Source of the DNA: Acidimicrobiia bacterium | GTDB taxonomy: Bacteria > Actinomycetota > Acidimicrobiia > Spongiisociales > JAHEDJ01 | DNA length: 63,399 nt | Direction of reading: 5' to 3' | Assembly: GCA_029210695.1 (NCBI GenBank) | Contig: JARGFH010000015.1 | Location: 1 to 63,399, forward strand | In this document: positions 1 through 63,399 of the stretch, piece by piece | Layout of the letters: each line of letters begins with the position of its first letter | Position numbering within the stretch: the stretch's first letter is position 1 | The notes under the pieces: generated by a model | Seen by the model: the letters and a program-made list of their open reading frames with translations, nothing else | What the model was told of the DNA's origin: nothing | The model's database searches: none | Made by a program: the position numbers and the translations under genes

Positions 1-103
1 GCCGGACCTGACCGAACCCCAACCCGGTCCCATCACACTGGCGAACCGGTGGTCCCATCAAGCTGGCGAGCGACACCCAACGGCGCGGTATGCTCCGTGA
101 CTC

Positions 104-1021
104 ATGGAGCCCCCTTCGGACACGCCCTCCATCTCCATCACCGATCCCGATGCGCGCGGCTCAGGCTGGCGTGAGCTCGTCGGCGCCTACGTCGCGCTCA
201 CGAAACCGCGCATCATCGAACTGCTGCTGATCACAACGGTTCCTGCGATGGTTCTCGCCGCCAGGGGCTGGCCGGGTACCTGGCTCGTATTCGCCACACT
301 CGTCGGAGGCACGCTGTCTGCCGCAGGCGCCAACACGCTCAACAACTACATCGATCGCGACATCGACCAGCAGATGAAGCGCACCTCACGCCGGCCATTA
401 CCCCGCCGCCGGGTTGAGCCTCGGAGTGCGTTGCGCTTTGGAGTCGTTCTGGGATTCGCCGGCTTTGCCGTGCTCTGGATTACGACGAATCTGCTGGCGG
501 CCTCCATCTCAACCGCCGCCTTGCTGTTCTATGTGTTCGTCTACTCGCTGACCTTGAAGCGGACGACGGCGCAGAACATCGTGATCGGGGGAGCCGCAGG
601 GGCTGCGCCGGTGCTGGTCGGTTGGGCGGCCGTGACCAATACTGTTGGGTTGTCGGCATGGATCATGTTCGCCATCGTCTTCTATTGGACGCCGCCCCAC
701 TTCTGGGCGCTGGCGTTGCGATATCGAGATGACTACGCGGCCGTGGAAGTTCCGATGTTGCCGGTGATCGTCGGTCCGAAGAAGACGGCGCAACAGATCA
801 TCGTTTATTCGGGGTTGCTGGTGTTCGTGACGTTCTGGTTGGTGCCCGTCGCCAACCTGGGTTGGATCTACACCGGGTCGGCGGCGGTACTCGGAGCGTG
901 GATGCTGTTCGACTCCGTCCGTCTTCTCAACAATCCGGAAACGGCGATGAATCTATTCCGAACTTCCACCATCTATCTGTCGCTCCTGTTTGCGGCCATT
1001 TGGGTTGACGTGGTCATCTGA
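104..1021 (+). CDS. ctaB: Protoheme IX farnesyltransferase (heme o synthase)
   Basis: LTKPRII, NNYIDRDID..M.RT..RP and FYWTPPHFWALA motifs; multi-TM protein. Confidence 0.95.
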   Translation: MEPPSDTPSISITDPDARGSGWRELVGAYVALTKPRIIELLLITTVPAMVLAARGWPGTWLVFATLVGGTLSAAGANTLNNYIDRDIDQQMKRTSRRPLPRRRVEPRSALRFGVVLGFAGFAVLWITTNLLAASISTAALLFYVFVYSLTLKRTTAQNIVIGGAAGAAPVLVGWAAVTNTVGLSAWIMFAIVFYWTPPHFWALALRYRDDYAAVEVPMLPVIVGPKKTAQQIIVYSGLLVFVTFWLVPVANLGWIYTGSAAVLGAWMLFDSVRLLNNPETAMNLFRTSTIYLSLLFAAIWVDVVI

Positions 1022-1167
1022 ACGGTGCCGGCGATTTCGGCTGACAGGCCGGCGATGGTCGATACAGACCCCGGGGGTGGCCAAATGGTCCCGGTGGAAG
1101 GGCCTCACGCCTCTGGCAGCCACCGGACCGAGCCGGTTCCAATGGATGGATACGACCCAGGAGAGCC

Positions 1168-1308
1168 ATGAGCTCCGCCACCGTGAGCAACGCCGCCGTT
1201 CAGACGTTCGGCATCTCCAGGACATACGGACCCCTCACGGCAGTCGACCATGTGGATCTATCTGTGAAGAAGGGAGAGCTCTTCTCGCGGTTGGGTCCGA
1301 ATGGCGCC
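1168..1308 (+). pseudogene. N-terminal fragment of an ABC transporter ATP-binding protein
   Basis: ISRTYGPLTAVDHVDLSVKKGELFSRLGPNGA stops in the middle of the Walker A motif. Confidence 0.75.
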
Positions 1309-1900
1309 CGGCTCTGCGCTGTTGGAGTTGGGCAGCCTGGCGGGGCTGGAAATGTACGGCACGGCATCCAAACACAACCACGAACTCGTCTCGAACCTCG
1401 GAGCCACGCCGATCGACTACCGCAACGACGACTTCGTCGAGCGCATTCGCGATCTCACGGGCGACGCGGTGGATGTCGTGTTCGACCCCATCGGCGGAGC
1501 CCGCCAGCTATGGCGGTCCTACCGGACGCTGCGCAAGGGTGGACGCCTGGTTTGGTTCGGCGTGGCCGCCACCTCGAAAGCCGGGATGCGGGTCATCCCG
1601 GCGAGTCTGCTGACTCGTCTCGCGCTGGCGCTCATACCGGACGGTAAACACGCGCCGATGACCCCGACCGGTGGCGACCACGAAACTCTGAAGGGTCTCT
1701 TTGATGTGCTGGCGTCCGGAAAGATCCATCCGGTGGTGGCGGATCGCATACCGCTGGTTGAGGCTGCTCGTGCTCAGGTTTTGCTCGAACGCGGAGGGCA
1801 ACGCGGCAAGGTGGTACTCGTTGCCGATCCGGCGGGAGGGCTTCTCGGGTCGAAGTCGGCGGTGGTTGGAGCTGATTGCACCGGCACTGCGCCGGGTTGA
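1309..1900 (+). pseudogene. C-terminal half of an MDR / quinone-oxidoreductase-like dehydrogenase
   Basis: GSALLELG..AG..MYGTAS...LGATPIDY...VDVVFDPIGG...GKVVLV; the N-terminal domain and the start of the Rossmann motif are missing. Confidence 0.75.
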
Positions 1901-1948
1901 GTACGAGGACGGGTGAATCCTGGTGCGGCGTGTGGCCGATGCCCCAGT

Positions 1949-3001
1949 CTAGAGCTCCCCGAGCGACCGCAGGCGGCGCTGCTCGGCGCGAGAACCGGCC
2001 AGGATTACCTGGAAAACGGCCTCGGCCTGTTCGGGATCGAGGTCTTGCAGGACGGCTTCTTCCCGGATAATTGCCACGAGTTCCGCCTCACGGGCCGGTG
2101 AACGCACCGACATTCCGCGCTCGGCTTTTACCCGTCCGATCTGCAGGGCGAGATCGCGTCGACGGGACAACAGCCTGACGATGTCACGGTCGACCAGGTC
2201 GATGGCCTTGCGCATCCGGTTGATTCCGAGCGCCTCCATGAGGTGGGCGAACTCCGAAACGGCCAACTGACCGATGGCGTTGACGAGGGCAGCCTCGGGC
2301 GTCGGGTGGACCTCGACCGCCAACCCGTCGGCGCCGACGCCCTGCGCGGCCAGCGCCAGAGGCACGACTCGGGCGCGGCTTCCTGCCGAGTGGCTTGGCA
2401 GCACGATCACGGGCAGGTGGGTCCGTTCCTTGACGATCGGCACCGAACTGATATCCAGGGTGTCGCCATCGGCGAACGTCCGGATCCCGCGCTCACAGAG
2501 CACGACGTTGTCGTTTCCTTCGGCCAGGATGTACTCGGCGGCCCAGAGCCACTCGTCGATAGTGGCCGACGGCCCCCTCTTGAGCAGAACGGGGCGTTCC
2601 TGCTGACCGATCGCACGTAACAACTCGAAGTTCTGCATGTTGCCGGCGCCGATCTCGATCATGTCGGCCAATTCAGACGCCTCGGGAATGCCGGCGGGTT
2701 CGATGACCTGGGTGACGACCGGCAGGCCCACCGCATCACCCGCTGCTCTCAGCATTTTCAGCCCTTCACTACCGAGACCACGGAACTCATATGGCGATGC
2801 ACCGGCAACCGAGGTTCCGGCTCTCAGCATTGCCCCCCCGGCTGCCGCCACCGCCTCGGCAGTCTCTTTGATCTGGGCCTCGCTCTCGATCACACACGGC
2901 CCGGCAATGACCGGGAACGGATCATGACCGAAGCGCACAGAGCCGACCTCAACGACCGTGTTGGCTGCGCTGGAGTCGATGCGTTCTGCTTTGCGAATCA
3001 T
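1949..3001 (-). CDS. Type I-beta DAHP-synthase-like domain (degenerate active site) fused to a C-terminal AroQ chorismate mutase
   Basis: IAGPC, LLKRG, LCERG and EVHP motifs; C-terminal MRKAIDLVDRDIVRLLSRR...RVK...PARE...SRAEQ; ATG at 3001 preceded by GAAGGA. Confidence 0.88.
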   Translation of the reverse strand: MIRKAERIDSSAANTVVEVGSVRFGHDPFPVIAGPCVIESEAQIKETAEAVAAAGGAMLRAGTSVAGASPYEFRGLGSEGLKMLRAAGDAVGLPVVTQVIEPAGIPEASELADMIEIGAGNMQNFELLRAIGQQERPVLLKRGPSATIDEWLWAAEYILAEGNDNVVLCERGIRTFADGDTLDISSVPIVKERTHLPVIVLPSHSAGSRARVVPLALAAQGVGADGLAVEVHPTPEAALVNAIGQLAVSEFAHLMEALGINRMRKAIDLVDRDIVRLLSRRRDLALQIGRVKAERGMSVRSPAREAELVAIIREEAVLQDLDPEQAEAVFQVILAGSRAEQRRLRSLGEL

Positions 3002-3035
3002 GTGATGTCCTTCCGCCGGAAGGGCTCCAGATATG

Positions 3036-3061
3036 AAAAACCCGGAGCCGTGAGCTCCGGG
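3036..3061 (-). terminator. Intrinsic terminator of the attenuator
   Basis: Minus strand CCCGGAGC-TCACG-GCTCCGGG followed by TTTTT. Confidence 0.85.
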
Positions 3062-3086
3062 CCTGGTGATGGTGAATGCTGTCTTG

Positions 3087-3161
3087 CTAGTTGCGCGCAC
3101 CTTCGGCCCGGACACTCCGTCCGGTAAAACCGAAATACGCAAAGAAGACTCGTGATGTCAT
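3087..3161 (-). CDS. Phe/Tyr-rich attenuator leader peptide MTSRVFFAYFGFTGRSVRAEGARN (pheL-like)
   Basis: 4 Phe and 1 Tyr within 7 codons, followed by alternative hairpins and a terminator upstream of an aromatic-pathway gene. Confidence 0.85.
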   Translation of the reverse strand: MTSRVFFAYFGFTGRSVRAEGARN

Positions 3162-3276
3162 GTGCAACGCACAGTATCGAAGATACAGAGTTGTGTAAAG
3201 GGGCGAGGGGGTTCCGGTAACAGGATGCCCGGGATCGGTTTGCACTCTGGAACCCCCGACCTGGAACGGAGGGGCC

Positions 3277-4125
3277 CTACCGGAGATGCTCGGACAGAAA
3301 CCCGAGGATTCGATGTATGTGCGGTTCGAAGGCATCGAGCGACGCATGGTCGGCACCTTCGACAAAGAGCGTCTCCGCGTCGGGAACCCGGCGGACCAGT
3401 TCCTCGAAGTGACGGGGCGTGACGGTCGTGTCGGCCCCGCCATGTACGAGCATGACCGGAGCGCTCACCAGCGCCACCCGCTCCCGTGGGGCGATGTCAT
3501 CGAAACGAAACCCGATTGTTCGTTCCATGGTCCGAAAGAGACCTCGCTGAACCGACCGTGGGAAGTGGCTGAACGGGGGACCTTCCGCCATGGCCTCACC
3601 CGGGTGAGCGAAGGCGGCCACGGACACGACCGCGTTGATTTGATCCGTTCGGGATGCAGCCAGGATGGCCGCGCCCGCTCCGACAGAATGGCCGATCACG
3701 CCGATCGATGAGACATCGGGTCTGCTTCGCAGCCACTCGATCGCCACGTCGAGGTCTTCAGCAAAGCGAGGCATAGAGACGAAGTCATCGTGTTCGCTCC
3801 TGCCGTGGTTCCTGGCATCCAGGAAGACCGCATGGAATCCGGCGCGATGAAGGTGGGGTGCCAGGGGCAGCATGAGCGAAGCGTTGCCGCCCCATCCGTG
3901 CAAGACGACGATCGCCGGCGCTCGACCGCCGGCCGGGATGAACCAGGCCTTCAACTCCGTCCCGGTTGCGCTGGCCAATGCAACCTCTTCCTCCGGGAGT
4001 CCGAGATCCGCGGGCGTGTGCGGCTGAGGTCTTTGTGGGGGAGCCAGAGTTCGCTTGAGGATCTCCGGCATGAGCCTCGCAACACCCACAACAAGCAGAG
4101 AGGGCAGCAGGAGACGTTTGAGCAT
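3277..4125 (-). CDS. Alpha/beta hydrolase
   Basis: LHGWGG, GHSVG nucleophile elbow, VHGGAD..V and ADH catalytic triad residues. Confidence 0.9.
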   Translation of the reverse strand: MLKRLLLPSLLVVGVARLMPEILKRTLAPPQRPQPHTPADLGLPEEEVALASATGTELKAWFIPAGGRAPAIVVLHGWGGNASLMLPLAPHLHRAGFHAVFLDARNHGRSEHDDFVSMPRFAEDLDVAIEWLRSRPDVSSIGVIGHSVGAGAAILAASRTDQINAVVSVAAFAHPGEAMAEGPPFSHFPRSVQRGLFRTMERTIGFRFDDIAPRERVALVSAPVMLVHGGADTTVTPRHFEELVRRVPDAETLFVEGADHASLDAFEPHIHRILGFLSEHLR

Positions 4126-4324
4126 CCGCGCATTGTACGAGGACCGGGAGGATGTGTTTGCGGGAGAGCCGGGCCTCCGATGCGACCACTCTGGGGTTCT
4201 GAGGTATGTGGTAGCGATCTATCCCGGAGCCAATTGCCAATGGCCAATTGCCTGCCCACAAGGTGGTGCCGATTTCCCGCGTCCCGACAGGGCGGTCCCA
4301 CTCCCGTCTAGCATCGATCGCCTT

Positions 4325-5233
4325 GTGTCAATCTCAATTCACCTCGAGGACCTGACCAAGCGCTACGGGGCGCTCACCGCAGTCGACGGCCTCAGCCTCG
4401 ACGTAGGTACCGGCGAGACTTATGCGTTGCTCGGCCCGAACGGGGCCGGCAAGACCACTACCGTCGAGATCCTCGAAGGGCTCCGTGCCTGCGACTCAGG
4501 CATTGTCGAAGTGCTCGGGCTGAACCCCGTTTCGGATCGCACTCGCCTCCAACGCCGGATCGGAGTCATGCTGCAGGAGGGCGGCGTGTATCAGGGGGCA
4601 AAGGCCCGGGAGGTAGTTTCGCTGTTCGCCTCCTACTACCCGAGTGCCAGAGCCGCGGACGAACTCCTCGAACTGGTCGGGTTGGCCGATCGTGCGACCA
4701 CGCTTCACCGCCGCCTCTCAGGAGGTGAGAAGCAGAGGCTCTCGCTGGCGCTGGCACTTGTCAACCGACCGGAACTGGTCTTTCTCGATGAACCGACCGC
4801 CGGCATGGATCCGGTGGCCCGGCGAACGACCTGGGAGATCATTGAGCACATGCAGTCGGAAGGCGTAACGATTCTTCTCACCACCCACTTCATGGACGAA
4901 GCAGAACGCCTCGCTGATCGGGTCGGAATCCTCAATCACGGACGTCTGGTGGCGGAAGGGTCGCCCGTCGACCTCATCCATGCGCGGGGTGATGTGTCGT
5001 TCGTCTCAGTTCCCGATCTGCCCATCGAAGAGCTGATCGAGGAGATCGGAATCGACGTCCGCGAGGTGCGTACAGGCTTCTACGTCGTGACCACCGACAC
5101 GCCGACCCCGAAGCTGGTGTCCGATGTGGCTGCCTGGCTCGCCAAGCGTGATGCCCTGATCACCGAGCTGCGCGTCGGGGCCGGAGGCCTCGAGGAGGTC
5201 TTTCTGGCGCTTATGGAAGAGAACAACCGATGA
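4325..5233 (+). CDS. ABC transporter ATP-binding protein (ABC-2 exporter)
   Basis: GPNGAGKT, LSGGEKQR and VFLDEPT; GTG start inferred. Confidence 0.93.
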   Translation: MSISIHLEDLTKRYGALTAVDGLSLDVGTGETYALLGPNGAGKTTTVEILEGLRACDSGIVEVLGLNPVSDRTRLQRRIGVMLQEGGVYQGAKAREVVSLFASYYPSARAADELLELVGLADRATTLHRRLSGGEKQRLSLALALVNRPELVFLDEPTAGMDPVARRTTWEIIEHMQSEGVTILLTTHFMDEAERLADRVGILNHGRLVAEGSPVDLIHARGDVSFVSVPDLPIEELIEEIGIDVREVRTGFYVVTTDTPTPKLVSDVAAWLAKRDALITELRVGAGGLEEVFLALMEENNR

Positions 5234-5952
5234 ATGGGCGGATGCTGGTCGAGCAAGCCCGCATGGAGCTCATGCTCACCCTGCGGCGGGGTGAAGCGGT
5301 GCTGCTCACCCTCATCGTCCCCGTTTCGCTGCTGCTGTTCTTCGGCGCCACGAATCTGTTTGACATCGAAATCGGGTTCCTGGTACCGGGCCTCCTCACG
5401 CTGTCGGTGATCTCATCTGCGCTCGTCGCACTAGCGATCGCGACCGGGTTCGAACGCAAGTACATGGTCCTCAAACGCCTGGGTGCCACCCCACTACCCC
5501 GTTCCGTTCTCTTTGCAGGGAAACTGGTCGCCACGCTCCTGTTGGAGGCCCTCCAGATCGTGATCATCCTGGGTGCTGCTCGACTGTTCCTCGATTTCCG
5601 GCCGCCGATCTCCTGGTGGGCGTTGGTGCTCGCCGTCGCCCTCGGCACAGCTGCCTTCGGCGGACTCGCCTTCCTGCTGTCGGGAACACTGCGAGCCGAA
5701 GCGACGCTGGCGGTGGTGAACGGATTGTTCGTTGCCTTTTTTGGACTCGGCGGAGTGATGTTCTCAGTCGACGGCCTCCCGCGACCACTTGCTGCCATCG
5801 CCGACATCATGCCGGCGGCCGGTTTGTCCGAGATGATTCGTTGGGCGACCGGGTATGGCGAGGCGCTCGGCGAAGTGGTGTGGGTCCTGGTGTTCTGGGC
5901 CATCGTTGCCCCGCTGCTGGCCGTGCGATTCTTCAGTTGGGAAGAGAAGTGA
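5230..5952 (+). CDS. ABC-2 type permease
   Basis: About six TM segments, ER...LKRLGATPL motif, ATGA overlap with the ATPase. Confidence 0.9.
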   Translation: MNGRMLVEQARMELMLTLRRGEAVLLTLIVPVSLLLFFGATNLFDIEIGFLVPGLLTLSVISSALVALAIATGFERKYMVLKRLGATPLPRSVLFAGKLVATLLLEALQIVIILGAARLFLDFRPPISWWALVLAVALGTAAFGGLAFLLSGTLRAEATLAVVNGLFVAFFGLGGVMFSVDGLPRPLAAIADIMPAAGLSEMIRWATGYGEALGEVVWVLVFWAIVAPLLAVRFFSWEEK

Positions 5953-6359
5953 GCGAGCGACGGATCTTCTGGTGGGCGGCGGTTGCGTCGCTTTGGACAT
6001 TCATTGCGTGGGGCAACCGCATCGGCCTACTCACGGGCGACGAGGCGTCTGATCCATGGACCTGGATCCGGGTCGGTGGGTCCTTGCTGTTCGGCCTTGC
6101 GCTGGCCGGCATCGCGGTGCTTCTCCGGCGCGGCCGGCCCCTGACCGCATGGATGACCCGGGTCTTCATCGGATTCGGGGTACTCATGCTGATCATCTGG
6201 ATTCGATCGTCCGCCTCCGTCTTGAGTGGAGACGAGAGTGTCGCCTTCAAGTCGGTCCACATCGCGCTGGCGCTGACTTCGATCGGGTTGGGGATCGTCC
6301 TGGCCGGCCTCGCCACACGGAGCCGGAGAGGACGCACGAACGTCAGATCCGGGCGCTGA
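5949..6359 (+). CDS. Small 4-TM membrane protein
   Basis: GTGA overlap with the permease stop; hydrophobic helices; WGNRI and VHIALA segments. Confidence 0.7.
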   Translation: MSERRIFWWAAVASLWTFIAWGNRIGLLTGDEASDPWTWIRVGGSLLFGLALAGIAVLLRRGRPLTAWMTRVFIGFGVLMLIIWIRSSASVLSGDESVAFKSVHIALALTSIGLGIVLAGLATRSRRGRTNVRSGR

Positions 6360-6409
6360 GCCGGTGAAATAACTCGAACCGGCGCCTACTCCGTCGCACC
6401 AACCCGGGC

Positions 6410-6750
6410 GTGCCCCCTTCGCCTCGAGGACTCGGCATCTCCCCCGCTTCCGCGGGGGAGAAACGCGGTTTTCGGTCCCCCTTTGGGCGTTCTGTCGCGA
6501 TTTGAGTCCGACCCGTGGCCGCTCAGAAACGTCCTCCACCGGCGTCAGCTGGGGGAGGTGGCCTGCTGCTGATGCAGCAGGGCGGAGGGGGCTTGGCCGA
6601 ACACTTGTAGGACCGGGACGAGACCCGCAGGACACCCCCCTCAGTCCGGCTACGCCGGACGGCTCCCCTGCAAACGGGAGAGCACGCGGTTTTCGGTCCC
6701 CCCTTTGGGGGGAAGGTACCGCCGCCGGTAGGCGGGGGTAGGGGGGCTCG
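6410..6750. repeat. Cluster of four G/C-run two-hairpin REP-like elements in alternating orientation, plus a ~24-bp direct repeat (CGCGGTTTTCGGTCCCCC..TTTGGG)
   Basis: CCCCCT-hairpin-CTCCCC-loop-GGG(G)AG units at ~6412, ~6533 (rev), ~6634 and ~6695 (rev); a related copy lies at 57076-57126. Confidence 0.65.
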
Positions 6751-6794
6751 GTCCCCGAGGGGGCACCTCCTGCAAGCAACGATCGTCCGCTCTG

Positions 6795-7712
6795 CTATCG
6801 GATGGCTAGAACCGACCGGCAGGAATGCTGCGCGATCCGCGGGGTCACAGAGCCCATCAAGAACTTCTCGATGGCACCCTTCCCCTTGTGTCCGAGGACG
6901 ATCAGGTCTGCCTTGAAGTCCTCTCCTGCTGCCAGAATCGCGTGACTTACGTCACCGGCTTCGGTGAGTGCCGTCGTCACTCCGGCCGTGACTTCGCGAA
7001 TCCGGTCGGCGGCCGCCTCGAGCGACTGTTTCTCGGTCTCCTTCTTCTGTTGCCAGATCCAGTTCAGCTCCTGGCGGATGTCCTGGCGGAACAGGCGCAC
7101 CATGGGCAGGACCGTCAAGACCCGGATCGCTGCTTCATCGCCGAAATCCAGCGATGTGCAGAAGGCGATAGCCTTTTCGGACGGCTCCGAACCGTCGTAG
7201 CCGACCAGAATGCGCCATGGATGGCCGTGGAGGGCCGGAAGCTCGGGTTGGCTCCCCTCACATTCCGCCTCGGGTTGGCGGACGATCAGGACAGACCGTT
7301 TGGATGACTGGAAGACCTGATTCGAAACGCTGCCGAGCAGGAATCGTTTGAACCCGGTGAGCCCGTGTGATCCAACAACGATCAGGTTCGCGTCATAGTC
7401 TTCGGCTGCTCCGACGATCTCGGCCGCTGGATGTCCCACCCCGATCTCGGTTGTGACGCTCCACCCCGCCTGCCGGAGGACGGCGGCCTCGGAATCTAGG
7501 AGCTCTTCGACCTCGATACGGGTGCCGCTCTTCGACTCCTCGAATGCGGTTCGCTGCTCGGGGGTGAGCGTCTCGATCTCGTGATCGCGCAGAACACTCG
7601 GTATGACAGAGACGATTTTCACGTCGGTGCCGGAGGGGAAGGGGAATCCGGCTACGAACCGAACCGCCGCCCCGGCGGTATCCGAACCGTCGGTCGCAAG
7701 CAGGACCCTCAT
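6795..7712 (-). CDS. Universal stress protein with two Usp domains
   Basis: VLLATDGS...LIVVGSHG...LLGSVS and ILVGYDGS...LIVLGHKG...MGSV. Confidence 0.93.
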   Translation of the reverse strand: MRVLLATDGSDTAGAAVRFVAGFPFPSGTDVKIVSVIPSVLRDHEIETLTPEQRTAFEESKSGTRIEVEELLDSEAAVLRQAGWSVTTEIGVGHPAAEIVGAAEDYDANLIVVGSHGLTGFKRFLLGSVSNQVFQSSKRSVLIVRQPEAECEGSQPELPALHGHPWRILVGYDGSEPSEKAIAFCTSLDFGDEAAIRVLTVLPMVRLFRQDIRQELNWIWQQKKETEKQSLEAAADRIREVTAGVTTALTEAGDVSHAILAAGEDFKADLIVLGHKGKGAIEKFLMGSVTPRIAQHSCRSVLAIR

Positions 7713-7728
7713 TGCTCGTTCCGTATCT

Positions 7729-8790
7729 TCACAGCGGCCCTCCGACATTCAGCGTGTATTGGAGCGTCACATACACACCGTACACGGCCAGCAGCCACGC
7801 CCCCTGCCAGCGCCGGAAGGCGGTGTCGGCCCTGCTGATGAAAACCCGAAACGAGATCAGAATGATCAGCATCGCCGGGAAGTGGAAGAAGTAGAAGTTG
7901 TCCGGAATGGCGAGTGGAGCGGCTACGGCGGCTGCGCCGATCACGAAGAGCACGTTCAACACGTCTGCACCAACTATGTTGCCGACGGTGATTTCTGGGT
8001 GACCTTTGCGGATTGCAGCAATCGCCGTCATCAGTTCGGGCAGAGAGGTTCCGAAGGCAACCAGCGTGGCGGCGATGACGTCTTCCGGTACGCCTGCCCG
8101 GACTGCGATTTCTGACGCGCTCGGCACCAGGACCCGGGCACCGACCACGATCAGGGTGAGTCCACCAATGATCATCGACCACGCCTTCGGCAGTTTCATT
8201 GGCTCCTCGTCTGAGATCTCCTCGTCTTGACCGAAATCTCCGCTCTGGGTTGCCCATCTATAGGTGACATACAGGTATGCGACCAGCAGGATCAGGAAGA
8301 ACAGGCCCACCCAGCGGCTCAGGATCGGTTTCTGGCCCGCTTCGGCGGTCATCAAGGCGATCACCGCGATGCCGACCAGCAGGGTTGCCGAGCCCACCTG
8401 CACCCAGCCGGTGCGATTGAGGATGAACCGATTCACCGGTACCGCAACGAGAACGCAGGTCAACCCGAATATCAGCCCGGTGTCGGCGATGATCGATCCG
8501 ACTCCGTTGCCCAGCGCCAGGCCGGGGTTGCCGAGAAAGGCGGCCATCACCGAAACGAATGCTTCGGGAAGAGTGGTGCCCAGGGAGACAACGGTGGCGC
8601 CGATCACGATCTTCGGGAGTCCGGTGCGCTGTGCGAGATCGACGACCCCGTCGATCATCCAGTCCGCTCCTTTGGAGAGAAGAGCAACGGATACGACGAT
8701 GATGAGGAGGATGGTCAGTACGGGCAATCCCGCTACGAAATCCTGGAGGACCTCCTCATCGGCGATCCACTTGATGATGCCGTTGTCCAC
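7729..8790 (-). CDS. Calcium/sodium antiporter (CaCA, YrbG-like)
   Basis: Two alpha repeats, GTTLPE...GNGVGS and GTSLPE...GNIVGA. Confidence 0.92.
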   Translation of the reverse strand: MDNGIIKWIADEEVLQDFVAGLPVLTILLIIVVSVALLSKGADWMIDGVVDLAQRTGLPKIVIGATVVSLGTTLPEAFVSVMAAFLGNPGLALGNGVGSIIADTGLIFGLTCVLVAVPVNRFILNRTGWVQVGSATLLVGIAVIALMTAEAGQKPILSRWVGLFFLILLVAYLYVTYRWATQSGDFGQDEEISDEEPMKLPKAWSMIIGGLTLIVVGARVLVPSASEIAVRAGVPEDVIAATLVAFGTSLPELMTAIAAIRKGHPEITVGNIVGADVLNVLFVIGAAAVAAPLAIPDNFYFFHFPAMLIILISFRVFISRADTAFRRWQGAWLLAVYGVYVTLQYTLNVGGPL

Positions 8791-8816
8791 CTAGCGTCTC
8801 ACTCTGTTCTAGAAAC

Positions 8817-11366
8817 TCATCGGCCGAGGAAAGCGTCCAGGCTGTCGCCTTCCCGCTGCCCGAGCGCCACCATGGCTCGCTGGAGTTCGAGTTTCTGTGC
8901 CAGCGACTTCGCCGCCACCGGAAACCCGGTCTCTGAGAAGAACGCTTCGACCCGTCTGGCCAGGCCGGGTTCAACCATGGCCGGCAGGCTGTGGACGAGA
9001 TATCGCTGAGTGGCAGGCGGGAGGAGGTCGGTCAGCGTCTTCCACTGCTCGGTCACCCTGGTCCAGATGTGGTCCATCGTCGACGGGTTTGCGAGCAAGC
9101 CGGCGATTACCCAGCCACCATCCTGGCCGCGAATGCGCCCGTCGAGCGCCATCTCGAACGTCCGGTCTGCGACATCGAGTCCGGGGAAGTAGGTGAGCGT
9201 TCGTAGGTAGCGCACCTGTTGCTGCGGATTCGTGGTCGACTCGTAGGCCTTGACGACCATCTCGTATTCGTCGACGGTGCCGTGTGAGGAGGCTATCGCC
9301 AGAACGGCGAGGGACACCTCAGCATCGATGATGGATGGATCTGCGACGACGTCGCGGAAGAGGCCTTTGGCTCTTTGGATCGTGTCGGCGTGCTTTCCGA
9401 GGCGCCCGTACGTGGCGAGGATCTGCCCGCGCAACCGGCGGGTCAGGTCGTCTTCGCCGGCGGCCGGTTCCCATCCGAGTCGTTCGGCAGTCGGTGCGAC
9501 GAGGCGTCGCACGAAGGCCGCAAACCGATTGTCGTTGGGAACGTACCGGCCCATCTCGAGCAGGTGCGTGGTCAGCATCTGCCAGACGGCATGCTCTCGT
9601 TCGTCACGGAAGGCCGCGGCCAGCCTGGCGAACTCATCGATTGGCACGGATCCCTCGACTGCGAACGCCCAGGTGTCGTCCAGGAGGGTGAAACGCTCGA
9701 GCGGATCGAGGTCGGCAAGCCGGGCCTGGAGTGCGCTCAGGAGCGTTGCTTCGTAGCGGACCCGATAGAAGCCGTGCCCGCCGGCGTTGACGATCGTCCA
9801 GTCGATGGGCTCGTCAAACGGAACCAACTCGGATTCGGCGACGAGCAGGTGCTTGACCGTCGATTCCCGGCCTGCGGCGCCGAATCGAATCTGCATCGGG
9901 ATCTGCCAGAGGTTGGCCGCCATGGGATCTTCCACGTAGCGGAACTGACGTTGCGTTAGTCGCAGACCGCCCTCTGCGCGTTCAACGCTCACTTCGGGAT
10001 AGCCGCCCTGGAGGATCCATGTATTCATGATGTCGCCGACACCGCCGTCCGAGGCGCTGTCGAGTCCTGTCCATAAGTCCTCGGTCTCGGTGTTGCTGTA
10101 GGCGTGGGCGCGCAGGTAGTTGCCGACGCCGTTGCGGAACGATTCCACTCCGAGGTATTGCTCGATCATCCGTAGAAGGGCGGCGCCCTTGCCGTAGGTG
10201 AGAGGATCGAACATCTCGTTCGCCTCGTCTGGCGAGCGAACCTCGAATTCGACCGCTCGTGTGCTGGCCAGAGCGTCGATGTCCATCGAGTCGGTTCGCT
10301 CTGCGCCGGGATCAACGGCAAACGCCAACCAGCGTTCCCAGTCGGGTCGGTACGACTCGACGGTCTTCATCTCCATGAACGAAGCGAACGCCTCGTTCAG
10401 CCAGATCCCGTTCCACCACTTCATCGTGACGAGATCGCCGAACCACATGTGGGCGAGCTCGTGGGCGATCACGTCCGCCACCCGGCGCAGTTCGTACTGG
10501 CCCGTTGTATTCGGATCGATGAGGACGGCGTTCTCTCGATATGTGATAGCACCCAGGTTCTCCATCGCGCCGAACGCGAAATCGGGAATGGCGACGAAGT
10601 CGACCTTGTCACCCGGGTAAGGGATCCCGTAGTAGTCCGAAAGCCAGCGGAGGGCGTAGGCGCCGATGTCGAGTGCAAAGTCGGTCAGATGACCCTTGCC
10701 GGGCGGGAATGCAACGCGAAGTGGTATTCCGTTGACATCGACGGGTTCGGTGACTTCGAGCGGCCCCACGATGAAGGCGACCAGATAGGTCGACATGACA
10801 GGCGTATCCGTGAATCGCACGACAGCCTTGCCGTCGCCGCCAGGCCTGCGATCCGCTTCCGACATGTTGGAGATGGCCGTCAGCTCTTCCCTGACGATCA
10901 GCGTGATTGAGAACACGGCCTTGAAGTCTGGTTCGTCCCAGCAAGGAAACGCCCGGCGAGCGTCGGCTGCTTCGAACTGGGTCGTGGCGATCACCTGCTC
11001 GCCACCGGAATCGTCGGTGAAGGTGCTGCGATAGAAGCCCCGCAACTGGTCATTCAGGGTGCCGCTGAAGGACAGGTGAAGTGCCCACTCGCCCGCTTCG
11101 ATAGGAGTAGGTGGCGTGATGGTGATTCGCTCGTTGGGCTCGTCGTAGCCGACTGTTGCGTGACGGGGAATCCCGTCTCCGCCCACGAGTGAGGCGGCAT
11201 CGATATCGAGCTCGATGGCGTTCAGCGTGAGCGTTTCGAGCGGCTCGATGACGTCGATCGTCACGATCTCCGTACCTGTGAACGACGAGTTGGAGATGTC
11301 CGGCTCGAGGGTGAGGTCGTATCGACGCGGGAAGGCTGTGCGGGGAAGTCGGTGTTCGGTCGACAC
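8817..11366 (-). CDS. pepN: M1 family aminopeptidase with ERAP1-like C-terminus
   Basis: GAMEN, HELAH(x18)E and YGKG motifs. Confidence 0.93.
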   Translation of the reverse strand: MSTEHRLPRTAFPRRYDLTLEPDISNSSFTGTEIVTIDVIEPLETLTLNAIELDIDAASLVGGDGIPRHATVGYDEPNERITITPPTPIEAGEWALHLSFSGTLNDQLRGFYRSTFTDDSGGEQVIATTQFEAADARRAFPCWDEPDFKAVFSITLIVREELTAISNMSEADRRPGGDGKAVVRFTDTPVMSTYLVAFIVGPLEVTEPVDVNGIPLRVAFPPGKGHLTDFALDIGAYALRWLSDYYGIPYPGDKVDFVAIPDFAFGAMENLGAITYRENAVLIDPNTTGQYELRRVADVIAHELAHMWFGDLVTMKWWNGIWLNEAFASFMEMKTVESYRPDWERWLAFAVDPGAERTDSMDIDALASTRAVEFEVRSPDEANEMFDPLTYGKGAALLRMIEQYLGVESFRNGVGNYLRAHAYSNTETEDLWTGLDSASDGGVGDIMNTWILQGGYPEVSVERAEGGLRLTQRQFRYVEDPMAANLWQIPMQIRFGAAGRESTVKHLLVAESELVPFDEPIDWTIVNAGGHGFYRVRYEATLLSALQARLADLDPLERFTLLDDTWAFAVEGSVPIDEFARLAAAFRDEREHAVWQMLTTHLLEMGRYVPNDNRFAAFVRRLVAPTAERLGWEPAAGEDDLTRRLRGQILATYGRLGKHADTIQRAKGLFRDVVADPSIIDAEVSLAVLAIASSHGTVDEYEMVVKAYESTTNPQQQVRYLRTLTYFPGLDVADRTFEMALDGRIRGQDGGWVIAGLLANPSTMDHIWTRVTEQWKTLTDLLPPATQRYLVHSLPAMVEPGLARRVEAFFSETGFPVAAKSLAQKLELQRAMVALGQREGDSLDAFLGR

Positions 11367-11529
11367 GATACTCCTGGATGCGGTTGGGCGGCCCTCAATG
11401 GTAGCCGTGACCTTACGGACCGGGCCAGGCGGACGCGGCCGCCCAGGAGATGGGCGCCCCGGCGGTTTATCCCTTCCTTAACCTGCCCTTGCCGTCCCGT
11501 TTGCGTGCTGTGCCGTACCGTTGACTCAG

Positions 11530-11652
11530 AGGTTGTGGTGTGATGCCGCAGGTAGGGAGTGACCGCCCTCCTGAGACCTCCTTGGAACGTTCGACGGCGG
11601 TGGTCCCCAGCCTCCCCAAGTTGCACCGCCGTCGAACGTTCCCCTTCTTCCT
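11530..11652. ncRNA. Candidate small RNA with a perfect 19-bp hairpin and a C-rich loop (strand uncertain)
   Basis: GGAACGTTCGACGGCGGTG (11584-11602) pairs with CACCGCCGTCGAACGTTCC (11624-11642); several CCTCC motifs; lies in a ~410-bp intergenic gap. Confidence 0.4.
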
Positions 11653-11775
11653 GAATGAATCGTCCGCCTTCGCCGTGTCCATTTACTCGGATTAGCGCCG
11701 AAGGGCGGGGTCTAGCCGCGGCGCATTTGTTTGACGTCGCCTGCTCATGGGAGAAGCTCCTAGAACCGGTGCGAA

Positions 11776-13284
11776 CTACGCGTCGTACGTCCCAGCCGTG
11801 GTGTCTCCGCCCCGGCCGGTCCAGTTCGTGTGGAAGAACTCGCCGCGCGGCCGGTCGTTCCGTTCGTAGGTGTGTGCTCCGAAGTAGTCGCGCTGGGCCT
11901 GGATCAGGTTGGCGGGCAGCTGCTCGGTTCGGTATCCGTCGTAGAACGCCAGCGCCGTCGAGTATGCAGGGACCGGAATCCCGTGTGACACGGCGGTGGT
12001 GATGACCGTGCGCCATCCTGACTCTGCTCGAGCGAGGGCAGCAGCAAAGAAGTCGTCCAGCATCAGGTTGGCGAGGTGTGGGTTTCGGCGGAAGGCGGCG
12101 GTGATGTCGTCGAGGAAGGCTGCGCGAATTATGCACCCTTCGCGCCACAGGGAAGCGATACGCCCGTAGTCGAGGTCCCAGCCGTGCTCTTCGGCGGCGG
12201 CGCGCAGGAGCATGAAACCCTGAGCGTATGAGACGATCTTCGACGCGTAGAGAGCGTCGCGGATCGCAGTGATGAAGAGGCTGCGCGGGCCTGCGCCACC
12301 ATCCTCGTTGTCGGCGGAGTTGGAGGTGTTGCGCAAGTCCGTCTCGTCGATCGACCCGGAACTGGAGCCCAACTGCCCGGCCGCGGCAACTCGCTCTTCC
12401 TTGAGGGCGGACAAGATCCTGGCAAAGACGGCTTCGGCAACGAGGGTGACCGGCATGCCGAGATCGAGGGCCGCGGTCGCCGTCCACTTGCCGGTGCCCT
12501 TTTGCCCGGCGGCATCGAGGATTCGCTCGAGCAGCGGTTCGCCCAGTTCATCTCGATACCTCAGGATGTCGGCTGTGATATCAATGAGGTAGGAGTCGAG
12601 TTCCCCTTCTCCCCACGACTGGAACACTGAGCTCATCTCGTCGTGGTCCATACTGAGGCCGGCCTTCATGAGGTGGTAGGCCTCTGCGATCACCTGCATG
12701 TCTCCGTATTCGATGCCGTTGTGCACCATCTTCACGAAGTGACCTGCACCATCCGATCCAACCCAATCACAGCATGGTGTGCCGTCTTCCACTTTGGCCG
12801 CCACCGACTGGAACATCTTCCGGACGAAGGGCCAGGCTTCCTTGCTCCCGCCGGGCATGATCGAAGGGCCGTTCCTCGCCCCTTCCTCCCCGCCCGATAC
12901 ACCCGTGCCGATGAACCGAAAGCCGCGTTCTTCCAGGTAGGCCGTCCGGCGAACTGTGTCGGAGAAGTGCGAGTTACCCCCATCGATGATGATGTCACCT
13001 CGTTCGAGGAGGGGGAGCAGTTCCTCGATGACCGTATCGATCGCGCTTCCCGCTTTGATCATCAACATGACCCGGCGCGGGGTGGCCAGGGTGCCCACCA
13101 GCTCCTCGAGGGAGTGCGTGCCGATCACATTCGTTCCGGCGGCCGGTCCGGCGATGAACTCGTCGACCCTTGAAGTCGTTCTGTTGAAAACCGCCACCAC
13201 GTAGCCGTGGTCGTCCATGTTCAGAACGAGGTTCTGCCCCATGACGGCGAGGCCGATGAGGCCGATGTCTGCTGTGCCGGGCAT
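11776..13284 (-). CDS. gnd: 6-phosphogluconate dehydrogenase (decarboxylating)
   Basis: [23 protein letters not shown] and [20 protein letters not shown]. Confidence 0.97.
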
Positions 13285-13345
13285 GCTGGATCTCCTGAGG
13301 ATTGGCCTGTGGAGCAGGCTACCGCCATCGGGTACAGTTCCGATC

Positions 13346-14086
13346 GTGGAACGATTTGTGATGGGAATCGACATAGGAGGATCGGGGATCAAGGGTGCGC
13401 CGGTCGATTTGTCTACCGGCACGCTGGCAGGGGAGCGGCATCGCATCGATACGCCTCAACCCTCGACACCGGACGCCGTCGTCGAGGTTGTGGCCGGGAT
13501 CGTTGAGTTCTTTCAATATGGGGGCCCGGTCGGTTGCACGCTTCCCTCCGTGGTCCGCCACGGGGTGGTCGGGACGGCGGCCAATATCGACGAAGGTTGG
13601 ATCGGCGTAGATGGCCGGGCCCTGCTCGAGCGACGGCTGCGCACTCCGGTGGCACTGCTCAACGATGCGGACGCAGCAGGAATCGCCGAGTTGACCTACG
13701 GAGCTGCAAAGGGGGTAGCAGGCCTCGTCTGTCTCCTCACCTTCGGGACGGGGATCGGGAGCGCCTTGTTCGTCGACGGCGTGCTCGTGCCGAATACGGA
13801 ATTCGGCCATTTCGAGTTCAAGGGCGGAGAAGCGGAGGATTACGCCTCGGCGCGGGTCCGGAAGGACGCCAACCTGTCGTGGGAGGATTGGGGTGTCCGG
13901 GTCGGCGAGTATCTCCGCTACGTTGAACGTGTGGTCTCTCCCGATCTGTTCATTCTCGGCGGCGGCGTGAGCAGGAGACTCGGGAAGTTCGAGCAATACC
14001 TCCATTGTTCAACGCCGATCGTCCCGGCCCGATTACGCAACAACGCCGGCATTGTTGGAGCGGCCCTTCTGGCAGCATCGCTGTAG
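13346..14086 (+). CDS. ppgK: Polyphosphate glucokinase (ROK family)
   Basis: [31 protein letters not shown] and PNTEFGH. Confidence 0.93.
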
Positions 14087-14360
14087 CCGAGCGCCTTCCC
14101 GTCGGGAGCGCTTCATGCGACCCCTCCGGCGCTTGGCCTTAGGCCGCAGGCCCTAGGCGATTGTCCAATCGCAGGTGATTCTGAGGCCGGACACACTGCC
14201 TAGAGCCCAAAGCTCATGGCCATGGCTGACCAATGTCCGTGAACTTGCTCGTCGCGGCTGACCTCCCGGAGCTCTTTCTTACATTCTTCTTACTCGTAGC
14301 CAACAGTGCCCTGACTCCTTCCTCCGATGCTGAAAGCAGACACGGAGTGGAAGGAGTGCA

Positions 14361-14729
14361 ATGAGACGAATCCTGGCCCTGGCGGCGGTGTTGACGCTGG
14401 CTGCCTGCGGCACCTGGCGGGCCGCCGACCCCGACGGCGAGACGGAGGCGGCCCCGGGAGCTTCGACGGTCGTGACGGCGGAGACCGATCAAGTCCCCCT
14501 CCCGATCGCCGACGAAACCCAACCTGCCGGAGTCGTCCCGGATCCGGCAGAGGAACCAACGACCACGACGACAACCACGCCTACACCGATCGCTGACCAA
14601 CCCTCCACGACTCTTCCCGACTTGAACCTCGATCTATCTGAACTAGATGTGCTCATGGGTGAGCTCGATGGTTTGCTCGGGAATCTTGGAGCAGCGATGA
14701 ATCAGACCGAAGGAGAGTTGAAGCCATGA
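14361..14729 (+). CDS. Lipoprotein with a Thr/Pro-rich linker
   Basis: SD AAGGAG, lipobox LAAC, poly-Thr tract. Confidence 0.75.
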   Translation: MRRILALAAVLTLAACGTWRAADPDGETEAAPGASTVVTAETDQVPLPIADETQPAGVVPDPAEEPTTTTTTTPTPIADQPSTTLPDLNLDLSELDVLMGELDGLLGNLGAAMNQTEGELKP

Positions 14730-15469
14730 AGACACTGTCTACCTTGCTGGCGGCGCTGCTCATCGTGAGCGCGCTGCCGGCGATCGCGCTGGCGCAGGAG
14801 CCCGCACCCCAAGCAGAACCCGCCTCCGAAACCGGTGACGCCGTCGAGCGCATCATCGGGAATCTGAAAGACCGGGCGGGGAATGCAATTGAGAAACGGC
14901 TCGACACGATCGAGCGTGTCGGCGGGGCCCTGCAGGAAGCGGAGCATCTGACGGATGCGCATGAGCGGGTTCTGCTGGATGAGCTGTCCTCATCTGCAGC
15001 CGGCCTGACTGCGCTCGGGCGCGAGATCGAGGCAGCCGGCACGCTTGCCGAACTCTGGGATCTGATTCCGAAGATCTTCGAGGACTATCGGATCTATGCC
15101 GTCGTTGTTCCGAAGGCGCATCTGGTGGCGGTTGCCGACACCATCGTGGCCGGCACCACTCGGGCAGAAGTCGGCGGTGAAGCATTGCAGGAGGCCATTG
15201 ATCGGGTTCGCCAAGCGGGTTATGACACCTCTGAGGCCGAGGAGGCACTGGCGGAGATGGTGACTTTGATCCGTCAGAGCTCGGCGCTGGCCGGCCCGGT
15301 GCCCGACACGGTTCTCCCGCTCGAGCCTTCCGATTGGCCTGTCCCTGCACAGGGAGTGATCGAGGGTGCCCATGCGGACCTCCGCTCCGCGCGAGACCAC
15401 CTTGCATCCGCGGTCCGCTCTGCCCACGAGGTCGCCAGGATCCTCAGGGACCTCGTCAGGGAGGGTTAG
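14726..15469 (+). CDS. Secreted alpha-helical protein of unknown function
   Basis: Signal peptide ending ALA-Q; ATGA overlap with the lipoprotein; SD AAGGAG. Confidence 0.75.
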   Translation: MKTLSTLLAALLIVSALPAIALAQEPAPQAEPASETGDAVERIIGNLKDRAGNAIEKRLDTIERVGGALQEAEHLTDAHERVLLDELSSSAAGLTALGREIEAAGTLAELWDLIPKIFEDYRIYAVVVPKAHLVAVADTIVAGTTRAEVGGEALQEAIDRVRQAGYDTSEAEEALAEMVTLIRQSSALAGPVPDTVLPLEPSDWPVPAQGVIEGAHADLRSARDHLASAVRSAHEVARILRDLVREG

Positions 15470-15504
15470 TCGCCCGCCGGACGACAAAGCGTGCAGCGTA
15501 CTCG

Positions 15505-16803
15505 TTACTCGACCAGCCACGGTTCGAAGCGGGTGGCCATATCGCCCCGCAAGCGGGCATCCACGAGGGTGCCCGCTTCGGTGTGCGACTCTTCGATAAC
15601 CGCTCCGTTTCGATGTAGCAACGCCAGCAGATCACCGCGTTCGTAAGGGATTTCGAGCGTAACCCGGTAGGCAGTGGCAGTGAGGTCGCGTTCGATGACG
15701 TCGAGGAGAGCAGGAACTCCGGCGCCTGTGCTTGCGGAGACGGCCACACCATCGTGCATGGCCACCAGTCGCTGGATCGCTTGTGGGTTGGCCCGGTCTA
15801 CCTTGTTGATGACGAACAGTTCGGGGACCTGCTCGGCGCCGATCTCCCCGAGGACCGATCGAACGGCCGTGATCTGGGTGTCCGCGTCCGGATCCGAACC
15901 GTCGACGACGTGGAGCAGCAGATCTGCATTGTGTACTTCGTCAAGTGTCGATTGAAACGCCTCGATGAGCTGGTGAGGGAGATCGCGAATGAATCCGACC
16001 GTGTCGGAGAACAGGGAGGGCGTCCCTCCCGGGAGCTCGGCCCGACGAACGGACGAGTCGAGCGTTGAGAACAGCTGGTCTTCAACTAGAACGTCTGCGT
16101 CGGTGATCTGATTCAGCAGAGTCGATTTGCCGGCGTTCGTGTATCCGACCAACGCCACCACCGGGAGCTTCGAACGGATTCTGGCCTTGCGCTGCGTGTG
16201 GCGGGTGGCGGCGACCTCCTTGAGTTCTCGCTTGAGACGGGAGATCCGCTGCAGGATGCGCCGCCGGTCGGTTTCGAGCTTCGTCTCACCCGGGCCACGG
16301 GTACCGATGCCACCTGCTTGCCGGCTGAGCTCGACTCCCTTGCCCCGCAGGCGGGGGAGGTAGTACTCGAGCAGGGCCAGTTCAACCTGGAGCATGCCCG
16401 CCCGGCTCGATGCGTGCTGGGCGAAGATGTCGAGGATCACGGCTTGCCGGTCGACTACGTCGCATTCGAACATCGACTGAAGGTTGCGTTGCTGTGCCGG
16501 GCTGAGCGAGTTGTCGAATACGACAACATCGATGTCGAGCGTCTTGCTGAGCTCGACGGCACGTTTGGCCTGACCCTTGCCGATGAGTAGGCCGGGTTCG
16601 AGCTCCGCCCGGGTGAGTAGCTCCGTGAATACCGGTTCCGATCCGGCCGTTTCGGTGAGCCGGCCCAGCTCGGCCAGTGATCGCTCGGCGGATTCTGTTC
16701 TGGCCGATGAGGTCGCCACGCCTATCAGGTATGCCCGTTGCTCGACAACCTCTAGGTCGGTAACGGTGGCGGTGAGCCTGCGTCCGCCTCTGCCCGTCGT
16801 CAC
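15505..16803 (-). CDS. hflX: Ribosome-splitting GTPase HflX
   Basis: GIGTRGPGETKLETDRR, GYTNAGKS, DTVGF and NKVD; GTG start overlaps the upstream TGA. Confidence 0.95.
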   Translation of the reverse strand: MTTGRGGRRLTATVTDLEVVEQRAYLIGVATSSARTESAERSLAELGRLTETAGSEPVFTELLTRAELEPGLLIGKGQAKRAVELSKTLDIDVVVFDNSLSPAQQRNLQSMFECDVVDRQAVILDIFAQHASSRAGMLQVELALLEYYLPRLRGKGVELSRQAGGIGTRGPGETKLETDRRRILQRISRLKRELKEVAATRHTQRKARIRSKLPVVALVGYTNAGKSTLLNQITDADVLVEDQLFSTLDSSVRRAELPGGTPSLFSDTVGFIRDLPHQLIEAFQSTLDEVHNADLLLHVVDGSDPDADTQITAVRSVLGEIGAEQVPELFVINKVDRANPQAIQRLVAMHDGVAVSASTGAGVPALLDVIERDLTATAYRVTLEIPYERGDLLALLHRNGAVIEESHTEAGTLVDARLRGDMATRFEPWLVE

Positions 16804-17096
16804 AGATAATGGCCGTTCTCGTCGTGGGAGTCTTCGGGCTTCTGCTCGGCGATGATCTGCGATTCCCGTACTGCCACGACCACTTCGCCTGTTGCCGGCC
16901 AGAGGAAGCGCCATGCCCCGGTCGGAACCGCCCAGAACTGAAGCCGCGTGTCGACGTCGACGAGCGCCAGCGCATCGTTGGACTTCTCCGATCCCGCCGG
17001 AACGAGAAGGCCCGATCGGGTGGCGGATTCCTCGAGAAGATGTCCAACCCGCCATCCCGACATGATCTTGTAGCCGTTGTCCTGACCGCTCTTCAT
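16800..17096 (-). CDS. Divergent GroES/Cpn10-like small protein
   Basis: EESATRSGLLVP resembles the GroES mobile loop and GEVVVAVRESQIIA resembles the GroES C-terminal strand; stop overlaps the hflX start. Confidence 0.55.
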   Translation of the reverse strand: MKSGQDNGYKIMSGWRVGHLLEESATRSGLLVPAGSEKSNDALALVDVDTRLQFWAVPTGAWRFLWPATGEVVVAVRESQIIAEQKPEDSHDENGHYL

Positions 17097-17176
17097 GGTT
17101 CCTATGGTGCCACTCCCCGCCCCTTTTGGGAACTTGATTCAGAGCCAAGGGCTAACGGCCAATGGCTAAGAGCTGA

Positions 17177-17209
17177 GAGAAGGCCGGGAGCGTAGCTCCC
17201 GGCCTTCTC
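17177..17209. terminator. 15-bp hairpin terminator downstream of the otr-like gene
   Basis: GAGAAGGCCGGGAGC-GTA-GCTCCCGGCCTTCTC. Confidence 0.75.
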
Positions 17210-17253
17210 GCTCTCTACCGAGCTCTAGGTTGGGGGAGGACCACCCTGTCAGC

Positions 17254-18909
17254 TCAAGCAGTTCTCCTTCGCATCATCACGAAGGCGAGTCCACCGAGGA
17301 CCACGACGGCGGCAATGATGCCGACGACGAGTCCGGTGCTCGAAGACTCATCCTCGACGGGGTCTGCCGCTGCCACGGTGGAGGTCGGGGCTGCTTCAGT
17401 CGTCGTCGTGGTTGGGGCTTCAGTTGTGGTAGTGGTTGTCTCTGGCTCTGGTTCCGGCCCTGGAGGGAACACCGTCAGTTCGGCTACACGTCCCTCGTCA
17501 AACCCAAGGGTCGCGAAATCAAGGCGACCATCTTCGGAGTGGCATGCCTGGCATTCGAGTGCACTGGTTGCGGGAGCAACCATGTGGTTCTGCGGCCAGT
17601 ACATCACCGATTCGATGTTCTCGTAGCTGCCGGAGTATTCCAGGCCATAGGCGGTGGCGGCATCTGTGATGGCTGCGCTCATGTCCCAGAACTTCCAGAA
17701 TGCTGTGGTGTCTGCTTCACCAGATGGGAATAGGTTGAGCGGCATTACTGCTTGGGCCACCGGATCGTAGGGCTGGATGCCCTCGAACTCCTTGAACGGG
17801 GCGATCTTGCCATCTCCTGGTCCGCCGAGTACCTCGTTGATCAGGAAGCCTTCGTCCTGGGCAACAGGCTCGCCTGGTAGCGACCAGTCGAAGTTGCCGT
17901 TGGACCACAGGTACGTCGGTACAACGTTGGACTCCCACAGGAAGCTGCCCTTAAGGCTGTCGTAGACCGGCTTCCCGGTGGCTTCGTCGTCGACGATCTT
18001 GATCGATCCGTCTTCGTTCCGGTCGCCGGCGGTTGTCCAATCCCAGAACTCTTTGGTCGGTTGGGCGCGGGCGTACTCCGGAATGTGGCAGGTCTCACAT
18101 GCGATCGAAGCTGTGTGGGCATTGATTGCATCTTCGTCGTGCGGCTCTTCGGTGTGACAGTCGTCACAGCCGATAGCGCCCATCTCGTACCTACTACCGG
18201 CGATCTGGTGATCCTCGGTCGTGTGGCACGTCTGACAGGTGAAGTTGAGTCCTTCAGCATCCATGTGGACGTCCAGCTCGAAACCTGGTTCCTTGAGCGA
18301 TGTGTCCAGATCGCCGTGCTTGACGGCATCGCCGCCGCCGCCGGTGAAGTGGCACGCACCGCAGTTGGCCCTGCTGGGCTTTCCGACGCCCTGGGCAACA
18401 GAAACAAGGTCGACTGCAGGCCAATCCTTGCCGCTGAAGGTGGTGTCCTCGTAGGCGGGGTGACCGGCGCCGGTCGGGAACTTCTTGTATGTACCAGTCG
18501 TATCGTGGCAGACGACGCAATCGATGTTGCCGGGATTCGAGTGGTCGAACGATTCGTCCGTCCAACCGTAGCCCGCATGACAACTGGTGCAGCGCGGCTC
18601 GTTGGTCCGTACGTTGACGCAGTAGTTGTTGAGCACCTGGTACTTGCCGTAGGTCTCTCCGGTTGTGGCACTTTCGTATTCCCACGTCCAGTGAACCGTC
18701 TGCATGAAGTCCTCGCCGACTCCGGCGTGACACGTCAGGCAGGCTGCCGTGACATCCGGTGCGGTTTCGAACGGTCCCTCCAGCGGGCCGAACCCGGAAT
18801 GGTCCATCCCCTCACTCTCTTGCGCAGATACCGCAACACCCAGAGTCAGCAACATGCTGAACGCGAGTATCAGGGCGCCTGCTCTTCTGATGGCCTTTGA
18901 TGCCTTCAT
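17254..18909 (-). CDS. Octaheme c-type cytochrome of the tetrathionate reductase (Otr) family with a C-terminal membrane anchor
   Basis: 8 CxxCH motifs (CLTCH, CTSCH, CVVCH, CGACH, CQTCH, CDDCH, CETCH, CQACH); GK...NNYC, EPRCTSCHAGYG and GGGGDAVKHGDLD; signal peptide; Thr-rich stalk, TM helix and RRR tail. Confidence 0.88.
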   Translation of the reverse strand: MKASKAIRRAGALILAFSMLLTLGVAVSAQESEGMDHSGFGPLEGPFETAPDVTAACLTCHAGVGEDFMQTVHWTWEYESATTGETYGKYQVLNNYCVNVRTNEPRCTSCHAGYGWTDESFDHSNPGNIDCVVCHDTTGTYKKFPTGAGHPAYEDTTFSGKDWPAVDLVSVAQGVGKPSRANCGACHFTGGGGDAVKHGDLDTSLKEPGFELDVHMDAEGLNFTCQTCHTTEDHQIAGSRYEMGAIGCDDCHTEEPHDEDAINAHTASIACETCHIPEYARAQPTKEFWDWTTAGDRNEDGSIKIVDDEATGKPVYDSLKGSFLWESNVVPTYLWSNGNFDWSLPGEPVAQDEGFLINEVLGGPGDGKIAPFKEFEGIQPYDPVAQAVMPLNLFPSGEADTTAFWKFWDMSAAITDAATAYGLEYSGSYENIESVMYWPQNHMVAPATSALECQACHSEDGRLDFATLGFDEGRVAELTVFPPGPEPEPETTTTTTEAPTTTTTEAAPTSTVAAADPVEDESSSTGLVVGIIAAVVVLGGLAFVMMRRRTA

Positions 18910-19082
18910 GTAACGCTCCCCGTTATAGGCATTTCGTGGTCGTCACCCGACTTGTGAAAGTCTGCACTTAACCTATACGGGATTCGAATCAAAAACAAGT
19001 CCATGCCCCCTGAATACTTATATCAACTGATTATGAATGTCCATAAGTAGATGCTGGAGTAGTTTTTAGATAGGATGGGGTT

Positions 19083-20033
19083 ATGTTGACCACCAACGAG
19101 CTTCAGGTTTTCCTTGCCGCAGCCGAGACCGAGAACTTCTCCGAGGCAGGTCGACGGCTGGGGGTGTCTCAGCCGGCCATCAGCATGCAGATCAAAGCGT
19201 TGGAGGATCGACTGGGCCTCGAGCTCTTCCAACGGTCGGGGCGCCACATCTCACTCTCTGAAGCGGGTCGAGCGCTCATTCCGATGGCCAGGGAGACAAT
19301 CGAGCGGGTGATCGGAATCGAAGAGACGATGGCTTCGCTCCAAGGAGAAGTCGTTGGTCTCCTCCGGTTGGCCTGCTCGACCACCGCCGGCAAGTACATA
19401 CTCCCGCCGCTGCTGGCGGGCCTCATGGCTCGACACCCACAGGTTGAGGTCGTGTGCCAGGTGACGCAGCGTGAGGCAGCGCTCGATACATTACGGAGGG
19501 GCGATGCCCATATCGCGCTGACGAGCCTGAGGATCCCGTTCAAGGATGTCGAGTACCGGCCTTTCCTGACCGACACCATCGTCCTGGTTGTGCCGCCGGA
19601 TCATCGGTGGGCAGTAGCCAAGAAGCCAATTCTTCCTGAGGATCTCGCCGAGGAGCATTTCATCGTCCGAGAATCGACATCGGGCACTCTCGATGCGGTC
19701 CGGCAGGGCCTCGAGTGGCACAATCTGAGCCTCGACCATCTCAACACGATCATGACGCTCGGGAATGCAGAAGCCATTCGTATGGCAGTGCAGGAGGGAA
19801 TCGGCGTCGCCTTCGTATCGGCCATGGTCGCACTCGAGGCGGTCGAAACGGGCAAGCTGGCCGTCGTCGAGGTCGAAGGGCTCGAACTGGAGAAGACACT
19901 GTATATGGCTCGCGATACCGACCGGCCCGCTACCAGGGCGCAAGCTGCATTCTGGGATTGGGCATTCGACCCGCAAAACGAACACATCAGGCGCAGACCA
20001 ACGCTTCGCGACGGGGCGCCGCTGGCTCTGTAA
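19083..20033 (+). CDS. LysR family regulator (CysL / selenium-metabolism-associated type)
   Basis: FSEAGRRLGVSQPAISMQIKALE HTH; RESTSGT and EAIRMAVQEGIGVAFVS. Confidence 0.92.
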   Translation: MLTTNELQVFLAAAETENFSEAGRRLGVSQPAISMQIKALEDRLGLELFQRSGRHISLSEAGRALIPMARETIERVIGIEETMASLQGEVVGLLRLACSTTAGKYILPPLLAGLMARHPQVEVVCQVTQREAALDTLRRGDAHIALTSLRIPFKDVEYRPFLTDTIVLVVPPDHRWAVAKKPILPEDLAEEHFIVRESTSGTLDAVRQGLEWHNLSLDHLNTIMTLGNAEAIRMAVQEGIGVAFVSAMVALEAVETGKLAVVEVEGLELEKTLYMARDTDRPATRAQAAFWDWAFDPQNEHIRRRPTLRDGAPLAL

Positions 20034-20098
20034 TTCGTATCGACAGAAGGAGCTCTACCGCATCCCGTCCCTGAGGACGGTGATGGCGGCAGGCTCAA

Positions 20099-20193
20099 TG
20101 GCGGAGGCGGACGGGAATCGAACCCGCCGGGGACCTTTCAGCCCCCCATCGGTTTTGAAGACCGTGGAGCCCACCAGGCGCTCGGTCGCCTCC
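20099..20193 (-). tRNA. selC: tRNA-Sec (anticodon UCA)
   Basis: 95 nt; GGAGGCG/CGCCTCC acceptor with G discriminator and CCA; CT-TCA-AA anticodon loop; long variable arm; GGTTCGATTCC T-loop. Confidence 0.95.
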
Positions 20194-20263
20194 GCACGGG
20201 AGAGTAGCGGTTCTTCGCGAAGAGTCACCCAGGCTCGCAGCCCGGGTAATCTGGTGTCAGTTC

Positions 20264-21274
20264 ATGTCGAGCCAACTCTCACTCGGTGATTTGATTCAGC
20301 GTCAGCGCGCAGCGTTGGGCCTGACCCAGGCGCGGCTGGCCGAACTCGTCGGCCGGTCCCCCTCGGCGGTTCGGAGCTGGGAGCGCGACCGCGGCGTTCC
20401 GGGAGACCAAGCAGCAATGGCTGCACTGACGGCGGTGCTGGGACTGACGAACGAAGAAGTTCAGAATGCCATTGGAGATCAGGAGGGGGCGGCTGCCGAC
20501 GAAGCCGTGGGACCTGCATTCATCCCTTTGATCGATGCGCCGCTCGATGAGCCCACCCGATCACCTTTGCCTCCGAAACGGACTGAGCTGTTTCCTCGTC
20601 GGGAACCGGTCGCGCACGACAGTCGCCCTCTTCCAGCCGATTTGCCCTTTGATGAGGAGGAGCCAGAGCCTTCGTTTGCGGAACTCACCGACGAGCAGGA
20701 ACCTTCTGTCGATCGGGTCGATTCTCCGACGGTGACCGAGCCGGTGGTCGGTCCCGATAGCGGCGACTCCCTGGAGACGGTTCATCCGCAGCAGCCGGAG
20801 CCTTCTGTCGATCGGGTCGATTCTCCGACGGTGACCGAGCCGGTGGTCGGTCCCGATAGCGGCGACTCCCTGGAGACGGTTCATCCGCAGCAGCCGGAAC
20901 CTTCTGTCGATCGGGTCGATTCTCCGACCGTGACCGATCCGGTGGTCGGGGTTGGGGTGCCCGAGCCTCCGGCATCGGCTCGCCCGCAGACACCGGCGCC
21001 GGGCGATGAGCAACTGGGACTGGAGACAGTGGTTGATCCTGTGGTCTCCGCCGCCCGGCCCGCCTCGAGGCCACCGACCGACCGTGCTTCGAGCGCCGTT
21101 TCTCTGCGGTCCAGGCCCACCTCGTATCTCGATGATCCAGAAGAGTTGCGAACATATCGAACGAGGATCATCTTGACCGCCGTCTTGCTGGTCTTCATGT
21201 TCATCGTGTTGACCTGGGCGGTCGGCGAAGCACGCGACGCATTCGGATTGATATTCGACGAACCGGCCCTTTGA
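20264..21274 (+). CDS. XRE-family HTH protein with a long disordered repeat linker and a C-terminal TM helix
   Basis: QRAALGLTQARLAELVGRSPSAVRSWERD HTH; Pro/acidic linker; IILTAVLLVFMFIVLTW TM. Confidence 0.82.
   Translation: MSSQLSLGDLIQRQRAALGLTQARLAELVGRSPSAVRSWERDRGVPGDQAAMAALTAVLGLTNEEVQNAIGDQEGAAADEAVGPAFIPLIDAPLDEPTRSPLPPKRTELFPRREPVAHDSRPLPADLPFDEEEPEPSFAELTDEQEPSVDRVDSPTVTEPVVGPDSGDSLETVHPQQPEPSVDRVDSPTVTEPVVGPDSGDSLETVHPQQPEPSVDRVDSPTVTDPVVGVGVPEPPASARPQTPAPGDEQLGLETVVDPVVSAARPASRPPTDRASSAVSLRSRPTSYLDDPEELRTYRTRIILTAVLLVFMFIVLTWAVGEARDAFGLIFDEPAL
20699..20949 (+). repeat. In-frame 99-bp tandem repeat (about 2.5 copies, 33 aa unit)
   Basis: EPSVDRVDSPTVTEPVVGPDSGDSLETVHPQQP units start at 20699, 20798 and 20897 and are nearly identical. 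Confidence 0.95.
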
Positions 21275-21482
21275 CCTCAGTTGAGGATGACCTTCACGGC
21301 CACGCCGAGCGAGCCAGGCCGGAGGTGATGAGTACTACGTCCTGAAGTGCTGCTCCATCGGCGGAGACCGCGAGGCGATGGCGATCTCGACGGGGGTGAG
21401 CGTCGGGCGAGTGTCGCAGCGGCGTATTGCGCCACCGAATCCCGGGTCCCCCTTTGACTTTGCCTCTTTGGCCCGGCCCTGA

Positions 21483-21722
21483 GAATTGAGAAGCGGGCCC
21501 CCGAGGGAGCCCGCTTCGCGAGATAAGACCAGAGACACTTCATGCGCCGCGAGAGGACCAGCTCGCGGATCTCTCAGTCCCGGTGGTCCGGGTTGGTGTC
21601 GCTACCGATAGCGAGGCGGTTTCCTCGCTGCAAGCGGCACCGATGGCCGCTTAGCGTCCGGCCACCTCCAGAGTCCTACAGAAACATTCACTCAAGTCGG
21701 ACCACCTCCTTTCTCTGGTAGC
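21483..21722 (-). ncRNA. Candidate structured RNA carrying an extended SD and a short ORF
   Basis: AGAAAGGAGGTGGTCC at 21714-21699; at least five hairpins; terminator-like hairpin at 21490-21517; no convincing downstream gene on this strand. Confidence 0.55.
21651..21695 (-). CDS. Putative 14-aa sORF MSECFCRTLEVAGR (TTG start)
   Basis: Perfect SD 8 nt upstream; the stop codon lies in a hairpin loop. Confidence 0.45.
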   Translation of the reverse strand: MSECFCRTLEVAGR

Positions 21723-21780
21723 AGAGATGCTGCCACACCTGAGGCGAAATGACCAGCACTTTTCCCGAGGCCGACTGCCA

Positions 21781-22935
21781 CTAGCTACCGCCGTGACCCA
21801 GGGCCTGATCGAGATCCTCGAGGAGATCATCGATGTGTTCGATCCCGACGGAGAGACGAATCAGATCGGCCGGCACCTCCAGTGCTGTGCCATCGACGGA
21901 GAGATGCGTCATCGCGGCGGGAACCTCGATGAGCGACTCCACCCCGCCCAGGCTCTCTGCCAGGAAGAAGAGCTTCGTGCTGCCGGCGATGCGCCTGGCT
22001 GCACTGATTCCGCCGGCTGGGATCAAAGAGATCATTCCGCCGCCGGCCTGCATCTGCCGGGCGGCGAGGTCGTGCTGCGGGTGAGATTCGAGGCCGGGAT
22101 AGAAGACGTCGACGACGCCCGGGTGCGATTCGAGAAAGCGGGCGATGCGGCCGGCATTTGCGCAGTGACGCTCCATGCGAACTGCCAGCGTCTTCAGACC
22201 CCGTAAGACGAGCCAGGCGTCGAACGGCCCTGCAATCGGTCCGGCGGCATTGATGAGGAACTTGAACCGGGCGAACAAGTCGGGATCTCGTGTAATGAGA
22301 GCCCCTCCGACGACGTCGGAATGGCCGCCCAGGTACTTCGTCGTCGAGTGCAGCACAACGTCGGCACCGAGGTCGAGCGGCCGCTGAAGGTAAGGGGTGG
22401 CGAAAGTGCTGTCAACGACGAACATCGCGTCGGCTTCTCGCGCAACCTCTCCCACCGCGGCGATGTCCACCAGTCTCAGCATGGGGTTGGTGGGAGTCTC
22501 CGCCCAGATCACCCGGGTCGTCGGACGGAGGGCCGTACGCACCAGGCGCTCGTCGGTCATGTCAACCGCCGACCACTCGATTCCTTGTTCGGCGAGAACC
22601 CTGGCGAAGAACCGGAACGTGCCCCCGTATGCGTCGTTGGGAAGGAGGACATGGTCACCCGGCCGGAGTGTGTAGCCGATGATGGAGGTGGCGCTCATTC
22701 CTGAAGAGGTCGCGATCGCCCCTCCGGGTTCGTCTTCCCCGATACCCTCGAGGGCGGCCAGGGCAACCTCGAGGGCCTGTCTGGTCGGATTGCCGGTGCG
22801 CGAATACTCGAACCCGCGATGTTCGCCCGGCGCATCCTGCACGTAGGTCGAGGTGGCGTAGACGGGGACTACCACGGCCCCGGTCGTGGGGTCCGGCTGC
22901 TGGCCAGCATGAATGGCATCAGTCTCGAATCGCAT
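21781..22935 (-). CDS. metB: Cystathionine gamma-lyase/synthase
   Basis: YSRTGNPT, ETPTNP, HSTTKYLGGHSD and AESLGGVESL. Confidence 0.93.
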   Translation of the reverse strand: MRFETDAIHAGQQPDPTTGAVVVPVYATSTYVQDAPGEHRGFEYSRTGNPTRQALEVALAALEGIGEDEPGGAIATSSGMSATSIIGYTLRPGDHVLLPNDAYGGTFRFFARVLAEQGIEWSAVDMTDERLVRTALRPTTRVIWAETPTNPMLRLVDIAAVGEVAREADAMFVVDSTFATPYLQRPLDLGADVVLHSTTKYLGGHSDVVGGALITRDPDLFARFKFLINAAGPIAGPFDAWLVLRGLKTLAVRMERHCANAGRIARFLESHPGVVDVFYPGLESHPQHDLAARQMQAGGGMISLIPAGGISAARRIAGSTKLFFLAESLGGVESLIEVPAAMTHLSVDGTALEVPADLIRLSVGIEHIDDLLEDLDQALGHGGS

Positions 22936-23888
22936 CAGTCCACCTCGTATCCATGTGTCCGCATCCAGTCATCGTTGAAAACCTTCGACAGATAGCCTCG
23001 CCCCGAATCGGGGAGAATCACGACCACCAATCGGTCCGGATATTCGACGGCGACCTCAATGGCCCCGTGAACCGCCATCCCGCCCGAACCCCCAACTAGT
23101 AGACCTTCCAGGCGGGCCAGGCGGCGGGTCATTGCGAAGGACTCGGCGTCGGTGACGATGCGGTACCCGTCGACGACGCCGGGGTCCAGGGTCTCCGGCC
23201 AGAAATCCTCGCCGACCCCCTCCACGTCGTACTGGTGAACCTGCGCCTCGGACGGCGCTGTGAAGATGGAGCCTGCGGGGTCGATTCCGATCACGAGGAC
23301 ATCCGGGTTCATCTCCTTGAGGAATCGACCCGCACCGGTGATGGTCCCGCCGGTCCCGACACCGGCCGCCAGCACACCTACCCGGCCATCCGTCTGTTCC
23401 CAGGTCTCCGGTCCGGTGGTCAGGTAGTGAGCCTGAGGATTGGCTGGATTCGTGTACTGATTCGGCGAGTAGGCGCCGGGAACCTCTTCAACGAGTCGGC
23501 GGGCAACCCCGTAGTACGAGTCGGGATCATCCGGAAGGAGTTCGGTCGGCGTCTCGATCACTTCGACACCGTACGCACGCAAAAGATCCTGCTTTTCCTT
23601 CGACACCTTGTCCGGCACCGTGCAGATGACCCGATACCCGCGCACTGCTCCGATGATGGCGAGCCCCACACCGGTGTTGCCGGAGGTCGGCTCGATGATA
23701 GTTCCTCCCGGTTCCAGGAGGCCGAGTTCCTCCGCGCGATCGATCATCGAGACGGCGATTCGTTCCTTGATCGATCCGCCCGGATTCATGTACTCGATCT
23801 TGCCGACGAGATTCCCGGGAGGATGGACGCGGGAGAGTCGAATCAGGGGAGTGTTGCCGATGGCGGCGGCGGCATTGTCGTGGATCAC
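22935..23888 (-). CDS. Cystathionine beta-synthase / cysteine synthase family PLP enzyme
   Basis: NPGGSIKER, EPTSGNTG, GTGGT, VEGVGEDF and DSGRGYLSK; coupled to metB by a TGATG overlap. Confidence 0.92.
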   Translation of the reverse strand: MIHDNAAAAIGNTPLIRLSRVHPPGNLVGKIEYMNPGGSIKERIAVSMIDRAEELGLLEPGGTIIEPTSGNTGVGLAIIGAVRGYRVICTVPDKVSKEKQDLLRAYGVEVIETPTELLPDDPDSYYGVARRLVEEVPGAYSPNQYTNPANPQAHYLTTGPETWEQTDGRVGVLAAGVGTGGTITGAGRFLKEMNPDVLVIGIDPAGSIFTAPSEAQVHQYDVEGVGEDFWPETLDPGVVDGYRIVTDAESFAMTRRLARLEGLLVGGSGGMAVHGAIEVAVEYPDRLVVVILPDSGRGYLSKVFNDDWMRTHGYEVD

Positions 23889-24505
23889 CCGGGCAGTGTA
23901 TTGCCGGAGGGTCCGTCGGGGGATTCACCGTGCCACTTCGGTTCTCGAACCGGGAGCGTGGACGTGTGTTCGGCGAATTCCTCAGCTCGCCGGTTATCCA
24001 GCCAGCCGCGGATGGGGACGGCCAGACAAATGATCAGGCCGGTGATCAGCGACAAGCCGCCCACGAATTCCACGAATGCTGCGAGTTCGTCGGCGACGGC
24101 GTAGTTGTTGAATTCGGTTGGGCCGAGCAGGAATGCCCAGTCGTGGTCGCCACCGATGAGCTGGAGGCGTTCGTAGGGTGCGTCGGCGATGTAGACGCTG
24201 GCATCCCAGGCCGACGTTCCTGCCCAGGCCAGCATCAGTCCTCCTGCAACTCGATCCGTGCGCCACCAGAGGAAGTAGGTGGCCAGGCCGAGGGGGACGG
24301 CGATCTGCGTGATGGATCCAAGGGCGGCGGTGAGTCGCTCGGAGATCGGGATTAGATAGCCGATTAGGTGGCCCAGTTCGTGGAATCCGAGGTCGACATT
24401 GCCGAGGAGCGGAACCCGCGTGCTGCGAACGAACGGGAAGAACGCCATCACGAGGATGACGGCTCCCGCGCTCAGCGGCCGCCAGAGGCGCTTCCAGTTG
24501 GTCAC
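23885..24505 (-). CDS. Membrane protein with an HExxH motif (M50-like intramembrane metalloprotease fold)
   Basis: FHELGH, YIADA and HDW motifs; TM helices; GTGA overlap with the CBS gene. Confidence 0.75.
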   Translation of the reverse strand: MTNWKRLWRPLSAGAVILVMAFFPFVRSTRVPLLGNVDLGFHELGHLIGYLIPISERLTAALGSITQIAVPLGLATYFLWWRTDRVAGGLMLAWAGTSAWDASVYIADAPYERLQLIGGDHDWAFLLGPTEFNNYAVADELAAFVEFVGGLSLITGLIICLAVPIRGWLDNRRAEEFAEHTSTLPVREPKWHGESPDGPSGNTLPG

Positions 24506-24596
24506 GGAGTAGGTATCGGTTCAGGAGTGCGGGAGCTTTTGGGTTTTCGTGGCGGGTCGACCGATACGTAACTCGCGACTCGCTACTCTCCGACTC

Positions 24597-25511
24597 ATGA
24601 CCCGATTCGCCAAGTTCGTCTGGGCCACTCTGGCCGTGAACATCGTGGTTGTTGTCTACGGGGCATACGTACGGGCAACCGGGTCGGGGGCAGGATGCGG
24701 ACCCTCGTGGCCCACCTGCAACGGGGAGGTCATTCCCGGCGGTCTCGAGGGTGCCAGGATGGTCGAGTTCACACACCGGGTGACTAGCGGGGCGGCGGCG
24801 CTCATGGTGGCCGCCATTGCCATCTGGGTGCTCCGCAACTACCCGCGAGGGAGCCAGATTCGCAAGGCTGCCTGGTGGTCGGGAATCTTCATGATCTCCG
24901 AGGCGCTGGTCGGAGCTGTGCTCGTGCTGGCCGAGTGGGTGGCAGATGATGCGTCGGCGGCACGAACGATCATGGTCCCGGTTCACCTCGTCAACACGTT
25001 CGCCTTGCTTGGTTCGCTGGCCGTGCTGGCCTGGCTGGCGTCCGGTCGCGGTCCGGTTCGCCCGGTGTTCAGGAACGGCCTGGCGGGCTACCTGGGTTTC
25101 GCTCTCTTAGGGGTGGTGGTTATTTCGGCAACCGGTGGGGTGACGGCGCTGGCTGACACACTGTTTCCCTCGGAATCGATCGCGGACGGGTTGTCGAGCG
25201 CACTTGGCGACGCCGAGCACTTTCTCACGAGGTTGCGCGTGATTCACCCGGTGGCCGCGGTGGCGATCGGCGCGTATACGGGCTGGATGGCGTGGACTTT
25301 CGGGGCGGATGCTTCGAAACAGCTCACGCACCGTCTGGCGCTTCTCATCATGGGTCTGGTGGCCGTGCAGTTCCTGGCCGGCATGGCGAACATCCTGTTG
25401 GGAACGCCGGTCTGGCTGCAGCTGACGCACCTGACGCTGGCCGACTTGTTGTGGCTGGCTCTGGTGTTCTTCGGTGCGTCCGCACTCGAGTCGGAGCCCG
25501 CCCCCGTCTGA
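24597..25511 (+). CDS. ctaA: Heme A synthase (COX15/CtaA)
   Basis: GAGCGPSWPTCNG, EFTHR and further conserved His residues; about eight TM segments. Confidence 0.9.
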   Translation: MTRFAKFVWATLAVNIVVVVYGAYVRATGSGAGCGPSWPTCNGEVIPGGLEGARMVEFTHRVTSGAAALMVAAIAIWVLRNYPRGSQIRKAAWWSGIFMISEALVGAVLVLAEWVADDASAARTIMVPVHLVNTFALLGSLAVLAWLASGRGPVRPVFRNGLAGYLGFALLGVVVISATGGVTALADTLFPSESIADGLSSALGDAEHFLTRLRVIHPVAAVAIGAYTGWMAWTFGADASKQLTHRLALLIMGLVAVQFLAGMANILLGTPVWLQLTHLTLADLLWLALVFFGASALESEPAPV

Positions 25512-25514
25512 GTT

Positions 25515-25621
25515 TTCTCCGCAATGCAATGGCGCGTGGCAATCCATAGCATTGCTGAGAATCCAGTCTGAGGTTTCTGCGCAATGCTATGGCGCGTGAC
25601 AGTTCACAGCATTGCTGAGAA
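25515..25621. repeat. REP-like palindrome doublet (TTCTCNGCAATGC...GCATTGCNGAGAA), 60-bp period
   Basis: Two copies between convergent genes; same family as 29228 and 45906. Confidence 0.85.
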
Positions 25622-25622
25622 T

Positions 25623-27647
25623 TCAGACGAGTTGGGTGCGTAGGGCGTCTGGATCCGATACAGGCAGCCGACACGCGAAACCCTCGCAGACGAAGGCAAG
25701 GGTCCCCGTCTCGGGGCCTCTATCACGCAAGAGGGGCACCGTCTCACCATCTCGTCCGGTCCGATCGAGCGCCAGTACCGCTCCGGGTCGGAACCCCTCC
25801 CACATGACCCGGCTCAGTTCGTCGGCCGCTGGCCCGACGATGGCCACTTCCAGCAGTCCTCTGTCCATCGACGTCAGCAGACTCAGCAAGTGGCCCACCG
25901 CGCTGGGGTATTGCTCCACGAGTGCTGCACTGTCACAGATCGCCCGCTCGGCTGCCTCCCGCAGATCTGCCTCACCGGTGTAGAGCGATAGCCACATGAG
26001 CGCCTCGGCGGCCAGCGATGTCCCGGATGGGACTGGGTTGTCCATCTGATCCCTGGGTCGGGTGATCAGGCGTTCCGCATCTGATCCTGTGGAATACAGC
26101 CGCCCATCGTCATCGGCGAAAAGCTGCAGCATCGATCGCGTTAGACGCTCGGCTTCCTCGTACCACTCAATTTCGCCGGTCGCCTGATAGAGGGTGAATA
26201 GCCCGATGGCATATCCGGCATAGTCGTCCAGGAAGCCTGGAATCCTGGCGTTGCCCTTGCCCCACGATCGGAGCAGTCGCCCGTCGGCGTTGCGCAACCT
26301 GTCCAGTACGAATCGAGCGTTCTGTCGCGCGTTGTCGAGGTACCGGGGCTCATCGAGGATGGCGCCCGCTTCCGCCAGCGCCCGCAACGCCAGACCGTTC
26401 CAGGCTGTGACCACCTTGTCATCGAGGCCCGGCCGGATCCGGGTCGCCCGGCGCTCATACAGTTGCTCCTTGGCAGTGGCGATGGCCGACGCGGCTTCCT
26501 CATTCGAGATCCCGAAGCGGATCGCCGTTTCCTCGAGAGTGAGCGTCTGCTGTAGGTGATTGGCGCCCTCGAAATTTCCATCACTCGTGACGCCGAAGTA
26601 TGTCCCTGCCACTGTCGCGCCGGTGCCGACCGCCGAGTCGAACTCCTCATCGGTCCAGACGTAGAACTTCCCCTCCACGCCCTCAGAATCGGCGTCCTCA
26701 GCGGAGAAGAGCCCACCGTCCGGATGTCGGAGGTCGCGCAGCAGGTACTCCAAAGTCTCGATCGCGGTGGCCCGGAAGCCGGCGCGGCCCGTCACCTGCC
26801 AGCCCCGCAAATACAAGCGAGCAAGTTGAGCGTTGTCGTAGAGCATCTTCTCGAAGTGAGGGATGCTCCAGTTGGCGTCTACGGAGTATCGCGAGAATCC
26901 GCCGCCGACGTGGTCGCGGAGGCCCCCGGCCGCCATCTTCTCCAGCGTGGTGCGGACCATCTCCTCCGCCCGTGGTGCCCAGGACCGGCCCGCCGCCCGC
27001 AACAAGAACTCGAGAACGGGCTGCTGGGGAAACTTCGGTGCACCTCCGAAGCCTCCGGCAACCGGATCGTACGCCGCCTCGATCTGGCGGTAGGCGGCTT
27101 CCAGCGCACTTCGCCCCGGGACGGATTCGGCCGCAGGCAGTTCGCGGGAGATGGATTCGGTGAGGTGGGCGGCCTGCTCTTCGATACCTTCCCGGCGCTC
27201 CGACCAGGCCTCAGCCACCGCTGCTATGACTCGTCGGAAGGACGGCATACCGTGGCGGTCGTCCGCCGGGTAGTAGGTCCCGGCGAAAAACGGCTTGCCG
27301 TCGGGCGTGAGCCAGACGGTCATCGGCCATCCACCTCGGCCGGTGGTCGCCTGCACGGCGTTCATGTAGATCCCATCGACGTCGGGTCGTTCTTCCCGGT
27401 CGACCTTGACGTTCACGAAGAGATCGTTCATGAGGGCCGCGGTCTCCGGGTTCTCAAACGACTCGTGCGCCATGACATGGCACCAATGGCAGGCGGAATA
27501 ACCGACCGAGAGGAGGACCGGCTTGTCGTGGAGGCGTGCATGTTCGAACGCTTCGTTTCCCCACGGGTACCAGTCGACCGGATTGTCCTGATGCTGGCGT
27601 AGGTACGGGGAAGTCTCGTCGGCAAGGCGGTTGGGCATGCCGGTCAC
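25623..27647 (-). CDS. Thioredoxin-domain protein of the YyaL/DUF255 family
   Basis: [26 protein letters not shown] and [11 protein letters not shown]. Confidence 0.93.
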
Positions 27648-27677
27648 CGTAGCGACCGTTGCGGTTTGTGCAGGGGC

Positions 27678-28514
27678 TCAGCCGAGTTCGTCGCGCCAGG
27701 CGTGCCGTGGCGCATAGCCCAGCATGGCTCGCGCCTTCTCGATCGACAGCAGTGTCTCGGTGCCGTCCACCCGCCTGATCATGGGGACGTCGGGGAACAC
27801 CTGTGACATCAGGTCCATGCTCGATCGTTCCATGCACGTGTCGGCAGCTGCCACCAGGAAGTTGTCAGCCGTGGTCAGATCGGATTGGAGGGCTAGCCGG
27901 GCGGCCTGCGCAACGTCGCGGGCATCTACGTATCCCCAGAGATTCCACCTGCGAATCATCGGATCGTCCTGCCAATCCGGAAACCGCTGGTAGTCGTCGG
28001 GTTCCATGATGTTCGAGATGCGAAGGCCCAGATAGGGGATTCCGTGCCACCGGTTGAACTGGGCTGCGATGACCTCTCCGGCCAGCTTCGAGAGGGCATA
28101 GTGGAACTCGGGCAGGAGGGGATGCTCCTCATCGATGGGGGCGTATTCCGGGTCGCGCCGCTCGAAAGGGATGCCGATCAGGGTTTCGGACGATGCCCAG
28201 ACGACCTTCTCGAGTTCGAGTAGCGCGGCGGCAGTGAACACGTTGTACGTGCTCATCATGTTGATCCGGAAGGTTTCGCCGTCCGACAGGATATTGGGGG
28301 CGGGTATGGCGGCCAGATGGACCACGGCATCGGCGGCGCTCAATACCTCGATCGTCTGGCCGAGATCCGTGAGGTCGGCGACCAGGGTCGATGCATCTGG
28401 GTCGCGCGACGTGGCGATGTCAACATCGACGACCTTGTAACCCTGCTCGAGTAGATCGGCAACACAAGCTCTGCCTGCCTTTCCGCTGCCACCCGTCACC
28501 ACCACCGTGCGCAC
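27678..28514 (-). CDS. NAD-dependent epimerase/dehydratase
   Basis: TGGSGKAG, HLAAIP and YALSK. Confidence 0.92.
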   Translation of the reverse strand: MRTVVVTGGSGKAGRACVADLLEQGYKVVDVDIATSRDPDASTLVADLTDLGQTIEVLSAADAVVHLAAIPAPNILSDGETFRINMMSTYNVFTAAALLELEKVVWASSETLIGIPFERRDPEYAPIDEEHPLLPEFHYALSKLAGEVIAAQFNRWHGIPYLGLRISNIMEPDDYQRFPDWQDDPMIRRWNLWGYVDARDVAQAARLALQSDLTTADNFLVAAADTCMERSSMDLMSQVFPDVPMIRRVDGTETLLSIEKARAMLGYAPRHAWRDELG

Positions 28515-28609
28515 TGCGTCTCTCCTCGATTGGCTGCAATCGACTCTACGACAAGGGGCCGAGCGGTGGGCCCGGCGCTCCCGGGTGGGCGACGCGTAGG
28601 ATCGATGGG

Positions 28610-29224
28610 GTGTTGCGTTTCGACCACGTGATAAGGGCGGTTCCTGATCTCGATGCCGCGTCGAACCTGCTTCTGGCTGAGCAGGGGCTGGACTCTGTTG
28701 CCGGAGGGCGTCACTCCGGTCACGGCACGGCCAACCGGCTCGTGCCGCTGGGGCACGACTACCTCGAGTTGGTTGCGGTGGTGGATCCTCTCGAAGCGGC
28801 GGAGAGTCCGTTCGGACTCTGGGTCGGCGCCCATTCGTCGCCCGGCTCGTTGTCAGGGCTTTGCTTGCGCACGTGGGACATCGAGGCGGAGGGTCGGAGG
28901 CTCGATCTCGCCCCGGTGGCGATGTCCAGAACGCGGCCGGATGGTGGCGAGCTGAATTGGCGACTACTCGGCATGGATGTCGGGCTCGAAAAGGGCCTGC
29001 CCTTTTTCATCGAGTGGGACGTCGATCCACAGGACCATCCGGGCCGTCTGACGGCATCACATCGCGTCGGACCGAGACGTATCGCCTGGGTGGAGCTGGG
29101 CGGTGACGTTCGAAAGATCGAACGATGGCTTGGTCCGAACGATCTCAACCTTCGCATCGTCGATGGACCGCCGGGGGTGCATCGGGTGGGTCTGGCAACT
29201 GAATCCGGCGAGTTGATCTTCTGA
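28610..29224 (+). CDS. VOC / glyoxalase-like protein
   Basis: FDHVI...GGRH.G.GTANRLVPLG..YLEL and LPFFIEW; GTG start inferred. Confidence 0.85.
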   Translation: MLRFDHVIRAVPDLDAASNLLLAEQGLDSVAGGRHSGHGTANRLVPLGHDYLELVAVVDPLEAAESPFGLWVGAHSSPGSLSGLCLRTWDIEAEGRRLDLAPVAMSRTRPDGGELNWRLLGMDVGLEKGLPFFIEWDVDPQDHPGRLTASHRVGPRRIAWVELGGDVRKIERWLGPNDLNLRIVDGPPGVHRVGLATESGELIF

Positions 29225-29227
29225 GGT

Positions 29228-29335
29228 TTCTCGGCAATGCAGTGGCGCGTAGTGATCCCCAGCATTGCGGAGAAATCCCCCGATGTTTTCTCGGCAATGC
29301 AGTGGCGCGTGGTGATCCATAGCATTGCGGAGAAA
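29228..29335. repeat. REP-like palindrome doublet, 60-bp period
   Basis: TTCTCGGCAATGC...GCATTGCGGAGAA occurs twice. Confidence 0.85.
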
Positions 29336-29387
29336 GTGAGGATGGACGCCGGGCCGCCTACAGTGACGCGATATATGGAGGTGGGTT

Positions 29388-30464
29388 GTGAAGTGGGCGC
29401 GGCGAATCCTGGTTGGTTTGCTGGCGGTGGTCGTGGTGCTGGCGGCGGCCGTGTGGCTCACCACTTTTCATCCCCCGGCGGTCCGCGCGGAAACCGTCAC
29501 TTGCCCCGAGGGAACTCCTACCCTGCAACCGGGTCAGGATCTCCAAGTGATGTCCTGGAACGTCCAGTACATGGCGGGCAAGGGTTATGTCTTCTGGTAC
29601 GACCTCTTCGATGAGTCTGGACCCGATGAGCGACCGTCGGCGACCGCAATCACATCCACGTTCGAGGAAGTCGCCCGCGTCATCGCAGACGAGTCACCCG
29701 ATGTGATCTTGCTTCAGGAAGTCGATGACGGAGCCTCCCGTACTGACCAAGAAGATCAGTTGGCGAGACTGCTTGGAATGCTGCCCGATGACTATGCCTG
29801 CTCGGCCAGCGCGTTTTACTGGCAGGCGCGGTTCGTGCCGCATCCCCGGATCATGGGCTCGGCCGGGATGAAACTGTCGACCATCTCTCGGTACCGGATC
29901 GACGATGCGACCCGTCATCAGTTGCCGATCATGCCGTCCGACCCACTGACGAAGCAGTTCAACTTCCGGCGAGCGATCCTGGAAGTTCGTCTGCCTGTGG
30001 AGGGCGGCCCCGCCCTCGCCCTGCTGAACACCCACCTCGATGCTTTCGCGCAGGGTAGTGACACGATGCAGCAGCAGGTGGCTCTCGCCAAGGGATTGCT
30101 CGACGACCTCAGCGCGGCCGGGAACCCGTGGGTGATCGGCGGAGACTTCAACCTGCTTCCGCCCGGTCCTCAGTTCGAGAATCTGCCTCCCGATCAACGG
30201 GTCTATTACGAGGCCGACAGCGAATTGACGGTCCTGACCGACGACTATCCGTCGGTGCCGTCGTTGGACGAGGCGAACGGCGTCGACGCCGCCGCCTGGT
30301 ACACGCACTATCCCAACGACCCGGCGGTGGCAGGCCCGGATCGGACCATCGACTTCCTGTTCTTCGATCCCGCCCTCGGGTTGAAGGACCACGCCGTGCG
30401 CGCCGCCGATACGCTGTCGGTCTCGGACCATTTGCCCGTGGTCGCAACCTTCTCGCTTCCGTAG
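29388..30464 (+). CDS. Endonuclease/exonuclease/phosphatase family protein with an N-terminal anchor
   Basis: SWNV, LLQEVD, NTHL, GGDFN and SDHLP. Confidence 0.9.
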   Translation: MKWARRILVGLLAVVVVLAAAVWLTTFHPPAVRAETVTCPEGTPTLQPGQDLQVMSWNVQYMAGKGYVFWYDLFDESGPDERPSATAITSTFEEVARVIADESPDVILLQEVDDGASRTDQEDQLARLLGMLPDDYACSASAFYWQARFVPHPRIMGSAGMKLSTISRYRIDDATRHQLPIMPSDPLTKQFNFRRAILEVRLPVEGGPALALLNTHLDAFAQGSDTMQQQVALAKGLLDDLSAAGNPWVIGGDFNLLPPGPQFENLPPDQRVYYEADSELTVLTDDYPSVPSLDEANGVDAAAWYTHYPNDPAVAGPDRTIDFLFFDPALGLKDHAVRAADTLSVSDHLPVVATFSLP

Positions 30465-30526
30465 CCTCCTGCTCGGGTACCCGCGAAAGGTCGATTACCG
30501 CCGACCAGGCTCAGTCGACAGTTCCG

Positions 30527-30594
30527 TTGTGCACAGTCACCCGTCAACATGTGTGGGTAACCCTGTGGATGGAAGGCTGGAAACCTGTGGACAG
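30527..30594. promoter_or_regulatory. Cluster of four DnaA-box-like 9-mers
   Basis: TTGTGCACA (+), and TTACCCACA, CCATCCACA and CTGTCCACA (-), each 1-2 mismatches from TT(G/A)TCCACA. Confidence 0.4.
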
Positions 30595-30712
30595 CCTGAT
30601 GAAATGTCCGAGCAAGAAAGGGGGTTCACAAGAGTGCCGATGTATGTCATAGTGCGGTCTGAATGAGCGATGGAAACGTTTCCATCCTCGCCCCTGATGG
30701 AGGACACCCCCA

Positions 30713-31720
30713 ATGCCACCTGCTGAGAAGACGCGTCCTGCGCGTTCGAAAGCTGCCGATGCCCGTGCCAAGCGCGAACGCGACCGCGCCAGCAAGCTGA
30801 CAGACGAACGCGGCCGGTTGACGACCGACCTCGTCAGTCAGTACCTCACGGCCATCGGTGAGTATGACCTTCTCACCGCCGAGCAAGAGGTTGAACTCGC
30901 CCAGAAGATCGAAACGGGTGAGGACGCAACTGCCAAGCTCGAGAACGGTGAGTTCAAAGGCAAGAAGGAAGAACTCGAGCTGCGTCGCAAGTCCAGGAAG
31001 GGCAAGGAGGCGAAAGACGCCTTCCTCACTGCCAACCTCCGTCTCGTCGTAGCCAACGCCCGGCGATACGCAAACACATCGGGTATCGACTTCCTCGACC
31101 TGATCCAGGAAGGCAACCTCGGCCTTATTCGTGCGGTTGAGAAGTTCGACTGGCGCAAGGGCTTCAAGTTCTCTACGTACGCCACCTGGTGGATTCGCCA
31201 GGCGATCACCCGTGCCATCGCAGACAAGTCCAGGACCGTTCGTATCCCTGTGCATCTGCACGACACGCTGGCCGCCGTGCGCGCCGCCCAGGCGAGCCTC
31301 AAGGCCGAGTTGGGCCGCGACCCCAAGCCCGAGGAAATCGCTGAAGAGGCAGGCGTCACCGTCGACAAAGTCGAGTTGGCGCTCGGCGTGGCCGACACGG
31401 TTTCGCTCGAGCAACCGGTCGGTGAAGACGGCGCCCAACTCGGTGACTTCATCGAGGATGAGGACGCCGCCGACCCGGTGCAGATCACCGAAGAGATGGA
31501 CGTCGCCAACAGCCTGCGCCGTTCGATCGAGCGGTTGCCGGAACGCGAAGGGCGCATCCTTGCTCTCCGCTACGGCTTCTACGACGGCGTTCCCCGGACC
31601 CTCGAAGAGATCGGTGAGGAGTTCAACCTAACGCGCGAGCGGATCCGGCAACTCGAGAAGCTGGCGCTGTGCCGCCTCCGTCACCCGTCATTCGGGATCC
31701 GGGAGCAGGATCTCGTCTAA
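30713..31720 (+). CDS. RNA polymerase sigma70 factor, RpoD-like but lacking region 1.1 (group 2-like)
   Basis: [31 protein letters not shown] and TLEEIG...[16 protein letters not shown]. Confidence 0.95.
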
Positions 31721-31747
31721 TCGCGAGATACCGGTCGCGAGTCGAAT

Positions 31748-31771
31748 AGAGCGGGCCTACGGGCCCGCTCT
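31748..31771 (+). terminator. Hairpin terminator after the sigma factor
   Basis: AGAGCGGGCC-TACG-GGCCCGCTCT followed by TCT. Confidence 0.75.
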
Positions 31772-31852
31772 TCTGCGTGGGTCTCACCCTTGATCGGTCG
31801 CCGCATCGCGACCGCCACACGTCGCTAGCCTGAATTGCGAAGGAGGCACATT

Positions 31853-32242
31853 GTGCGACTGAGAGACCTGCTCTCGACGCCACCCGAGGTGTGCGGAGCC
31901 CACATCACGATTGCTCAGGCCGCCAAGGAGATGACATCGGCGGGTGTCGGGTCGATGGGCGTGCTGGACGAGGAGCGCTTCGTCGGCATCGTCACCGAGC
32001 GCGACGTGCTCGAGGCCGTTGCCCGCGGCTATGACGTCGACACGGAACCGGTCCGCTGCTGCATGACGTTCAATCCGGATGTCTTCTCGCCCGATACCGA
32101 GGTCTTTGCCGCCGCCGAGTACCTGCTCGAGATCGGCTACCGCCATCTCCCGGTGGTCGAGGATGAGCTGATCGGCATTTTGAGCATTCGTGATGTCCTC
32201 GCCGGAGTCGTCGATCCGGGTCGGATCATCGATGCCCCATGA
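31853..32242 (+). CDS. CBS domain protein
   Basis: VGIVTERDVL, GYRHLPVV and IGILSIRD; SD AAGGAGG. Confidence 0.9.
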   Translation: MRLRDLLSTPPEVCGAHITIAQAAKEMTSAGVGSMGVLDEERFVGIVTERDVLEAVARGYDVDTEPVRCCMTFNPDVFSPDTEVFAAAEYLLEIGYRHLPVVEDELIGILSIRDVLAGVVDPGRIIDAP

Positions 32243-32294
32243 ACACAACCCGGCGCGCGCCATCTAGGGTGACGGTTAATAGGGAGGTCGTGCT

Positions 32295-32672
32295 GTGAAA
32301 CTCCACGGACTCGTTGGTGGTCGCACAGAAGTGTGCGGACCGGAAACAACGTTGCGGGATGCTGCTGATGCCATGCTCGGAGCAGGTGTCGGTTCGATCG
32401 CGGTCATCGATGGACCTCGACTAACCGGGATCCTCACCGAGCGCGACCTTCTGCGGGCGGCTGCCGATGGGGTCGATCCGACCGATGAACTGGTGCGGGA
32501 CTGGATGACCGTGGACCCCGATGTCACTTCGCCGGAGAGCGAAGTCCGCGATGCTGCCAAATGGATGCTCGAGATCGGCTATCGGCATCTCCCGGTGATG
32601 GAGGACAACGAGCTCCTCGGCATCGTGTCGATCAAGGACCTGCTCTGGGTGCTTCTGTCTGACAACGACTGA
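32295..32672 (+). CDS. CBS domain protein (tandem paralog)
   Basis: GILTERDLL, GYRHLPVM and LGIVSIKD; SD GGGAGG. Confidence 0.9.
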   Translation: MKLHGLVGGRTEVCGPETTLRDAADAMLGAGVGSIAVIDGPRLTGILTERDLLRAAADGVDPTDELVRDWMTVDPDVTSPESEVRDAAKWMLEIGYRHLPVMEDNELLGIVSIKDLLWVLLSDND

Positions 32673-32901
32673 CAGCCGAGTAGGTTCCGAACGTCAGGAG
32701 GTTCTGAGTTCTAGGTTTTGGGTTTTGCTGCTGCCGGCTGCCCTCCCCTTCGACTTCCGGTGGGCTAGTTCCGGCACAATGAAACGGCACCGGAGCTGTC
32801 ACCCGATTCATGGGCGCTCATAGAACCCAGAACCTATGACCGAGAACCTCTTTCGACGTGCTACCAGCTACCTGCAACCTGCTACCTGGAACCTTCTTGG
32901 C

Positions 32902-35283
32902 TCATTCCACCGGGATCCAGACCACCGCCACCTCATCGACGCTGATATCTGTCTTTTCGAGTCCGATCTCGACCGTCTCGATTTCCGATGCGATGGCATC
33001 CCATTTCTCGGTGATCTCCAGCACATCCGTGGCTAGGTCGTCTTCGATGGCATTGAGTTCGGCGTGCTGGTCGCCCATCTTCTGTTCGGCCGTTCGCAGG
33101 CGCTCCTGTGTACTGGAGGTTGATGACCGGCGCCGGGCGGCGCGGCCGAGGCCGCCGGAGCGGCGCCGGCCTCCGAGGAACACCGAGAGCAGGTCGCCCG
33201 CTCCCGAGAGCAACTCGCTCTGGCGCTTGCCTTCGACGTCGGTTTCGAGTTCACGCACCCGGCGTTCGGTGGCGACGAGTTGATCTTTGACTCGTTTGAT
33301 CTTGACCTCGTAGCGGTCCTTGAGTTTGGCGATGTCCGCGTCGGCGGCGTCCTCGGCCGCCGCCCCGCATCGCTCGGAGAACTCATCCGTCGTCTCGCCC
33401 ACCCTTGAATAGAGCTTCAACCCCGGGTTCTTGAAGATCTCTACGCTCCGATTTCGCAGGAGGTGGTTCTTCAGGTCCGTCGACACGGACGTGAAGTACG
33501 AGGCCGAGTCGAGTGGAGCGTCCGGCAGCACGTACGTGGCGTCATCCGTCCGCTCGGAGCGGAGGTCCCGGTCGTCGTAGTCGACTGCTCTGGCAGTGCC
33601 GGCATCGAAGCTCTTGCCGAGGGGAAAGAACACTGCTTCCCACTCCTCGTCGTGGTCGATTGCGGCGTATTGGTCGTCGTAGGTGAGATGCACCCGAGCA
33701 ACGATTCCGGCCTCGTAACGGCGACCCGTGGACGACGCGCCGACCTCGTTTGCCCAGGGAGCGGCGGGATCGAGGTGGTAGACGGAGATCTTCGGTGCGA
33801 TCTCAGGGATCACGACCGTGGCGTCCTCGCCTACCACGGGTGCAGCCGTTTCGCCTATTGGTGCAGTGGCCGGCGCTTCGTAGGCAGGGGCGTCCTTCAT
33901 GAGTTCGGCGACCTGGTCTCTGGTCAGAGGCCCGGCCAGGTACGACATTGCCCATCTGGTCGTGAACACGGAGGGGGCCTTGGAGCGCGTGCTGTGGAGC
34001 ACGAACTCCCGTTTCCCGAGATCGGAGATCAGCCTGTCGAACATCGGGACGTCGACCTCGCCGGAGGCAGACTTCAGAGCTTCAACGATGCGCGCCTTGT
34101 CCCGTTCTGTCTGAAGGCGGCCGATCATCCAGGTCCCTGCGTTCGACATCGCCTTGTAGTCGAGGTCCACCGGGTTCTGGGTGGAGAGCAACATCCCGAC
34201 GCCGAATGCTCTGGCTTGTTTGAGGATGGTCAGGATGGGCTTCTTCGAGGGCGGTTCGGCGGTCGGGGGAGCGAAGCCGAACACTTCGTCCATGTAGATC
34301 AGAGCCCGCAGATCCGAGGTCCCAGCTTGCGTGCGCATCCAGGTGACGACCTTCGAGAGCAGCAAGGTGACGACGAATTGGCGCTCGGCATCGGACAGGT
34401 GGGCGAGGTAGAGCACCGAGGCTTTCGGGCGCCCGTCCGGTTCATACAGCAGCGTTTGCACATCGAGCGGAGGGCCTTCGAGCCACGAGGCGAACGACGG
34501 CGAGGCCACCAGGCCGTTGAGGCGCATGGCGAGCTTCGTACGCTCCTTCTTCGGGAAGAACGTGTCGAGGTCGAAGACGCCCAGCTTGCGAATGGGCGGT
34601 TCCTGGACCTGACCGATCAAAGTGGCCAGGTCGAGGCTGCGGCCCTCCCGCCACGCCTTTTCGATGATGTTGGCGAGCAAGATGTGCTCGGGACTGGAGA
34701 TCGGATCGGCGACGATTCCGGCCAGCACCAGGAGGCTGGAGACGAAGCCCTCGATCTCGTCGCGGCCGGTCTCGGCGTCGGAGTCCCAGTCGATGGCGGG
34801 GGCGGCCAGCGAGCCGATGATGTTGAGCGGGATGCCGCTCGTCGATCCCGGGGTATAGATGGTGAACCCGGCGCCGGTGCCGAGGGCGGTCATGCGATCC
34901 GGGCCGATGTCCCACGAACCCAGGCCGTTCTTCCAGAGATCGGCGGTCTGGGTCGCCAGTACCTCGGGGGTGACCTCCTTGCGTCTGGCTTCGCCCTCAT
35001 CGATCCACGGACGGAAGTCCGAGGGTTGAAAGAGCGGGAAGTTGAGCAACAGGTTCCCCATGTCGCCCTTCGGGTCGATGATCAACGCCGGGATACCCGA
35101 AAGCAGCGCCTCCTCGAGTGCCACGATGCCCAGGCCGGTCTTGCCGGACCCGGTCATGCCGACGATGACCCCGTGGGTCGTCAATTGGTGTGCCTCGTAG
35201 AGGACCTGCCCGTCATCGCGCTCACCCGTTTCGGGATCGAGCGTCCCTCCCAGGAACAGTTCTCCTCTGGCGACCTCAACCAC
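32902..35283 (-). CDS. HerA-like (DUF87/DUF853) P-loop ATPase with a C-terminal coiled coil
   Basis: HGVIVGMTGSGKT, IDPKGD, IYMDE, KQARAFG and TQNPVD. Confidence 0.88.
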   Translation of the reverse strand: MVEVARGELFLGGTLDPETGERDDGQVLYEAHQLTTHGVIVGMTGSGKTGLGIVALEEALLSGIPALIIDPKGDMGNLLLNFPLFQPSDFRPWIDEGEARRKEVTPEVLATQTADLWKNGLGSWDIGPDRMTALGTGAGFTIYTPGSTSGIPLNIIGSLAAPAIDWDSDAETGRDEIEGFVSSLLVLAGIVADPISSPEHILLANIIEKAWREGRSLDLATLIGQVQEPPIRKLGVFDLDTFFPKKERTKLAMRLNGLVASPSFASWLEGPPLDVQTLLYEPDGRPKASVLYLAHLSDAERQFVVTLLLSKVVTWMRTQAGTSDLRALIYMDEVFGFAPPTAEPPSKKPILTILKQARAFGVGMLLSTQNPVDLDYKAMSNAGTWMIGRLQTERDKARIVEALKSASGEVDVPMFDRLISDLGKREFVLHSTRSKAPSVFTTRWAMSYLAGPLTRDQVAELMKDAPAYEAPATAPIGETAAPVVGEDATVVIPEIAPKISVYHLDPAAPWANEVGASSTGRRYEAGIVARVHLTYDDQYAAIDHDEEWEAVFFPLGKSFDAGTARAVDYDDRDLRSERTDDATYVLPDAPLDSASYFTSVSTDLKNHLLRNRSVEIFKNPGLKLYSRVGETTDEFSERCGAAAEDAADADIAKLKDRYEVKIKRVKDQLVATERRVRELETDVEGKRQSELLSGAGDLLSVFLGGRRRSGGLGRAARRRSSTSSTQERLRTAEQKMGDQHAELNAIEDDLATDVLEITEKWDAIASEIETVEIGLEKTDISVDEVAVVWIPVE

Positions 35284-35373
35284 ACCGGCTCCTCACTTGG
35301 TTCCGGGTGATTGTATCCGGACGCGAAGAGGCGGCCCGGGTGGGCCGCCTCGACGCCGTTCAGCGCGGGAGGG

Positions 35374-35862
35374 TTACGGGGCAACGACCGTGGTCTGGGA
35401 GGTGTCTGACAGTTCTCCGTCTGAAACGACGAGGGTGACCTCGTACGTGTCCGCCGGTGGGGCGTTGATGTACCAGAACGCTTCGCTGGAGCTGTATGTG
35501 TTCGATGTCCCCACCACGGTCCAGGCGAATGTGAGTGGATCGCCTTCATCGTCGAAGGAGTCGGTCCCATCAAGAACCATGTCACATGAGAAAGCTCCAC
35601 AGTCAATGGGTGCGATCACCGCGACGGGTGGAGTGTTGACGGGTGGGAGCGAATCGCGTTCCAGACAAGCACCCACTATGTCGCCATGGTTGGCATGCCC
35701 CTTCAGTGCCTTCTCGGCGATCACGATTTCGTGCGGATCTCCGCCGCCGTCCGGGAAATGACACACCTGCACCTTGTTAGTGCCTCCGGCTGCCGCCCCG
35801 GCGATGAGCGGCAGTGCTACCAATCCCGAGATGATCATTCCTACAACTGCGATTCGTCGCAT
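35374..35862 (-). CDS. Secreted protein with a Cys/His module and a PKD-like domain
   Basis: Signal peptide; VCH...H..HGD.VGAC; NTPPVA...LDGTDSFD...LTFAW...YEVTLVVSDG. Confidence 0.8.
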   Translation of the reverse strand: MRRIAVVGMIISGLVALPLIAGAAAGGTNKVQVCHFPDGGGDPHEIVIAEKALKGHANHGDIVGACLERDSLPPVNTPPVAVIAPIDCGAFSCDMVLDGTDSFDDEGDPLTFAWTVVGTSNTYSSSEAFWYINAPPADTYEVTLVVSDGELSDTSQTTVVAP

Positions 35863-35946
35863 CGTGAGCTCCCTCTACCAGCCAGCAAGGTGTTACTTCT
35901 ACTGACGTTTCGGGATCTGGAGAAAAACCTTTAGCGCGCCCGGCGA

Positions 35947-37077
35947 TCAGCCGATATGGGCCGCCTTCAGCGCCTCTTCGAGGCGGTTGAGGTCGTCGGC
36001 GTTGTTGTAGAAATGCGGTCCAACCCGCACGCCGGCGCCGGGTCGACCGTCGACGATCACCCCGCGCTCGATCAGTCGGGCGACTACTCGCTGCTCGTCA
36101 TCGACTCCCAGAGTGACCGTCCCGCCGCGCAGATCCGGATCGCGCGGGGTCCGGATGGGGATGTCGAGGCGGTCGGCCATGTCGATCACCTGCTGGGTCA
36201 TGATCAGCGACGAGGCCCTGATCGCCTCCATCCCGACCTCCCGCACGATCCGGTAACCGGCGCGCGCCGCGTACCAGGCGGGGACGTTCGGCGTTCCAGA
36301 TAGGAAGCGCCAGATACCCTCGGCATAGGTGATACCGCCCGGGTGGAAGGCGAACGGGTCGGCGTCCGCCTGCCAGCCGACCAGGCCGGGCCGCAGCACC
36401 GCATGGAGATCCGGCCGCACATACAGCCATCCTGCACCCGGCCCTCCGCACAACCACTTCACCGATCCCCCCACCGCGAAGTCGACGTTGAGGTCGGTCA
36501 GGGAGAAGGGGAGGGTCCCGGCCGACTGGTAGCAATCCAGGACCACCATCGCTCCCATCTCATGGGCGCGTTCGGTGATGGCCGCGATGTCCTGCACGTA
36601 GGCGCTCTTGAAGAGGACGTGGCTGAGTGCGACGACTGCGGTGCGGTCGTCGATGGCATCCAGGAACGTCTCGGTGGGAACCGTGATCCCATCCCAACTT
36701 CTCACTTGTTTGATCTCCGCACCGGGGACGTTGTGCCAGAGGTACATGACCGAGGGGAAGTTCAGCTCGGAGAAGACGACACGGTTGCGGGACTCGTGGA
36801 GACGGAAGCAGGAGGCGACGACCGCCTCGGCCACCGTCACGTTTTGCATCATGGCAATCGATCCGGCCGGAGCTCCGACGATCGGAGCGATCTCGTCGCC
36901 GATCGTAACCGAGGTCTCCCACCACCCCTCACTCCACGCCTGCACGCCTCTGGTCGCCCACTCGAGGGCGTAGCGCGCCAGTTCTTCGGAGGCATCATCC
37001 GGCATGGCACCCAGCGAATGGCTCACGAGGTAGGCATAGTCATCGAGAATCGGGAAACGGTCGCGGAGCATGGCCAT
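35947..37077 (-). CDS. Kynureninase-like class V PLP enzyme
   Basis: YLVSHSLGAMP, NFPS, DCYQSAG and SVKWLCGGPG. Confidence 0.85.
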   Translation of the reverse strand: MAMLRDRFPILDDYAYLVSHSLGAMPDDASEELARYALEWATRGVQAWSEGWWETSVTIGDEIAPIVGAPAGSIAMMQNVTVAEAVVASCFRLHESRNRVVFSELNFPSVMYLWHNVPGAEIKQVRSWDGITVPTETFLDAIDDRTAVVALSHVLFKSAYVQDIAAITERAHEMGAMVVLDCYQSAGTLPFSLTDLNVDFAVGGSVKWLCGGPGAGWLYVRPDLHAVLRPGLVGWQADADPFAFHPGGITYAEGIWRFLSGTPNVPAWYAARAGYRIVREVGMEAIRASSLIMTQQVIDMADRLDIPIRTPRDPDLRGGTVTLGVDDEQRVVARLIERGVIVDGRPGAGVRVGPHFYNNADDLNRLEEALKAAHIG

Positions 37078-37129
37078 GGCGTGATTGTACGGCGATCGAT
37101 TCCTACCGGTCGATCGGCGCCTGCCGGCC

Positions 37130-37996
37130 CTACGCGAAAGGCGCGATGTACCGCGCGGTCGGAAAGCTGCCGTCAACGACATCGATCGCCCAGATGGAGC
37201 CTTTGGCGGATTGGAGGTCGTGTTCGAGCGTTGTACCGCCTGCACGCAGGCGCTCGAGAATGGCCGGGACGATGTCGCCGTGTGTACACAGGGCCGACGG
37301 TGTATTCCCGATCTTGCTCAGGAGCTTCTCGAGTTGTTTCGTTCCTGCCCCTTCGAGAAGGGCGCGATGCCTCTCGATAGTGATGTTGAGCAGTTTGGAG
37401 GCCGGCTCGAGGGTCTGCCGGCAGCGGGTATAGCTACTGGTGAGCAGACGCGACACCTGGGTATCGGCCAGAAACGTGCCGATCTCCTGCGCTTGTTCCC
37501 ACCCCAGGTTGCTCAGCGGGCGCTTCATATCATCGCCCTTCCAATCCTTGCGCCGTCCTGCGGTAGCGTGCCGGATGAGGTAGATCCGCCCGGTCAGCTG
37601 CCACCAGTTGTCCTGAAGCGAGGCGATCAGATCGCGGTCGTGTTCGTAGGTGAGGATTCGACCCGCCGCCGCCGGATTCGCCCACACGATCTCATCGACC
37701 TCGTTGTTGGGAGCGAAGCCCCCATCGATCGCCTGCATCGACCAGTAGTGCACCCGTTTGGTGCTCCCGTTGCTGAGCCCGTATCGCATCGTGCCGATCG
37801 GGACTCCGGGTCGGCAGACCATGCCGGTCTCCTCACGAACCTCCCGGAGAGCCGCCTCGAGGTCGGACTCGCCCGGGTCGAGCTTTCCCTTGGGAAGCGT
37901 CCAGTCGCCGTAGCGATCACGGTGTATCAATAGGATTTCCAGGTCGTCGCCGGCGAACCGCCAGACGACGCCCCCCGAGGCCAGGATTTCTGCCAC
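37130..37996 (-). CDS. NUDIX hydrolase fused to a histidine phosphatase (MutT1-like)
   Basis: PKGKLDPGE....AALREVREETG Nudix box; RHATAG and CTHG. Confidence 0.88.
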   Translation of the reverse strand: MAEILASGGVVWRFAGDDLEILLIHRDRYGDWTLPKGKLDPGESDLEAALREVREETGMVCRPGVPIGTMRYGLSNGSTKRVHYWSMQAIDGGFAPNNEVDEIVWANPAAAGRILTYEHDRDLIASLQDNWWQLTGRIYLIRHATAGRRKDWKGDDMKRPLSNLGWEQAQEIGTFLADTQVSRLLTSSYTRCRQTLEPASKLLNITIERHRALLEGAGTKQLEKLLSKIGNTPSALCTHGDIVPAILERLRAGGTTLEHDLQSAKGSIWAIDVVDGSFPTARYIAPFA

Positions 37997-38001
37997 CGGT
38001 G

Positions 38002-38277
38002 TCAGGCTCGGGGTCGGACCGACGGCCGCCGGATGAGGCTGGGCGGTCGAAGTGGGTCGGGGGCGTCTCGCAGGTCGATCGAAACGCTGCCGCACGCTGT
38101 GCATGAGCTTCGGTGAATCCCGGCTCCGATTGGGATCGACTTCCCGTAGCGATGGTGCCCTCTGCGGCAGGCGCGCTGTTGAGCCCTGAGCAGATGGTCG
38201 AAGAAGGTGCGCGCCCTATGCCGGCCTGCCGGATTCCGGCCGGGACTCTTACTTGGAGTCGTCTTTGTGTTCGTCAT
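38002..38277 (-). CDS. Small putative Zn-binding protein
   Basis: C-x2-GHH...C-x2-C pattern; fills the gap between co-oriented genes. Confidence 0.55.
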   Translation of the reverse strand: MTNTKTTPSKSPGRNPAGRHRARTFFDHLLRAQQRACRRGHHRYGKSIPIGAGIHRSSCTACGSVSIDLRDAPDPLRPPSLIRRPSVRPRA

Positions 38278-38318
38278 GCGTTGGCGATCATGCAGGCTAC
38301 TTCGCTACATCCTTGATT

Positions 38319-38858
38319 CTATGGCATCTGCGCATCGAGTTGAGCTACCGCATCTTCGACGGTGTCGACACAAGTAACGAGATTCCCATTGGTCGAGACC
38401 CGGTCGGTGAGCAGCGGAACGAGTTCCGACCACGGTGCGCCGACTGTGATGAGCGGGATCGGGGTCCTTCCGGAGAAAGACGCCACGAAGTTCAGGTTCC
38501 ATGTCACGACGAGCTCGGTCAGTGTCCCGAGGGATCCCGGCAGCGCGATCGCGGCATCAGACATGGCGAGCATTGCGCCGATCCGGGTCACTAGGTCGGG
38601 GGCCGGCCGCTCGGAGGTCAGATAGCCATTCGCTCCCGATCTCCCGGGGAACACGGTCGGTGCGGTTACGCCGATCACTTCGCCCCCGGCTCGGGCGGCT
38701 CCCACCGAAACCGCCTCCATGAGGCCGCCGTAACCGCCGTTGATGACCGTGTGGCCGCGCCCGGCGAGAAGCCCACCGAGGGTGACGGCGTTCTCGTAAT
38801 CAGGTTCGCCCGGCTGCGACTGGGACGACCCGAACACGCTGACGTGAGTACGGGACAT
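38319..38858 (-). CDS. LOG family protein
   Basis: VFGSS, NGGYGGLMEAVS and PGSLGTLTE. Confidence 0.9.
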   Translation of the reverse strand: MSRTHVSVFGSSQSQPGEPDYENAVTLGGLLAGRGHTVINGGYGGLMEAVSVGAARAGGEVIGVTAPTVFPGRSGANGYLTSERPAPDLVTRIGAMLAMSDAAIALPGSLGTLTELVVTWNLNFVASFSGRTPIPLITVGAPWSELVPLLTDRVSTNGNLVTCVDTVEDAVAQLDAQMP

Positions 38859-38977
38859 GACCGCGGCAGGTTAGCTGCACTGCCTACTGCCTACTGCCTA
38901 CCGCCAACTTCCGGCGATGCTCCCGGGTGGCTGAACGCGTAATCTGTCTCTGTGAAGGTTGGTCCAATGGAGGTCTT

Positions 38978-40411
38978 GTGTTCGATCCAGCAATGGCGGC
39001 CGTCGAAGGGGCCCTGGCGGCGGGTGCAACCTATGCCGATGCGCGGACGGTAGTGACCCGTCATCAACGACTCGATGCGGCGGACGGGCACATCAGCCGA
39101 ATCAGCGAGGATGAGAAGGCCGGTGTCGGCGTGCGAGCACTGATCGGCTCCTCGTGGGGCTTCTTCGCCGTCAACGACTTCGAGCAATCCCGCGCCGCCG
39201 GGGAGCGGGCGGCGGCCATCGCCGCCGCGTCTGCTCGGGTCCCCGGACAAGCACTGCCGCTGGCCGATGTTCCGGTGGTTGAAGCGTCGTATGCGACTCC
39301 CGTCGAAGTCGACCCGTTCTCGGTTGCGGTAAGCGAGAAAGCGGATCTGCTCGTCGACCTGACGGCTCAAATGATGGCCGGCGAGGGGATCTCACGAACG
39401 AGCGGGAAGCTCGAATTCTGGGATACGAGCAAGTGGTTTGTGTCTTCACAAGGTCACCGGATCAGTCAGCACATCGTTGAGTCCGGAGGCGGGATGGACG
39501 CACTCGCTATCGGCGAGGCAGAGTCGCAAGCCCGCTCGTATCCACAGTCGTTTGGACAGTATGAGACGGGCGGATATGAGGTGATCCGCAAGTGGAACCT
39601 GCCGGGCCATACGGCGAGGGTCGCCGAGGAAGCCGCCGCGCTACTGAAGGCCGATCGATGTCCGTCGGCCGTCACCGACGTAATCCTGGACGGCAGTCAA
39701 CTGGCCCTCCAGATTCATGAGTCGGTCGGTCATGCGACCGAACTCGATCGCATCCTGGGGTGGGAGGCTGCCTTCGCCGGGACGTCTTTCCTCGACCTCG
39801 CCCAACTCGGCAAACTTCGCTACGGATCGCAACTCATGAACATCAATGCCGACGCCACGATTCCCGGCGCCCTCGCAACGTTTGGTTTCGACGACGAGGG
39901 AACTCCCGCTCAACGCGTTCCGATCGTCTCCGAAGGGATCTGGGTTGGGGTCCTCTCCGGGCGGGATACCGCCTCCATTGCCGGCCTTCCGCCGGGTGGG
40001 ATGGTACGAGCAGATGGACATGCGCGGATCCCCATGGTCCGTATGACGAATGTCGGTTTGGAGCCGGGCCCGCACTCTCTCGAAGAGATCGTCGCCGATA
40101 CGAGGGAGGGGATCCTGATGGAGACCAATCGATCCTGGTCGATCGATGATCGACGGTTGAACTTCCAGTTCGGTTGCGAAATTGGCTGGGAAGTCAAAGA
40201 CGGCCGGATTGGGAGGATGCTCAGAAACCCGACCTACACCGGAATCACGCCTCAATTCTGGGGCTCGCTCGATCGCTTGGCCGGTGGCGACGAGTGGATC
40301 CACTGGGGGACGCCCAACTGCGGAAAGGGCCAACCGGCTCAGGTTGGACATACCGGGCACAGTGCTGCACCGGCCCGTTTTCACGAAGTACGGGTGGGGG
40401 TGTTGGGATGA
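38978..40411 (+). CDS. tldD: TldD metalloprotease subunit
   Basis: HESVGH, FDDEG, VRMTN and CGKGQP; SD GGAGG. Confidence 0.92.
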   Translation: MFDPAMAAVEGALAAGATYADARTVVTRHQRLDAADGHISRISEDEKAGVGVRALIGSSWGFFAVNDFEQSRAAGERAAAIAAASARVPGQALPLADVPVVEASYATPVEVDPFSVAVSEKADLLVDLTAQMMAGEGISRTSGKLEFWDTSKWFVSSQGHRISQHIVESGGGMDALAIGEAESQARSYPQSFGQYETGGYEVIRKWNLPGHTARVAEEAAALLKADRCPSAVTDVILDGSQLALQIHESVGHATELDRILGWEAAFAGTSFLDLAQLGKLRYGSQLMNINADATIPGALATFGFDDEGTPAQRVPIVSEGIWVGVLSGRDTASIAGLPPGGMVRADGHARIPMVRMTNVGLEPGPHSLEEIVADTREGILMETNRSWSIDDRRLNFQFGCEIGWEVKDGRIGRMLRNPTYTGITPQFWGSLDRLAGGDEWIHWGTPNCGKGQPAQVGHTGHSAAPARFHEVRVGVLG

Positions 40412-41739
40412 GGCGTCTTCTCGAGCTCTGCGAGGAGGTCGTCGAACGGGTGCCTGCGGGTATCGAAGCGCAGGCAAACATCCGGGTGACCCGCAAAGCA
40501 CTCACCCGGTTCGCCAACTCGTTCATTCACCAGAACGTTGCGGAGGACAGCGCAGTTCTGACGCTCGATCTCGCCGACGGCGGGAGAACCGCCCGGACCG
40601 CCACGACCCTCACCGACCATGCCTCGATCGAGCGGTTGGTGGCGGCGGCGCTCGCTGCCGTGGCGCTGAATCCCGTCGATGAGTACTGGACCGGGTTTGC
40701 TCCGCCGGGCCAAGTCCCGGCGGTCGATCATTACGATCCGGCAACCGCGGCGGCCGACCCCGGGGAGCGGGCGGCGGTCGTGGCGGACTTCATCGGAGCC
40801 GGCGGCGGACTCTCCGCGGCCGGGTTCTGCGATACGACCGAAGAAATTCTGGCGGTTGCGAATCACCTCGGCTTTCGCTTCGAGGGTGCGGCCACGTCGG
40901 CTGTCCTCGACGGCATCCACCAGACTCCGACCTCGGCGGGTAAGGCGCACCGCGCCTCCAGGTCGCTCGCCGCACTCGACGGCGCCGCGGTTGGGGCGGA
41001 GGCAGCCGGGATCGCTCGGGCTGCGGTAGGTGCCGTCGACGTCGACCCGGGTTCCTATGAGGTGGTACTTCGCCCCAACTGTGTCGCCACAATCGGGGCG
41101 TTTGTCGGGTTGTACGCCTTCGGCGGGAAAGCGGCGTCTGAAGGGAGGACGCAGGTGGTGGTTGGGGAACCACAGTTTGATCCGAAGGTGTCGGTGCGCG
41201 ACGACGTCACCGATCCGGCCGCGCTTGGCCTTCCGGTCGACTGGGAAGGGAACCCGAAGCTGCCGGTCGACCTCATCGTCGATGGAGTGAGCCGTGGGTT
41301 CGTGCACGATCGCCGCACGGCTGCCCAGATGAAGGTGACCTCGACCGGGCACGACTGGGAGTTCTCGACCTGGTTCGGACCGGCACCCACGAACCTGTTC
41401 ATCGGGGGCGGCGACCGATCCGAACGGGAGATGATCGCCTCGATTGAGCGAGGATTGCTGGTTACCGAGTTCAACTACTGCCGCATTCTCGACCCGACGA
41501 CCCTCTACGTGACCGGTTTGACCCGCAACGGAACTTTCCTCATCGAGGAGGGAAAGGTGACCCGACCGGTATCGAACCTGCGGTTCACAGAGTCCTTCTT
41601 CGAGACTCTGCGTGAGGGAAACGTTCTGGCGATAGGCAACGACCCGCGCCTGGCCGATTCGGAGTACGGGCCGAGAATGGTGCACGCGCCCACGATGCAC
41701 CTGGCTGCCTGGAACTTCACAGGAGGAGCCAGGGGATAA
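40408..41739 (+). CDS. tldE: TldE/PmbA subunit
   Basis: TRFANSFIHQN, TGLTRNGTFLIE.G and NLRF; ATGA overlap with tldD. Confidence 0.88.
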   Translation: MRRLLELCEEVVERVPAGIEAQANIRVTRKALTRFANSFIHQNVAEDSAVLTLDLADGGRTARTATTLTDHASIERLVAAALAAVALNPVDEYWTGFAPPGQVPAVDHYDPATAAADPGERAAVVADFIGAGGGLSAAGFCDTTEEILAVANHLGFRFEGAATSAVLDGIHQTPTSAGKAHRASRSLAALDGAAVGAEAAGIARAAVGAVDVDPGSYEVVLRPNCVATIGAFVGLYAFGGKAASEGRTQVVVGEPQFDPKVSVRDDVTDPAALGLPVDWEGNPKLPVDLIVDGVSRGFVHDRRTAAQMKVTSTGHDWEFSTWFGPAPTNLFIGGGDRSEREMIASIERGLLVTEFNYCRILDPTTLYVTGLTRNGTFLIEEGKVTRPVSNLRFTESFFETLREGNVLAIGNDPRLADSEYGPRMVHAPTMHLAAWNFTGGARG

Positions 41740-41801
41740 CCCGCGACCCGCGACCCGTAACTCTGGGCCTATTGCCTATTGCCTATTGCTATCTTCTCTT
41801 T

Positions 41802-42884
41802 GTGCCCCGATTCCGCTCTGATCTCGACCAGATCGTCCCGTACACACCGGGCAGGTCGATCGAAGAGGTGGCTGCCGAGTCGGGTATCAGCGACATCGCC
41901 AAGCTCGCTTCCAACGAATGCCCTTTTGCTCCATGTCCCGAAGTGATCGAGGCAATGGCCGTGGCCGGTGGCGGCGTCAACCGCTATCCGGACAACGATC
42001 AGCGAGCCTTGCGGGCGGCCACCGCCGAACACCTCGGCATTCCAGAGGATCACCTCTGGTTTGGTGGCGGGAGCTCCGACCTGTTGCGTTCGATCGGGCT
42101 GGCGATGGGCGGATCCGGCACATCGGCGGTGTGTGCGTCGCCTTCTTTCGTTCTCTACCGGATCGTCACCCACATCGCCGGTTCAGAACCACTCGAGGTC
42201 CCACTGACGGATACCTGGGTCCATGACCCGCAGCGACTCGTCGAAGCGGTTCGGGAGGACACCACCCTGCTGTATTTGTGAAATCCCAATAATCCGACCG
42301 GACCCCACCTGCCGGCCGAGGATGTGCGATTGATCATCGATCAAGTGCCCGATCGAGTCCTCATCGTGGTAGACGAGGCCTATCTGCACTACGCGGGCGC
42401 CACCGATTTCTCTACCGCAATTCCGCTGGCGCTCCAACGCGACAATGTGGTCGTTACGCACACATTCTCCAAGGTCTACGGATTAGCCGGGCTGCGGGTC
42501 GGATACGCGGTCGGGAGGCCTGACACGCTCCGCTCGCTGCGCAAGACCCAGGCACCGTTCCCGGTCACGGCGATCGCCCAAGCAGCCGCGGCTGAAGCTC
42601 TCAACCATCAGGACCGGGTTTCTGCCCGGGTGGCCCACAATGAGCGCGAACGGGCACGTATGATCGGGGCGTTCGAGCGGCACGGAATCGAGTTCGCCAC
42701 CAGCCAGACGAACTTCATATTTCATCGTTCGCCGAACCGGGCGTCGGAGTTCATTTCCCAAGGTGTCATCGTCCGACCGGCAGTCGACGGATGGGTACGC
42801 ACAACGGTTGGCCTGGACGGCGAGAACGACCGGTTCCTGGCCGCGCTGCATGCTCTCCAATCCGCCCGCCGAGATTTCGCCTAG
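41802..42884 (+). CDS. hisC: Histidinol-phosphate / aromatic aminotransferase with an in-frame UGA at 42279-42281 (recoded or pseudogene)
   Basis: KLASNE, NRYPD, L*NPNNPTG, DEAY and TFSKVYGLAGLRVGY; ORFs 41772 and 42324 share one frame. Confidence 0.85.
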
Positions 42885-42941
42885 AAACGCCCGACTCCTA
42901 ATCTGCTGGTACCCCGTCGTTTCCCGCCACTAGGAGCAATT

Positions 42942-45863
42942 GTGGAAAGAATCATCAGGCTGCTTGCCCGCGTTGTGCGCAGCTCGCCGTGGTTGATCGT
43001 GATCGGATCTTTGATCTTTACGCTCGTCCTCGGATCTTTCATCTCGCAGCAAGTGCAAACGCAGGGCAATGAGGGGTTCGCGCCCGACGCGCCCGAGTGG
43101 GCGGCCAGCCTGACGATCAGTGAGAAGTTCAGTTCGAACAGCGAAACCCCGATGCAGGTGCTGTTCGAGTCGGAGACCGGTGACGTTCTGACCGCGGATG
43201 GATTGCAGGCGTATGCCGCCGCCACTGAAGCGGTCCTGGCCAGTGAAGCCGCGCCCTACCTGTCCGAACGACCGGATGGCGCGATTCAGGGCTTCTTCAG
43301 GCCACTTCTGCAAGGGCTGGAGGCGCAGGGGATTCCCATCTCTGCGCTGGCCGATGATGCCGCCGTCAAAGGTGGGTTCGACGATTCGCTGAGCCAGCTG
43401 CCGCCCGAGTTCGCCGGCTTCTTCACCCAGCTTCTGTCTTCTGAGAACACCGATCTGGCCGTCCCGTCTTCGAGCGCCGGACTGATGGTCGTCTGGCTGA
43501 ACGTTGCCGATCTCGACGAGGCCGGCATCCAGGAGATCCAGTTCGATCTGGCGGCCAAACTGCGCGAGGCGTCGTCCGCTTCCGTCTCCGTTCAGCCGTT
43601 CAGCTTCTTCCTGTTGTTCGAGAACCAGGACGCCTTCCTGGAGGACATCGGCCGGTTGTTCGGTCAGGCAGCCGCCATCATCCTGGCGATTCTGATCTTC
43701 GTGTTCTTCCTTCGCCCTCGCGGTCGGAGGGGAATGGACGACCGGACCCGCGGCATACGCCTGGTTCCCTTGTGGATCACGACTGCGCTGGTGGGAGTCC
43801 TGGGCGCCGGGCTCTTGATCTGGCCATCGCCGGTATTGGAAAACATGGACCTGGGCGGCGAGGGCGGCTCCTTCATATTGGCGCGCCTCCTCGGCGCCGT
43901 CCTGCTCGTTGTGGCGTTCGGGCTTGGGCGTGTTCTCACGTTGGGCGAACCCTGGGCGCGTCGCACCTTGTGGGACTTTCATGTGATTCTGTTGCCGGCC
44001 GGGTTGGTCTTCTGGATTCTCTCTTCCTTGATCAGTGTTCCGATCGGTTGGGCGATCCTGGCCTTCCTTGTGTTGTTCCTGGGCGGGTTCCGGTTCGTTG
44101 AGTGGTGGACGCGTCGTGCGTGGGCCGACATGGGCCTGACGTTGCTGACGATCATGATGTCGATCGCCTGGATGCAAGGTATCGGTGTCCTGCTGGGCCC
44201 CGGGTTCCTTGGATGGATCGGCGCGTTTTCCGAGATGTTGCAGATTCTTCCGATTCTGCTCATCGGACTCGGCGTTGACTACGCCATCCACTTGAACTCC
44301 CGGTACCGGGAGGAACTCGGCTCAGATACGCCGGTCGACAAGAGCGCCGGTCGGGCGACCAGGACGGTCGGGGTTGCTTTGGTGCTGGCCACCGTGACGA
44401 CCGGTGTCGGGTTTCTCACCAACGTGACCAATCCGGTGCCGGCGCTGCGCGACTTCGGGATCCTTGCCGCGATCGGGATTACGTCCGCGTTCTGGCTGAT
44501 GCTCACGTTCTTCCCCGCGGTGCGAATGATCCTCGATAGGCGCGCGGAGAAGGCCGGCCGCCTCCCAACCAAATCCTTCGGCCAGGGCGGCGAGCGGTTG
44601 CTGCCACGCTTGATGGGTAGTGCATCGGTGTTCGCCGAGAGACTGCCAATCCCCACCTTGATCGTTGCCTTCGCCCTGGGTGGGCTGGGTGTGTACGGCA
44701 CGACCCAACTGTCTACAGAGTTCAGCTTCACCGACTTCATTCCGGAAGGCTCTGCGGTCCTGGAAACCGTCGATGCCCTCAACGAGCAATTCGCCGGTGG
44801 GTTCGGCGAATCGACGCAGGTCTTGATCGAGGGTGACGTTGCGACGCCGGCGGTTCACAACGCATCGGTCTCGGCATGGCAGAACATGGCCGACACCGAG
44901 AACGTGCTCAACTTCGGTGGGCAGGCGGCGGCCAATTTCCCGGCCACGATCCTCGGACAACTCGTCACACCGCCGGAGTCCGGGGGGAGTGAGCTATTCA
45001 ACGAGGAGTTCTCACAATATGCCTTCAGTTCAGGCCTCCAACCGGACTTGACGGTCGCCGCCGAGGCCGACGTAGCAGCTCTCTACGAGCGGGCTGCCGA
45101 ACTCGCACCGGATCAGATGGCCGCAGTTCTGGCTCGCAGCGACGACGGAACCTACGGCTATGTGGACATGTCGGTGTCCACGCAGGCCGGCGAGGCAGGC
45201 GTCCAACAACTCTCCGCGGATCTGGCTACCGACCTGGCGCCGGTCTCTGCGCTCGACGGGGTGACTGCGGTGGCGACGAATGAGAACATCATCTCGCAGG
45301 TAGTGGTGACCTCGCTGTCGGAGTCGCAGCTCAGGTCGCTGCTGATCACCCTGGCGGCGGCAGCCTTTTTGCTCGTTCTCAACTTCCTCATCGAGGCTCG
45401 CCGACCGTTCCTGGGCATCATCACGATCTTGCCGGTTGCCCTGGTTGTTCTCTGGACGTTCGGGATGATGGCCTTGACCGGAATCCCGTTCGGGCCGGTG
45501 ACTGCCACGATTTCCGCGCTGGCGATTGGCATCGGTGTGCCGTACACGATTCACATCACGCATCGGTATCAGGAAGACCGACAACGCTACGACAACCCGG
45601 AAGAGGCGATTCACTCGACGACGCGCCATACCGGCGGCGCTCTGGCCGGATCGGCGTTCACGACGGTGGCCGGCTTCGGCATTCTGGTCACGTCATCGCT
45701 CGTGCCCTTCCAGCAGTTCGGGGCGGTGACTGTCTACGCGATCAGCTTCGCGCTCATTGCCGCGGTCTTGGTTCTGCCGTCCATGCTGGTGCTCTGGGAC
45801 CGCTGGCACCGCGGGCGCGGTGAGCCGATCGTCGAGCACCGCCAGGTAGTCGGGGTCGAGTAG
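42942..45863 (+). CDS. MMPL/RND family transporter
   Basis: IGLGVDYAIH...RYREE and IGIGVPYTIH..HRYQE; two TM halves with large extracytoplasmic loops. Confidence 0.92.
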   Translation: MERIIRLLARVVRSSPWLIVIGSLIFTLVLGSFISQQVQTQGNEGFAPDAPEWAASLTISEKFSSNSETPMQVLFESETGDVLTADGLQAYAAATEAVLASEAAPYLSERPDGAIQGFFRPLLQGLEAQGIPISALADDAAVKGGFDDSLSQLPPEFAGFFTQLLSSENTDLAVPSSSAGLMVVWLNVADLDEAGIQEIQFDLAAKLREASSASVSVQPFSFFLLFENQDAFLEDIGRLFGQAAAIILAILIFVFFLRPRGRRGMDDRTRGIRLVPLWITTALVGVLGAGLLIWPSPVLENMDLGGEGGSFILARLLGAVLLVVAFGLGRVLTLGEPWARRTLWDFHVILLPAGLVFWILSSLISVPIGWAILAFLVLFLGGFRFVEWWTRRAWADMGLTLLTIMMSIAWMQGIGVLLGPGFLGWIGAFSEMLQILPILLIGLGVDYAIHLNSRYREELGSDTPVDKSAGRATRTVGVALVLATVTTGVGFLTNVTNPVPALRDFGILAAIGITSAFWLMLTFFPAVRMILDRRAEKAGRLPTKSFGQGGERLLPRLMGSASVFAERLPIPTLIVAFALGGLGVYGTTQLSTEFSFTDFIPEGSAVLETVDALNEQFAGGFGESTQVLIEGDVATPAVHNASVSAWQNMADTENVLNFGGQAAANFPATILGQLVTPPESGGSELFNEEFSQYAFSSGLQPDLTVAAEADVAALYERAAELAPDQMAAVLARSDDGTYGYVDMSVSTQAGEAGVQQLSADLATDLAPVSALDGVTAVATNENIISQVVVTSLSESQLRSLLITLAAAAFLLVLNFLIEARRPFLGIITILPVALVVLWTFGMMALTGIPFGPVTATISALAIGIGVPYTIHITHRYQEDRQRYDNPEEAIHSTTRHTGGALAGSAFTTVAGFGILVTSSLVPFQQFGAVTVYAISFALIAAVLVLPSMLVLWDRWHRGRGEPIVEHRQVVGVE

Positions 45864-45905
45864 CCGTCGCTCGCCGTCTTCGGCCAGATGTGAATCCTCA
45901 GAGTA

Positions 45906-46013
45906 TTCTCCGCAATGCTATGCATCGTGGTGATCCACTGTATTGCTGAGAAAAGTCATCCCTGTTTCTCCGCAATGCTATGGACCGTGGCGATTCACTG
46001 TATTGCTGAGAAA
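45906..46013. repeat. REP-like palindrome doublet, 60-bp period
   Basis: TTCTCCGCAATGC...GTATTGCTGAGAA occurs twice. Confidence 0.85.
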
Positions 46014-46104
46014 GCTGTGGTCTCTCTGTTTGGCGATGTTTTGGGTCTTTCAGGCATCGTGGGCAAGACACAGGAGGCCACTCCGATGAGAGCGAGGAAC
46101 CACT

Positions 46105-46284
46105 ATGCCGCGTCTGAGCGCCCCCACCCGGAATACCTTCTCGATCGCCATCGTTGCGATCGTCATCGGCATCCTCCTCTGGATGGATGTGCTCGATCTC
46201 GGTGTCGACCCCGAGATCGCATACTGGACGACGGCCGGCGGAGCAGTCCTGCTGTTGATCGGCAACCTCTTCAACAAGCTCTAG
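46105..46284 (+). CDS. 59-aa two-TM membrane protein missed by the ORF track (MPRLSAPTRNTFSIAIVAIVIGILLWMDVLDLGVDPEIAYWTTAGGAVLLLIGNLFNKL)
   Basis: SD GAGGA, ATG start, two hydrophobic helices, GC3-rich codons. Confidence 0.75.
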   Translation: MPRLSAPTRNTFSIAIVAIVIGILLWMDVLDLGVDPEIAYWTTAGGAVLLLIGNLFNKL

Positions 46285-46319
46285 TGGGCCTGTGATGGAC
46301 GGAGCCTCAGGCCGCGCTG

Positions 46320-49226
46320 ATGCGTGACCTCGCCGGGAGGGCCACTGGTAATCGGAGACTGGGGCGTCGATCGAAGTCGTCGGTCGCCGTCGGAATGTCG
46401 GTCATCTTGCTGGCGGCGTGTACATCGAATGGCGAGGCGGTCCGGGACCAGCCGTCGCTACCGCCCTCCGACTCTTCGCCATTGGCTCCCGCGCCGCAGC
46501 AGCAGCCTGTCTCCGATGATCTCGGCGAATCGAGCACCGCAGGTGGCGCCACAGTGGTACTGGTGGAGTCTGAGGAGGCAATCATCGAACCGGGCACCGT
46601 CGCATCGTTCTCAACCCGCAGTCGCCTGACCGGAGTCCTTCGCCTCGTAGCTCCCGCCGGTAGCGAGCTGATCGGACCATTCGTCGACGGTCGAGCCGAG
46701 ATTCCCGTCCCGGATGATTCTCCTGAAGGGGAGTACCTCGTCATTATGGAGGGAGAGGACGGGGCCCTCGGAGTGGGAACGTTCCTGGTGGCGGCCGGCC
46801 CTACAGTCTGGCTCCGATCGGATCGGCGGTCGGTCGGTCCGGCCGATGAGGTAGTGGCGCGACTGGACGCCCATCGAGTGAATGATGATGCGCTGGCCCT
46901 GTTCGGGTGGGGCGATCTTGATCTGGCCTCGTATGTCGAAGGCGACGGGGGCGAGGAGGGCGAACCGCTCGGTTTTCTCGTCCCGGATGGCGACGGTTTC
47001 CTGCAGCCCGGATACGATCCCGTTCCGCTCCAGGGCCTGGCCGGTCGGTCGCTGCTGATGTCCGGCATGCAGGTCGCCGGTCTCCAGGCACTCGTCATCG
47101 ATCCCGAACGCGAAGAAGCGCTCTACTCGAATTTCCTTCCTCGGGCGGGCTGCGCTGAAACCTCCCGGCTCTCCGGAACGATCGGAGGCCCGGGTGCACT
47201 GCGGGTCCTGTCCACCGGTGATGGCCTACGAAGCGCCGGCCTGATCACCGGAGATGGAACATTCTCAATCGACGCTCCGCATGGTCGGTTGGCCGCCTTT
47301 GGCGCCAGGGATGACGGCCAACAGATTGAGCCCCTCATGTTCGACATCCCATGTGGAGCGGCGGCGGTAGTCGATCTGGAGCATGGCGACTTCGAGGTCA
47401 CCGCCCTCGAAGCGCAGGCCCCGGATGTTGCCGAGTTCCCTGGGGATAGTGGAACCCTCACCTTCACCGGAGACATCGAAACGGAGTTCCTCGTTGAGCC
47501 GTTCTGCGACTACCGCGGGTCCGAAATCAAGATCGCATTCGCCACCTATGACCCGGACGTACCGGCCGTGTTGCTGTTCGTCGACGGTGGGGACACCCCC
47601 GATTCGTACGATGGTCGGCTGGAGATCAGGGACTGGTCGCAGGGCGGTGCGCAGTCCGGCGGTCTTGCAGAAATCGGAGTCTCGTACAGCCCGGGGGCAC
47701 TCCTCGCCGAGGGTACGTTCGAGCTCGATGCCCGCTATTCCGGTGCCGCCGGGGACGGTGCGGTGACCGGCAACTTCACGTGCACCGTTCTCGGCCTCAC
47801 AACACCGGCGATGTCCGATCAAACGGTCGGGCCAACCGAAGTCACATTTGATCCCCTGGCTGTGGCGCCCGTCTCTCTGTTTGATGCGCGGGGTCCCGAT
47901 CCCGCGGTGGCGTCTCCCGCCTGTCGCAATCTGGTCATCGACGACGGTGGAGATCATGCAGCGGGAACTCTGCTCGCAGCCACTTTGCGACAGGAGCTTC
48001 CAAGGGCTGCGGTGGCGACGAGATCAGAGCTCGATTGGCTGCTGAGCGCTACCGCCGGTGGCTACCTCGGCCCGGGACGTGCTTCCGAGGTGGCGGTCGC
48101 GGTGGCGGGGGCTTTCCCGGATCTCGCCATAGTCGCGAACGACGATGGCGAGACGATCAGTCTCCATATCAAACCGATGAGCCAAGAACCCCGTCCGGTC
48201 ATGTTCGCCGACGCGGCTCTCGGGGGCGAGGTCGGGGCCTCCGGCCCGCCCCGCGACAGCTCCGGCCCGTGGACGGTGACAGAACCACTGCAGGGCGTGT
48301 CTCGGGCACTGGCCGACGGTGTGCTGTGCGTCGACCTCGATGACATCTAGGCCATCCCCGGCGAAGCCACCCAGATGGTGGTCATGGTCACCGATCTGGC
48401 CGGCGAACCGGTCGACGGCGTCACGGTTCGGATCGGTGAGTTTGAGCTGGGGACGGTCGATCCATCGGTCGGGACCACGTCCGGAGGGACGGTACAAGCG
48501 ACACTCTTGACGACGGACAGCGGTTCGGGATCCGTCGGCGTTGAAGCCGGCGGCGAGAGATGGGGGTCGACGATGGCCTTTGCCCTTCTCCAGTCCGCCT
48601 CCTCCTACTCCCTCGAAGGCCAGTACCGGGTCGTGCTCAACCCCGATGACGATGGTCCAATAGCTCCCGGCCCGCTGAGCGTGACTCTTGGTGCCCGCTC
48701 CTGTTTCGGCATGTCGGGAGCGTGGCGCGGGGTCATCTACATCGAGGCGGGCCCCTATTTGAGCCTGATTCAGGCGGCCGGGGCTGTGACTACGGGCCTT
48801 GGTATGAGCCTCCAGGACCCCGCCGTTGCAGCCATCTCGGTACTTGGAGCCCTCACTAGCCCATCGGAGTTGATCGAGGGGACGCCAAGCATCGCCGGGA
48901 TACCTGTGGAGTTCATCGAATCTGCGTTCGGTCCGATGCAGGGCATCGATCCTGCGAGCGCCATTCCGGTGCCCGTTACGTTATATCTTCCGCCGGCTGG
49001 CGGCCCTGTTCAACTCGAGATTGGGGGTTTGATCGGCAGCGACTTCGCCGGCAAGTACGACGGCCGCAGGAGCCTGGTGCAGTTGAGTGCGAACGGGATT
49101 CATCTGCTTACCGCCCGGATCCGACCGGAGGAGTCCTGCGACCCGTTCGAGCTGGATCAAAGCTACAACGAGTTCCTGGACGTGTTCGAGAAGTGGATTG
49201 ACGAGTTGTCTGCAGATGTTCCGTGA
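46320..49226 (+). pseudogene. Large multi-domain lipoprotein interrupted by an in-frame TAG at 48348-48350
   Basis: Lipobox LLAAC; ORFs 46320-48350 and 48375-49226 share one frame; Ig/Big-1-like VTDLAGEPVDGVTV follows the stop. Confidence 0.65.
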
Positions 49227-49325
49227 CGGGTTTGGAAGGCTTCCTCGCGGCCCGGCCCATCCGTCTGTAACTGGGCTCCCTGGGAGTGGTATGCCGCGGG
49301 GCTAGCCGACTGATAGCCTCGCGAC

Positions 49326-50840
49326 ATGCACGTGACGATCGACGGCGGACCTCTTTCGATTGACGAAGTGGTGGCGGTTGCGCAAGGCCGCGCCGAGGCA
49401 GTCCTCCATCACGAGGTCCGGGCCCGAATGCTTCCTGCCCGCGACGTCGTTGAGAAGGCAGTGGCCGAGGATCGGACGCTGTACGGAGTCACGACCGGCT
49501 TTGGTGCTCTCGCCTCCAAGCGGATAGACCCGGCCGAAGCCGAGGATCTCCAGGTTCGGCTGCTTCGCTCGCACGCCGCCGGTGTCGGCGATCCACTTCC
49601 CGATGAGCTCGTTCGATCCATGTTGCTCCTGCGGGCCAGGACGCTGGCCCAGGGCCACTCTGGTGTGCGCCCTGTCATCGTCGAGCGCTACATCGAGTTC
49701 CTGAGGGAAGGCCTGTTGCCGGTTGTGCCATCTCAAGGATCGGTGGGAGCGTCCGGTGACCTCGCTCCGTTCGCTCACCTGGCCCTCCCGATCATCGGCG
49801 AGGGCTACCTCAAAGATGGCGATCAGATCGAGCCGGCCGCTCGCGTGCTGGCGAGACACGGCTTGGCGCCGATCCGGCTCCGCGCCAAGGAGGGCCTCAG
49901 CCTTCTGAACGGCACCGAGGGCATGCTGTCGTTGGGTGTGCTGGGCCTCCATCGAGCCCGTCTCCTGGCACTCGCCGCCGATCTGGGAGCGGCGCTCTCC
50001 ATCGAGGCATTGAAGGGGAGCTCCCGTCCGTTCCGGCCCGAGGTCCATGCCCTGCGCCCGCACCCGGGCCAGATCGCCTCGGCGGCACGGATTGCGGGGC
50101 TGCTGGAGGGATCCGGCATCGGGCGGAGCCATCAGGACGATTTCGTGCATGCTGTGCAGGATGCCTACAGCCTTCGTTGTGCGCCGCAGGTGCACGGGGC
50201 GGTGTGGGACACCCTCGACCACGCCGGGGAAGTGTTCGGTCGCGAGTTGGGCGCGGTCGTCGACAATCCGATTGTGTTTCCCGAGACGGGCGAGTTGATC
50301 TCAGCGGGGAACTTCCACGGCCAGCCGCTGGCGTTTGCTCTCGACTTCCTCACGATTGCAGTGACGGAACTCGCCAACATCTCAGAACGGCGCACCGACC
50401 GGATGCTCGATCCCGAGCGTTCGTCCGGTCTACCGGCGTTCCTCTCGCCCCGACCCGGCCTCAACTCGGGGTACATGCTGCTCCAGTACACCGCCGCCGC
50501 CCTCGTGGCAGAGAGCCGCGTGCTGAGCCATCCCGCCTCGGTAGAGTCCATTCCCACCTCCGGCAGTCAGGAAGATCACGTGTCGATGGGCTGGGGTGCC
50601 GGTCGCAAGCTCTGGCAGGTGCTCGACAACATCAGCCGGGTCCTGGCGGTTGAGATCCTCTGCGCGGTGCAGGGCATCGAGTATCGCCGGCCACTCGAAC
50701 CGTCCGCCCGGGTGGCGGTCGTCGTCCGGAAGGTCCGTGAGGTAGTTCCAACCCTCGAGGATGATCGGGTGCTGTCGGATGAGATCGAGGCGGTTGCAGC
50801 CATGATCGAGCGCGGCGACCTCACCCGCAATCTTGCGTGA
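49326..50840 (+). CDS. hutH: Histidine ammonia-lyase
   Basis: YGVTTGFG, MIO motif GASGDL, QDAYSLRC and GNFHG. Confidence 0.96.
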   Translation: MHVTIDGGPLSIDEVVAVAQGRAEAVLHHEVRARMLPARDVVEKAVAEDRTLYGVTTGFGALASKRIDPAEAEDLQVRLLRSHAAGVGDPLPDELVRSMLLLRARTLAQGHSGVRPVIVERYIEFLREGLLPVVPSQGSVGASGDLAPFAHLALPIIGEGYLKDGDQIEPAARVLARHGLAPIRLRAKEGLSLLNGTEGMLSLGVLGLHRARLLALAADLGAALSIEALKGSSRPFRPEVHALRPHPGQIASAARIAGLLEGSGIGRSHQDDFVHAVQDAYSLRCAPQVHGAVWDTLDHAGEVFGRELGAVVDNPIVFPETGELISAGNFHGQPLAFALDFLTIAVTELANISERRTDRMLDPERSSGLPAFLSPRPGLNSGYMLLQYTAAALVAESRVLSHPASVESIPTSGSQEDHVSMGWGAGRKLWQVLDNISRVLAVEILCAVQGIEYRRPLEPSARVAVVVRKVREVVPTLEDDRVLSDEIEAVAAMIERGDLTRNLA

Positions 50841-50848
50841 CAATCGGG

Positions 50849-52053
50849 CTTGAGTTCAGGTGGTGAGCGCGACGGGGTGTCCTCATGGAGGTGAGGTATG
50901 GTCCGTCCGAAGACTCCTTGGCGTGTGGCGCGTGTTGCGCTGCTGGCGGTTGCCCGGGGGGCGACCATTGGGGATGCTGCTGTGGTGGCGGGGATCAGTC
51001 CACGCACGGTGGACAGTCTGGTCGATGAACATGGCCGGATGTGTTTTCGTGATAGAACCCGCGGGTTTGACGCGTTGACCCTCGCTGATCGTGAAGAGAT
51101 CCGTGTCGGGATCGATCGCAGAGAGTCCAACGAACAGATCGGGAAGCGAATCGGGCGACACCGTTCAACGGTGTGGCACGAGATCAAGGTCAACGGGGGC
51201 CGTGACGTGTATCGGGCGTTCGCCGCCGAAGAGCGTGTCTGTGATGCGGCGTTGCGTCCCCGCCAAGGCTGGACCGAGACCCGTCCCGAGCTGTGGGAAG
51301 AAATCAAAGACCGGCTGCGCGACTATTGGTCGCCGCAGCAGATCGCTGCGACGCTTCGCAAAGATCACCCCGACGATGAACAATGGTGGGTGTCGCACGA
51401 GTCGATCTATCACGCCATCTACGTCCAGGCCAAGGGCGAGCTGCGTAAGGAACTGGCTGCCTGCCTGCGTTCTGGCCGGTCGAAGCGGCAGCCGCAGAGC
51501 CGGATCAACACCGGGCAGGGCAGGATCAAAGACATGGTCAACATCTCGCAACGCCCTCCAGAGGCCGACGACCGTGCGGTTCCGGGCCATTGGGAAGGCG
51601 ACCTGATCATCGGTGAGGCCGGCAGGTCCCAGGTCGGCACCGTCGTCGAACGCTCCACCCGTTACGGGCAGCTCATCAAACTCGCCGACCGCACCGCACC
51701 ACACGTCGCCGACAGGCTCGTCGACATCATGGGGCGGCTCCCTGACCGGCTCGCCCGTTCACTGGCCTGGGACCAAGGCGGCGAACTCGCCCACCATGCG
51801 TCGTTCACCGTCGCGACCGATATCGACGTCTACTTCTGCGATCCCCACTCGCCATGGCAAAGAGGCAGCAACGAGAACTGGAACGGCCTCGTCCGCCAGT
51901 GGCTCCCCAAAGGCACCGACCTCTCCGTCTACACCCAAAACGAACTCGACGAGATCTCAAGACTGTTGAACACACGACCCAGAAAAACGCTCGGATGGGA
52001 CACCCCAGCCGAGCGATTCAACCAACTCGTCGCGCAGACCATTTGAAACCGCC
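50849..52053 (+). mobile_element. IS30-family insertion sequence
   Basis: Imperfect ~27-bp inverted repeats (50849-50875 and 52027-52053) flanked by GGG on both sides; transposase inside. Confidence 0.88.
50898..52046 (+). CDS. IS30-family transposase
   Basis: WSPQQIA, SHESIY, GHWEGDL, WDQGGE and [14 protein letters not shown] triad intact. Confidence 0.96.
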
Positions 52054-52136
52054 GGGCGCACGGCGCGCCAAACTCACGCAAGAACGGTGCTGGAGTGTTC
52101 GCTAGAGTGCCGGAGCCGATTCCGAAGGGAGGCACT

Positions 52137-53147
52137 ATGCCAACTCCAGCGCACGAGACCGCCCCCTTCGGCGCGGTATTTGCCGACAAGATGGCACTCA
52201 GCAGATGGGACGGAGAACACTTCGAGGAGCCGCGGCTCGAACCGGTCGCCCCGCTCCCGATCCACCCTGCCGCCCATGTGCTCCACTACTCGAGTTCTGT
52301 GTTCGAGGGTCTCAAGGCCCATCGCGGTGTCAAGGGCGATCTGCGTCTGTTTCGTCTCGACCGGCATATCGAGCGGATGCAAGCCAGTGCCCGGTTGCTC
52401 TACCTTCCACCTCCGGACGGGCCGCTCCTGGAGCGCATGATTATCGCGGTGGTCGATGCGGCCAGGGAGGCCATTCCCGAACCGCCTGGTTCCCTCTATC
52501 TGCGCCCGACCCTGGTGGGCACCGAGGCCAACGTCGGAGCCGCCGCCTCGCCCAGCAAGGAGGCGTTGCTCTATGTGCTCGGCTCGCCGGTCGGCGACTA
52601 CTTCTCCGGGGGGATCCGTCCGCTCAAGGTGGTGGTAGAGGCGCACCGTCCCCGGTCGACACCATCCTTCGGCATGGCCAAGACCGGCGCCAATTACGCG
52701 TCCGCCCTGGGGCTCATCATGGAGGCCAAACACACACACGCCGCAGACCAGGTCTTGTTCGCTCCCGGCGGCGATGTGCAGGAGACCGGCGCCGCCAACT
52801 TCATTCTGCTCGACGACGACCGTGTGCTGACCAAATCCCTCGACCCATCCTTCTTGCCCGGCGTTACCCGTGATTCCGTTCTCGTCATAGCTCGAGACCT
52901 CGGCTACGAGGTGATCGAGGCCGACTTCACCATCGACGAAATGCTGGAGTTCGCCGAGCGCGGCGAGGCCGCTCTCTCGGGCACGGCTGCTGTGCTGGCC
53001 GGCGTCGGCACCATCCTGCACGCGGGCAAGGAGCACAAGGTAGGGAGCGGGGAAGTCGGGCCGAACACCCTGCGCCTTCGTGCCGCCCTCACTGCTCTCC
53101 AGACAGGCGTGGCGCCCGATATCCACGGTTGGATCCGCACGGTCTAG
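52137..53147 (+). CDS. ilvE: Branched-chain amino acid aminotransferase
   Basis: LHY...[25 protein letters not shown] and GTAA; SD GGGAGG. Confidence 0.92.
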
Positions 53148-53211
53148 CTCGTCCGGCGGTCGATTGTCTATCCCTCCGAGTAGCGTGAGGGTGAGCAATC
53201 GAGAGGCTGAC

Positions 53212-54870
53212 ATGAGCGGGCCACGCGCCATCCGGGCTCCACGCGGAACCGACCTGTCGACCAAGGGCTGGCTACAGGAAGCCGCCCTGCGGTCGCTGAT
53301 GAACAACCTCGACCCGGAGGTAGCCGAGAACCCGGATGAACTCGTCGTGTATGGAGGTCGGGGCAAGGCAGCCCGCAACTGGGATGCTTTCGACGCCATA
53401 GTGCGCACGCTTCGCTCGCTTGAGAACGATGAGACGATGCTGGTTCAGTCGGGGAAACCGGTCGGAGTGTTTCGCACCCACGAGATGGCACCGCGAGTGC
53501 TGATCGCCAACAGCCTGCTCGTTCCCGATTGGGCCGACTGGGAGCACTTCTGGGATCTCGAAGCGGCCGGCCTCATGATGTACGGCCAGATGACGGCAGG
53601 GTCGTGGATCTACATAGGCACGCAGGGAATCCTCCAGGGAACGTATCAGACGTTTCTGGCGATCGCCGAGAAGCGTTTTGGAGGTTCGCTGAAAGGCACC
53701 CTCACTCTCACGGCGGGGCTCGGTGGGATGGGCGGTGCACAGCCGCTGGCCGTCACCATGAATGACGGTGTCGTGTTGTGCGTCGAGGTCGATCCGATCC
53801 GAATCCAGCGGCGGATCGAGACCGGATATCTCGATGTGGCCGCCGGATCGCTCGACGAGGCGATGGCCCTGTGCGAGTCGGCTGTACGCGAGAAGAGGAA
53901 GCTCTCGGTCGGCATCGAGGGAAATGCTGCTGACGTATTTCCTGAGCTCCTTCGGCGCGACATCGCATTCGACATCGTCACCGATCAAACCTCCGCCCAC
54001 GATCCGCTCAACGGGTACATTCCCCGCGGCTACGACCTGGAGACGGCTGCCAAGCTCAGGAGCGACGATCGGGATCGTTACATCGCCGAGGCCAGGGACT
54101 CGATGGCGCGTCACTGCGGGGCGATGGTCGGATTCCTGGAACGCGGCTCAGAGGTGTTCGATTACGGCAATAACCTGCGCGGCGAGGCGAAGTTGGGCGG
54201 CTTCGAGAACGCGTTCGCCTACCCCGGTTTTGTGCCCGCCTACATTCGCGATCTGTTCTGCGAGGGGATGGGCCCGTTCCGCTGGATAGCGCTGTCCGGG
54301 GACCCGGCCGACATCGCCGCCACCGACCAGGCACTGATCGACCTGTTCCCCGAGAACCGCGGCTTGCATCGCTGGATCGAGATGGCTCGCCAGCGGGTCC
54401 ACTTTCAGGGACTCCCCGCCCGGATCTGCTGGCTCGGCTACGGCGAGCGGGACAGGGCGGGTCTCGCCTTCAACGAACTGGTTCGCACGGGGAAGGTGGC
54501 CGCTCCGGTTGTCATAGGGCGCGATCACCTCGATTCCGGCTCGGTGGCCTCCCCGTATCGGGAGACCGAGGCGATGGCCGACGGATCCGATGCCGTGGCC
54601 GATTGGCCGATTCTGAATGCTCTACTCAACACGGCGTCCGGGGCCGCCTGGGTGGCGGTTCACCATGGTGGTGGGGTTGGAATGGGAAAGTCCATCCATG
54701 CCGGGGCGCAGGTGGTGGCCGACGGCACCGAGGAAGGCGCGCTACGACTCAGCCGCGTCCTCACCAATGATCCGGGGACCGGAGTCATGCGTCACGTGGA
54801 TGCCGGCTACCAGCGGGCGAAGGACGTTGCCAAAGAGCGGGGCGTCGGTATCCCGATGCTCGAGGGATAG
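53212..54870 (+). CDS. hutU: Urocanate hydratase
   Basis: [29 protein letters not shown] and GRDHLD. Confidence 0.97.
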
Positions 54871-54873
54871 ACC

Positions 54874-56220
54874 TTGGCACGCCGCGTTTGTAGCTTCTGC
54901 GAGAAGCCCGAAGACGAGGTAGCCCATCTCCTCGCCGGACCCAGTGGTGTCGCCATCTGCGATGAGTGCGCCGAACTGGCAGTGGAGATCACCGGTGACC
55001 ATGCGTTCGAGCAGACCTCGGGCGATCTCCTCATTACCGGCATCGATCGCATCATCACCAACGACCCACGGCTCGACGGGCCCATTGGGGAGGGCGCCAT
55101 TGCCGTCCGCAACGGGCGGATCACGTGGATCGGCCGGGAGCAAGACCTTCCATCGAGATATCGCGAGATAGTCACCCTCGAGTGCGGAGGTCGAACGGTC
55201 TTGCCCGGCTTTGTGGATGCCCACACCCATCTGGTGTTCGACGGGGACCGGGCGGATGAGTTCGGTCAACGTATGCGGGGGGCGAGCTACAAAACGATCA
55301 TGGCGGCCGGCGGCGGTATCCAGGCGACGGTCAGGGCGACCAGGGCAGCCGGGCCGGATCGTCTGCTCGAGGTGTCGATGGCACGAGCCGATCGGATGCT
55401 GTCGCTCGGTACGACCACGGTCGAGATCAAGTCCGGATACGGACTCGAGACGCTCACCGAGCGTCACATACTGGAGGTAGCTGCCGAGATCGGGAGCCGC
55501 CTGCCGCTCGACGTGGTGTCTACGTTCCTCGGAGCTCACGCCGTTCCGGATGAATACCGGTCGGATCGGGACGCCTACCTGTGGCTGATCGAGGAGGAGA
55601 TGCTGCCCGCGGTTGCCTCCATCGCCGAGTACTGCGATGTGTTCTGTGATGCCGGGGTATTTTCTGTCGACGAGGCGCGCCGGGTGTTGGCGGCCGGGCG
55701 CAGGCACGGATTGCGTCCGCGGCTCCACGCCAATCAGCTCGGCGACACGGGCGGGCTCGAACTGGCGGTCGAGGTCGGTGCTGTTTCGGCCGACCACCTC
55801 GAGCACGTCTCTGAACGCCAGGCTTCCTATCTGGCAGATGCCGGTGTCATCGCGGTGCTCCTCCCTGCGGCCTCGCTCTCGTTGCAGTCCGCTCAGGCTC
55901 CGGCCCGGTTGTTGCGAGATGCAGGGGTGACGGTCGCCCTGGCGACGGACTGCAACCCGGGAACGTCGAATGTTGAGTCGATGCAGTTCGTCGTTGCCCT
56001 GGGCGCCATGGAAATGGGTTTGACGGTGGAGGAGTCGATCTGGGCGGCCACCCGCGGCGGAGCTCTGGCCGTCGAAGAACCAGACAAGGGATGGCTGCGG
56101 GTAGGTGCAGTGGCCGACCTGCACGTGCTCGATACGGACAACTATCTCGATCTCGCCTACCGGCCGGATCGGCCCTGCACCTGGAAGGTGGTCAAAGACG
56201 GCCGGGTCGTCGTCGGATAG
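54874..56220 (+). CDS. hutI: Imidazolonepropionase with an N-terminal ClpX-type C4 zinc finger
   Basis: CSFC...AGP...ICDEC followed by PGFVDAHTH, EIKSGYG, SADHLE and ATDCNPG. Confidence 0.92.
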   Translation: MARRVCSFCEKPEDEVAHLLAGPSGVAICDECAELAVEITGDHAFEQTSGDLLITGIDRIITNDPRLDGPIGEGAIAVRNGRITWIGREQDLPSRYREIVTLECGGRTVLPGFVDAHTHLVFDGDRADEFGQRMRGASYKTIMAAGGGIQATVRATRAAGPDRLLEVSMARADRMLSLGTTTVEIKSGYGLETLTERHILEVAAEIGSRLPLDVVSTFLGAHAVPDEYRSDRDAYLWLIEEEMLPAVASIAEYCDVFCDAGVFSVDEARRVLAAGRRHGLRPRLHANQLGDTGGLELAVEVGAVSADHLEHVSERQASYLADAGVIAVLLPAASLSLQSAQAPARLLRDAGVTVALATDCNPGTSNVESMQFVVALGAMEMGLTVEESIWAATRGGALAVEEPDKGWLRVGAVADLHVLDTDNYLDLAYRPDRPCTWKVVKDGRVVVG

Positions 56221-56285
56221 CCAGTCCACATCCGACCGGGTAGCAGGCATGAGGTATCGCCGTTAGCTTTTATGCTCTGGGCACC

Positions 56286-57068
56286 ATGAAACCGTTCTTC
56301 AGTCACGAGTATCCGATTGCGATGGCGCACCGTGGCAGCCGCCTGCTGTGGCCCGAGAACACGATGACCGCCTTCCAGGGTGCCGTCGATCTGGGGTTTC
56401 GATACCTCGAAACGGACCTTCACACCACTGCGGACGGGATCCTCGTGTGCTTCCACGACGACACCCTCGAACGCACGACCGATGCCACCGGGCTCATCAC
56501 CGACCGCACCTTCGCTGAGGTGCAGAGACTGGACGCCGGATTCCGCCATGAACCGTTGAAGGGGTTCCCCTTCCGCGGCAGGGGAGTGACCGTGCCGGCG
56601 TTGGAAGACGTGCTGACCGCCTTTCCGCATGCTCTGTTCACGCTCGACCTCAAGCAATCCGGGATTGAGCACATCGTCGTTGAGATGATCAATCGTCTCC
56701 GGCTTCACGATCGCGTCATCGTTGGATCGTTCAAGGATCTGCGCATCGCCCGGTTCCGGAAAATGGCGGGCCGGTCCGTCGCCACCTCGGCAGGACCATG
56801 GGAGACGAGAGCTCTCTGGGCGGGCGCCCGCCTCGGCCGATCGCTGCGCATCCCGGCCGACGCGCTACAGGTGCCGGTCTCATACGGACGGACCACCGTC
56901 GTCGACGCCAGGTTCGTGCACGCGGCCCACGAAGCAGGCAAGCAGGTTCACGTCTGGACGGTGAATGAACCCGACGAGATGCGCTATCTCCTCGACCTCG
57001 GCGTCGACGCCCTCATCTCGGATCGCGTCGACATCGTGCACCAGGTCATGCGGGATCACCTTCAGTAG
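56286..57068 (+). CDS. Glycerophosphodiester phosphodiesterase
   Basis: AHRG...PENT, ETD, HD..L.RTT, VWTVN and GVDALISD. Confidence 0.92.
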   Translation: MKPFFSHEYPIAMAHRGSRLLWPENTMTAFQGAVDLGFRYLETDLHTTADGILVCFHDDTLERTTDATGLITDRTFAEVQRLDAGFRHEPLKGFPFRGRGVTVPALEDVLTAFPHALFTLDLKQSGIEHIVVEMINRLRLHDRVIVGSFKDLRIARFRKMAGRSVATSAGPWETRALWAGARLGRSLRIPADALQVPVSYGRTTVVDARFVHAAHEAGKQVHVWTVNEPDEMRYLLDLGVDALISDRVDIVHQVMRDHLQ

Positions 57069-57075
57069 CGATGGA

Positions 57076-57126
57076 GCCCCTACCCCTCGCCTGTCGGCGA
57101 GCGGTACTTCCCCTCAAGGGGGGACC
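57076..57126. repeat. G/C-run two-hairpin REP-like element
   Basis: Its reverse complement resembles 6695-6748. Confidence 0.6.
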
Positions 57127-57157
57127 GGACCCGCGACTAGCGACCCGCGACTCGCAA

Positions 57158-57763
57158 CTATCGAGCCCTCGGTCGGTGAGACGGGCGCCTCGACTCGAAG
57201 GCGTCGATCAGGTCGGCTTGCTGGAGGGTGATTCCGATGTCGTCGAGACCCTCGCGCATGCGACGCCGCACGAAGGGGTCCAGTTCGAACTCGGCGGTCA
57301 GTCCCGGCGCTTCGACGACCAGGTCGGCGAGGTCGATGGTCACGATCGCCTTCGGGTCTTCAGCCGCCAGATCGAGCAGGTACTGAACCTCTTTCTCGGT
57401 GAGCACAACCGGGAGCAGGCCCACCTTCGTGCAGTTCGTGAAGAAGATCTCTGCGAAGGAGGGGGCGATGATCGCTTCGAATCCCCAGCCCTCCAGGCTC
57501 CAGGGGGCGTGTTCGCGCGAGGACCCGGAACCGAAGTTCGGGCCGGTGACGAGCACCGGGGCCGAGGCGTACTCCGGTTTGTTCAGGACGAAATCCGGAT
57601 CGAGTTCCCCATCGGCAGTTCGACGCCAGTCCCAGAACAGGAACTCCCCGTAGCCGGTGCGCTCGATGCGTTTGAGGAACTGCTTGGGGATGATCTGGTC
57701 GGTGTCGATATTCGCTCTCGGCAAGGGCGCCATGGTCCCGGTGATTCGTTCAACGGCGCGCAT
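57158..57763 (-). CDS. leuD: 3-isopropylmalate dehydratase small subunit
   Basis: NIDTDQIIPKQFL and NFGSGSSREHA. Confidence 0.96.
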   Translation of the reverse strand: MRAVERITGTMAPLPRANIDTDQIIPKQFLKRIERTGYGEFLFWDWRRTADGELDPDFVLNKPEYASAPVLVTGPNFGSGSSREHAPWSLEGWGFEAIIAPSFAEIFFTNCTKVGLLPVVLTEKEVQYLLDLAAEDPKAIVTIDLADLVVEAPGLTAEFELDPFVRRRMREGLDDIGITLQQADLIDAFESRRPSHRPRAR

Positions 57764-57764
57764 C

Positions 57765-59168
57765 TCAACCCTCCCAGGTCCGCACATCGACAAATCGGCC
57801 GGCGATTGCGGCGGCGGCCGCCATTTCCGGACTCACCAGGTGGGTTCGCCCGTCTTTGCCCTGGCGCCCTTCGAAGTTCCGGTTTGAGGTCGAAGCGCAC
57901 CGATCGTACGGATCGAGGATGTCCGGATTCATTCCGAGGCACATCGAGCACCCGGCGTCGCGCCACTCGAATCCGGCTTCCGTGAAGATCCGGTCGAGCC
58001 CCTCCCGTTCCGCCTGGAGCTTCACCAATCCAGAGCCGGGTACGACGATGGCCGTGACCGTCGGCGCAACGTGCCGGCCGTCGACAACGGCCGCCGCCGC
58101 TCGCAGGTCCTCGATCCTGCCGTTCGTACAGGACCCAACAAATACCTTGTTGATATCGATCCCGGCGATCGGCGTTCCTGGTTCGAGTCCCATGTATTGC
58201 AGAGCGCGCTTCGTCGAATCCCGATCGTTGGCTTCCTCGAAGTCATCCGGCGACGGGATCATTGCCGTGACCGGCAGCGTCTGGCCGGGGTTGGTGCCCC
58301 ACGAAACGTACGGCTCGAGGTCCCCGGCTTCGATGAAGATCTCAGTGCGGAAGTCGGCCCCCTCGTCGGTGTGCAACCCTCGCCAGTCGGCGACAGCCGT
58401 CTCCCAGTCGTCGCCGGCCGGCGCGCCGGGACGCCCCTTCAGATAGGCGAAGGTGGTCTCGTCCGGGGCAACCATCCCCGCCCGGGCACCTGCCTCGATC
58501 GACATGTTGCAGATCGTCATGCGACCCTCCATCGAAAGGGCGCGAATCGTCGAACCCCGATATTCGACGACATGTCCGGTGGCTCCGGCCGTCCCGATCC
58601 GGGCAATGATGCCGAGGATGATGTCTTTGGCCGTGACGCCTTTGGGTAGGTCTCCGTCGACGTTGATCGCCATCGCCCCCGGCTTCGACTGGGGAAGGGT
58701 CTGGGTGGCGAGCACGTGCTCGACCTCCGAGGTACCGATGCCGAAGGCGAGTGCTCCAAAGGCGCCGTGGGTGGCCGTGTGTGAGTCACCACACACGATC
58801 GTCATGCCGGGTTGTGTAACGCCCTGCTCGGGCCCGATGACGTGAACGATCCCCTGCCTGGGGTCGTCGAGTCCGTACAGCGTGACGCCGAACTCGGCGC
58901 AGTTGTCGATCAAGGCCTCGATTTGCCGTTTAGAGAGAGGATCTGTGATGCCGAACCGGCGGCCGGTGGTTGGTACGCCGTGATCGATGGTGGCCAGCGT
59001 GAGGTCCGGACGCCGGACCGGGCGGCCCGCCAGGCGCAGCCCGTCGAATGCTTGCGGAGAGGTGACTTCGTGAACGAGGTGGAGATCGATGTAGAGGAGA
59101 TCCGGTTCGCCGGGCGCCGCGTGTACGACGTGGTCGTCCCAGACCTTGTCGAAGAGGGTTCTCGTCAT
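57765..59168 (-). CDS. leuC: 3-isopropylmalate dehydratase large subunit
   Basis: [25 protein letters not shown] and [10 protein letters not shown]. Confidence 0.97.
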
Positions 59169-59228
59169 CGGTGTCCTTCCGTGAAGGCGATAGCGTAGCC
59201 GCCGCGCTGAACCGCGTCCCGGAGTCCG

Positions 59229-59921
59229 TCACCGATCCGTGCTATCCCCGATCGGTGTCGGTTCGGGCTCTTCGCCGAAGACATGATCGAGCGCTTCGGC
59301 GAGGTCACCGAGCGCGGCGGATCTGGAAGGCGAAGCCACGAGGACCGCCCCGTCCCAATCCGAGCGGCTCAAACGGTGCTGAGCATCCAGCCAGTAGGCA
59401 GCCCGGCGCTCGCCGTCGTGGTATTGGTCGATTCTCCACCATTGTCCGTTGATCGCCTCGTCCCATCCGACCGACACGAGGTGTGAGACATCCGCGACTT
59501 CTCCGGTTCGATCGTCGAGAACGGTGATCGCTTTGAGGTGGCCCGCCTCGAAGGGCACCTTGACCAGGATCGGATAGATGCCGAAACGGGGGACGACCAT
59601 CTCGTCTTCGCAGGGGTACGTAACCGGATCGCCGTCGCCGACCGTGAACGTGTAGGAAGTCCAGATGGATTCGGGTGGAGCGGTGAGGTCCATGCTGGCC
59701 GACCACGAACCGATGAACCCGCCTTCGGCGAGGGCGAACGTGTCGTCGATTCGGAGCGATTCCTCGAGGTGCACGATGCTCCGCCGGCGCGCCCCGATGT
59801 GACGGTCTCGTTGCTCGATGCGCTCCCAGGTCGTTCCTTCATCGAAGGGCGGTGGCACGCGACTGCGGTCCCACCGGTCGGACGCACGACGCCAGACCCT
59901 CGACATCCGGTTCTCCGTCAT
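59229..59921 (-). CDS. Hypothetical protein (230 aa)
   Basis: ATGA overlap with the macro-domain gene stop; coding-like composition. Confidence 0.65.
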   Translation of the reverse strand: MTENRMSRVWRRASDRWDRSRVPPPFDEGTTWERIEQRDRHIGARRRSIVHLEESLRIDDTFALAEGGFIGSWSASMDLTAPPESIWTSYTFTVGDGDPVTYPCEDEMVVPRFGIYPILVKVPFEAGHLKAITVLDDRTGEVADVSHLVSVGWDEAINGQWWRIDQYHDGERRAAYWLDAQHRLSRSDWDGAVLVASPSRSAALGDLAEALDHVFGEEPEPTPIGDSTDR

Positions 59922-60445
59922 TCCAGCGCCCTCTCGAAGGCGGCGGCGGTCTCGGCCTGATATCCGACCAACCGGATTTCCTGAAAGATCCCGGGGTGAG
60001 ATGCAACCCACTTGCGGCACGTGTCCGCGATTAAGTTGGTTGCTTCGGTGAGCGGGTAGCCGAATATACCGGCCGAAATGGCCGGCATCGCAACGGAGGT
60101 CGCTCCCGCGCCGGCCGCCGCCGAGAGGGCTGCGGCGACGGCCGCCCGCAGCAACGTCTCGTTGTCCCGACCGGCTGAGAAGCGCGGTCCGGCGACGTGA
60201 ATGATCCATTGGGCCGGCATATCTCCCGCACCGGTAACGGCCGCACCGCCGGGTTCGAGTGGCCCGTGTTCCCGAACCCAGGTGTCGGATTCCTCCTGCA
60301 CCACCACGCCGCCGGCCCGGACCATTGCCGCGGCAACGCCGCCGCCATGCTGGAGTTGCTCGTTGGCTGCATTCACGACCGCGTCAACATCTTGTTCGGT
60401 CAGGTCGCCTTGCACGACCCGGATCGGCTCAGTTGGTTCGTTCAC
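59918..60445 (-). CDS. Macro domain protein (ADP-ribose binding/hydrolase)
   Basis: GDLT..DVDAVVNAAN..L.HGGGV, IIHVAGP and PAISAGIFGYP. Confidence 0.93.
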   Translation of the reverse strand: MNEPTEPIRVVQGDLTEQDVDAVVNAANEQLQHGGGVAAAMVRAGGVVVQEESDTWVREHGPLEPGGAAVTGAGDMPAQWIIHVAGPRFSAGRDNETLLRAAVAAALSAAAGAGATSVAMPAISAGIFGYPLTEATNLIADTCRKWVASHPGIFQEIRLVGYQAETAAAFERALE

Positions 60446-60493
60446 AATGCCAGGCTACGCGATTGCGGCCCGTTGTCCGATACAGTCCGGGCT

Positions 60494-61024
60494 ATGAAGT
60501 CCTGGCTCATCGTTTCGCTGCTGACCGTCGAACTCGGCGGGACGTTCGGAGTGGCCTCGGCGGAGGCCGTTGTTGTGTCGAGCGGTGAGATTGAGGTGAC
60601 CCTGTCGGTGGAGGTCGGAGGGAATCCGGTCGGAGTTGTTGCACACTTCATCGATCCCGGCGACGATCAGGAAACGGTGACCCTCGGGCATCAGGGCGCC
60701 GGGATTTACGGGGGCACCGCACTGGTTGAGCGGGCCGACTTGATTGTTGTGTTCGAAGCCATCGGCGCCGGCGCTGTTTCAGTACTGGCGCGGCCGGTGA
60801 CGTTGACCGAACTCGGCGTCGATCCAGCGCTTCTCCTCGACGAGGTGGGCACGTCTGCCGGGGGGGATGTGGAACTCAGGCTGGACGCCACCACGGAGCG
60901 CTGGGGGTGGGCGGCGCTCGGTCTCACCGCGGCCGCCTTGTCTCTGCTTGCCTGGTGGGCGCTGGCCGATTACCCGAAGCGCACGCGGTCCGCGATGCCC
61001 GAACCGGTTGACGAGGACCAATAG
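60494..61024 (+). CDS. Hypothetical exported protein with a C-terminal TM helix
   Basis: N-terminal hydrophobic segment, beta-rich core and C-terminal TM; TACAGT -10-like box just upstream. Confidence 0.65.
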   Translation: MKSWLIVSLLTVELGGTFGVASAEAVVVSSGEIEVTLSVEVGGNPVGVVAHFIDPGDDQETVTLGHQGAGIYGGTALVERADLIVVFEAIGAGAVSVLARPVTLTELGVDPALLLDEVGTSAGGDVELRLDATTERWGWAALGLTAAALSLLAWWALADYPKRTRSAMPEPVDEDQ

Positions 61025-61086
61025 GGGTTCGTGCCGGTAATCCTCCTGGATGGATCCGGCCGCATTCGCACCGGGCGCGGCGCCGC

Positions 61087-62418
61087 TCAGGATTCCGGAA
61101 CTCGATCCCCGGCATCGAGCCTGGCCTGCTCGATTTGCCGGGTGTTGAGCACCGGCAGTGCAACAACGAAGAGCACCGCGTACACGGCTCCGCCGGCCAG
61201 GAACGGCATGCGGAGGGCCAGGTCGCGGGACCAGATCGCCTCGACCAAAGCCACCAGGGTCCCGCCTGCCAGCATTCCGAGGGGCATCATTCCCCATGCG
61301 AAGAACCGGTAGACGCTGTTGACGCGACCGAGGAGCGCGTCGGGGATGATCGTCTGTCGTAGTGAAACGGTGATCACGTTCCACAACACCGCCAGAAAGC
61401 TGGCGATGAAGAACATGATCCATACAACGATCGAACTCGACGTCAGCCCGGTAAACACCAGGGTGGCACCGGAACCCAGGAGGGTCAGGAAGAGCGAAGC
61501 GCCCGGCCCGATGGTCTTGCTGACCAGTGAGGCCGTGAAACTAGCGACCACTCCGCCCAGAGCCCCGGCAGTCATCAACAATCCGAAACGCGAGGCGTCC
61601 AGCTCGAGGATCTCCTGCACGAAGAGCACGTAGGTGGCCAGCGCCATCGAGAACATGGCGTTCATGACGCCGAGGATGATGCCCATCACCCGCAGTAGCC
61701 GGTGCCGCCACAACCAGCCGAATCCCTGCTTGATCTGACCGACGAAGGAAGGCCGGTCCTCGGCTTGTTCTGCACGGAATGATCCGCGCAAGCTGAAGAG
61801 GAGAGCGGCAGAGATGGCGAACGTGACGGCGTCGACGAAGAAGGGGAGAGAGAACGCGACGGCAATGATCAATCCGCCCAGCACCGGCCCGAGCAGCGAG
61901 TTCATCACCATTTCGCTGCCCCACAACCGGCCGTTGGCCTTCTCGAGCAGGGACGTGTCGACGATCGACGGCATCAGGGTCTGGGCAGCGTTGTCCCGGA
62001 GAACCTCGGCAAACCCGAACAGGAGTGCCGATGTGTACAGAACTGCCAGGAGCAGTCCGGCGTGTTCCGGCCTGTCGGCCGTGCCGAGGGCGATGGAGTC
62101 CGGTTCGGCCAGATCGCGGCCGAGCAAGAGCACCGCCGTCGCCACGGCCAGGGTCAGGATGAATCGAAAGGCGTCCGTCCACCCGACCAGCTTGCGCCGG
62201 TCGATGCGGTCGGCGATGACGCCGGCGGGCAAGGTGAACACGAGCCACGGGATGCGGGTGGCGACTCCGACCAGGGCGATCTGGAGCGGGTCGCGGGTGA
62301 CGGCAGAAGCCAGCCAGGGATAAGCGACGGTGGAAATACCGTCCCCGAAGTTCGAGACGACGCTGGCGGTCAGCAGCTTCCGGTAGTTGGGTCCGAGCTT
62401 CGGTTCACTCTTGTCCAC
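61087..62418 (-). CDS. MFS transporter (MFS_3-like)
   Basis: SNFGD, GVIADRIDRRK and RQTIIPDALLGRVNS; about 12 TM segments. Confidence 0.92.
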   Translation of the reverse strand: MDKSEPKLGPNYRKLLTASVVSNFGDGISTVAYPWLASAVTRDPLQIALVGVATRIPWLVFTLPAGVIADRIDRRKLVGWTDAFRFILTLAVATAVLLLGRDLAEPDSIALGTADRPEHAGLLLAVLYTSALLFGFAEVLRDNAAQTLMPSIVDTSLLEKANGRLWGSEMVMNSLLGPVLGGLIIAVAFSLPFFVDAVTFAISAALLFSLRGSFRAEQAEDRPSFVGQIKQGFGWLWRHRLLRVMGIILGVMNAMFSMALATYVLFVQEILELDASRFGLLMTAGALGGVVASFTASLVSKTIGPGASLFLTLLGSGATLVFTGLTSSSIVVWIMFFIASFLAVLWNVITVSLRQTIIPDALLGRVNSVYRFFAWGMMPLGMLAGGTLVALVEAIWSRDLALRMPFLAGGAVYAVLFVVALPVLNTRQIEQARLDAGDRVPES

Positions 62419-62510
62419 TGGGTGTCTCCTCGAAACCCGGCGAGCCTAGCTGCTGAGCGGGCGCCGATTCCGAGAGGTAGGCGGCTACGGCCGATTTCCT
62501 TAGAATTGCC

Positions 62511-62545
62511 CGAGGGAAGGGTGGGGTCGCCCAGCCCTTCCCTCG
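62511..62545 (-). terminator. Hairpin terminator
   Basis: CGAGGGAAGGG...CCCTTCCCTCG just downstream of the last gene. Confidence 0.7.
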
Positions 62546-62557
62546 AGATGAGCCTTC

Positions 62558-63399
62558 CTAGTAGGCGGCGATTCCTCGATAGACCGTCATGCTGCGGTAG
62601 CTGTCCCTCATGAGCGTTCCGAAGAAACCGCCCAGGTCGATCGACCATCCGCCACCGATGATGGTGCCGGTCACGTCGGCGTCTCTGGCTGTGGAACTCC
62701 CTCCGTAGCTGCTGCGGTATCCGTCACCGGAAGACGACCGCTCGTTGTAGGAGTACTTGAAGGTCGGTCCTTGTCCCGTCCAGGCCACGGCGGCATCGAC
62801 TTCGATGGCGCCGAGATCTTCACACGACCCCTCCCATGTGATGACGTCCCCGTCCTCGGTGTAGGGCCCTTCGACGCAGCGCTGGCCGAACAGCGTCATC
62901 GTCGTGTTCACCGACGCATTCCGCAGTTTGGAATCGAGTTGGTAGTGGCCGGGCTCGAGAGTGGCCGAGCCGTACCACGACTCCCAGGTGTAGGTGCCCT
63001 CGCCGTCGTCGTAGACCGACTGGTACGAGTAGACGTTCACATCAGCCATCTTGTACGGTTTGCCTTTTTCATACTTCGAGCGTCCCTCGACGAGATAGAC
63101 CCCGGTCGACGTCGAGGTGTTGTCGTTGTACTCGTCGAAATATGCCTGGGCCGCGATGCCCTTGGAGCTTCCCTTGTACATGGCCGGCTTGCCGGTCGTA
63201 GCCGGCGGCTCGCCTATCGATAGGTTCAGACTCCCGCCGGCCGGTGCTGCGCCAAACGCGCCACCCTGGATCAGATAGGTCTGTCCGGCCTCTGCGGAGA
63301 GGAATAGCCTCGACTCCACGCCGCCTAGGTGGCTGCCGAAAAAGTTGGTGGTTGTGGGTCGGGGGTGCTCGCGTTCGAGGTCGTTTTCGGTCACACTGG
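62558..63399 (-). CDS. C-terminal part of a probable secreted beta-rich protein, truncated by the window edge
   Basis: Open to the window end; AEAGQTYLIQ.G resembles PPC-like extracellular modules. Confidence 0.6.
   Translation of the reverse strand, partial: SVTENDLEREHPRPTTTNFFGSHLGGVESRLFLSAEAGQTYLIQGGAFGAAPAGGSLNLSIGEPPATTGKPAMYKGSSKGIAAQAYFDEYNDNTSTSTGVYLVEGRSKYEKGKPYKMADVNVYSYQSVYDDGEGTYTWESWYGSATLEPGHYQLDSKLRNASVNTTMTLFGQRCVEGPYTEDGDVITWEGSCEDLGAIEVDAAVAWTGQGPTFKYSYNERSSSGDGYRSSYGGSSTARDADVTGTIIGGGWSIDLGGFFGTLMRDSYRSMTVYRGIAAY

Follow-up and report, generated by a model that had tools for sequence, protein, structure and literature searches.

A type I-beta DAHP synthase barrel with a degenerate active site, fused to an intact chorismate mutase, in a protein family of Acidimicrobiia

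Why would a bacterium keep a DAHP synthase (DAHPS) domain that has lost residues holding its substrates, and keep it fused to a chorismate mutase (CM) with a complete active site? The question is raised by one gene in a stretch of 63,399 nucleotides from an Acidimicrobiia bacterium, called the window below. The gene encodes 350 amino acids without internal stops or frameshifts (Table 1), as the sequence-only reading of this DNA had stated for the barrel. We placed its start at the ATG at 3001..2999, which gives the N-terminus shared by all full-length homologs. A TTG start at 3142 (ORF 3142..1949) was dropped because the homologous N-termini and the Shine-Dalgarno-like sequence both favor the ATG. 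Residues 22-255 match the Pfam profile DAHP_synth_1 (PF00793, 3.3e-62) and residues 264-342 match CM_2 (PF01817, 2.1e-18), the latter over positions 1-79 of the 80 in the profile. A barrel followed by a mutase in one polypeptide is the architecture of the C-terminal CM-linked DAH7PS-CM enzymes of the Pni/Pgi type. The protein also passes the equivalog cut-offs of two NCBIfam models, TIGR01361 (303.7 bits against 267.75) and NF009239 (321.5 against 279).

Table 1. Features of the fusion gene, in positions of the window and residues of the protein
Feature	Residues	Positions	Strand	Details or basis
Whole gene, pseudo-DAHPS barrel plus AroQ chorismate mutase		1949..3001	minus	350 codons + TGA
Shine-Dalgarno-like GGAAGGA		3008..3014	minus	6 nt upstream of the ATG, read from sequence
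Type I-beta DAHP-synthase-like (beta/alpha)8 barrel, degenerate active site	1-259	2225..3001	minus	Pfam, PDB alignments, AF2, Foldseek, dN/dS
AroQ (CM_2) chorismate mutase domain, full active-site set	260-350	1952..2224	minus	Pfam, 1ECM alignment, secondary structure
Former LRGGAFKPRTSPY loop, now LRAGTSVAGASPY	59-71	2789..2827	minus	Lys65Val, Pro66Ala, Arg67Gly, Thr68Ala
Former IGARN, now IGAGN	117-121	2639..2653	minus	PEP-binding Arg120 to Gly
Former DPSH, now LPSH	201-204	2390..2401	minus	Asp201Leu; metal-ligand His204 kept
Former ALSD, now ALVN	238-241	2279..2290	minus	Metal/E4P ligand Asp241 to Asn

The barrel was aligned residue by residue with four solved DAHP synthases (1VS1, 4GRS, 5J6F, and 1ZCO). 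In functional enzymes of type I-beta, the Lys of the KPR(T/S) loop binds PEP, its Arg and Thr bind the phosphate of E4P, the Arg of the G(A/S/T)RN motif holds the phosphate of PEP, and the metal is bound by a Cys, a His, a Glu, and an Asp (PMC6362186). The window protein reads VAGA in place of KPRT and lacks the Arg of G(A/S/T)RN, and thus has neither of the two motifs of a functional I-beta DAHPS (EC 2.5.1.54). In addition, Gln116 is replaced by Glu, and the RTFE..TRxTLD loop carries a deletion of two residues. The changes listed in the sequence-only reading, namely the loss of KPR(T/S), of the IGARN Arg, of the DPSH Asp, and of the last metal-binding Asp, are all seen in the four alignments. 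Six of the 12 tabulated ligand residues remain. Three bind the metal (Cys36, His204, and Glu230; the fourth metal ligand, at 241, is now Asn) and three bind PEP (Arg60, Lys141, and Arg171). The protein therefore does not have the two competent active sites of the Pni/Pgi type, since its DAHPS ligand set is incomplete. Given the ligands that are left, the barrel might retain some binding, or an activity that is weak or altered.

The fold of the barrel seems to have been spared. The AF2 model has a mean pLDDT of 92.3, Foldseek superimposes the barrel on 1VS1 with a TMt of 0.94 and an rmsd of 1.2 Å, and the two sequences match with an E-value of 1.6e-77, so that an intact TIM barrel is predicted. 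The same model, computed for a monomer, has three helices in the mutase region (248-294, 302-318, and 323-347). The first of them spans the junction, helix alpha8 of the barrel running directly into helix 1 of the mutase.

The active site of the mutase domain is complete. The active site of the E. coli enzyme consists of Arg11', Arg28, Lys39, Arg51, Glu52, Ser84, and Gln88, and AroQ mutases are textbook dimers. In the alignment with 1ECM, these seven positions are matched by R, R, K, R, E, S, and Q, so that every equivalent named in the earlier reading is present. We then turned to a set of 81 sequences, made of the window protein and 80 loci with 56-97% identity. The equivalents of R11, R28, K39, R51, E52, and Q88 are found in 81/81 and that of S84 in 78/81.

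The sequence-only reading concerned one gene; this gene belongs to a class-wide family. One scan of genome contigs found relatives in 458 species-level genomes, and the 80 loci that were kept all come from metagenome assembled genomes (MAGs) of Acidimicrobiia/Actinomycetota. Among the carriers of the gene are the complete or near-complete chromosomes OZ244213.1, OY282370.1, CP070681.1, OZ241858.1, and OZ253564.1. The gene for Lgt lies immediately upstream in 37 loci, with CtaB and cytochrome oxidase genes nearby, and this conserved synteny points to a vertically inherited core gene.

The degenerate active site might belong to a gene in decay, or stem from an error of assembly or sequencing in this one genome. 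The unusual motifs themselves are what suggests it, with nothing further in its favor. However, the frame is open and preceded by a Shine-Dalgarno-like sequence and an ATG, and the same substitutions occur in four independent assemblies (L001-L004) and in the proteins P0003-P0009. The sequence-only reading had held that close homologs with an intact KPRT would indicate simple decay in this strain. We looked for them: the Arg of KPRT is present in 0/80 genomic relatives and 0/118 family protein clusters, and the motif is lost in 8/8 full-length close homologs (80-89% identity), where the loop that took its place, VAGAS, is itself conserved. The same reading had advised looking for homologs that share the substitutions and are under purifying selection, and this is what we observe. 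Between the window and L001, dN/dS is 0.032 in the barrel (dS 0.44) and 0.065 in the mutase, and it ranges from 0.054 to 0.076 in the barrel for the comparisons with L002-L004. Over the 123 usable pairs out of 128, the medians are 0.071 for the barrel and 0.068 for the mutase, with dS up to about 1.3. The barrel is thus under strong purifying selection (dN/dS of 0.03-0.08), as strong as that on the mutase domain, and its mean column entropy is lower (1.14 against 1.31). Together with the shared substitutions and the spread over 458 species-level genomes, this refutes a decay or artefact specific to one strain, an explanation to which we give practically no credit.

The family has a single origin in our phylogeny, where 27 family rows group with P0125 in one clade (SH-aLRT 92). 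The sister of this clade is P0123 (97), a canonical fusion and an intact actinobacterial protein with 51% identity to the window protein. Another fusion, P0140 (40% identity), is a probable relative of the Pni/Pgi architecture. The barrel is hence a homolog of an enzyme that lacks substrate-binding residues of that enzyme, is retained by purifying selection over a long divergence, and is monophyletic, as one would expect of a pseudoenzyme domain.

Selection of this strength is also expected of an enzyme, and one may ask if the barrel is still catalytic, either as a DAHPS that binds its substrates in a non-canonical manner or as an enzyme neofunctionalised for other substrates, e.g., non-phosphorylated ones. 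The three metal ligands left, with the Asn beside them, the three PEP ligands, and the scores above the equivalog cut-offs are compatible with this idea. So is the result of our search for another DAHPS or other genes of the aromatic pathway, which found none among the 46 ORFs of the 63-kb window, none among the 28 representatives of conserved neighbor clusters around the 80 loci, and none among 70 of the 73 representatives of flanking ORFs of 400-520 aa (165 of 1139 ORFs). The three representatives left out are the focal ORF, an ORF antisense to it, and an ORF that had already been scanned. In L074, a PF00275 match lying 2 kb away from the gene was considered as an EPSP synthase and rejected, as it is MurA (488 bits for TIGR01072; 72 for aroA, whose cut-off is 287).

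The distribution of the ligand residues argues against an active barrel. Both holders of the substrate phosphates are gone, Arg67 being kept in 0/81 sequences and 0/118 clusters, and Arg120 in 7/81 and 0/118; Gln116 is likewise found in 0/118 clusters. In the set of 81, the canonical residue is kept in 7 sequences at Pro66, 9 at Asp241, 20 at Lys141, 37 at Lys65, 46 at Asp201, 57 at Cys36, and 63 at His204, while Arg60 and Glu230 are found in all. No conserved replacement has taken over, and variability within the barrel is high at positions 65-68 and 241 (77th-93rd entropy percentile). Depending on the lineage, between 2 and 8 of the 12 ligand residues are kept, in a graded series, and in the lineage of the Spongiisociaceae-type loci the Cys, the His, Lys141, and Arg171 were lost together. 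Such differences between lineages in the surviving ligands are not what a single new chemistry would leave. Proteins with an intact site behave otherwise: Lys65, Pro66, Arg67, Gln116, Arg120, Lys141, and Asp241 are each present in 100% of 38 canonical sister DAHPS-CM fusions, and all 12 ligand residues are kept in 8/8 of the canonical sister fusions. Among the best 150 representatives of the whole superfamily (clusters at 50% identity), Arg120 is kept in 145 and Arg67 and Arg120 together in 141. Hence, we find it very unlikely that the barrel is an enzyme.

At the level of sequence comparison, the absence of KPRT from close homologs, the purifying selection, and the invariant residues of the mutase give good support to one part of the sequence-only reading, a dead barrel that is retained for something other than catalysis and joined to an intact mutase. 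We think it probable, to a fair degree, that the protein is a monofunctional chorismate mutase whose DAHPS-derived barrel would serve as a non-catalytic scaffold or activator. Under this proposal, the C-terminal AroQ domain would be the catalyst and make prephenate from chorismate, presumably in the dimeric state that is usual for AroQ. The ancestor of the N-terminal 259 residues would be an active DAHP synthase of type I-beta to which the mutase was already fused. The residues that bind E4P and the phosphate of PEP would have been lost in the ancestor of the Acidimicrobiia family, and the formation of DAHP with them. By analogy with the fusions of Prevotella and Porphyromonas, the barrel might persist because the mutase needs it for its quaternary structure and for its affinity for the substrate. 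In these fusions the mutase reaches its full efficiency only with the barrel, and the domains communicate (PMC8408635, PMC12202928). Separating the domains of PniDAH7PS weakens both activities (PMC8408635), and the isolated mutase of P. gingivalis has a Km of 207 uM instead of 19 uM, with a kcat of 1.02 instead of 1.12 s-1 (PMC12202928). As the kcat is preserved, the mutase of P. gingivalis depends on its barrel to a moderate degree, which may not suffice, alone, to explain the dN/dS of 0.03-0.08 in our family.

From the whole of these data we infer that the DAHPS activity is absent, that the CM activity is present, and that the latter depends on the barrel. In other Actinomycetota, DAHP usually comes from a type II DAHPS, and here too DAHP would be supplied by another enzyme encoded elsewhere in the genome, probably of this type.

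One could go further, with the sensor that the sequence-only reading offered as an option, and see in the barrel an allosteric domain that binds a metal, PEP, or another metabolite, and tunes the mutase through the helix that joins alpha8 to H1. Several observations go in this direction: the window's clade keeps Cys36, His204, Glu230, Arg60, Lys141, and Arg171, two of which are those invariant in the whole family; the new loop is conserved among close homologs; and the helix that crosses the junction in the model coincides with a conserved motif, LG..R.R, in which L258, G259, and R264 are invariant. There is also a precedent in PniDAH7PS, where the occupancy of the DAH7PS site shifts the conformation and feeds forward to the mutase (PMC8408635). 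However, the pocket varies across the family, as the counts for Cys36, His204, and Lys141 and the joint losses in the Spongiisociaceae-type loci attest, so that no single ligand could be sensed family-wide. Moreover, 11 residues are fixed and specific to the family (positions 3, 27, 29, 126, 153, 192, 219-221, 262, and 345), and none of them is a former ligand position. Since the lineages differ at the former ligand positions, a scaffold is favored over a conserved sensor at the level of the family, and we regard a ligand-sensing barrel as rather unlikely. In its boldest version, restricted to the clade of the window, this idea would have the remnant of the metal/PEP pocket read a signal from central carbon metabolism or from the pathway, and gate the synthesis of prephenate.

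The preferred reading, a mutase with a non-catalytic barrel, has consequences for annotation. Members of the family are publicly named '3-deoxy-7-phosphoheptulonate synthase', and P0316, from a related degenerate lineage outside the family, is named 'bifunctional ... /chorismate mutase'. If the barrel is, moreover, a dead activator comparable with the mycobacterial one, a more doubtful reading taken up below, hundreds of genomes annotated with an I-beta DAHPS would not obtain this step from the gene. The pathways reconstructed in print for these organisms, sponge symbionts included, would need re-examination, and some of the organisms may have no DAHPS. The family would also be a natural experiment in enzyme entrenchment, in which a bifunctional fusion lost one of its activities and could not lose the domain, and it bears on the origin of allosteric and scaffold modules from enzymes. 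The P0123 group provides natural intact controls for the 350-aa protein, next to the lineage series of 2 to 8 ligands. In the main texts of openly accessible papers, we found no account of a chorismate mutase that carries an inactive DAHPS barrel in Actinomycetota, and a single related remark, on Shewanella (PMC1173090, below).

Several known systems combine similar parts. PniDAH7PS of Prevotella nigrescens and PgiDAH7PS-CM of Porphyromonas gingivalis have the same order (I-beta barrel, then AroQ mutase) and a similar length. Yet these are bifunctional enzymes with measured DAH7PS kinetics, whereas the window protein has Lys65, Pro66, Arg67, Thr68, Gln116, Arg120, and Asp241 replaced. The DAH7PS-CM architecture has been described as specific to periodontal pathogens in the article on the P. 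gingivalis enzyme (PMC12202928), a statement that does not cover the actinobacterial groups found here, intact or degenerate. That a CM-containing protein can carry a degenerate I-beta DAHPS module has a precedent in the Shewanella-type tri-domain protein AroQ-PheA-AroA(I-beta), the DAHPS part of which is called degenerate in a one-sentence remark (PMC1173090). It differs from our family in that the barrel lies C-terminal to a P-protein and belongs to another clade. In our data, P0243 has this tri-domain architecture (CM_2, PDT, and DAHP_synth_1) with QPDS in place of KPRT, and is presumably linked to the Shewanella proteins, while P0126, another tri-domain member, keeps the canonical motifs.

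In the N-terminal AroQ-DAH7PS enzymes of Bacillus, Listeria, and Geobacillus (3NVT, 5J6F), the same two families are fused and the barrels share 45-48% identity with that of the window protein. There, one domain mainly serves to regulate the other (PMC8408635). The mutase is the accessory, a sensor of prephenate, and the barrel is the catalyst; in the window protein the domain order is opposite, and so would be the roles. Finally, in the MtCM-MtDS complex of Mycobacterium tuberculosis and Corynebacterium, which belong to the same phylum, a DAHPS barrel is the activating platform of a small AroQ mutase: the AroQ-delta CM is activated by a type II DAHPS (PMC7762937, PMC4281200). That DAHPS is active and bound non-covalently, whereas the barrel of the window protein is of type I-beta, apparently dead, and covalently attached, and its role as an activator is hypothetical. 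It is conceivable, if somewhat doubtful, that our family is the covalent, dead-barrel counterpart of the mycobacterial complex. In any case it would complement the two other cases, that of Bacillus, in which the mutase is the accessory, and that of mycobacteria, in which an active DAHPS activates a weak mutase.

The longest ORF at the focal gene opens with a TTG (3142..1949, minus strand). We rejected this start, since all full-length homologues begin at the Met encoded at 3001..2999, and placed the gene start at 3001 because homologue N-termini begin there and a Shine-Dalgarno sequence lies 6 nt upstream. Pfam recognizes DAHP_synth_1 at residues 22-255 (3.3e-62) and CM_2 at residues 264-342 (2.1e-18) of the encoded protein, which still passes the cut-offs of the NCBIfam equivalog 'DAHP_synth_Bsub' (303.7 vs 267.75) and of the NCBIfam 'bifunctional DAHPS/chorismate mutase' (321.5 vs 279).

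We aligned the protein residue by residue to four solved type I-beta enzymes (1VS1, 4GRS, 5J6F, and 1ZCO; E 1.6e-77 to 4e-74). The KPRT loop, IGARN, DPSH, and ALSD are all changed, in agreement with the motif losses claimed in the sequence-only reading: LRGGAFKPRTSPY of the solved enzymes is replaced by LRAGTSVAGASPY, IGARN by IGAGN, DPSH by LPSH, and ALSD by ALVN, and the RTFE..TRxTLD loop is 2 residues shorter. The chorismate mutase (CM) active site, which the same reading considered intact, is indeed so, with R, R, K, R, E, S, and Q opposite positions 11, 28, 39, 51, 52, 84, and 88 of the 1ECM chain, positions that we take to be catalytic in E. coli CM. All six substrate and metal residues missing from the window protein (Lys65, Arg67, Thr68, Gln116, Arg120, and Asp241) belong to a set of 12 ligand residues, of which Cys36, Arg60, Lys141, Arg171, His204, and Glu230 are kept. 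Excerpts of PMC6362186, where the numbering is almost identical to that of the window protein, give C36, H206, E232, and D243 as metal ligands, R60, K65, S119, R120, K141, R171, plus Q116 for PEP, and R67, T68, and D243 for E4P. Judged by these residues, the window protein lacks the catalytic hallmarks of a functional I-beta DAHPS, and it should not be classed as bifunctional.

The fusion with a degenerate barrel is a family, not a single-strain oddity. Of 8000 candidates scored in a word-indexed protein search, 7276 matched at E≤1e-20. P0003-P0011 (80-92% identity), which make up the top tier, have the same substitutions as the window protein; KPRT and the GARN Arg are also missing from the next tier (~58-64% identity), where other sequences stand in their place (e.g., FKQGSS, FRSPSS, YKSGSS, TTADGSS). 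Scanning species-representative genomes with an alignment of 23 relatives returned 479 matched stretches, 458 of them encoding a relative. Because the patterns used for the scan (DEWLW[AS]AE and MQNFELLR) are signatures of this family, the number is a measure of the family alone, not of DAHPS at large. We kept the best 80 of the 458 loci (56-97% identity), which, where a taxon is named, are in every case Acidimicrobiia or Actinomycetota MAGs. Together with the window, these 81 sequences never keep the canonical Arg67 (0/81) and seldom Pro66 (7/81), Arg120 (7/81), Asp241 (9/81), or Lys141 (20/81, with Arg instead in 40). Retention is higher for Lys65 (37/81), Asp201 (46/81), Cys36 (57/81), His204 (63/81), and Arg171 (66/81), and complete for Arg60 and Glu230 (81/81 each). 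The CM active-site positions are kept in 81/81, except for the Ser84 equivalent (78/81). We also examined 118 protein-cluster representatives as an independent set: Arg67, Gln116, and Arg120 occur in 0/118 each, and the number of ligand residues retained per protein ranges from 2 to 8 out of 12.

When 1.84 billion cluster representatives were searched exhaustively with HMMER, 8068 matched at E≤0.001, and Arg67 and Arg120 are both kept in 141 of the best 150. The exceptions are the family members P0125 and P0199, three KPST variants keeping Arg120, P0243, P0254, P0270, and one fragment. P0123 (51% identity) is the nearest protein with canonical motifs and likewise has the barrel followed by the CM. 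Used as a query, it retrieved P0272-P0308, intact fusions with 62-78% identity to P0123, one source-named 'Actinobacteria bacterium'; Lys65, Pro66, Arg67, Gln116, Arg120, Lys141, and Asp241 are each at 100% in this set of 38 sequences. The same search revealed differently degenerate lineages (P0309; P0313/P0316; P0314; P0317/P0318; P0319+P0322+P0323+P0329; P0321), and it seems that DAHPS residues were lost repeatedly in CM-linked barrels. Degenerate DAHPS-CM fusions outside the window's family read, for example, GPGAIES / LQVGSEQ, and LRAGTFRAETSPY / IEVGPDN / DPAP. P0243, a 680-aa CM-PDT-DAHPS protein, has QPDS at the KPRT site.

Homologues with shared substitutions under purifying selection, proposed as a check by the sequence-only reading, do exist: the top tier shares them, and the barrel dN/dS (Nei-Gojobori) is 0.032 vs L001 (dS 0.44) and 0.054-0.076 vs L002-L004, with 0.043-0.068 for the CM domain vs L001-L004. 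Over 123 pairs (128 at 78-99.5% identity, minus 5 saturated), the median is 0.071 for the barrel and 0.068 for CM. The barrel columns have a lower mean entropy (1.14) than those of the CM domain (1.31), and positions 65-68 and 241 are in the 77th-93rd percentile of barrel variability. We built a tree (IQ-TREE 'quick', SH-aLRT support only, midpoint root) from the barrel regions of 106 rows, 27 family members (<80% identity) and 79 representatives (every second, plus nine forced), after removing 13 former-ligand columns. The 27 family rows and P0125 form one clade (support 92), whose sister is P0123 (97*). With the root and the order of events provisional, this topology is compatible with one loss in the ancestor, after the fusion, and later erosion in individual lineages.

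The AlphaFold2 model (126-sequence alignment; mean pLDDT 92.3, pTM 0.77) has eight strand-helix units, and the fold is predicted to be intact because the barrel superposes on 1VS1 (Foldseek; TMt 0.94, rmsd 1.2 Å). The pLDDT is lower in the former KPRT loop (61-70: 83), the beta6-alpha6 loop (171-180: 81), and the junction (261-270: 71). A single predicted helix (248-294) comprises barrel alpha8 and CM helix 1.

The gene's neighbourhood is a conserved housekeeping block. ORF calling identified the focal gene in 67/81 loci; Lgt is present in 49, immediately upstream on the same strand in 37. CtaB, COX1-4 (cytochrome c oxidase subunits I-IV), and CtaG are common within ~10 kb on each side in L001-L080, and aminopeptidase N, a Na/Ca exchanger, and 6-phosphogluconate dehydrogenase also occur nearby. 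The conserved neighbourhood examined has no aromatic-pathway genes, and neither the 63-kb window nor the flanks scanned around the loci encode a separate DAHPS. In L074, an ORF close to the gene that resembled an EPSP synthase turned out to be MurA.

Features of the window at the focal gene and beyond
Feature	Position	Strand	Remarks
ABC ATPase N-terminal stub	from 1168	plus	between CtaB and focal gene; runs into next fragment
Zinc-type alcohol dehydrogenase / quinone oxidoreductase C-terminal fragment	1301..1900	plus	Pfam ADH_zinc_N_2
Focal gene	3001..1949	minus	350 codons; no stops or frameshifts
Shine-Dalgarno GGAAGGA	3014..3008	minus	6 nt 5' of ATG
Alpha/beta hydrolase	4125..3277		upstream position, in place of Lgt
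ORF	41772..42281	plus	no Pfam match; precedes next ORF
ORF	42324..42884	plus	class I/II aminotransferase, C-terminal half only (profile 179-360 of 361)
Histidine/aromatic ammonia-lyase	49326..50840		flanks transposase-like ORF
Transposase-like ORF	50898..52046	plus	HTH_38 + rve integrase core
Urocanase	53080..54870		flanks transposase-like ORF
Amidohydrolase	54874..56220	plus	adjoins urocanase; N-terminal ClpX-type C4 zinc finger (PF06689, residues 5-39, 2.4e-15)

Elsewhere in the window, 1168..1900 appears to be the scar of a replacement or deletion when compared with L001. This 97%-identical relative carries two ORFs, both intact (375 and 240 aa), at the same place (11163..12717, ~1.55 kb) and has no counterpart of window 1309..1851. 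The hut gene cluster is apparently interrupted by the transposase-like ORF; the amidohydrolase is probably the imidazolonepropionase of this pathway, and its combination with a zinc finger is an unusual fusion. Finally, 41772..42884 could represent an aminotransferase gene that has been split or frameshifted.

Because the former ligand residues vary from one lineage to another, the sequences lead us to favour a barrel acting as scaffold or activator rather than as a conserved sensor. The window's group, which retains three metal and three PEP ligands, may have a clade-specific sensor. As a scaffold or activator, a barrel descending from an ancestor like the two characterised C-terminal CM-linked enzymes would have been free to drop catalysis once another enzyme gave DAHP, and would have been retained because its deletion would cripple the sole mutase. 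In PgiDAH7PS-CM, the CM has a Km of 19 uM, which increases to 207 uM on separation of the domains while kcat stays the same (excerpts of PMC12202928). The stretches MQNFELL and DEWLWAAEY are family-invariant. Excerpts of the same article assign beta4-alpha4 and beta5-alpha5/alpha5 to the barrel-barrel interface of a Pgi AlphaFold3 model, and an inferred, approximate 10-residue offset to Pgi gives a lead that these stretches may lie there.

Our search of the full-text literature found no description of the actinobacterial family. The abstract of PMC12202928 calls DAH7PS-CM specific to periodontal pathogens. One sentence in PMC1173090 mentions, for Shewanella, a degenerate I-beta module attached to a CM protein, an architecture shared by P0243 with its degenerate motifs; beyond this remark, we found no other printed precedent. 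The Pni/Pgi fusions are nearest to the focal protein in architecture, and the mycobacterial MtCM-MtDS pair, as portrayed in abstracts, is nearest in logic; the protein probably works like a CM on a DAHPS platform.

Follow-up and report, generated by a model that had tools for sequence, protein, structure and literature searches.

What kind of RNA carries a 16-nt complement to the 3' tail of 16S rRNA in front of an ORF of only 14 codons? The question is raised by a minus-strand locus of the window, the whole 63,399-nt stretch of Acidimicrobiia DNA that was analysed, where a first-pass annotation had seen a candidate ribosome-binding RNA. The features that bear on the answer are as follows.

21727-21735 (-): extended -10 box TGG-CAGCAT, read directly, position kept in relatives
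21484-21719 (-): the whole sRNA, about 235 nt, with a predicted 5' end at A21719 and a predicted 3' end right after the terminator hairpin
21714-21718 (-): P1, 5' strand CCAGA, pairing with 21668-21672
21699-21714 (-): SD1, AGAAAGGAGGTGGTCC, complementary over 16 nt to the 16S 3' tail and single-stranded in the fold that covariation supports
21651-21695 (-): 14-codon sORF from TTG (21695-21693) to TAA (21653-21651), encoding MSECFCRTLEVAGR, read directly
21673-21677 (-): pseudoknot, 5' strand AGGAC in sORF codons 7-8, pairing with the P8 loop
21668-21672 (-): P1, 3' strand UCUGG, immediately 5' of SD2 and overlapping it
21662-21669 (-): SD2, the second GGAGGTGG / GGAGGUGG, codons L-E-V of the sORF, sequestered by P1 and P3
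21658-21666 (-): P3, 5' strand GGUGGCCGG, pairing with 21582-21591
21652-21656 (-): P4, 5' strand CGCUA, with the stop codon's first two bases, pairing with 21600-21604
21633-21651 (-): P5 hairpin, AGCGGCC / GUGCCGCU, from the constrained fold
21610-21629 (-): P6 hairpin, from the constrained fold, absent in some relatives
21600-21604 (-): P4, 3' strand UAGCG, supported by covariation
21582-21591 (-): P3, 3' strand CCGGACCACC with a bulged A, the RNA's own look-alike of the 16S tail, supported by covariation
21525-21581 (-): 3' domain, P7 (21570-21581 / 21525-21535) around P8 (21562-21569 / 21545-21553), supported by covariation
21554-21559 (-): pseudoknot, 3' strand GGUCCU, part of P8's apical loop, supported by compensatory sets
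21490-21517 (-): GC-rich, terminator-like hairpin whose U tract is poor, read directly and by folding

The window genome's own 16S gene is truncated at model position 1185 by a contig end, and the tail was therefore taken from a same-genus genome, in which the 16-mer GGATCACCTCCTTTCT is the true 16S 3' end (L159 1501-1516; the RF00177 model ends at 1514). Against this tail SD1 forms 16 contiguous pairs with one G-U at -29.9 kcal/mol, confirming the pairing that had been proposed for 21714-21699 on the minus strand, and it is indeed the strongest such site in the window, the next-best tail-pairing site on either strand reaching -21.1 kcal/mol, 8.8 kcal/mol weaker. There is one exact SD1 match in the window, and sites with three mismatches add two more, against 0.9 expected by chance. 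Among 28 order-level sequences SD1 is nearly invariant, and position 21702, which is G or A in relatives, can in either case pair with a U of the 16S tail. The 14-codon TTG-to-TAA ORF and the second SD within it also read as had been described.

Comparison with Rfam identifies 21484-21719 as a divergent member of the Ms_IGR-5 family (RF02471). The locus has no match at the Rfam gathering level, but the RF02471 model aligns with it over its full length (model positions 1-184 of 184, window 21519-21719, minus strand) with a score of 29.7 bits and E 7e-5, under the 45-bit gathering cut-off. RF02471 matches 12 of 20 order-level relatives at E <= 0.01, with scores of 28.8-47.1 bits, of which one is above the cut-off. 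The reverse comparison used R1, a lineage model made from 28 sequences of the window's order alone, which scores the window at 189.4 bits (21524-21719) and finds two Mycobacterium loci full length (L088 and L071; 49.1 and 47.3 bits, E about 1e-13) that score 175.8 and 172.2 bits with RF02471. Loci with the SD1...SD2 pattern from Mycobacterium, Micromonospora, Streptomyces, Kineococcus, Acidimicrobiales and Acidobacteria score 47.7-175.8 bits with the Rfam model. R1 gives full-length matches in 92 of 100 pattern-positive sources and at E <= 0.01 misses eight, in Planctomycetota (L036), Fibrobacteraceae (L054), Terriglobia (L057), Sphingomicrobium (L060), Seohaeicola (L067), Bryobacterales (L069 and L080) and a Rickettsiales-labelled MAG (L108), in all of which the layout is visible by eye only. 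Four further candidates (L053, L077, L086 and L132) were chance matches inside coding regions and were rejected as members. The element is found in 40 of 41 relatives and in 62 of the 151 phylum genomes sampled, across 12 families of the window's order and beyond, and although Rfam labels RF02471 actinobacterial, family relatives are present also in Acidobacteriota, where loci pass the RF02471 cut-off. The first-pass annotation had been unable to name a family and had treated a match to a known one as counting against its ribosome-binding idea; since RF02471 is a family without known function, that idea stands.

With other Ms_IGR-5 RNAs the window element shares the 5' helix P1, a long SD, an ORF of 12-14 codons with its stop 15 nt past GAGGUGG, P3 and P4, the pseudoknot between ORF and loop, and the 3' hairpins, and both are single-copy and, as predicted for the window, stand-alone units. 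It differs in having 14 rather than 12 codons and an extra hairpin (P6), in being without the hairpin between P8 and the 3' strand of P7 that is common in relatives, and in that its look-alike CCGGACCACC complements SD1 as well as SD2.

A 253-nt stretch around the element folds at -118.8 kcal/mol (z = -3.71), with none of 200 shuffles as good. In alignment A1, 96.8% of cells are paired and 12 of 36 pairs have double changes, and none of 500 shuffles does as well, although such shuffle counts overstate the support because related sequences are not independent. In alignment A2 (92 members), which was aligned to the model's own structure and so favours nested helices, 94.3% of cells are paired, with double changes at 28 of 36 pairs and 631 compensatory cells, while slid partners are at most 40% paired; the tests of pseudoknot and ORF are independent of the model structure. 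The covariation-supported nested fold, at -69.6 kcal/mol with the pseudoknot excluded, differs from the thermodynamic optimum at -84.5 kcal/mol. The single-sequence optimum, which includes a hairpin with the stop codon in its loop, was rejected as the conserved fold for its poor fit to relatives (76.6% paired). That hairpin (21666-21642), put forward in the first-pass annotation, is formable but does not belong to the conserved fold (77.7% paired, zero double changes), and the hairpin placed at 21592-21579 fares no better, being 88.6% paired with no covariation and with 413 of 500 shuffles at least as good. The bases of both form the long-range helices P3 and P4 instead, which are 98.6% and 100% paired in A1. 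One pair of P3 in A1 is GC in 17 and AU in 11 sequences, and in A2 the helix is 97.5% paired, with both sides changed at 5 of 10 pairs; P4 is changed on both sides at all five of its pairs in A2.

The other stems that had been proposed, at 21630-21609 (P6), 21568-21547 (P8) and in the terminator hairpin at 21517-21490, do have compensatory changes in relatives. P6 (helix 7) is changed on both sides at 5 of 5 pairs, with 65.7% of its cells paired in a variable region that is poorly aligned. In A1 both sides are changed at 5 of 5 pairs of P7 and 4 of 7 pairs of P8, and both helices are kept in A2; P5 has compensatory variants, by eye, in three loci (L013, L016 and L024). The terminator stem carries a compensatory change within the genus (CCCUCGGGGG to CCUCCGGGAG), and other families have different GC hairpins in its place. 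P1 is changed on both sides at 5 of 5 pairs in A2, for example CG 44 / AU 31 / GC 12. The pseudoknot reaches at least 5 pairs in 74 of 92 sequences, against a maximum of 59 in 500 loop shuffles, through the compensatory sets AGGAC/GUCCU, CGGAC/GUCCG, GGGAC/GUCCC, UGGAC/GUCCA, GGAUG/CAUCC and GUGAC/GUCAC. An initial model had paired GUCC at the 3' end of SD1 with GGAC of the ORF (helix 2); it was dropped in favour of this pseudoknot because ORF position 43 covaries with the P8 loop; seven sequences, by eye, have an A-variant of SD1 with C still opposite. As judged from these comparisons, the 3' two-thirds of the ORF, from codon 7 to the stop, form the core of the fold, taking part in P1, the pseudoknot, P3 and P4. 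In the window lineage the look-alike strand CCGGACCACC is predicted to pair with SD1 (-18.6 kcal/mol) about as readily as with SD2 (-16.9 kcal/mol), so that SD1 is perhaps not always free; in the 59 more distant members, unlike in the window element, the look-alike is complementary to SD1 in none.

The long SD is kept across the 92 aligned family members, and in 91 of 92 the start codon is in frame with the stop. The other two frames give 4 and 0, and in shuffled controls in-frame ORFs numbered 14 on average and 23 at most. The frame is kept although the distance from SD1 to SD2 takes all three values modulo 3 (33/31/28). The start is ATG in 35 members, TTG in 35, GTG in 14 and, by eye, CTG in 6, and the stop lies exactly 15 nt past the GAG of SD2 in 90 of 92 sequences as TAG (53), TAA (21) or TGA (16). 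The conservation of the frame indicates that translation of the mini-ORF is under selection; the fixed spacing from SD2 to the stop is needed also by the contiguity of P3 and P4 and is therefore no proof that a ribosome parks there. The peptide is another matter. ORFs of 12, 13 and 14 codons occur in 40, 14 and 27 sequences, respectively, the N-terminal half is unconserved, with residues 2-6 differing between relatives, and the two non-adjacent Cys residues of the window peptide are kept in the genus and a few relatives only. The C-terminal E-V-A/V motif is nearly universal, and its synonymous GCC/GCU changes are compensated in P3 (UA 48 / CG 39), while at the following codon the amino acid varies and the pair is kept (GC 30, CG 22, AU 16, UG 14). 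By this comparative evidence the constraint falls on the RNA and not on the peptide.

The TG-n-CAGCAT box that had been proposed as a -10 element is present, and its position is conserved, order-level relatives having TANNNT-type hexamers there (CAATAT, TATATT, TAAAGT, TAGAGT), mostly after TGTG, but it is not called by a consensus scan. Indeed, a simple scan for TTGACA/TATAAT and a T-run, a misfit for a GC-rich organism, called neither a sigma-70 promoter nor a T-rich terminator at the locus, and the box and the hairpin are assigned because their positions are conserved in relatives. The predicted 5' end, A21719, would lie 7 nt past the box, where the alignment begins with a conserved (Y)AC. 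Downstream come the hairpin and then a convergent HTH_31 gene, and the 88-aa ORF after the sRNA has no Pfam match, in keeping with the earlier view of a stand-alone structured transcript and not a leader. The genome has a single copy. Eighteen sequencing runs carry the sequence, all of them in small shares; three (X1, X2 and X6) are DNA runs and uninformative on expression. The one hint of expression is a 211-nt contig of an RNA library (X7), which is 96% identical and covers 21495-21705 only, with ends and strand not readable and DNA carry-over possible; the parts that X7 leaves uncovered carry no evidential weight.

More is on record for relatives. IGR-5 was reportedly described by Li et al. 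in 2013 from a screen of M. smegmatis and has been listed in Rfam since. In that species it is ncMSMEG15794c, between MSMEG_5794 and MSMEG_5795, and it is stated to be NAD-capped with an A start; Ms_IGR-5 has been validated by RNA-seq in S. lividans and appears as an sRNA transcription unit in S. avermitilis. Searches under RF02471 or M. tuberculosis-style names returned the S. lividans paper alone, and those for Rv0812/Rv0813c an unrelated smORF only; in the literature searched, to the extent that it was accessible, the family is termed "uncharacterized" and no function is on record. In the supplementary files of a study of M. abscessus the Ms_IGR-5 RNA, ncMab10731, has an RNA-seq RPKM of 70.3 and a Ribo-seq RPKM of 3737 (PMC4974804). 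Among 14 ncRNAs from one page of the supplement the corresponding ratio is below 1 in 11 (6C 0.08, SRP 0.27) and above 2 in none, and supplementary files 2 and 5 give ncMab10731 as increased with erythromycin (logFC 2.67) and kanamycin (logFC 1.14), with the authors' own caution that ncRNA footprints may stem from co-sedimenting particles (PMC4974804).

The reading that we favour, with somewhat better than even confidence, is that the window encodes a stand-alone, divergent Ms_IGR-5 sRNA that has the ORF at the core of its fold and in which a ribosome actuates a switch between open and closed states. The strands of P1 flank an unpaired SD1 and the start codon. The folded RNA would be open to ribosome docking through SD1, and a ribosome reading the mini-ORF would have to open P1, P3, P4 and the pseudoknot. 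On arrival at the stop codon it would meet the freed SD2 with its anti-SD at a start-like spacing. We infer that the RNA alternates between a closed, untranslated and an open, ribosome-occupied form and may in this way report or use the state of translation, the peptide probably being a by-product. Of all this, the family identity, the fold and the conserved ORF are shown by the comparisons, and the switch with its output is inferred. The direct engagement of ribosomes that had been suggested is where the design of the RNA points, and the occupancy and antibiotic induction of the M. abscessus relative fit such a ribosome-actuated RNA.

The same evidence could be taken to describe a ribosome sponge that ties up 30S or 70S particles by its 16-bp SD:anti-SD duplex, with translation of the ORF incidental. 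The strength of that duplex, the near invariance of SD1 and the very high ribosome occupancy of the M. abscessus RNA relative to its level would all suit a sponge. However, binding needs no start codon, open frame or fixed stop, whose conservation pure sequestration, as raised in the first-pass annotation, leaves unexplained, and SD2 is masked by the fold. The M. abscessus RNA is also far too scarce for global titration, since its RNA-seq RPKM is a modest 70 next to 1794 for SRP RNA and 31841 for RNase P RNA (PMC4974804). We regard a sponge as unlikely. We are just as doubtful that the peptide of 12-14 residues (M-x3-5-[R/G/W]-T-x-E-V-A-x-R) is the product and that the fold merely tunes its synthesis. 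Such a product would be consistent with an ORF conserved across phyla, a strong SD and the E-V-A/V motif, but the N-terminal residues and the length are free to vary, and a 130-nt 3' domain would be superfluous for a peptide gene. The C-terminal conservation, moreover, is explained by RNA pairing, because the conserved codons all sit within SD2, P3, P4 or the pseudoknot and substitutions in them, whether synonymous or changing the amino acid, are matched by changes in the partner strand.

The neighbourhood suggests an element acting in cis on sulfur amino-acid genes, either a Cys_Met_Meta_PP 3' UTR or a Cys-sensing attenuator. A same-strand Cys_Met_Meta_PP gene lies upstream in 4 of 4 same-genus loci examined, PALP or Cys_Met_Meta_PP adjoins the RNA at 5 more of the 24 order-level loci and at two others (L033 and L078), and the window peptide has two Cys residues, which had led to the suggestion of a Cys-sensing sORF. 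Mycobacterial Cys-responsive attenuator sORFs have runs of Cys codons and lie upstream of, and co-oriented with, Cys-pathway genes, whereas here the Cys codons are non-adjacent and not conserved, and the RNA comes after the enzyme gene, behind a conserved -10 box of its own, and its terminal hairpin is followed by a convergent gene. Neighbours differ by lineage and are elsewhere unrelated, including serA-like genes, histidine kinases and, in Actinomycetales, GCV_T, Aminotran_4, PNPOx and THAP4_heme-bd, and across the loci compared no conserved protein partner gene was found beside the RNA. In X7 the RNA and the enzyme gene are on separate contigs, with 21706-21818 in no contig, which is weak evidence in the same direction. 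A cis element is in our estimate very improbable, and still less credence can be given to a type I toxin mRNA, a decayed rRNA fragment or a chance fold, for which the small ORF with its strong SD and the rRNA-related sequence might be cited. Type I toxin peptides are hydrophobic, membrane-active and roughly 20-60 residues long; MSECFCRTLEVAGR has 14 residues, some of them charged, and is polar, with a variable N-terminal half, so that the earlier suggestion of a toxin-like mRNA does not hold. Nor is this a remnant of an rRNA operon, since the box complements the 16S tail and does not copy it, and rRNA families give no match to 21200-21900 even at E <= 10, nor does Rfam find a tmRNA in the window. 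A chance fold is excluded, since the element is conserved in 12 families of the order and also outside it.

Known systems offer partial likenesses to the ribosome-actuated sRNA that we favour. SgrS/SgrT, RNAIII/hld and SR1/SR1P are sRNAs transcribed from a promoter of their own to a terminator of their own, and they combine a short ORF that is translated with a structured region for regulation. The window RNA is predicted to have the same unit layout, but in these dual-function sRNAs ORF and base-pairing region are separate and the peptide is conserved, whereas here the ORF is the fold core and the free part of the peptide is unconserved. In erm leaders, the whiB7 upstream ORF and amino-acid attenuators, translation of a short ORF by a single ribosome picks between RNA pairings in cis. 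A very short ORF, and in a relative of the window RNA the induction by ribosome-targeting drugs, are shared with such leader-peptide switches, but those act in cis on a gene that follows, and behind the window RNA there is a terminal hairpin and then a convergent gene. The internal SD of the prfB (RF2) frameshift site meets the ribosome's anti-SD during translation, close to a stop codon, and tmRNA has a short ORF among pseudoknots in a stable RNA, together with a tRNA-like domain. The in-frame SD near a stop and the short ORF amid pseudoknots recall both, but unlike prfB no long ORF in another frame was found after the mini-ORF, and unlike tmRNA there is no tRNA-like domain.

A broader proposal, possible but held only tentatively, is that Ms_IGR-5 RNAs, including that of the window, form a trans-acting equivalent of leader-peptide attenuators and would be widespread sensors of the state of translation in Actinomycetota and Acidobacteriota. 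One ribosome on the super-SD would unzip the RNA, and slowed elongation or termination, under drugs or stress, would hold it open through SD2, whereupon the opened C-rich 16S look-alike strand and the 3' domain might act on other RNAs or proteins. In the window lineage the look-alike might also shut SD1, making a three-state device.

For the window alone the result is modest, a real and correctly described element of an already known family. What is new beyond the literature searched is that the conserved heart of the family is a complement of essentially the whole free 16S tail together with a mini-ORF that scaffolds the fold, and that the family extends past Actinomycetota, the Rfam cut-off missing whole lineages such as that of the window. 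Taken with the published occupancy and antibiotic induction in a relative, these features yield a testable hypothesis, that the RNA may read out the state of the translation machinery.

The predicted small RNA of about 235 nt (21484-21719, minus strand) carries a 16-nt complement of the 16S rRNA tail (SD1, 21714-21699) ahead of a mini-ORF and a second Shine-Dalgarno (SD) box (SD2, 21669-21662) inside it. The following were read in the window sequence:

21735-21727, minus strand: extended -10 box, TGG-CAGCAT
after that box, minus strand: seven bases, then ACCAGAG-AAAGGAGGTGGTCC, then TTG (21695)
21695-21651, minus strand: mini-ORF, with TTG at 21695, 13 more codons and TAA at 21653-21651; its peptide is MSECFCRTLEVAGR

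The long 16S-tail match described in the first-pass annotation is real. Because the 16S gene of the window's genome is truncated by the contig end, the tail was taken from the same-genus genome G002, where the 16-mer spans 1501-1516 of the locus and the 16S model ends at 1514, placing it at the very 3′ end. SD1 forms 16 contiguous pairs with this tail (-29.9 kcal/mol), compared with -21.1 kcal/mol for the best other site on either strand of the window (GGAUAUGAGGUGAUCC, 39571-39588, plus strand, three mismatches to SD1), and its 16-mer occurs once in the window, with two more sites at three differences versus 0.9 expected by chance; the duplex energy and single occurrence put the match far beyond chance. 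The 16S-tail 16-mer is present in 24 of 41 related genomes (a count including the unpublished G010), and the reversed control in none. Two of the matches (G015 contig 10, G026 contig 85) fall where blastn locates the sRNA itself and are thus its A-variant box.

At curated thresholds, Rfam reports nothing at the locus, its sole report across the whole window being a tRNA-Sec elsewhere. In a permissive search, however, the locus aligns to the entire RF02471 (Ms_IGR-5) model at 29.7 bits (E 7e-5), under the 45-bit cut-off, so that the RNA has a named family after all, though as a sub-threshold match; this is the only such place in the window's genome. RF02471 aligns over its full length with 12 of 20 order-level loci at E ≤ 0.01 (28.8-47.1 bits), and one locus exceeds the cut-off. 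Collecting homologs by the two-SD-box pattern, as had been suggested, yielded at least 120 loci in the named genome collection, and of the 20 scanned with RF02471 the cut-off is passed by Mycobacterium (175.8 and 172.2 bits), Micromonospora (98.5), Streptomyces (85.2), Kineococcus (85.0), Blastocatellia (49.6), Acidimicrobiales (48.8), and an Acidobacteria MAG (47.7). Reciprocally, R1, a covariance model of 28 sequences from this order only (two loci from unpublished genomes omitted), recovers full-length matches in 92 of 100 sources (E ≤ 0.01), including the two Mycobacterium loci (49.1 and 47.3 bits); it scores Acidobacteria at 18.7-46.5 bits, a Syntrophobacter MAG at 34.4, and a Leptospira at 15.1, and its top named matches are MAGs labeled Actinomycetota or Acidimicrobiia (117-154 bits). 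As relatives, named genomes and the reciprocal model all agree, the window element is a true but divergent Ms_IGR-5. The RF02471 model, tuned to Actinomycetales, misses most members of this lineage; the kind is already known, and the window adds a new member to it, one that scores below threshold and has features peculiar to its lineage. The searchable literature, which does not cover the founding paper, makes no mention of an SD complement, a conserved mini-ORF or a function for Ms_IGR-5.

By blastn, the element is found in 40 of 41 related genomes (including the unpublished G010 and G021), representing all 12 sampled families of the order; the sole miss is G034, which is 96% complete. G023 (78% complete) has two matching places, C5:13792-13961 and C12:632399-632569, and the other genomes searched have one each. 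In a phylum sample, 62 of 151 genomes match with one copy each, counting six unpublished ones (G041, G057, G086, G120, G126, and G157), as do 57 of 145 good-quality genomes, and whole families are without any match among the genomes searched. The first working alignment contained the unpublished L009 and L012; unpublished genomes are excluded from R1, from the 28-sequence order-level alignment (A1) and 92-sequence family alignment (A2), and from the structure and ORF statistics. Rfam describes Ms_IGR-5 as actinobacterial, yet Acidobacteria and Blastocatellia loci pass its cut-off; members outside Actinomycetota include L062, L082, L081, L072, L032, L055, and L068, and Syntrophobacter, Thermodesulfobacteriota, Planctomycetota, and Leptospira loci match R1 at 15-34 bits, some with ORFs of 17-19 codons.

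On its own strand the sRNA is preceded by genes for a PALP enzyme and for a Cys_Met_Meta_PP enzyme, whose stop codon is at 21781, and a convergent HTH_31 regulator (20264-21274) lies downstream; an 88-aa ORF over the sRNA 3′ domain has no family match. A Cys/Met gene is upstream in all four same-genus loci examined, and among 24 order-level loci the sRNA adjoins a PALP or Cys_Met_Meta_PP gene in five further cases, serA-like genes in three, and histidine kinase genes in four. The 100 flanking ORFs of 51 named loci include GCV_T, Aminotran_4, PNPOx, and THAP4_heme-bd in Actinomycetales and unrelated genes in other phyla, and no conserved protein partner occurs among the order-level and named loci examined. 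The sRNA appears to be a unit of its own, in line with the stand-alone transcript proposed earlier. The neighbors vary by lineage (order-level loci L003-L031; named loci L033, L078, L034, L059, L063, L042, L050, L056, L071, and L084), yet are often PLP or one-carbon metabolism enzymes: Cys_Met_Meta_PP, PALP, and serA-like genes in this order, and PNPOx (pdxH-like), Aminotran_4, and GCV_T, plus a THAP4-type heme-binding protein, in Actinomycetales. This recurrence may be mere inherited gene order. Also nearby are a tRNA-Sec (RF01852, 73.3 bits; 20103-20193, minus strand) between a LysR-type regulator (19083-20033, plus strand) and the HTH_31 gene, with a counterpart in the same neighborhood of same-genus locus L006 (540-630), and a 551-aa multiheme cytochrome c (17254-18909, minus strand; Cytochrome_cB, Cytochrome_C7, paired CXXCH), unusual for an actinobacterial-type genome.

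The fold was curated from RNAalifold and inspection on A1, and comprises:

21718-21714 with 21672-21668, minus strand: helix P1
21666-21658 with 21591-21582, minus strand: helix P3
21656-21652 with 21604-21600, minus strand: helix P4
21651-21645 with 21640-21633, minus strand: helix P5
21629-21623 with 21616-21610, minus strand: helix P6
21581-21570 with 21535-21525, minus strand: helix P7
21569-21562 with 21553-21545, minus strand: helix P8
21517-21490, minus strand: terminal hairpin

On A1, 96.8% of cells are paired and double changes occur in 12 of the 36 pairs; none of 500 shuffles is as good, and slid partners pair in at most 40% of cells. On A2, which was fitted to the model and so favors this structure, 94.3% are paired, 28 of 36 pairs have double changes, and 631 cells are compensatory. 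Six ORF bases around GGAC (21677-21672) can pair with the P8 loop (21559-21554) in a pseudoknot whose 4-bp core or more is found in 82 of 92 sequences; at least five pairs form in 74 (maximum of 500 loop shuffles, 59) and six in 37 (shuffle maximum, 27), with matched changes including AGGAC/GUCCU, CGGAC/GUCCG, GGGAC/GUCCC, UGGAC/GUCCA, GGAUG/CAUCC, and GUGAC/GUCAC. The stems 21630-21609 and 21568-21547 and the terminator of the first-pass annotation belong to this conserved fold. Its stop-in-loop hairpin (77.7% paired across relatives, no double change) and its hairpin 21592-21579 (88.6% paired, 413 of 500 shuffles at least as good) are unsupported and compete for bases used in P3 and P4 across the family, and the single-sequence optimum as a whole does poorly in relatives (76.6% paired).

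That optimum closes SD1. The 3′ strand of P3 (21591-21582) resembles the 16S tail, and this look-alike, CCGGACCACC, pairs in the window at -18.6 kcal/mol with SD1 versus -16.9 with SD2. Across 33 close sequences the two energies average -17.4 and -18.0 kcal/mol, so that in this order both boxes fit it about equally well; in 59 more distant members they average -7.9 and -15.7, and SD1 never wins. In this order, then, the look-alike may also occupy SD1, which would give the RNA a third, self-closed conformation.

The 14-codon ORF noticed after the SD box is also a family feature: a start codon 3-14 nt behind GGAGG is in frame with the stop in 91 of 92 members, compared with four and zero such ORFs in the other two frames and a mean of 14 (maximum 23) when the spacer and first codons are shuffled. 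Starts are ATG (35), TTG (35), GTG (14), and, by eye, CTG in six; CTG stands at the homologous start, with frame and stop kept, in L045, L058, L074, L093, and L051 (Acidimicrobiales-labeled MAGs) and L008. The SD1-SD2 distance takes all residues modulo 3 (33/31/28), so that frame is kept by start-codon placement and not by fixed length. In 90 of 92 sequences the stop (TAG 53, TAA 21, TGA 16) follows the SD2 GAG by exactly 15 nt. ORFs of 12 codons occur in 40 sequences, of 13 in 14, of 14 in 27, and of 17-19 in three. Residues 2-6 vary freely, and the conserved C-terminal (R/G/W)-T-x-E-V-A/V-x-x sits entirely within the pseudoknot, P1, SD2, P3, and P4. Synonymous GCC/GCU changes in its codons are compensated on the partner strand (UA 48, CG 39), and at the next codon the amino acid changes while the pair is retained (GC 30, CG 22, AU 16, UG 14). 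We read this pattern as selection on being translated and on the RNA fold, not on the peptide.

In one metatranscriptome run, a 211-nt contig lies entirely on 21495-21705 with nine differences, no contig covers 21706-21818, and separate contigs cover the enzyme gene from 21819 on; contigs do not show ends or strand and DNA carry-over is possible, so this is a weak hint of a transcript of about this extent in a close relative. Elsewhere, Ms_IGR-5 is reported as validated by RNA-seq in S. lividans (PMC8079986), as an sRNA transcription unit in S. avermitilis (PMC8780764), and in M. smegmatis as an NAD-capped sRNA with an A start, termed "validated but yet uncharacterized" (bioRxiv 10.1101/2021.12.14.472595), which ncMSMEG15794c overlaps (PMC10454040). 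Ribosome protection is reported for M. abscessus and M. smegmatis (PMC4974804). For ncMab10731, the M. abscessus copy, the TSS maps 2 nt before the Rfam match and RPKM is 70.3 in RNA-seq and 3737 in Ribo-seq (PMC4974804 supplement); the Ribo/RNA ratio is below 1 in 11 of 14 ncRNAs compared (for example 6C 0.08, SRP 0.27) and above 2 in none, and those authors caution that footprints on non-coding RNAs can stem from co-sedimenting particles (PMC4974804). One hour of exposure raises Ms_IGR5 with erythromycin (logFC 2.67; 287 genes changed) as well as with kanamycin (logFC 1.14; 73 genes changed) (PMC4974804). High occupancy together with induction, or stabilization, by two ribosome-targeting drugs in a relative fits a link to translation status.

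The ribosome connection proposed in the first-pass annotation fits the design of the RNA; its type I toxin and Cys-sensing readings do not hold, on ORF conservation and context. A pure ribosome sponge is improbable, since it needs no start, frame or stop, yet the mini-ORF keeps all three, and in M. abscessus the transcript is only moderately abundant (PMC4974804). A functional peptide seems equally doubtful, being unnecessary for explaining the conservation and leaving the 3′ domain unexplained. A cis-acting role for the sulfur amino-acid genes is contradicted by the position of the sRNA downstream of the enzyme gene, by its own promoter box and terminal hairpin, and by the variability of its neighbors. 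A toxin fails outright, as the peptide is short, polar and variable. An rRNA remnant (SD1 is the complement of the 16S tail, and Rfam gives no rRNA family at the locus) and chance (the element is in 40 of 41 relatives) likewise fail outright.

Translation acting on the fold is the reading we prefer. The conserved fold leaves SD1 and the start codon single-stranded in a large P1-closed loop, with codon 7 to the stop paired. Docking of a 30S subunit would therefore require no unfolding, and the 16 bp of SD1 with the 16S tail are possibly what permits loading on so structured a template. An elongating ribosome would have to open the pseudoknot, the P1 3′ strand, P3, and P4 in turn, the entire core joining the 5′ and 3′ halves. 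SD2 would be masked in the resting RNA by P1 and the internal look-alike, and exposed only behind the translating ribosome. When the stop codon occupies the A site, the end of SD2 lies five bases ahead of the P-site codon, a normal SD-to-start-codon spacing. SD2 could in this way retain a terminating ribosome and prevent the RNA from closing; the fixed SD2-stop spacing is also forced by the contiguity of P3 and P4, so this holding role is one that we infer. The open form would free the C-rich strands and the 3′ domain.
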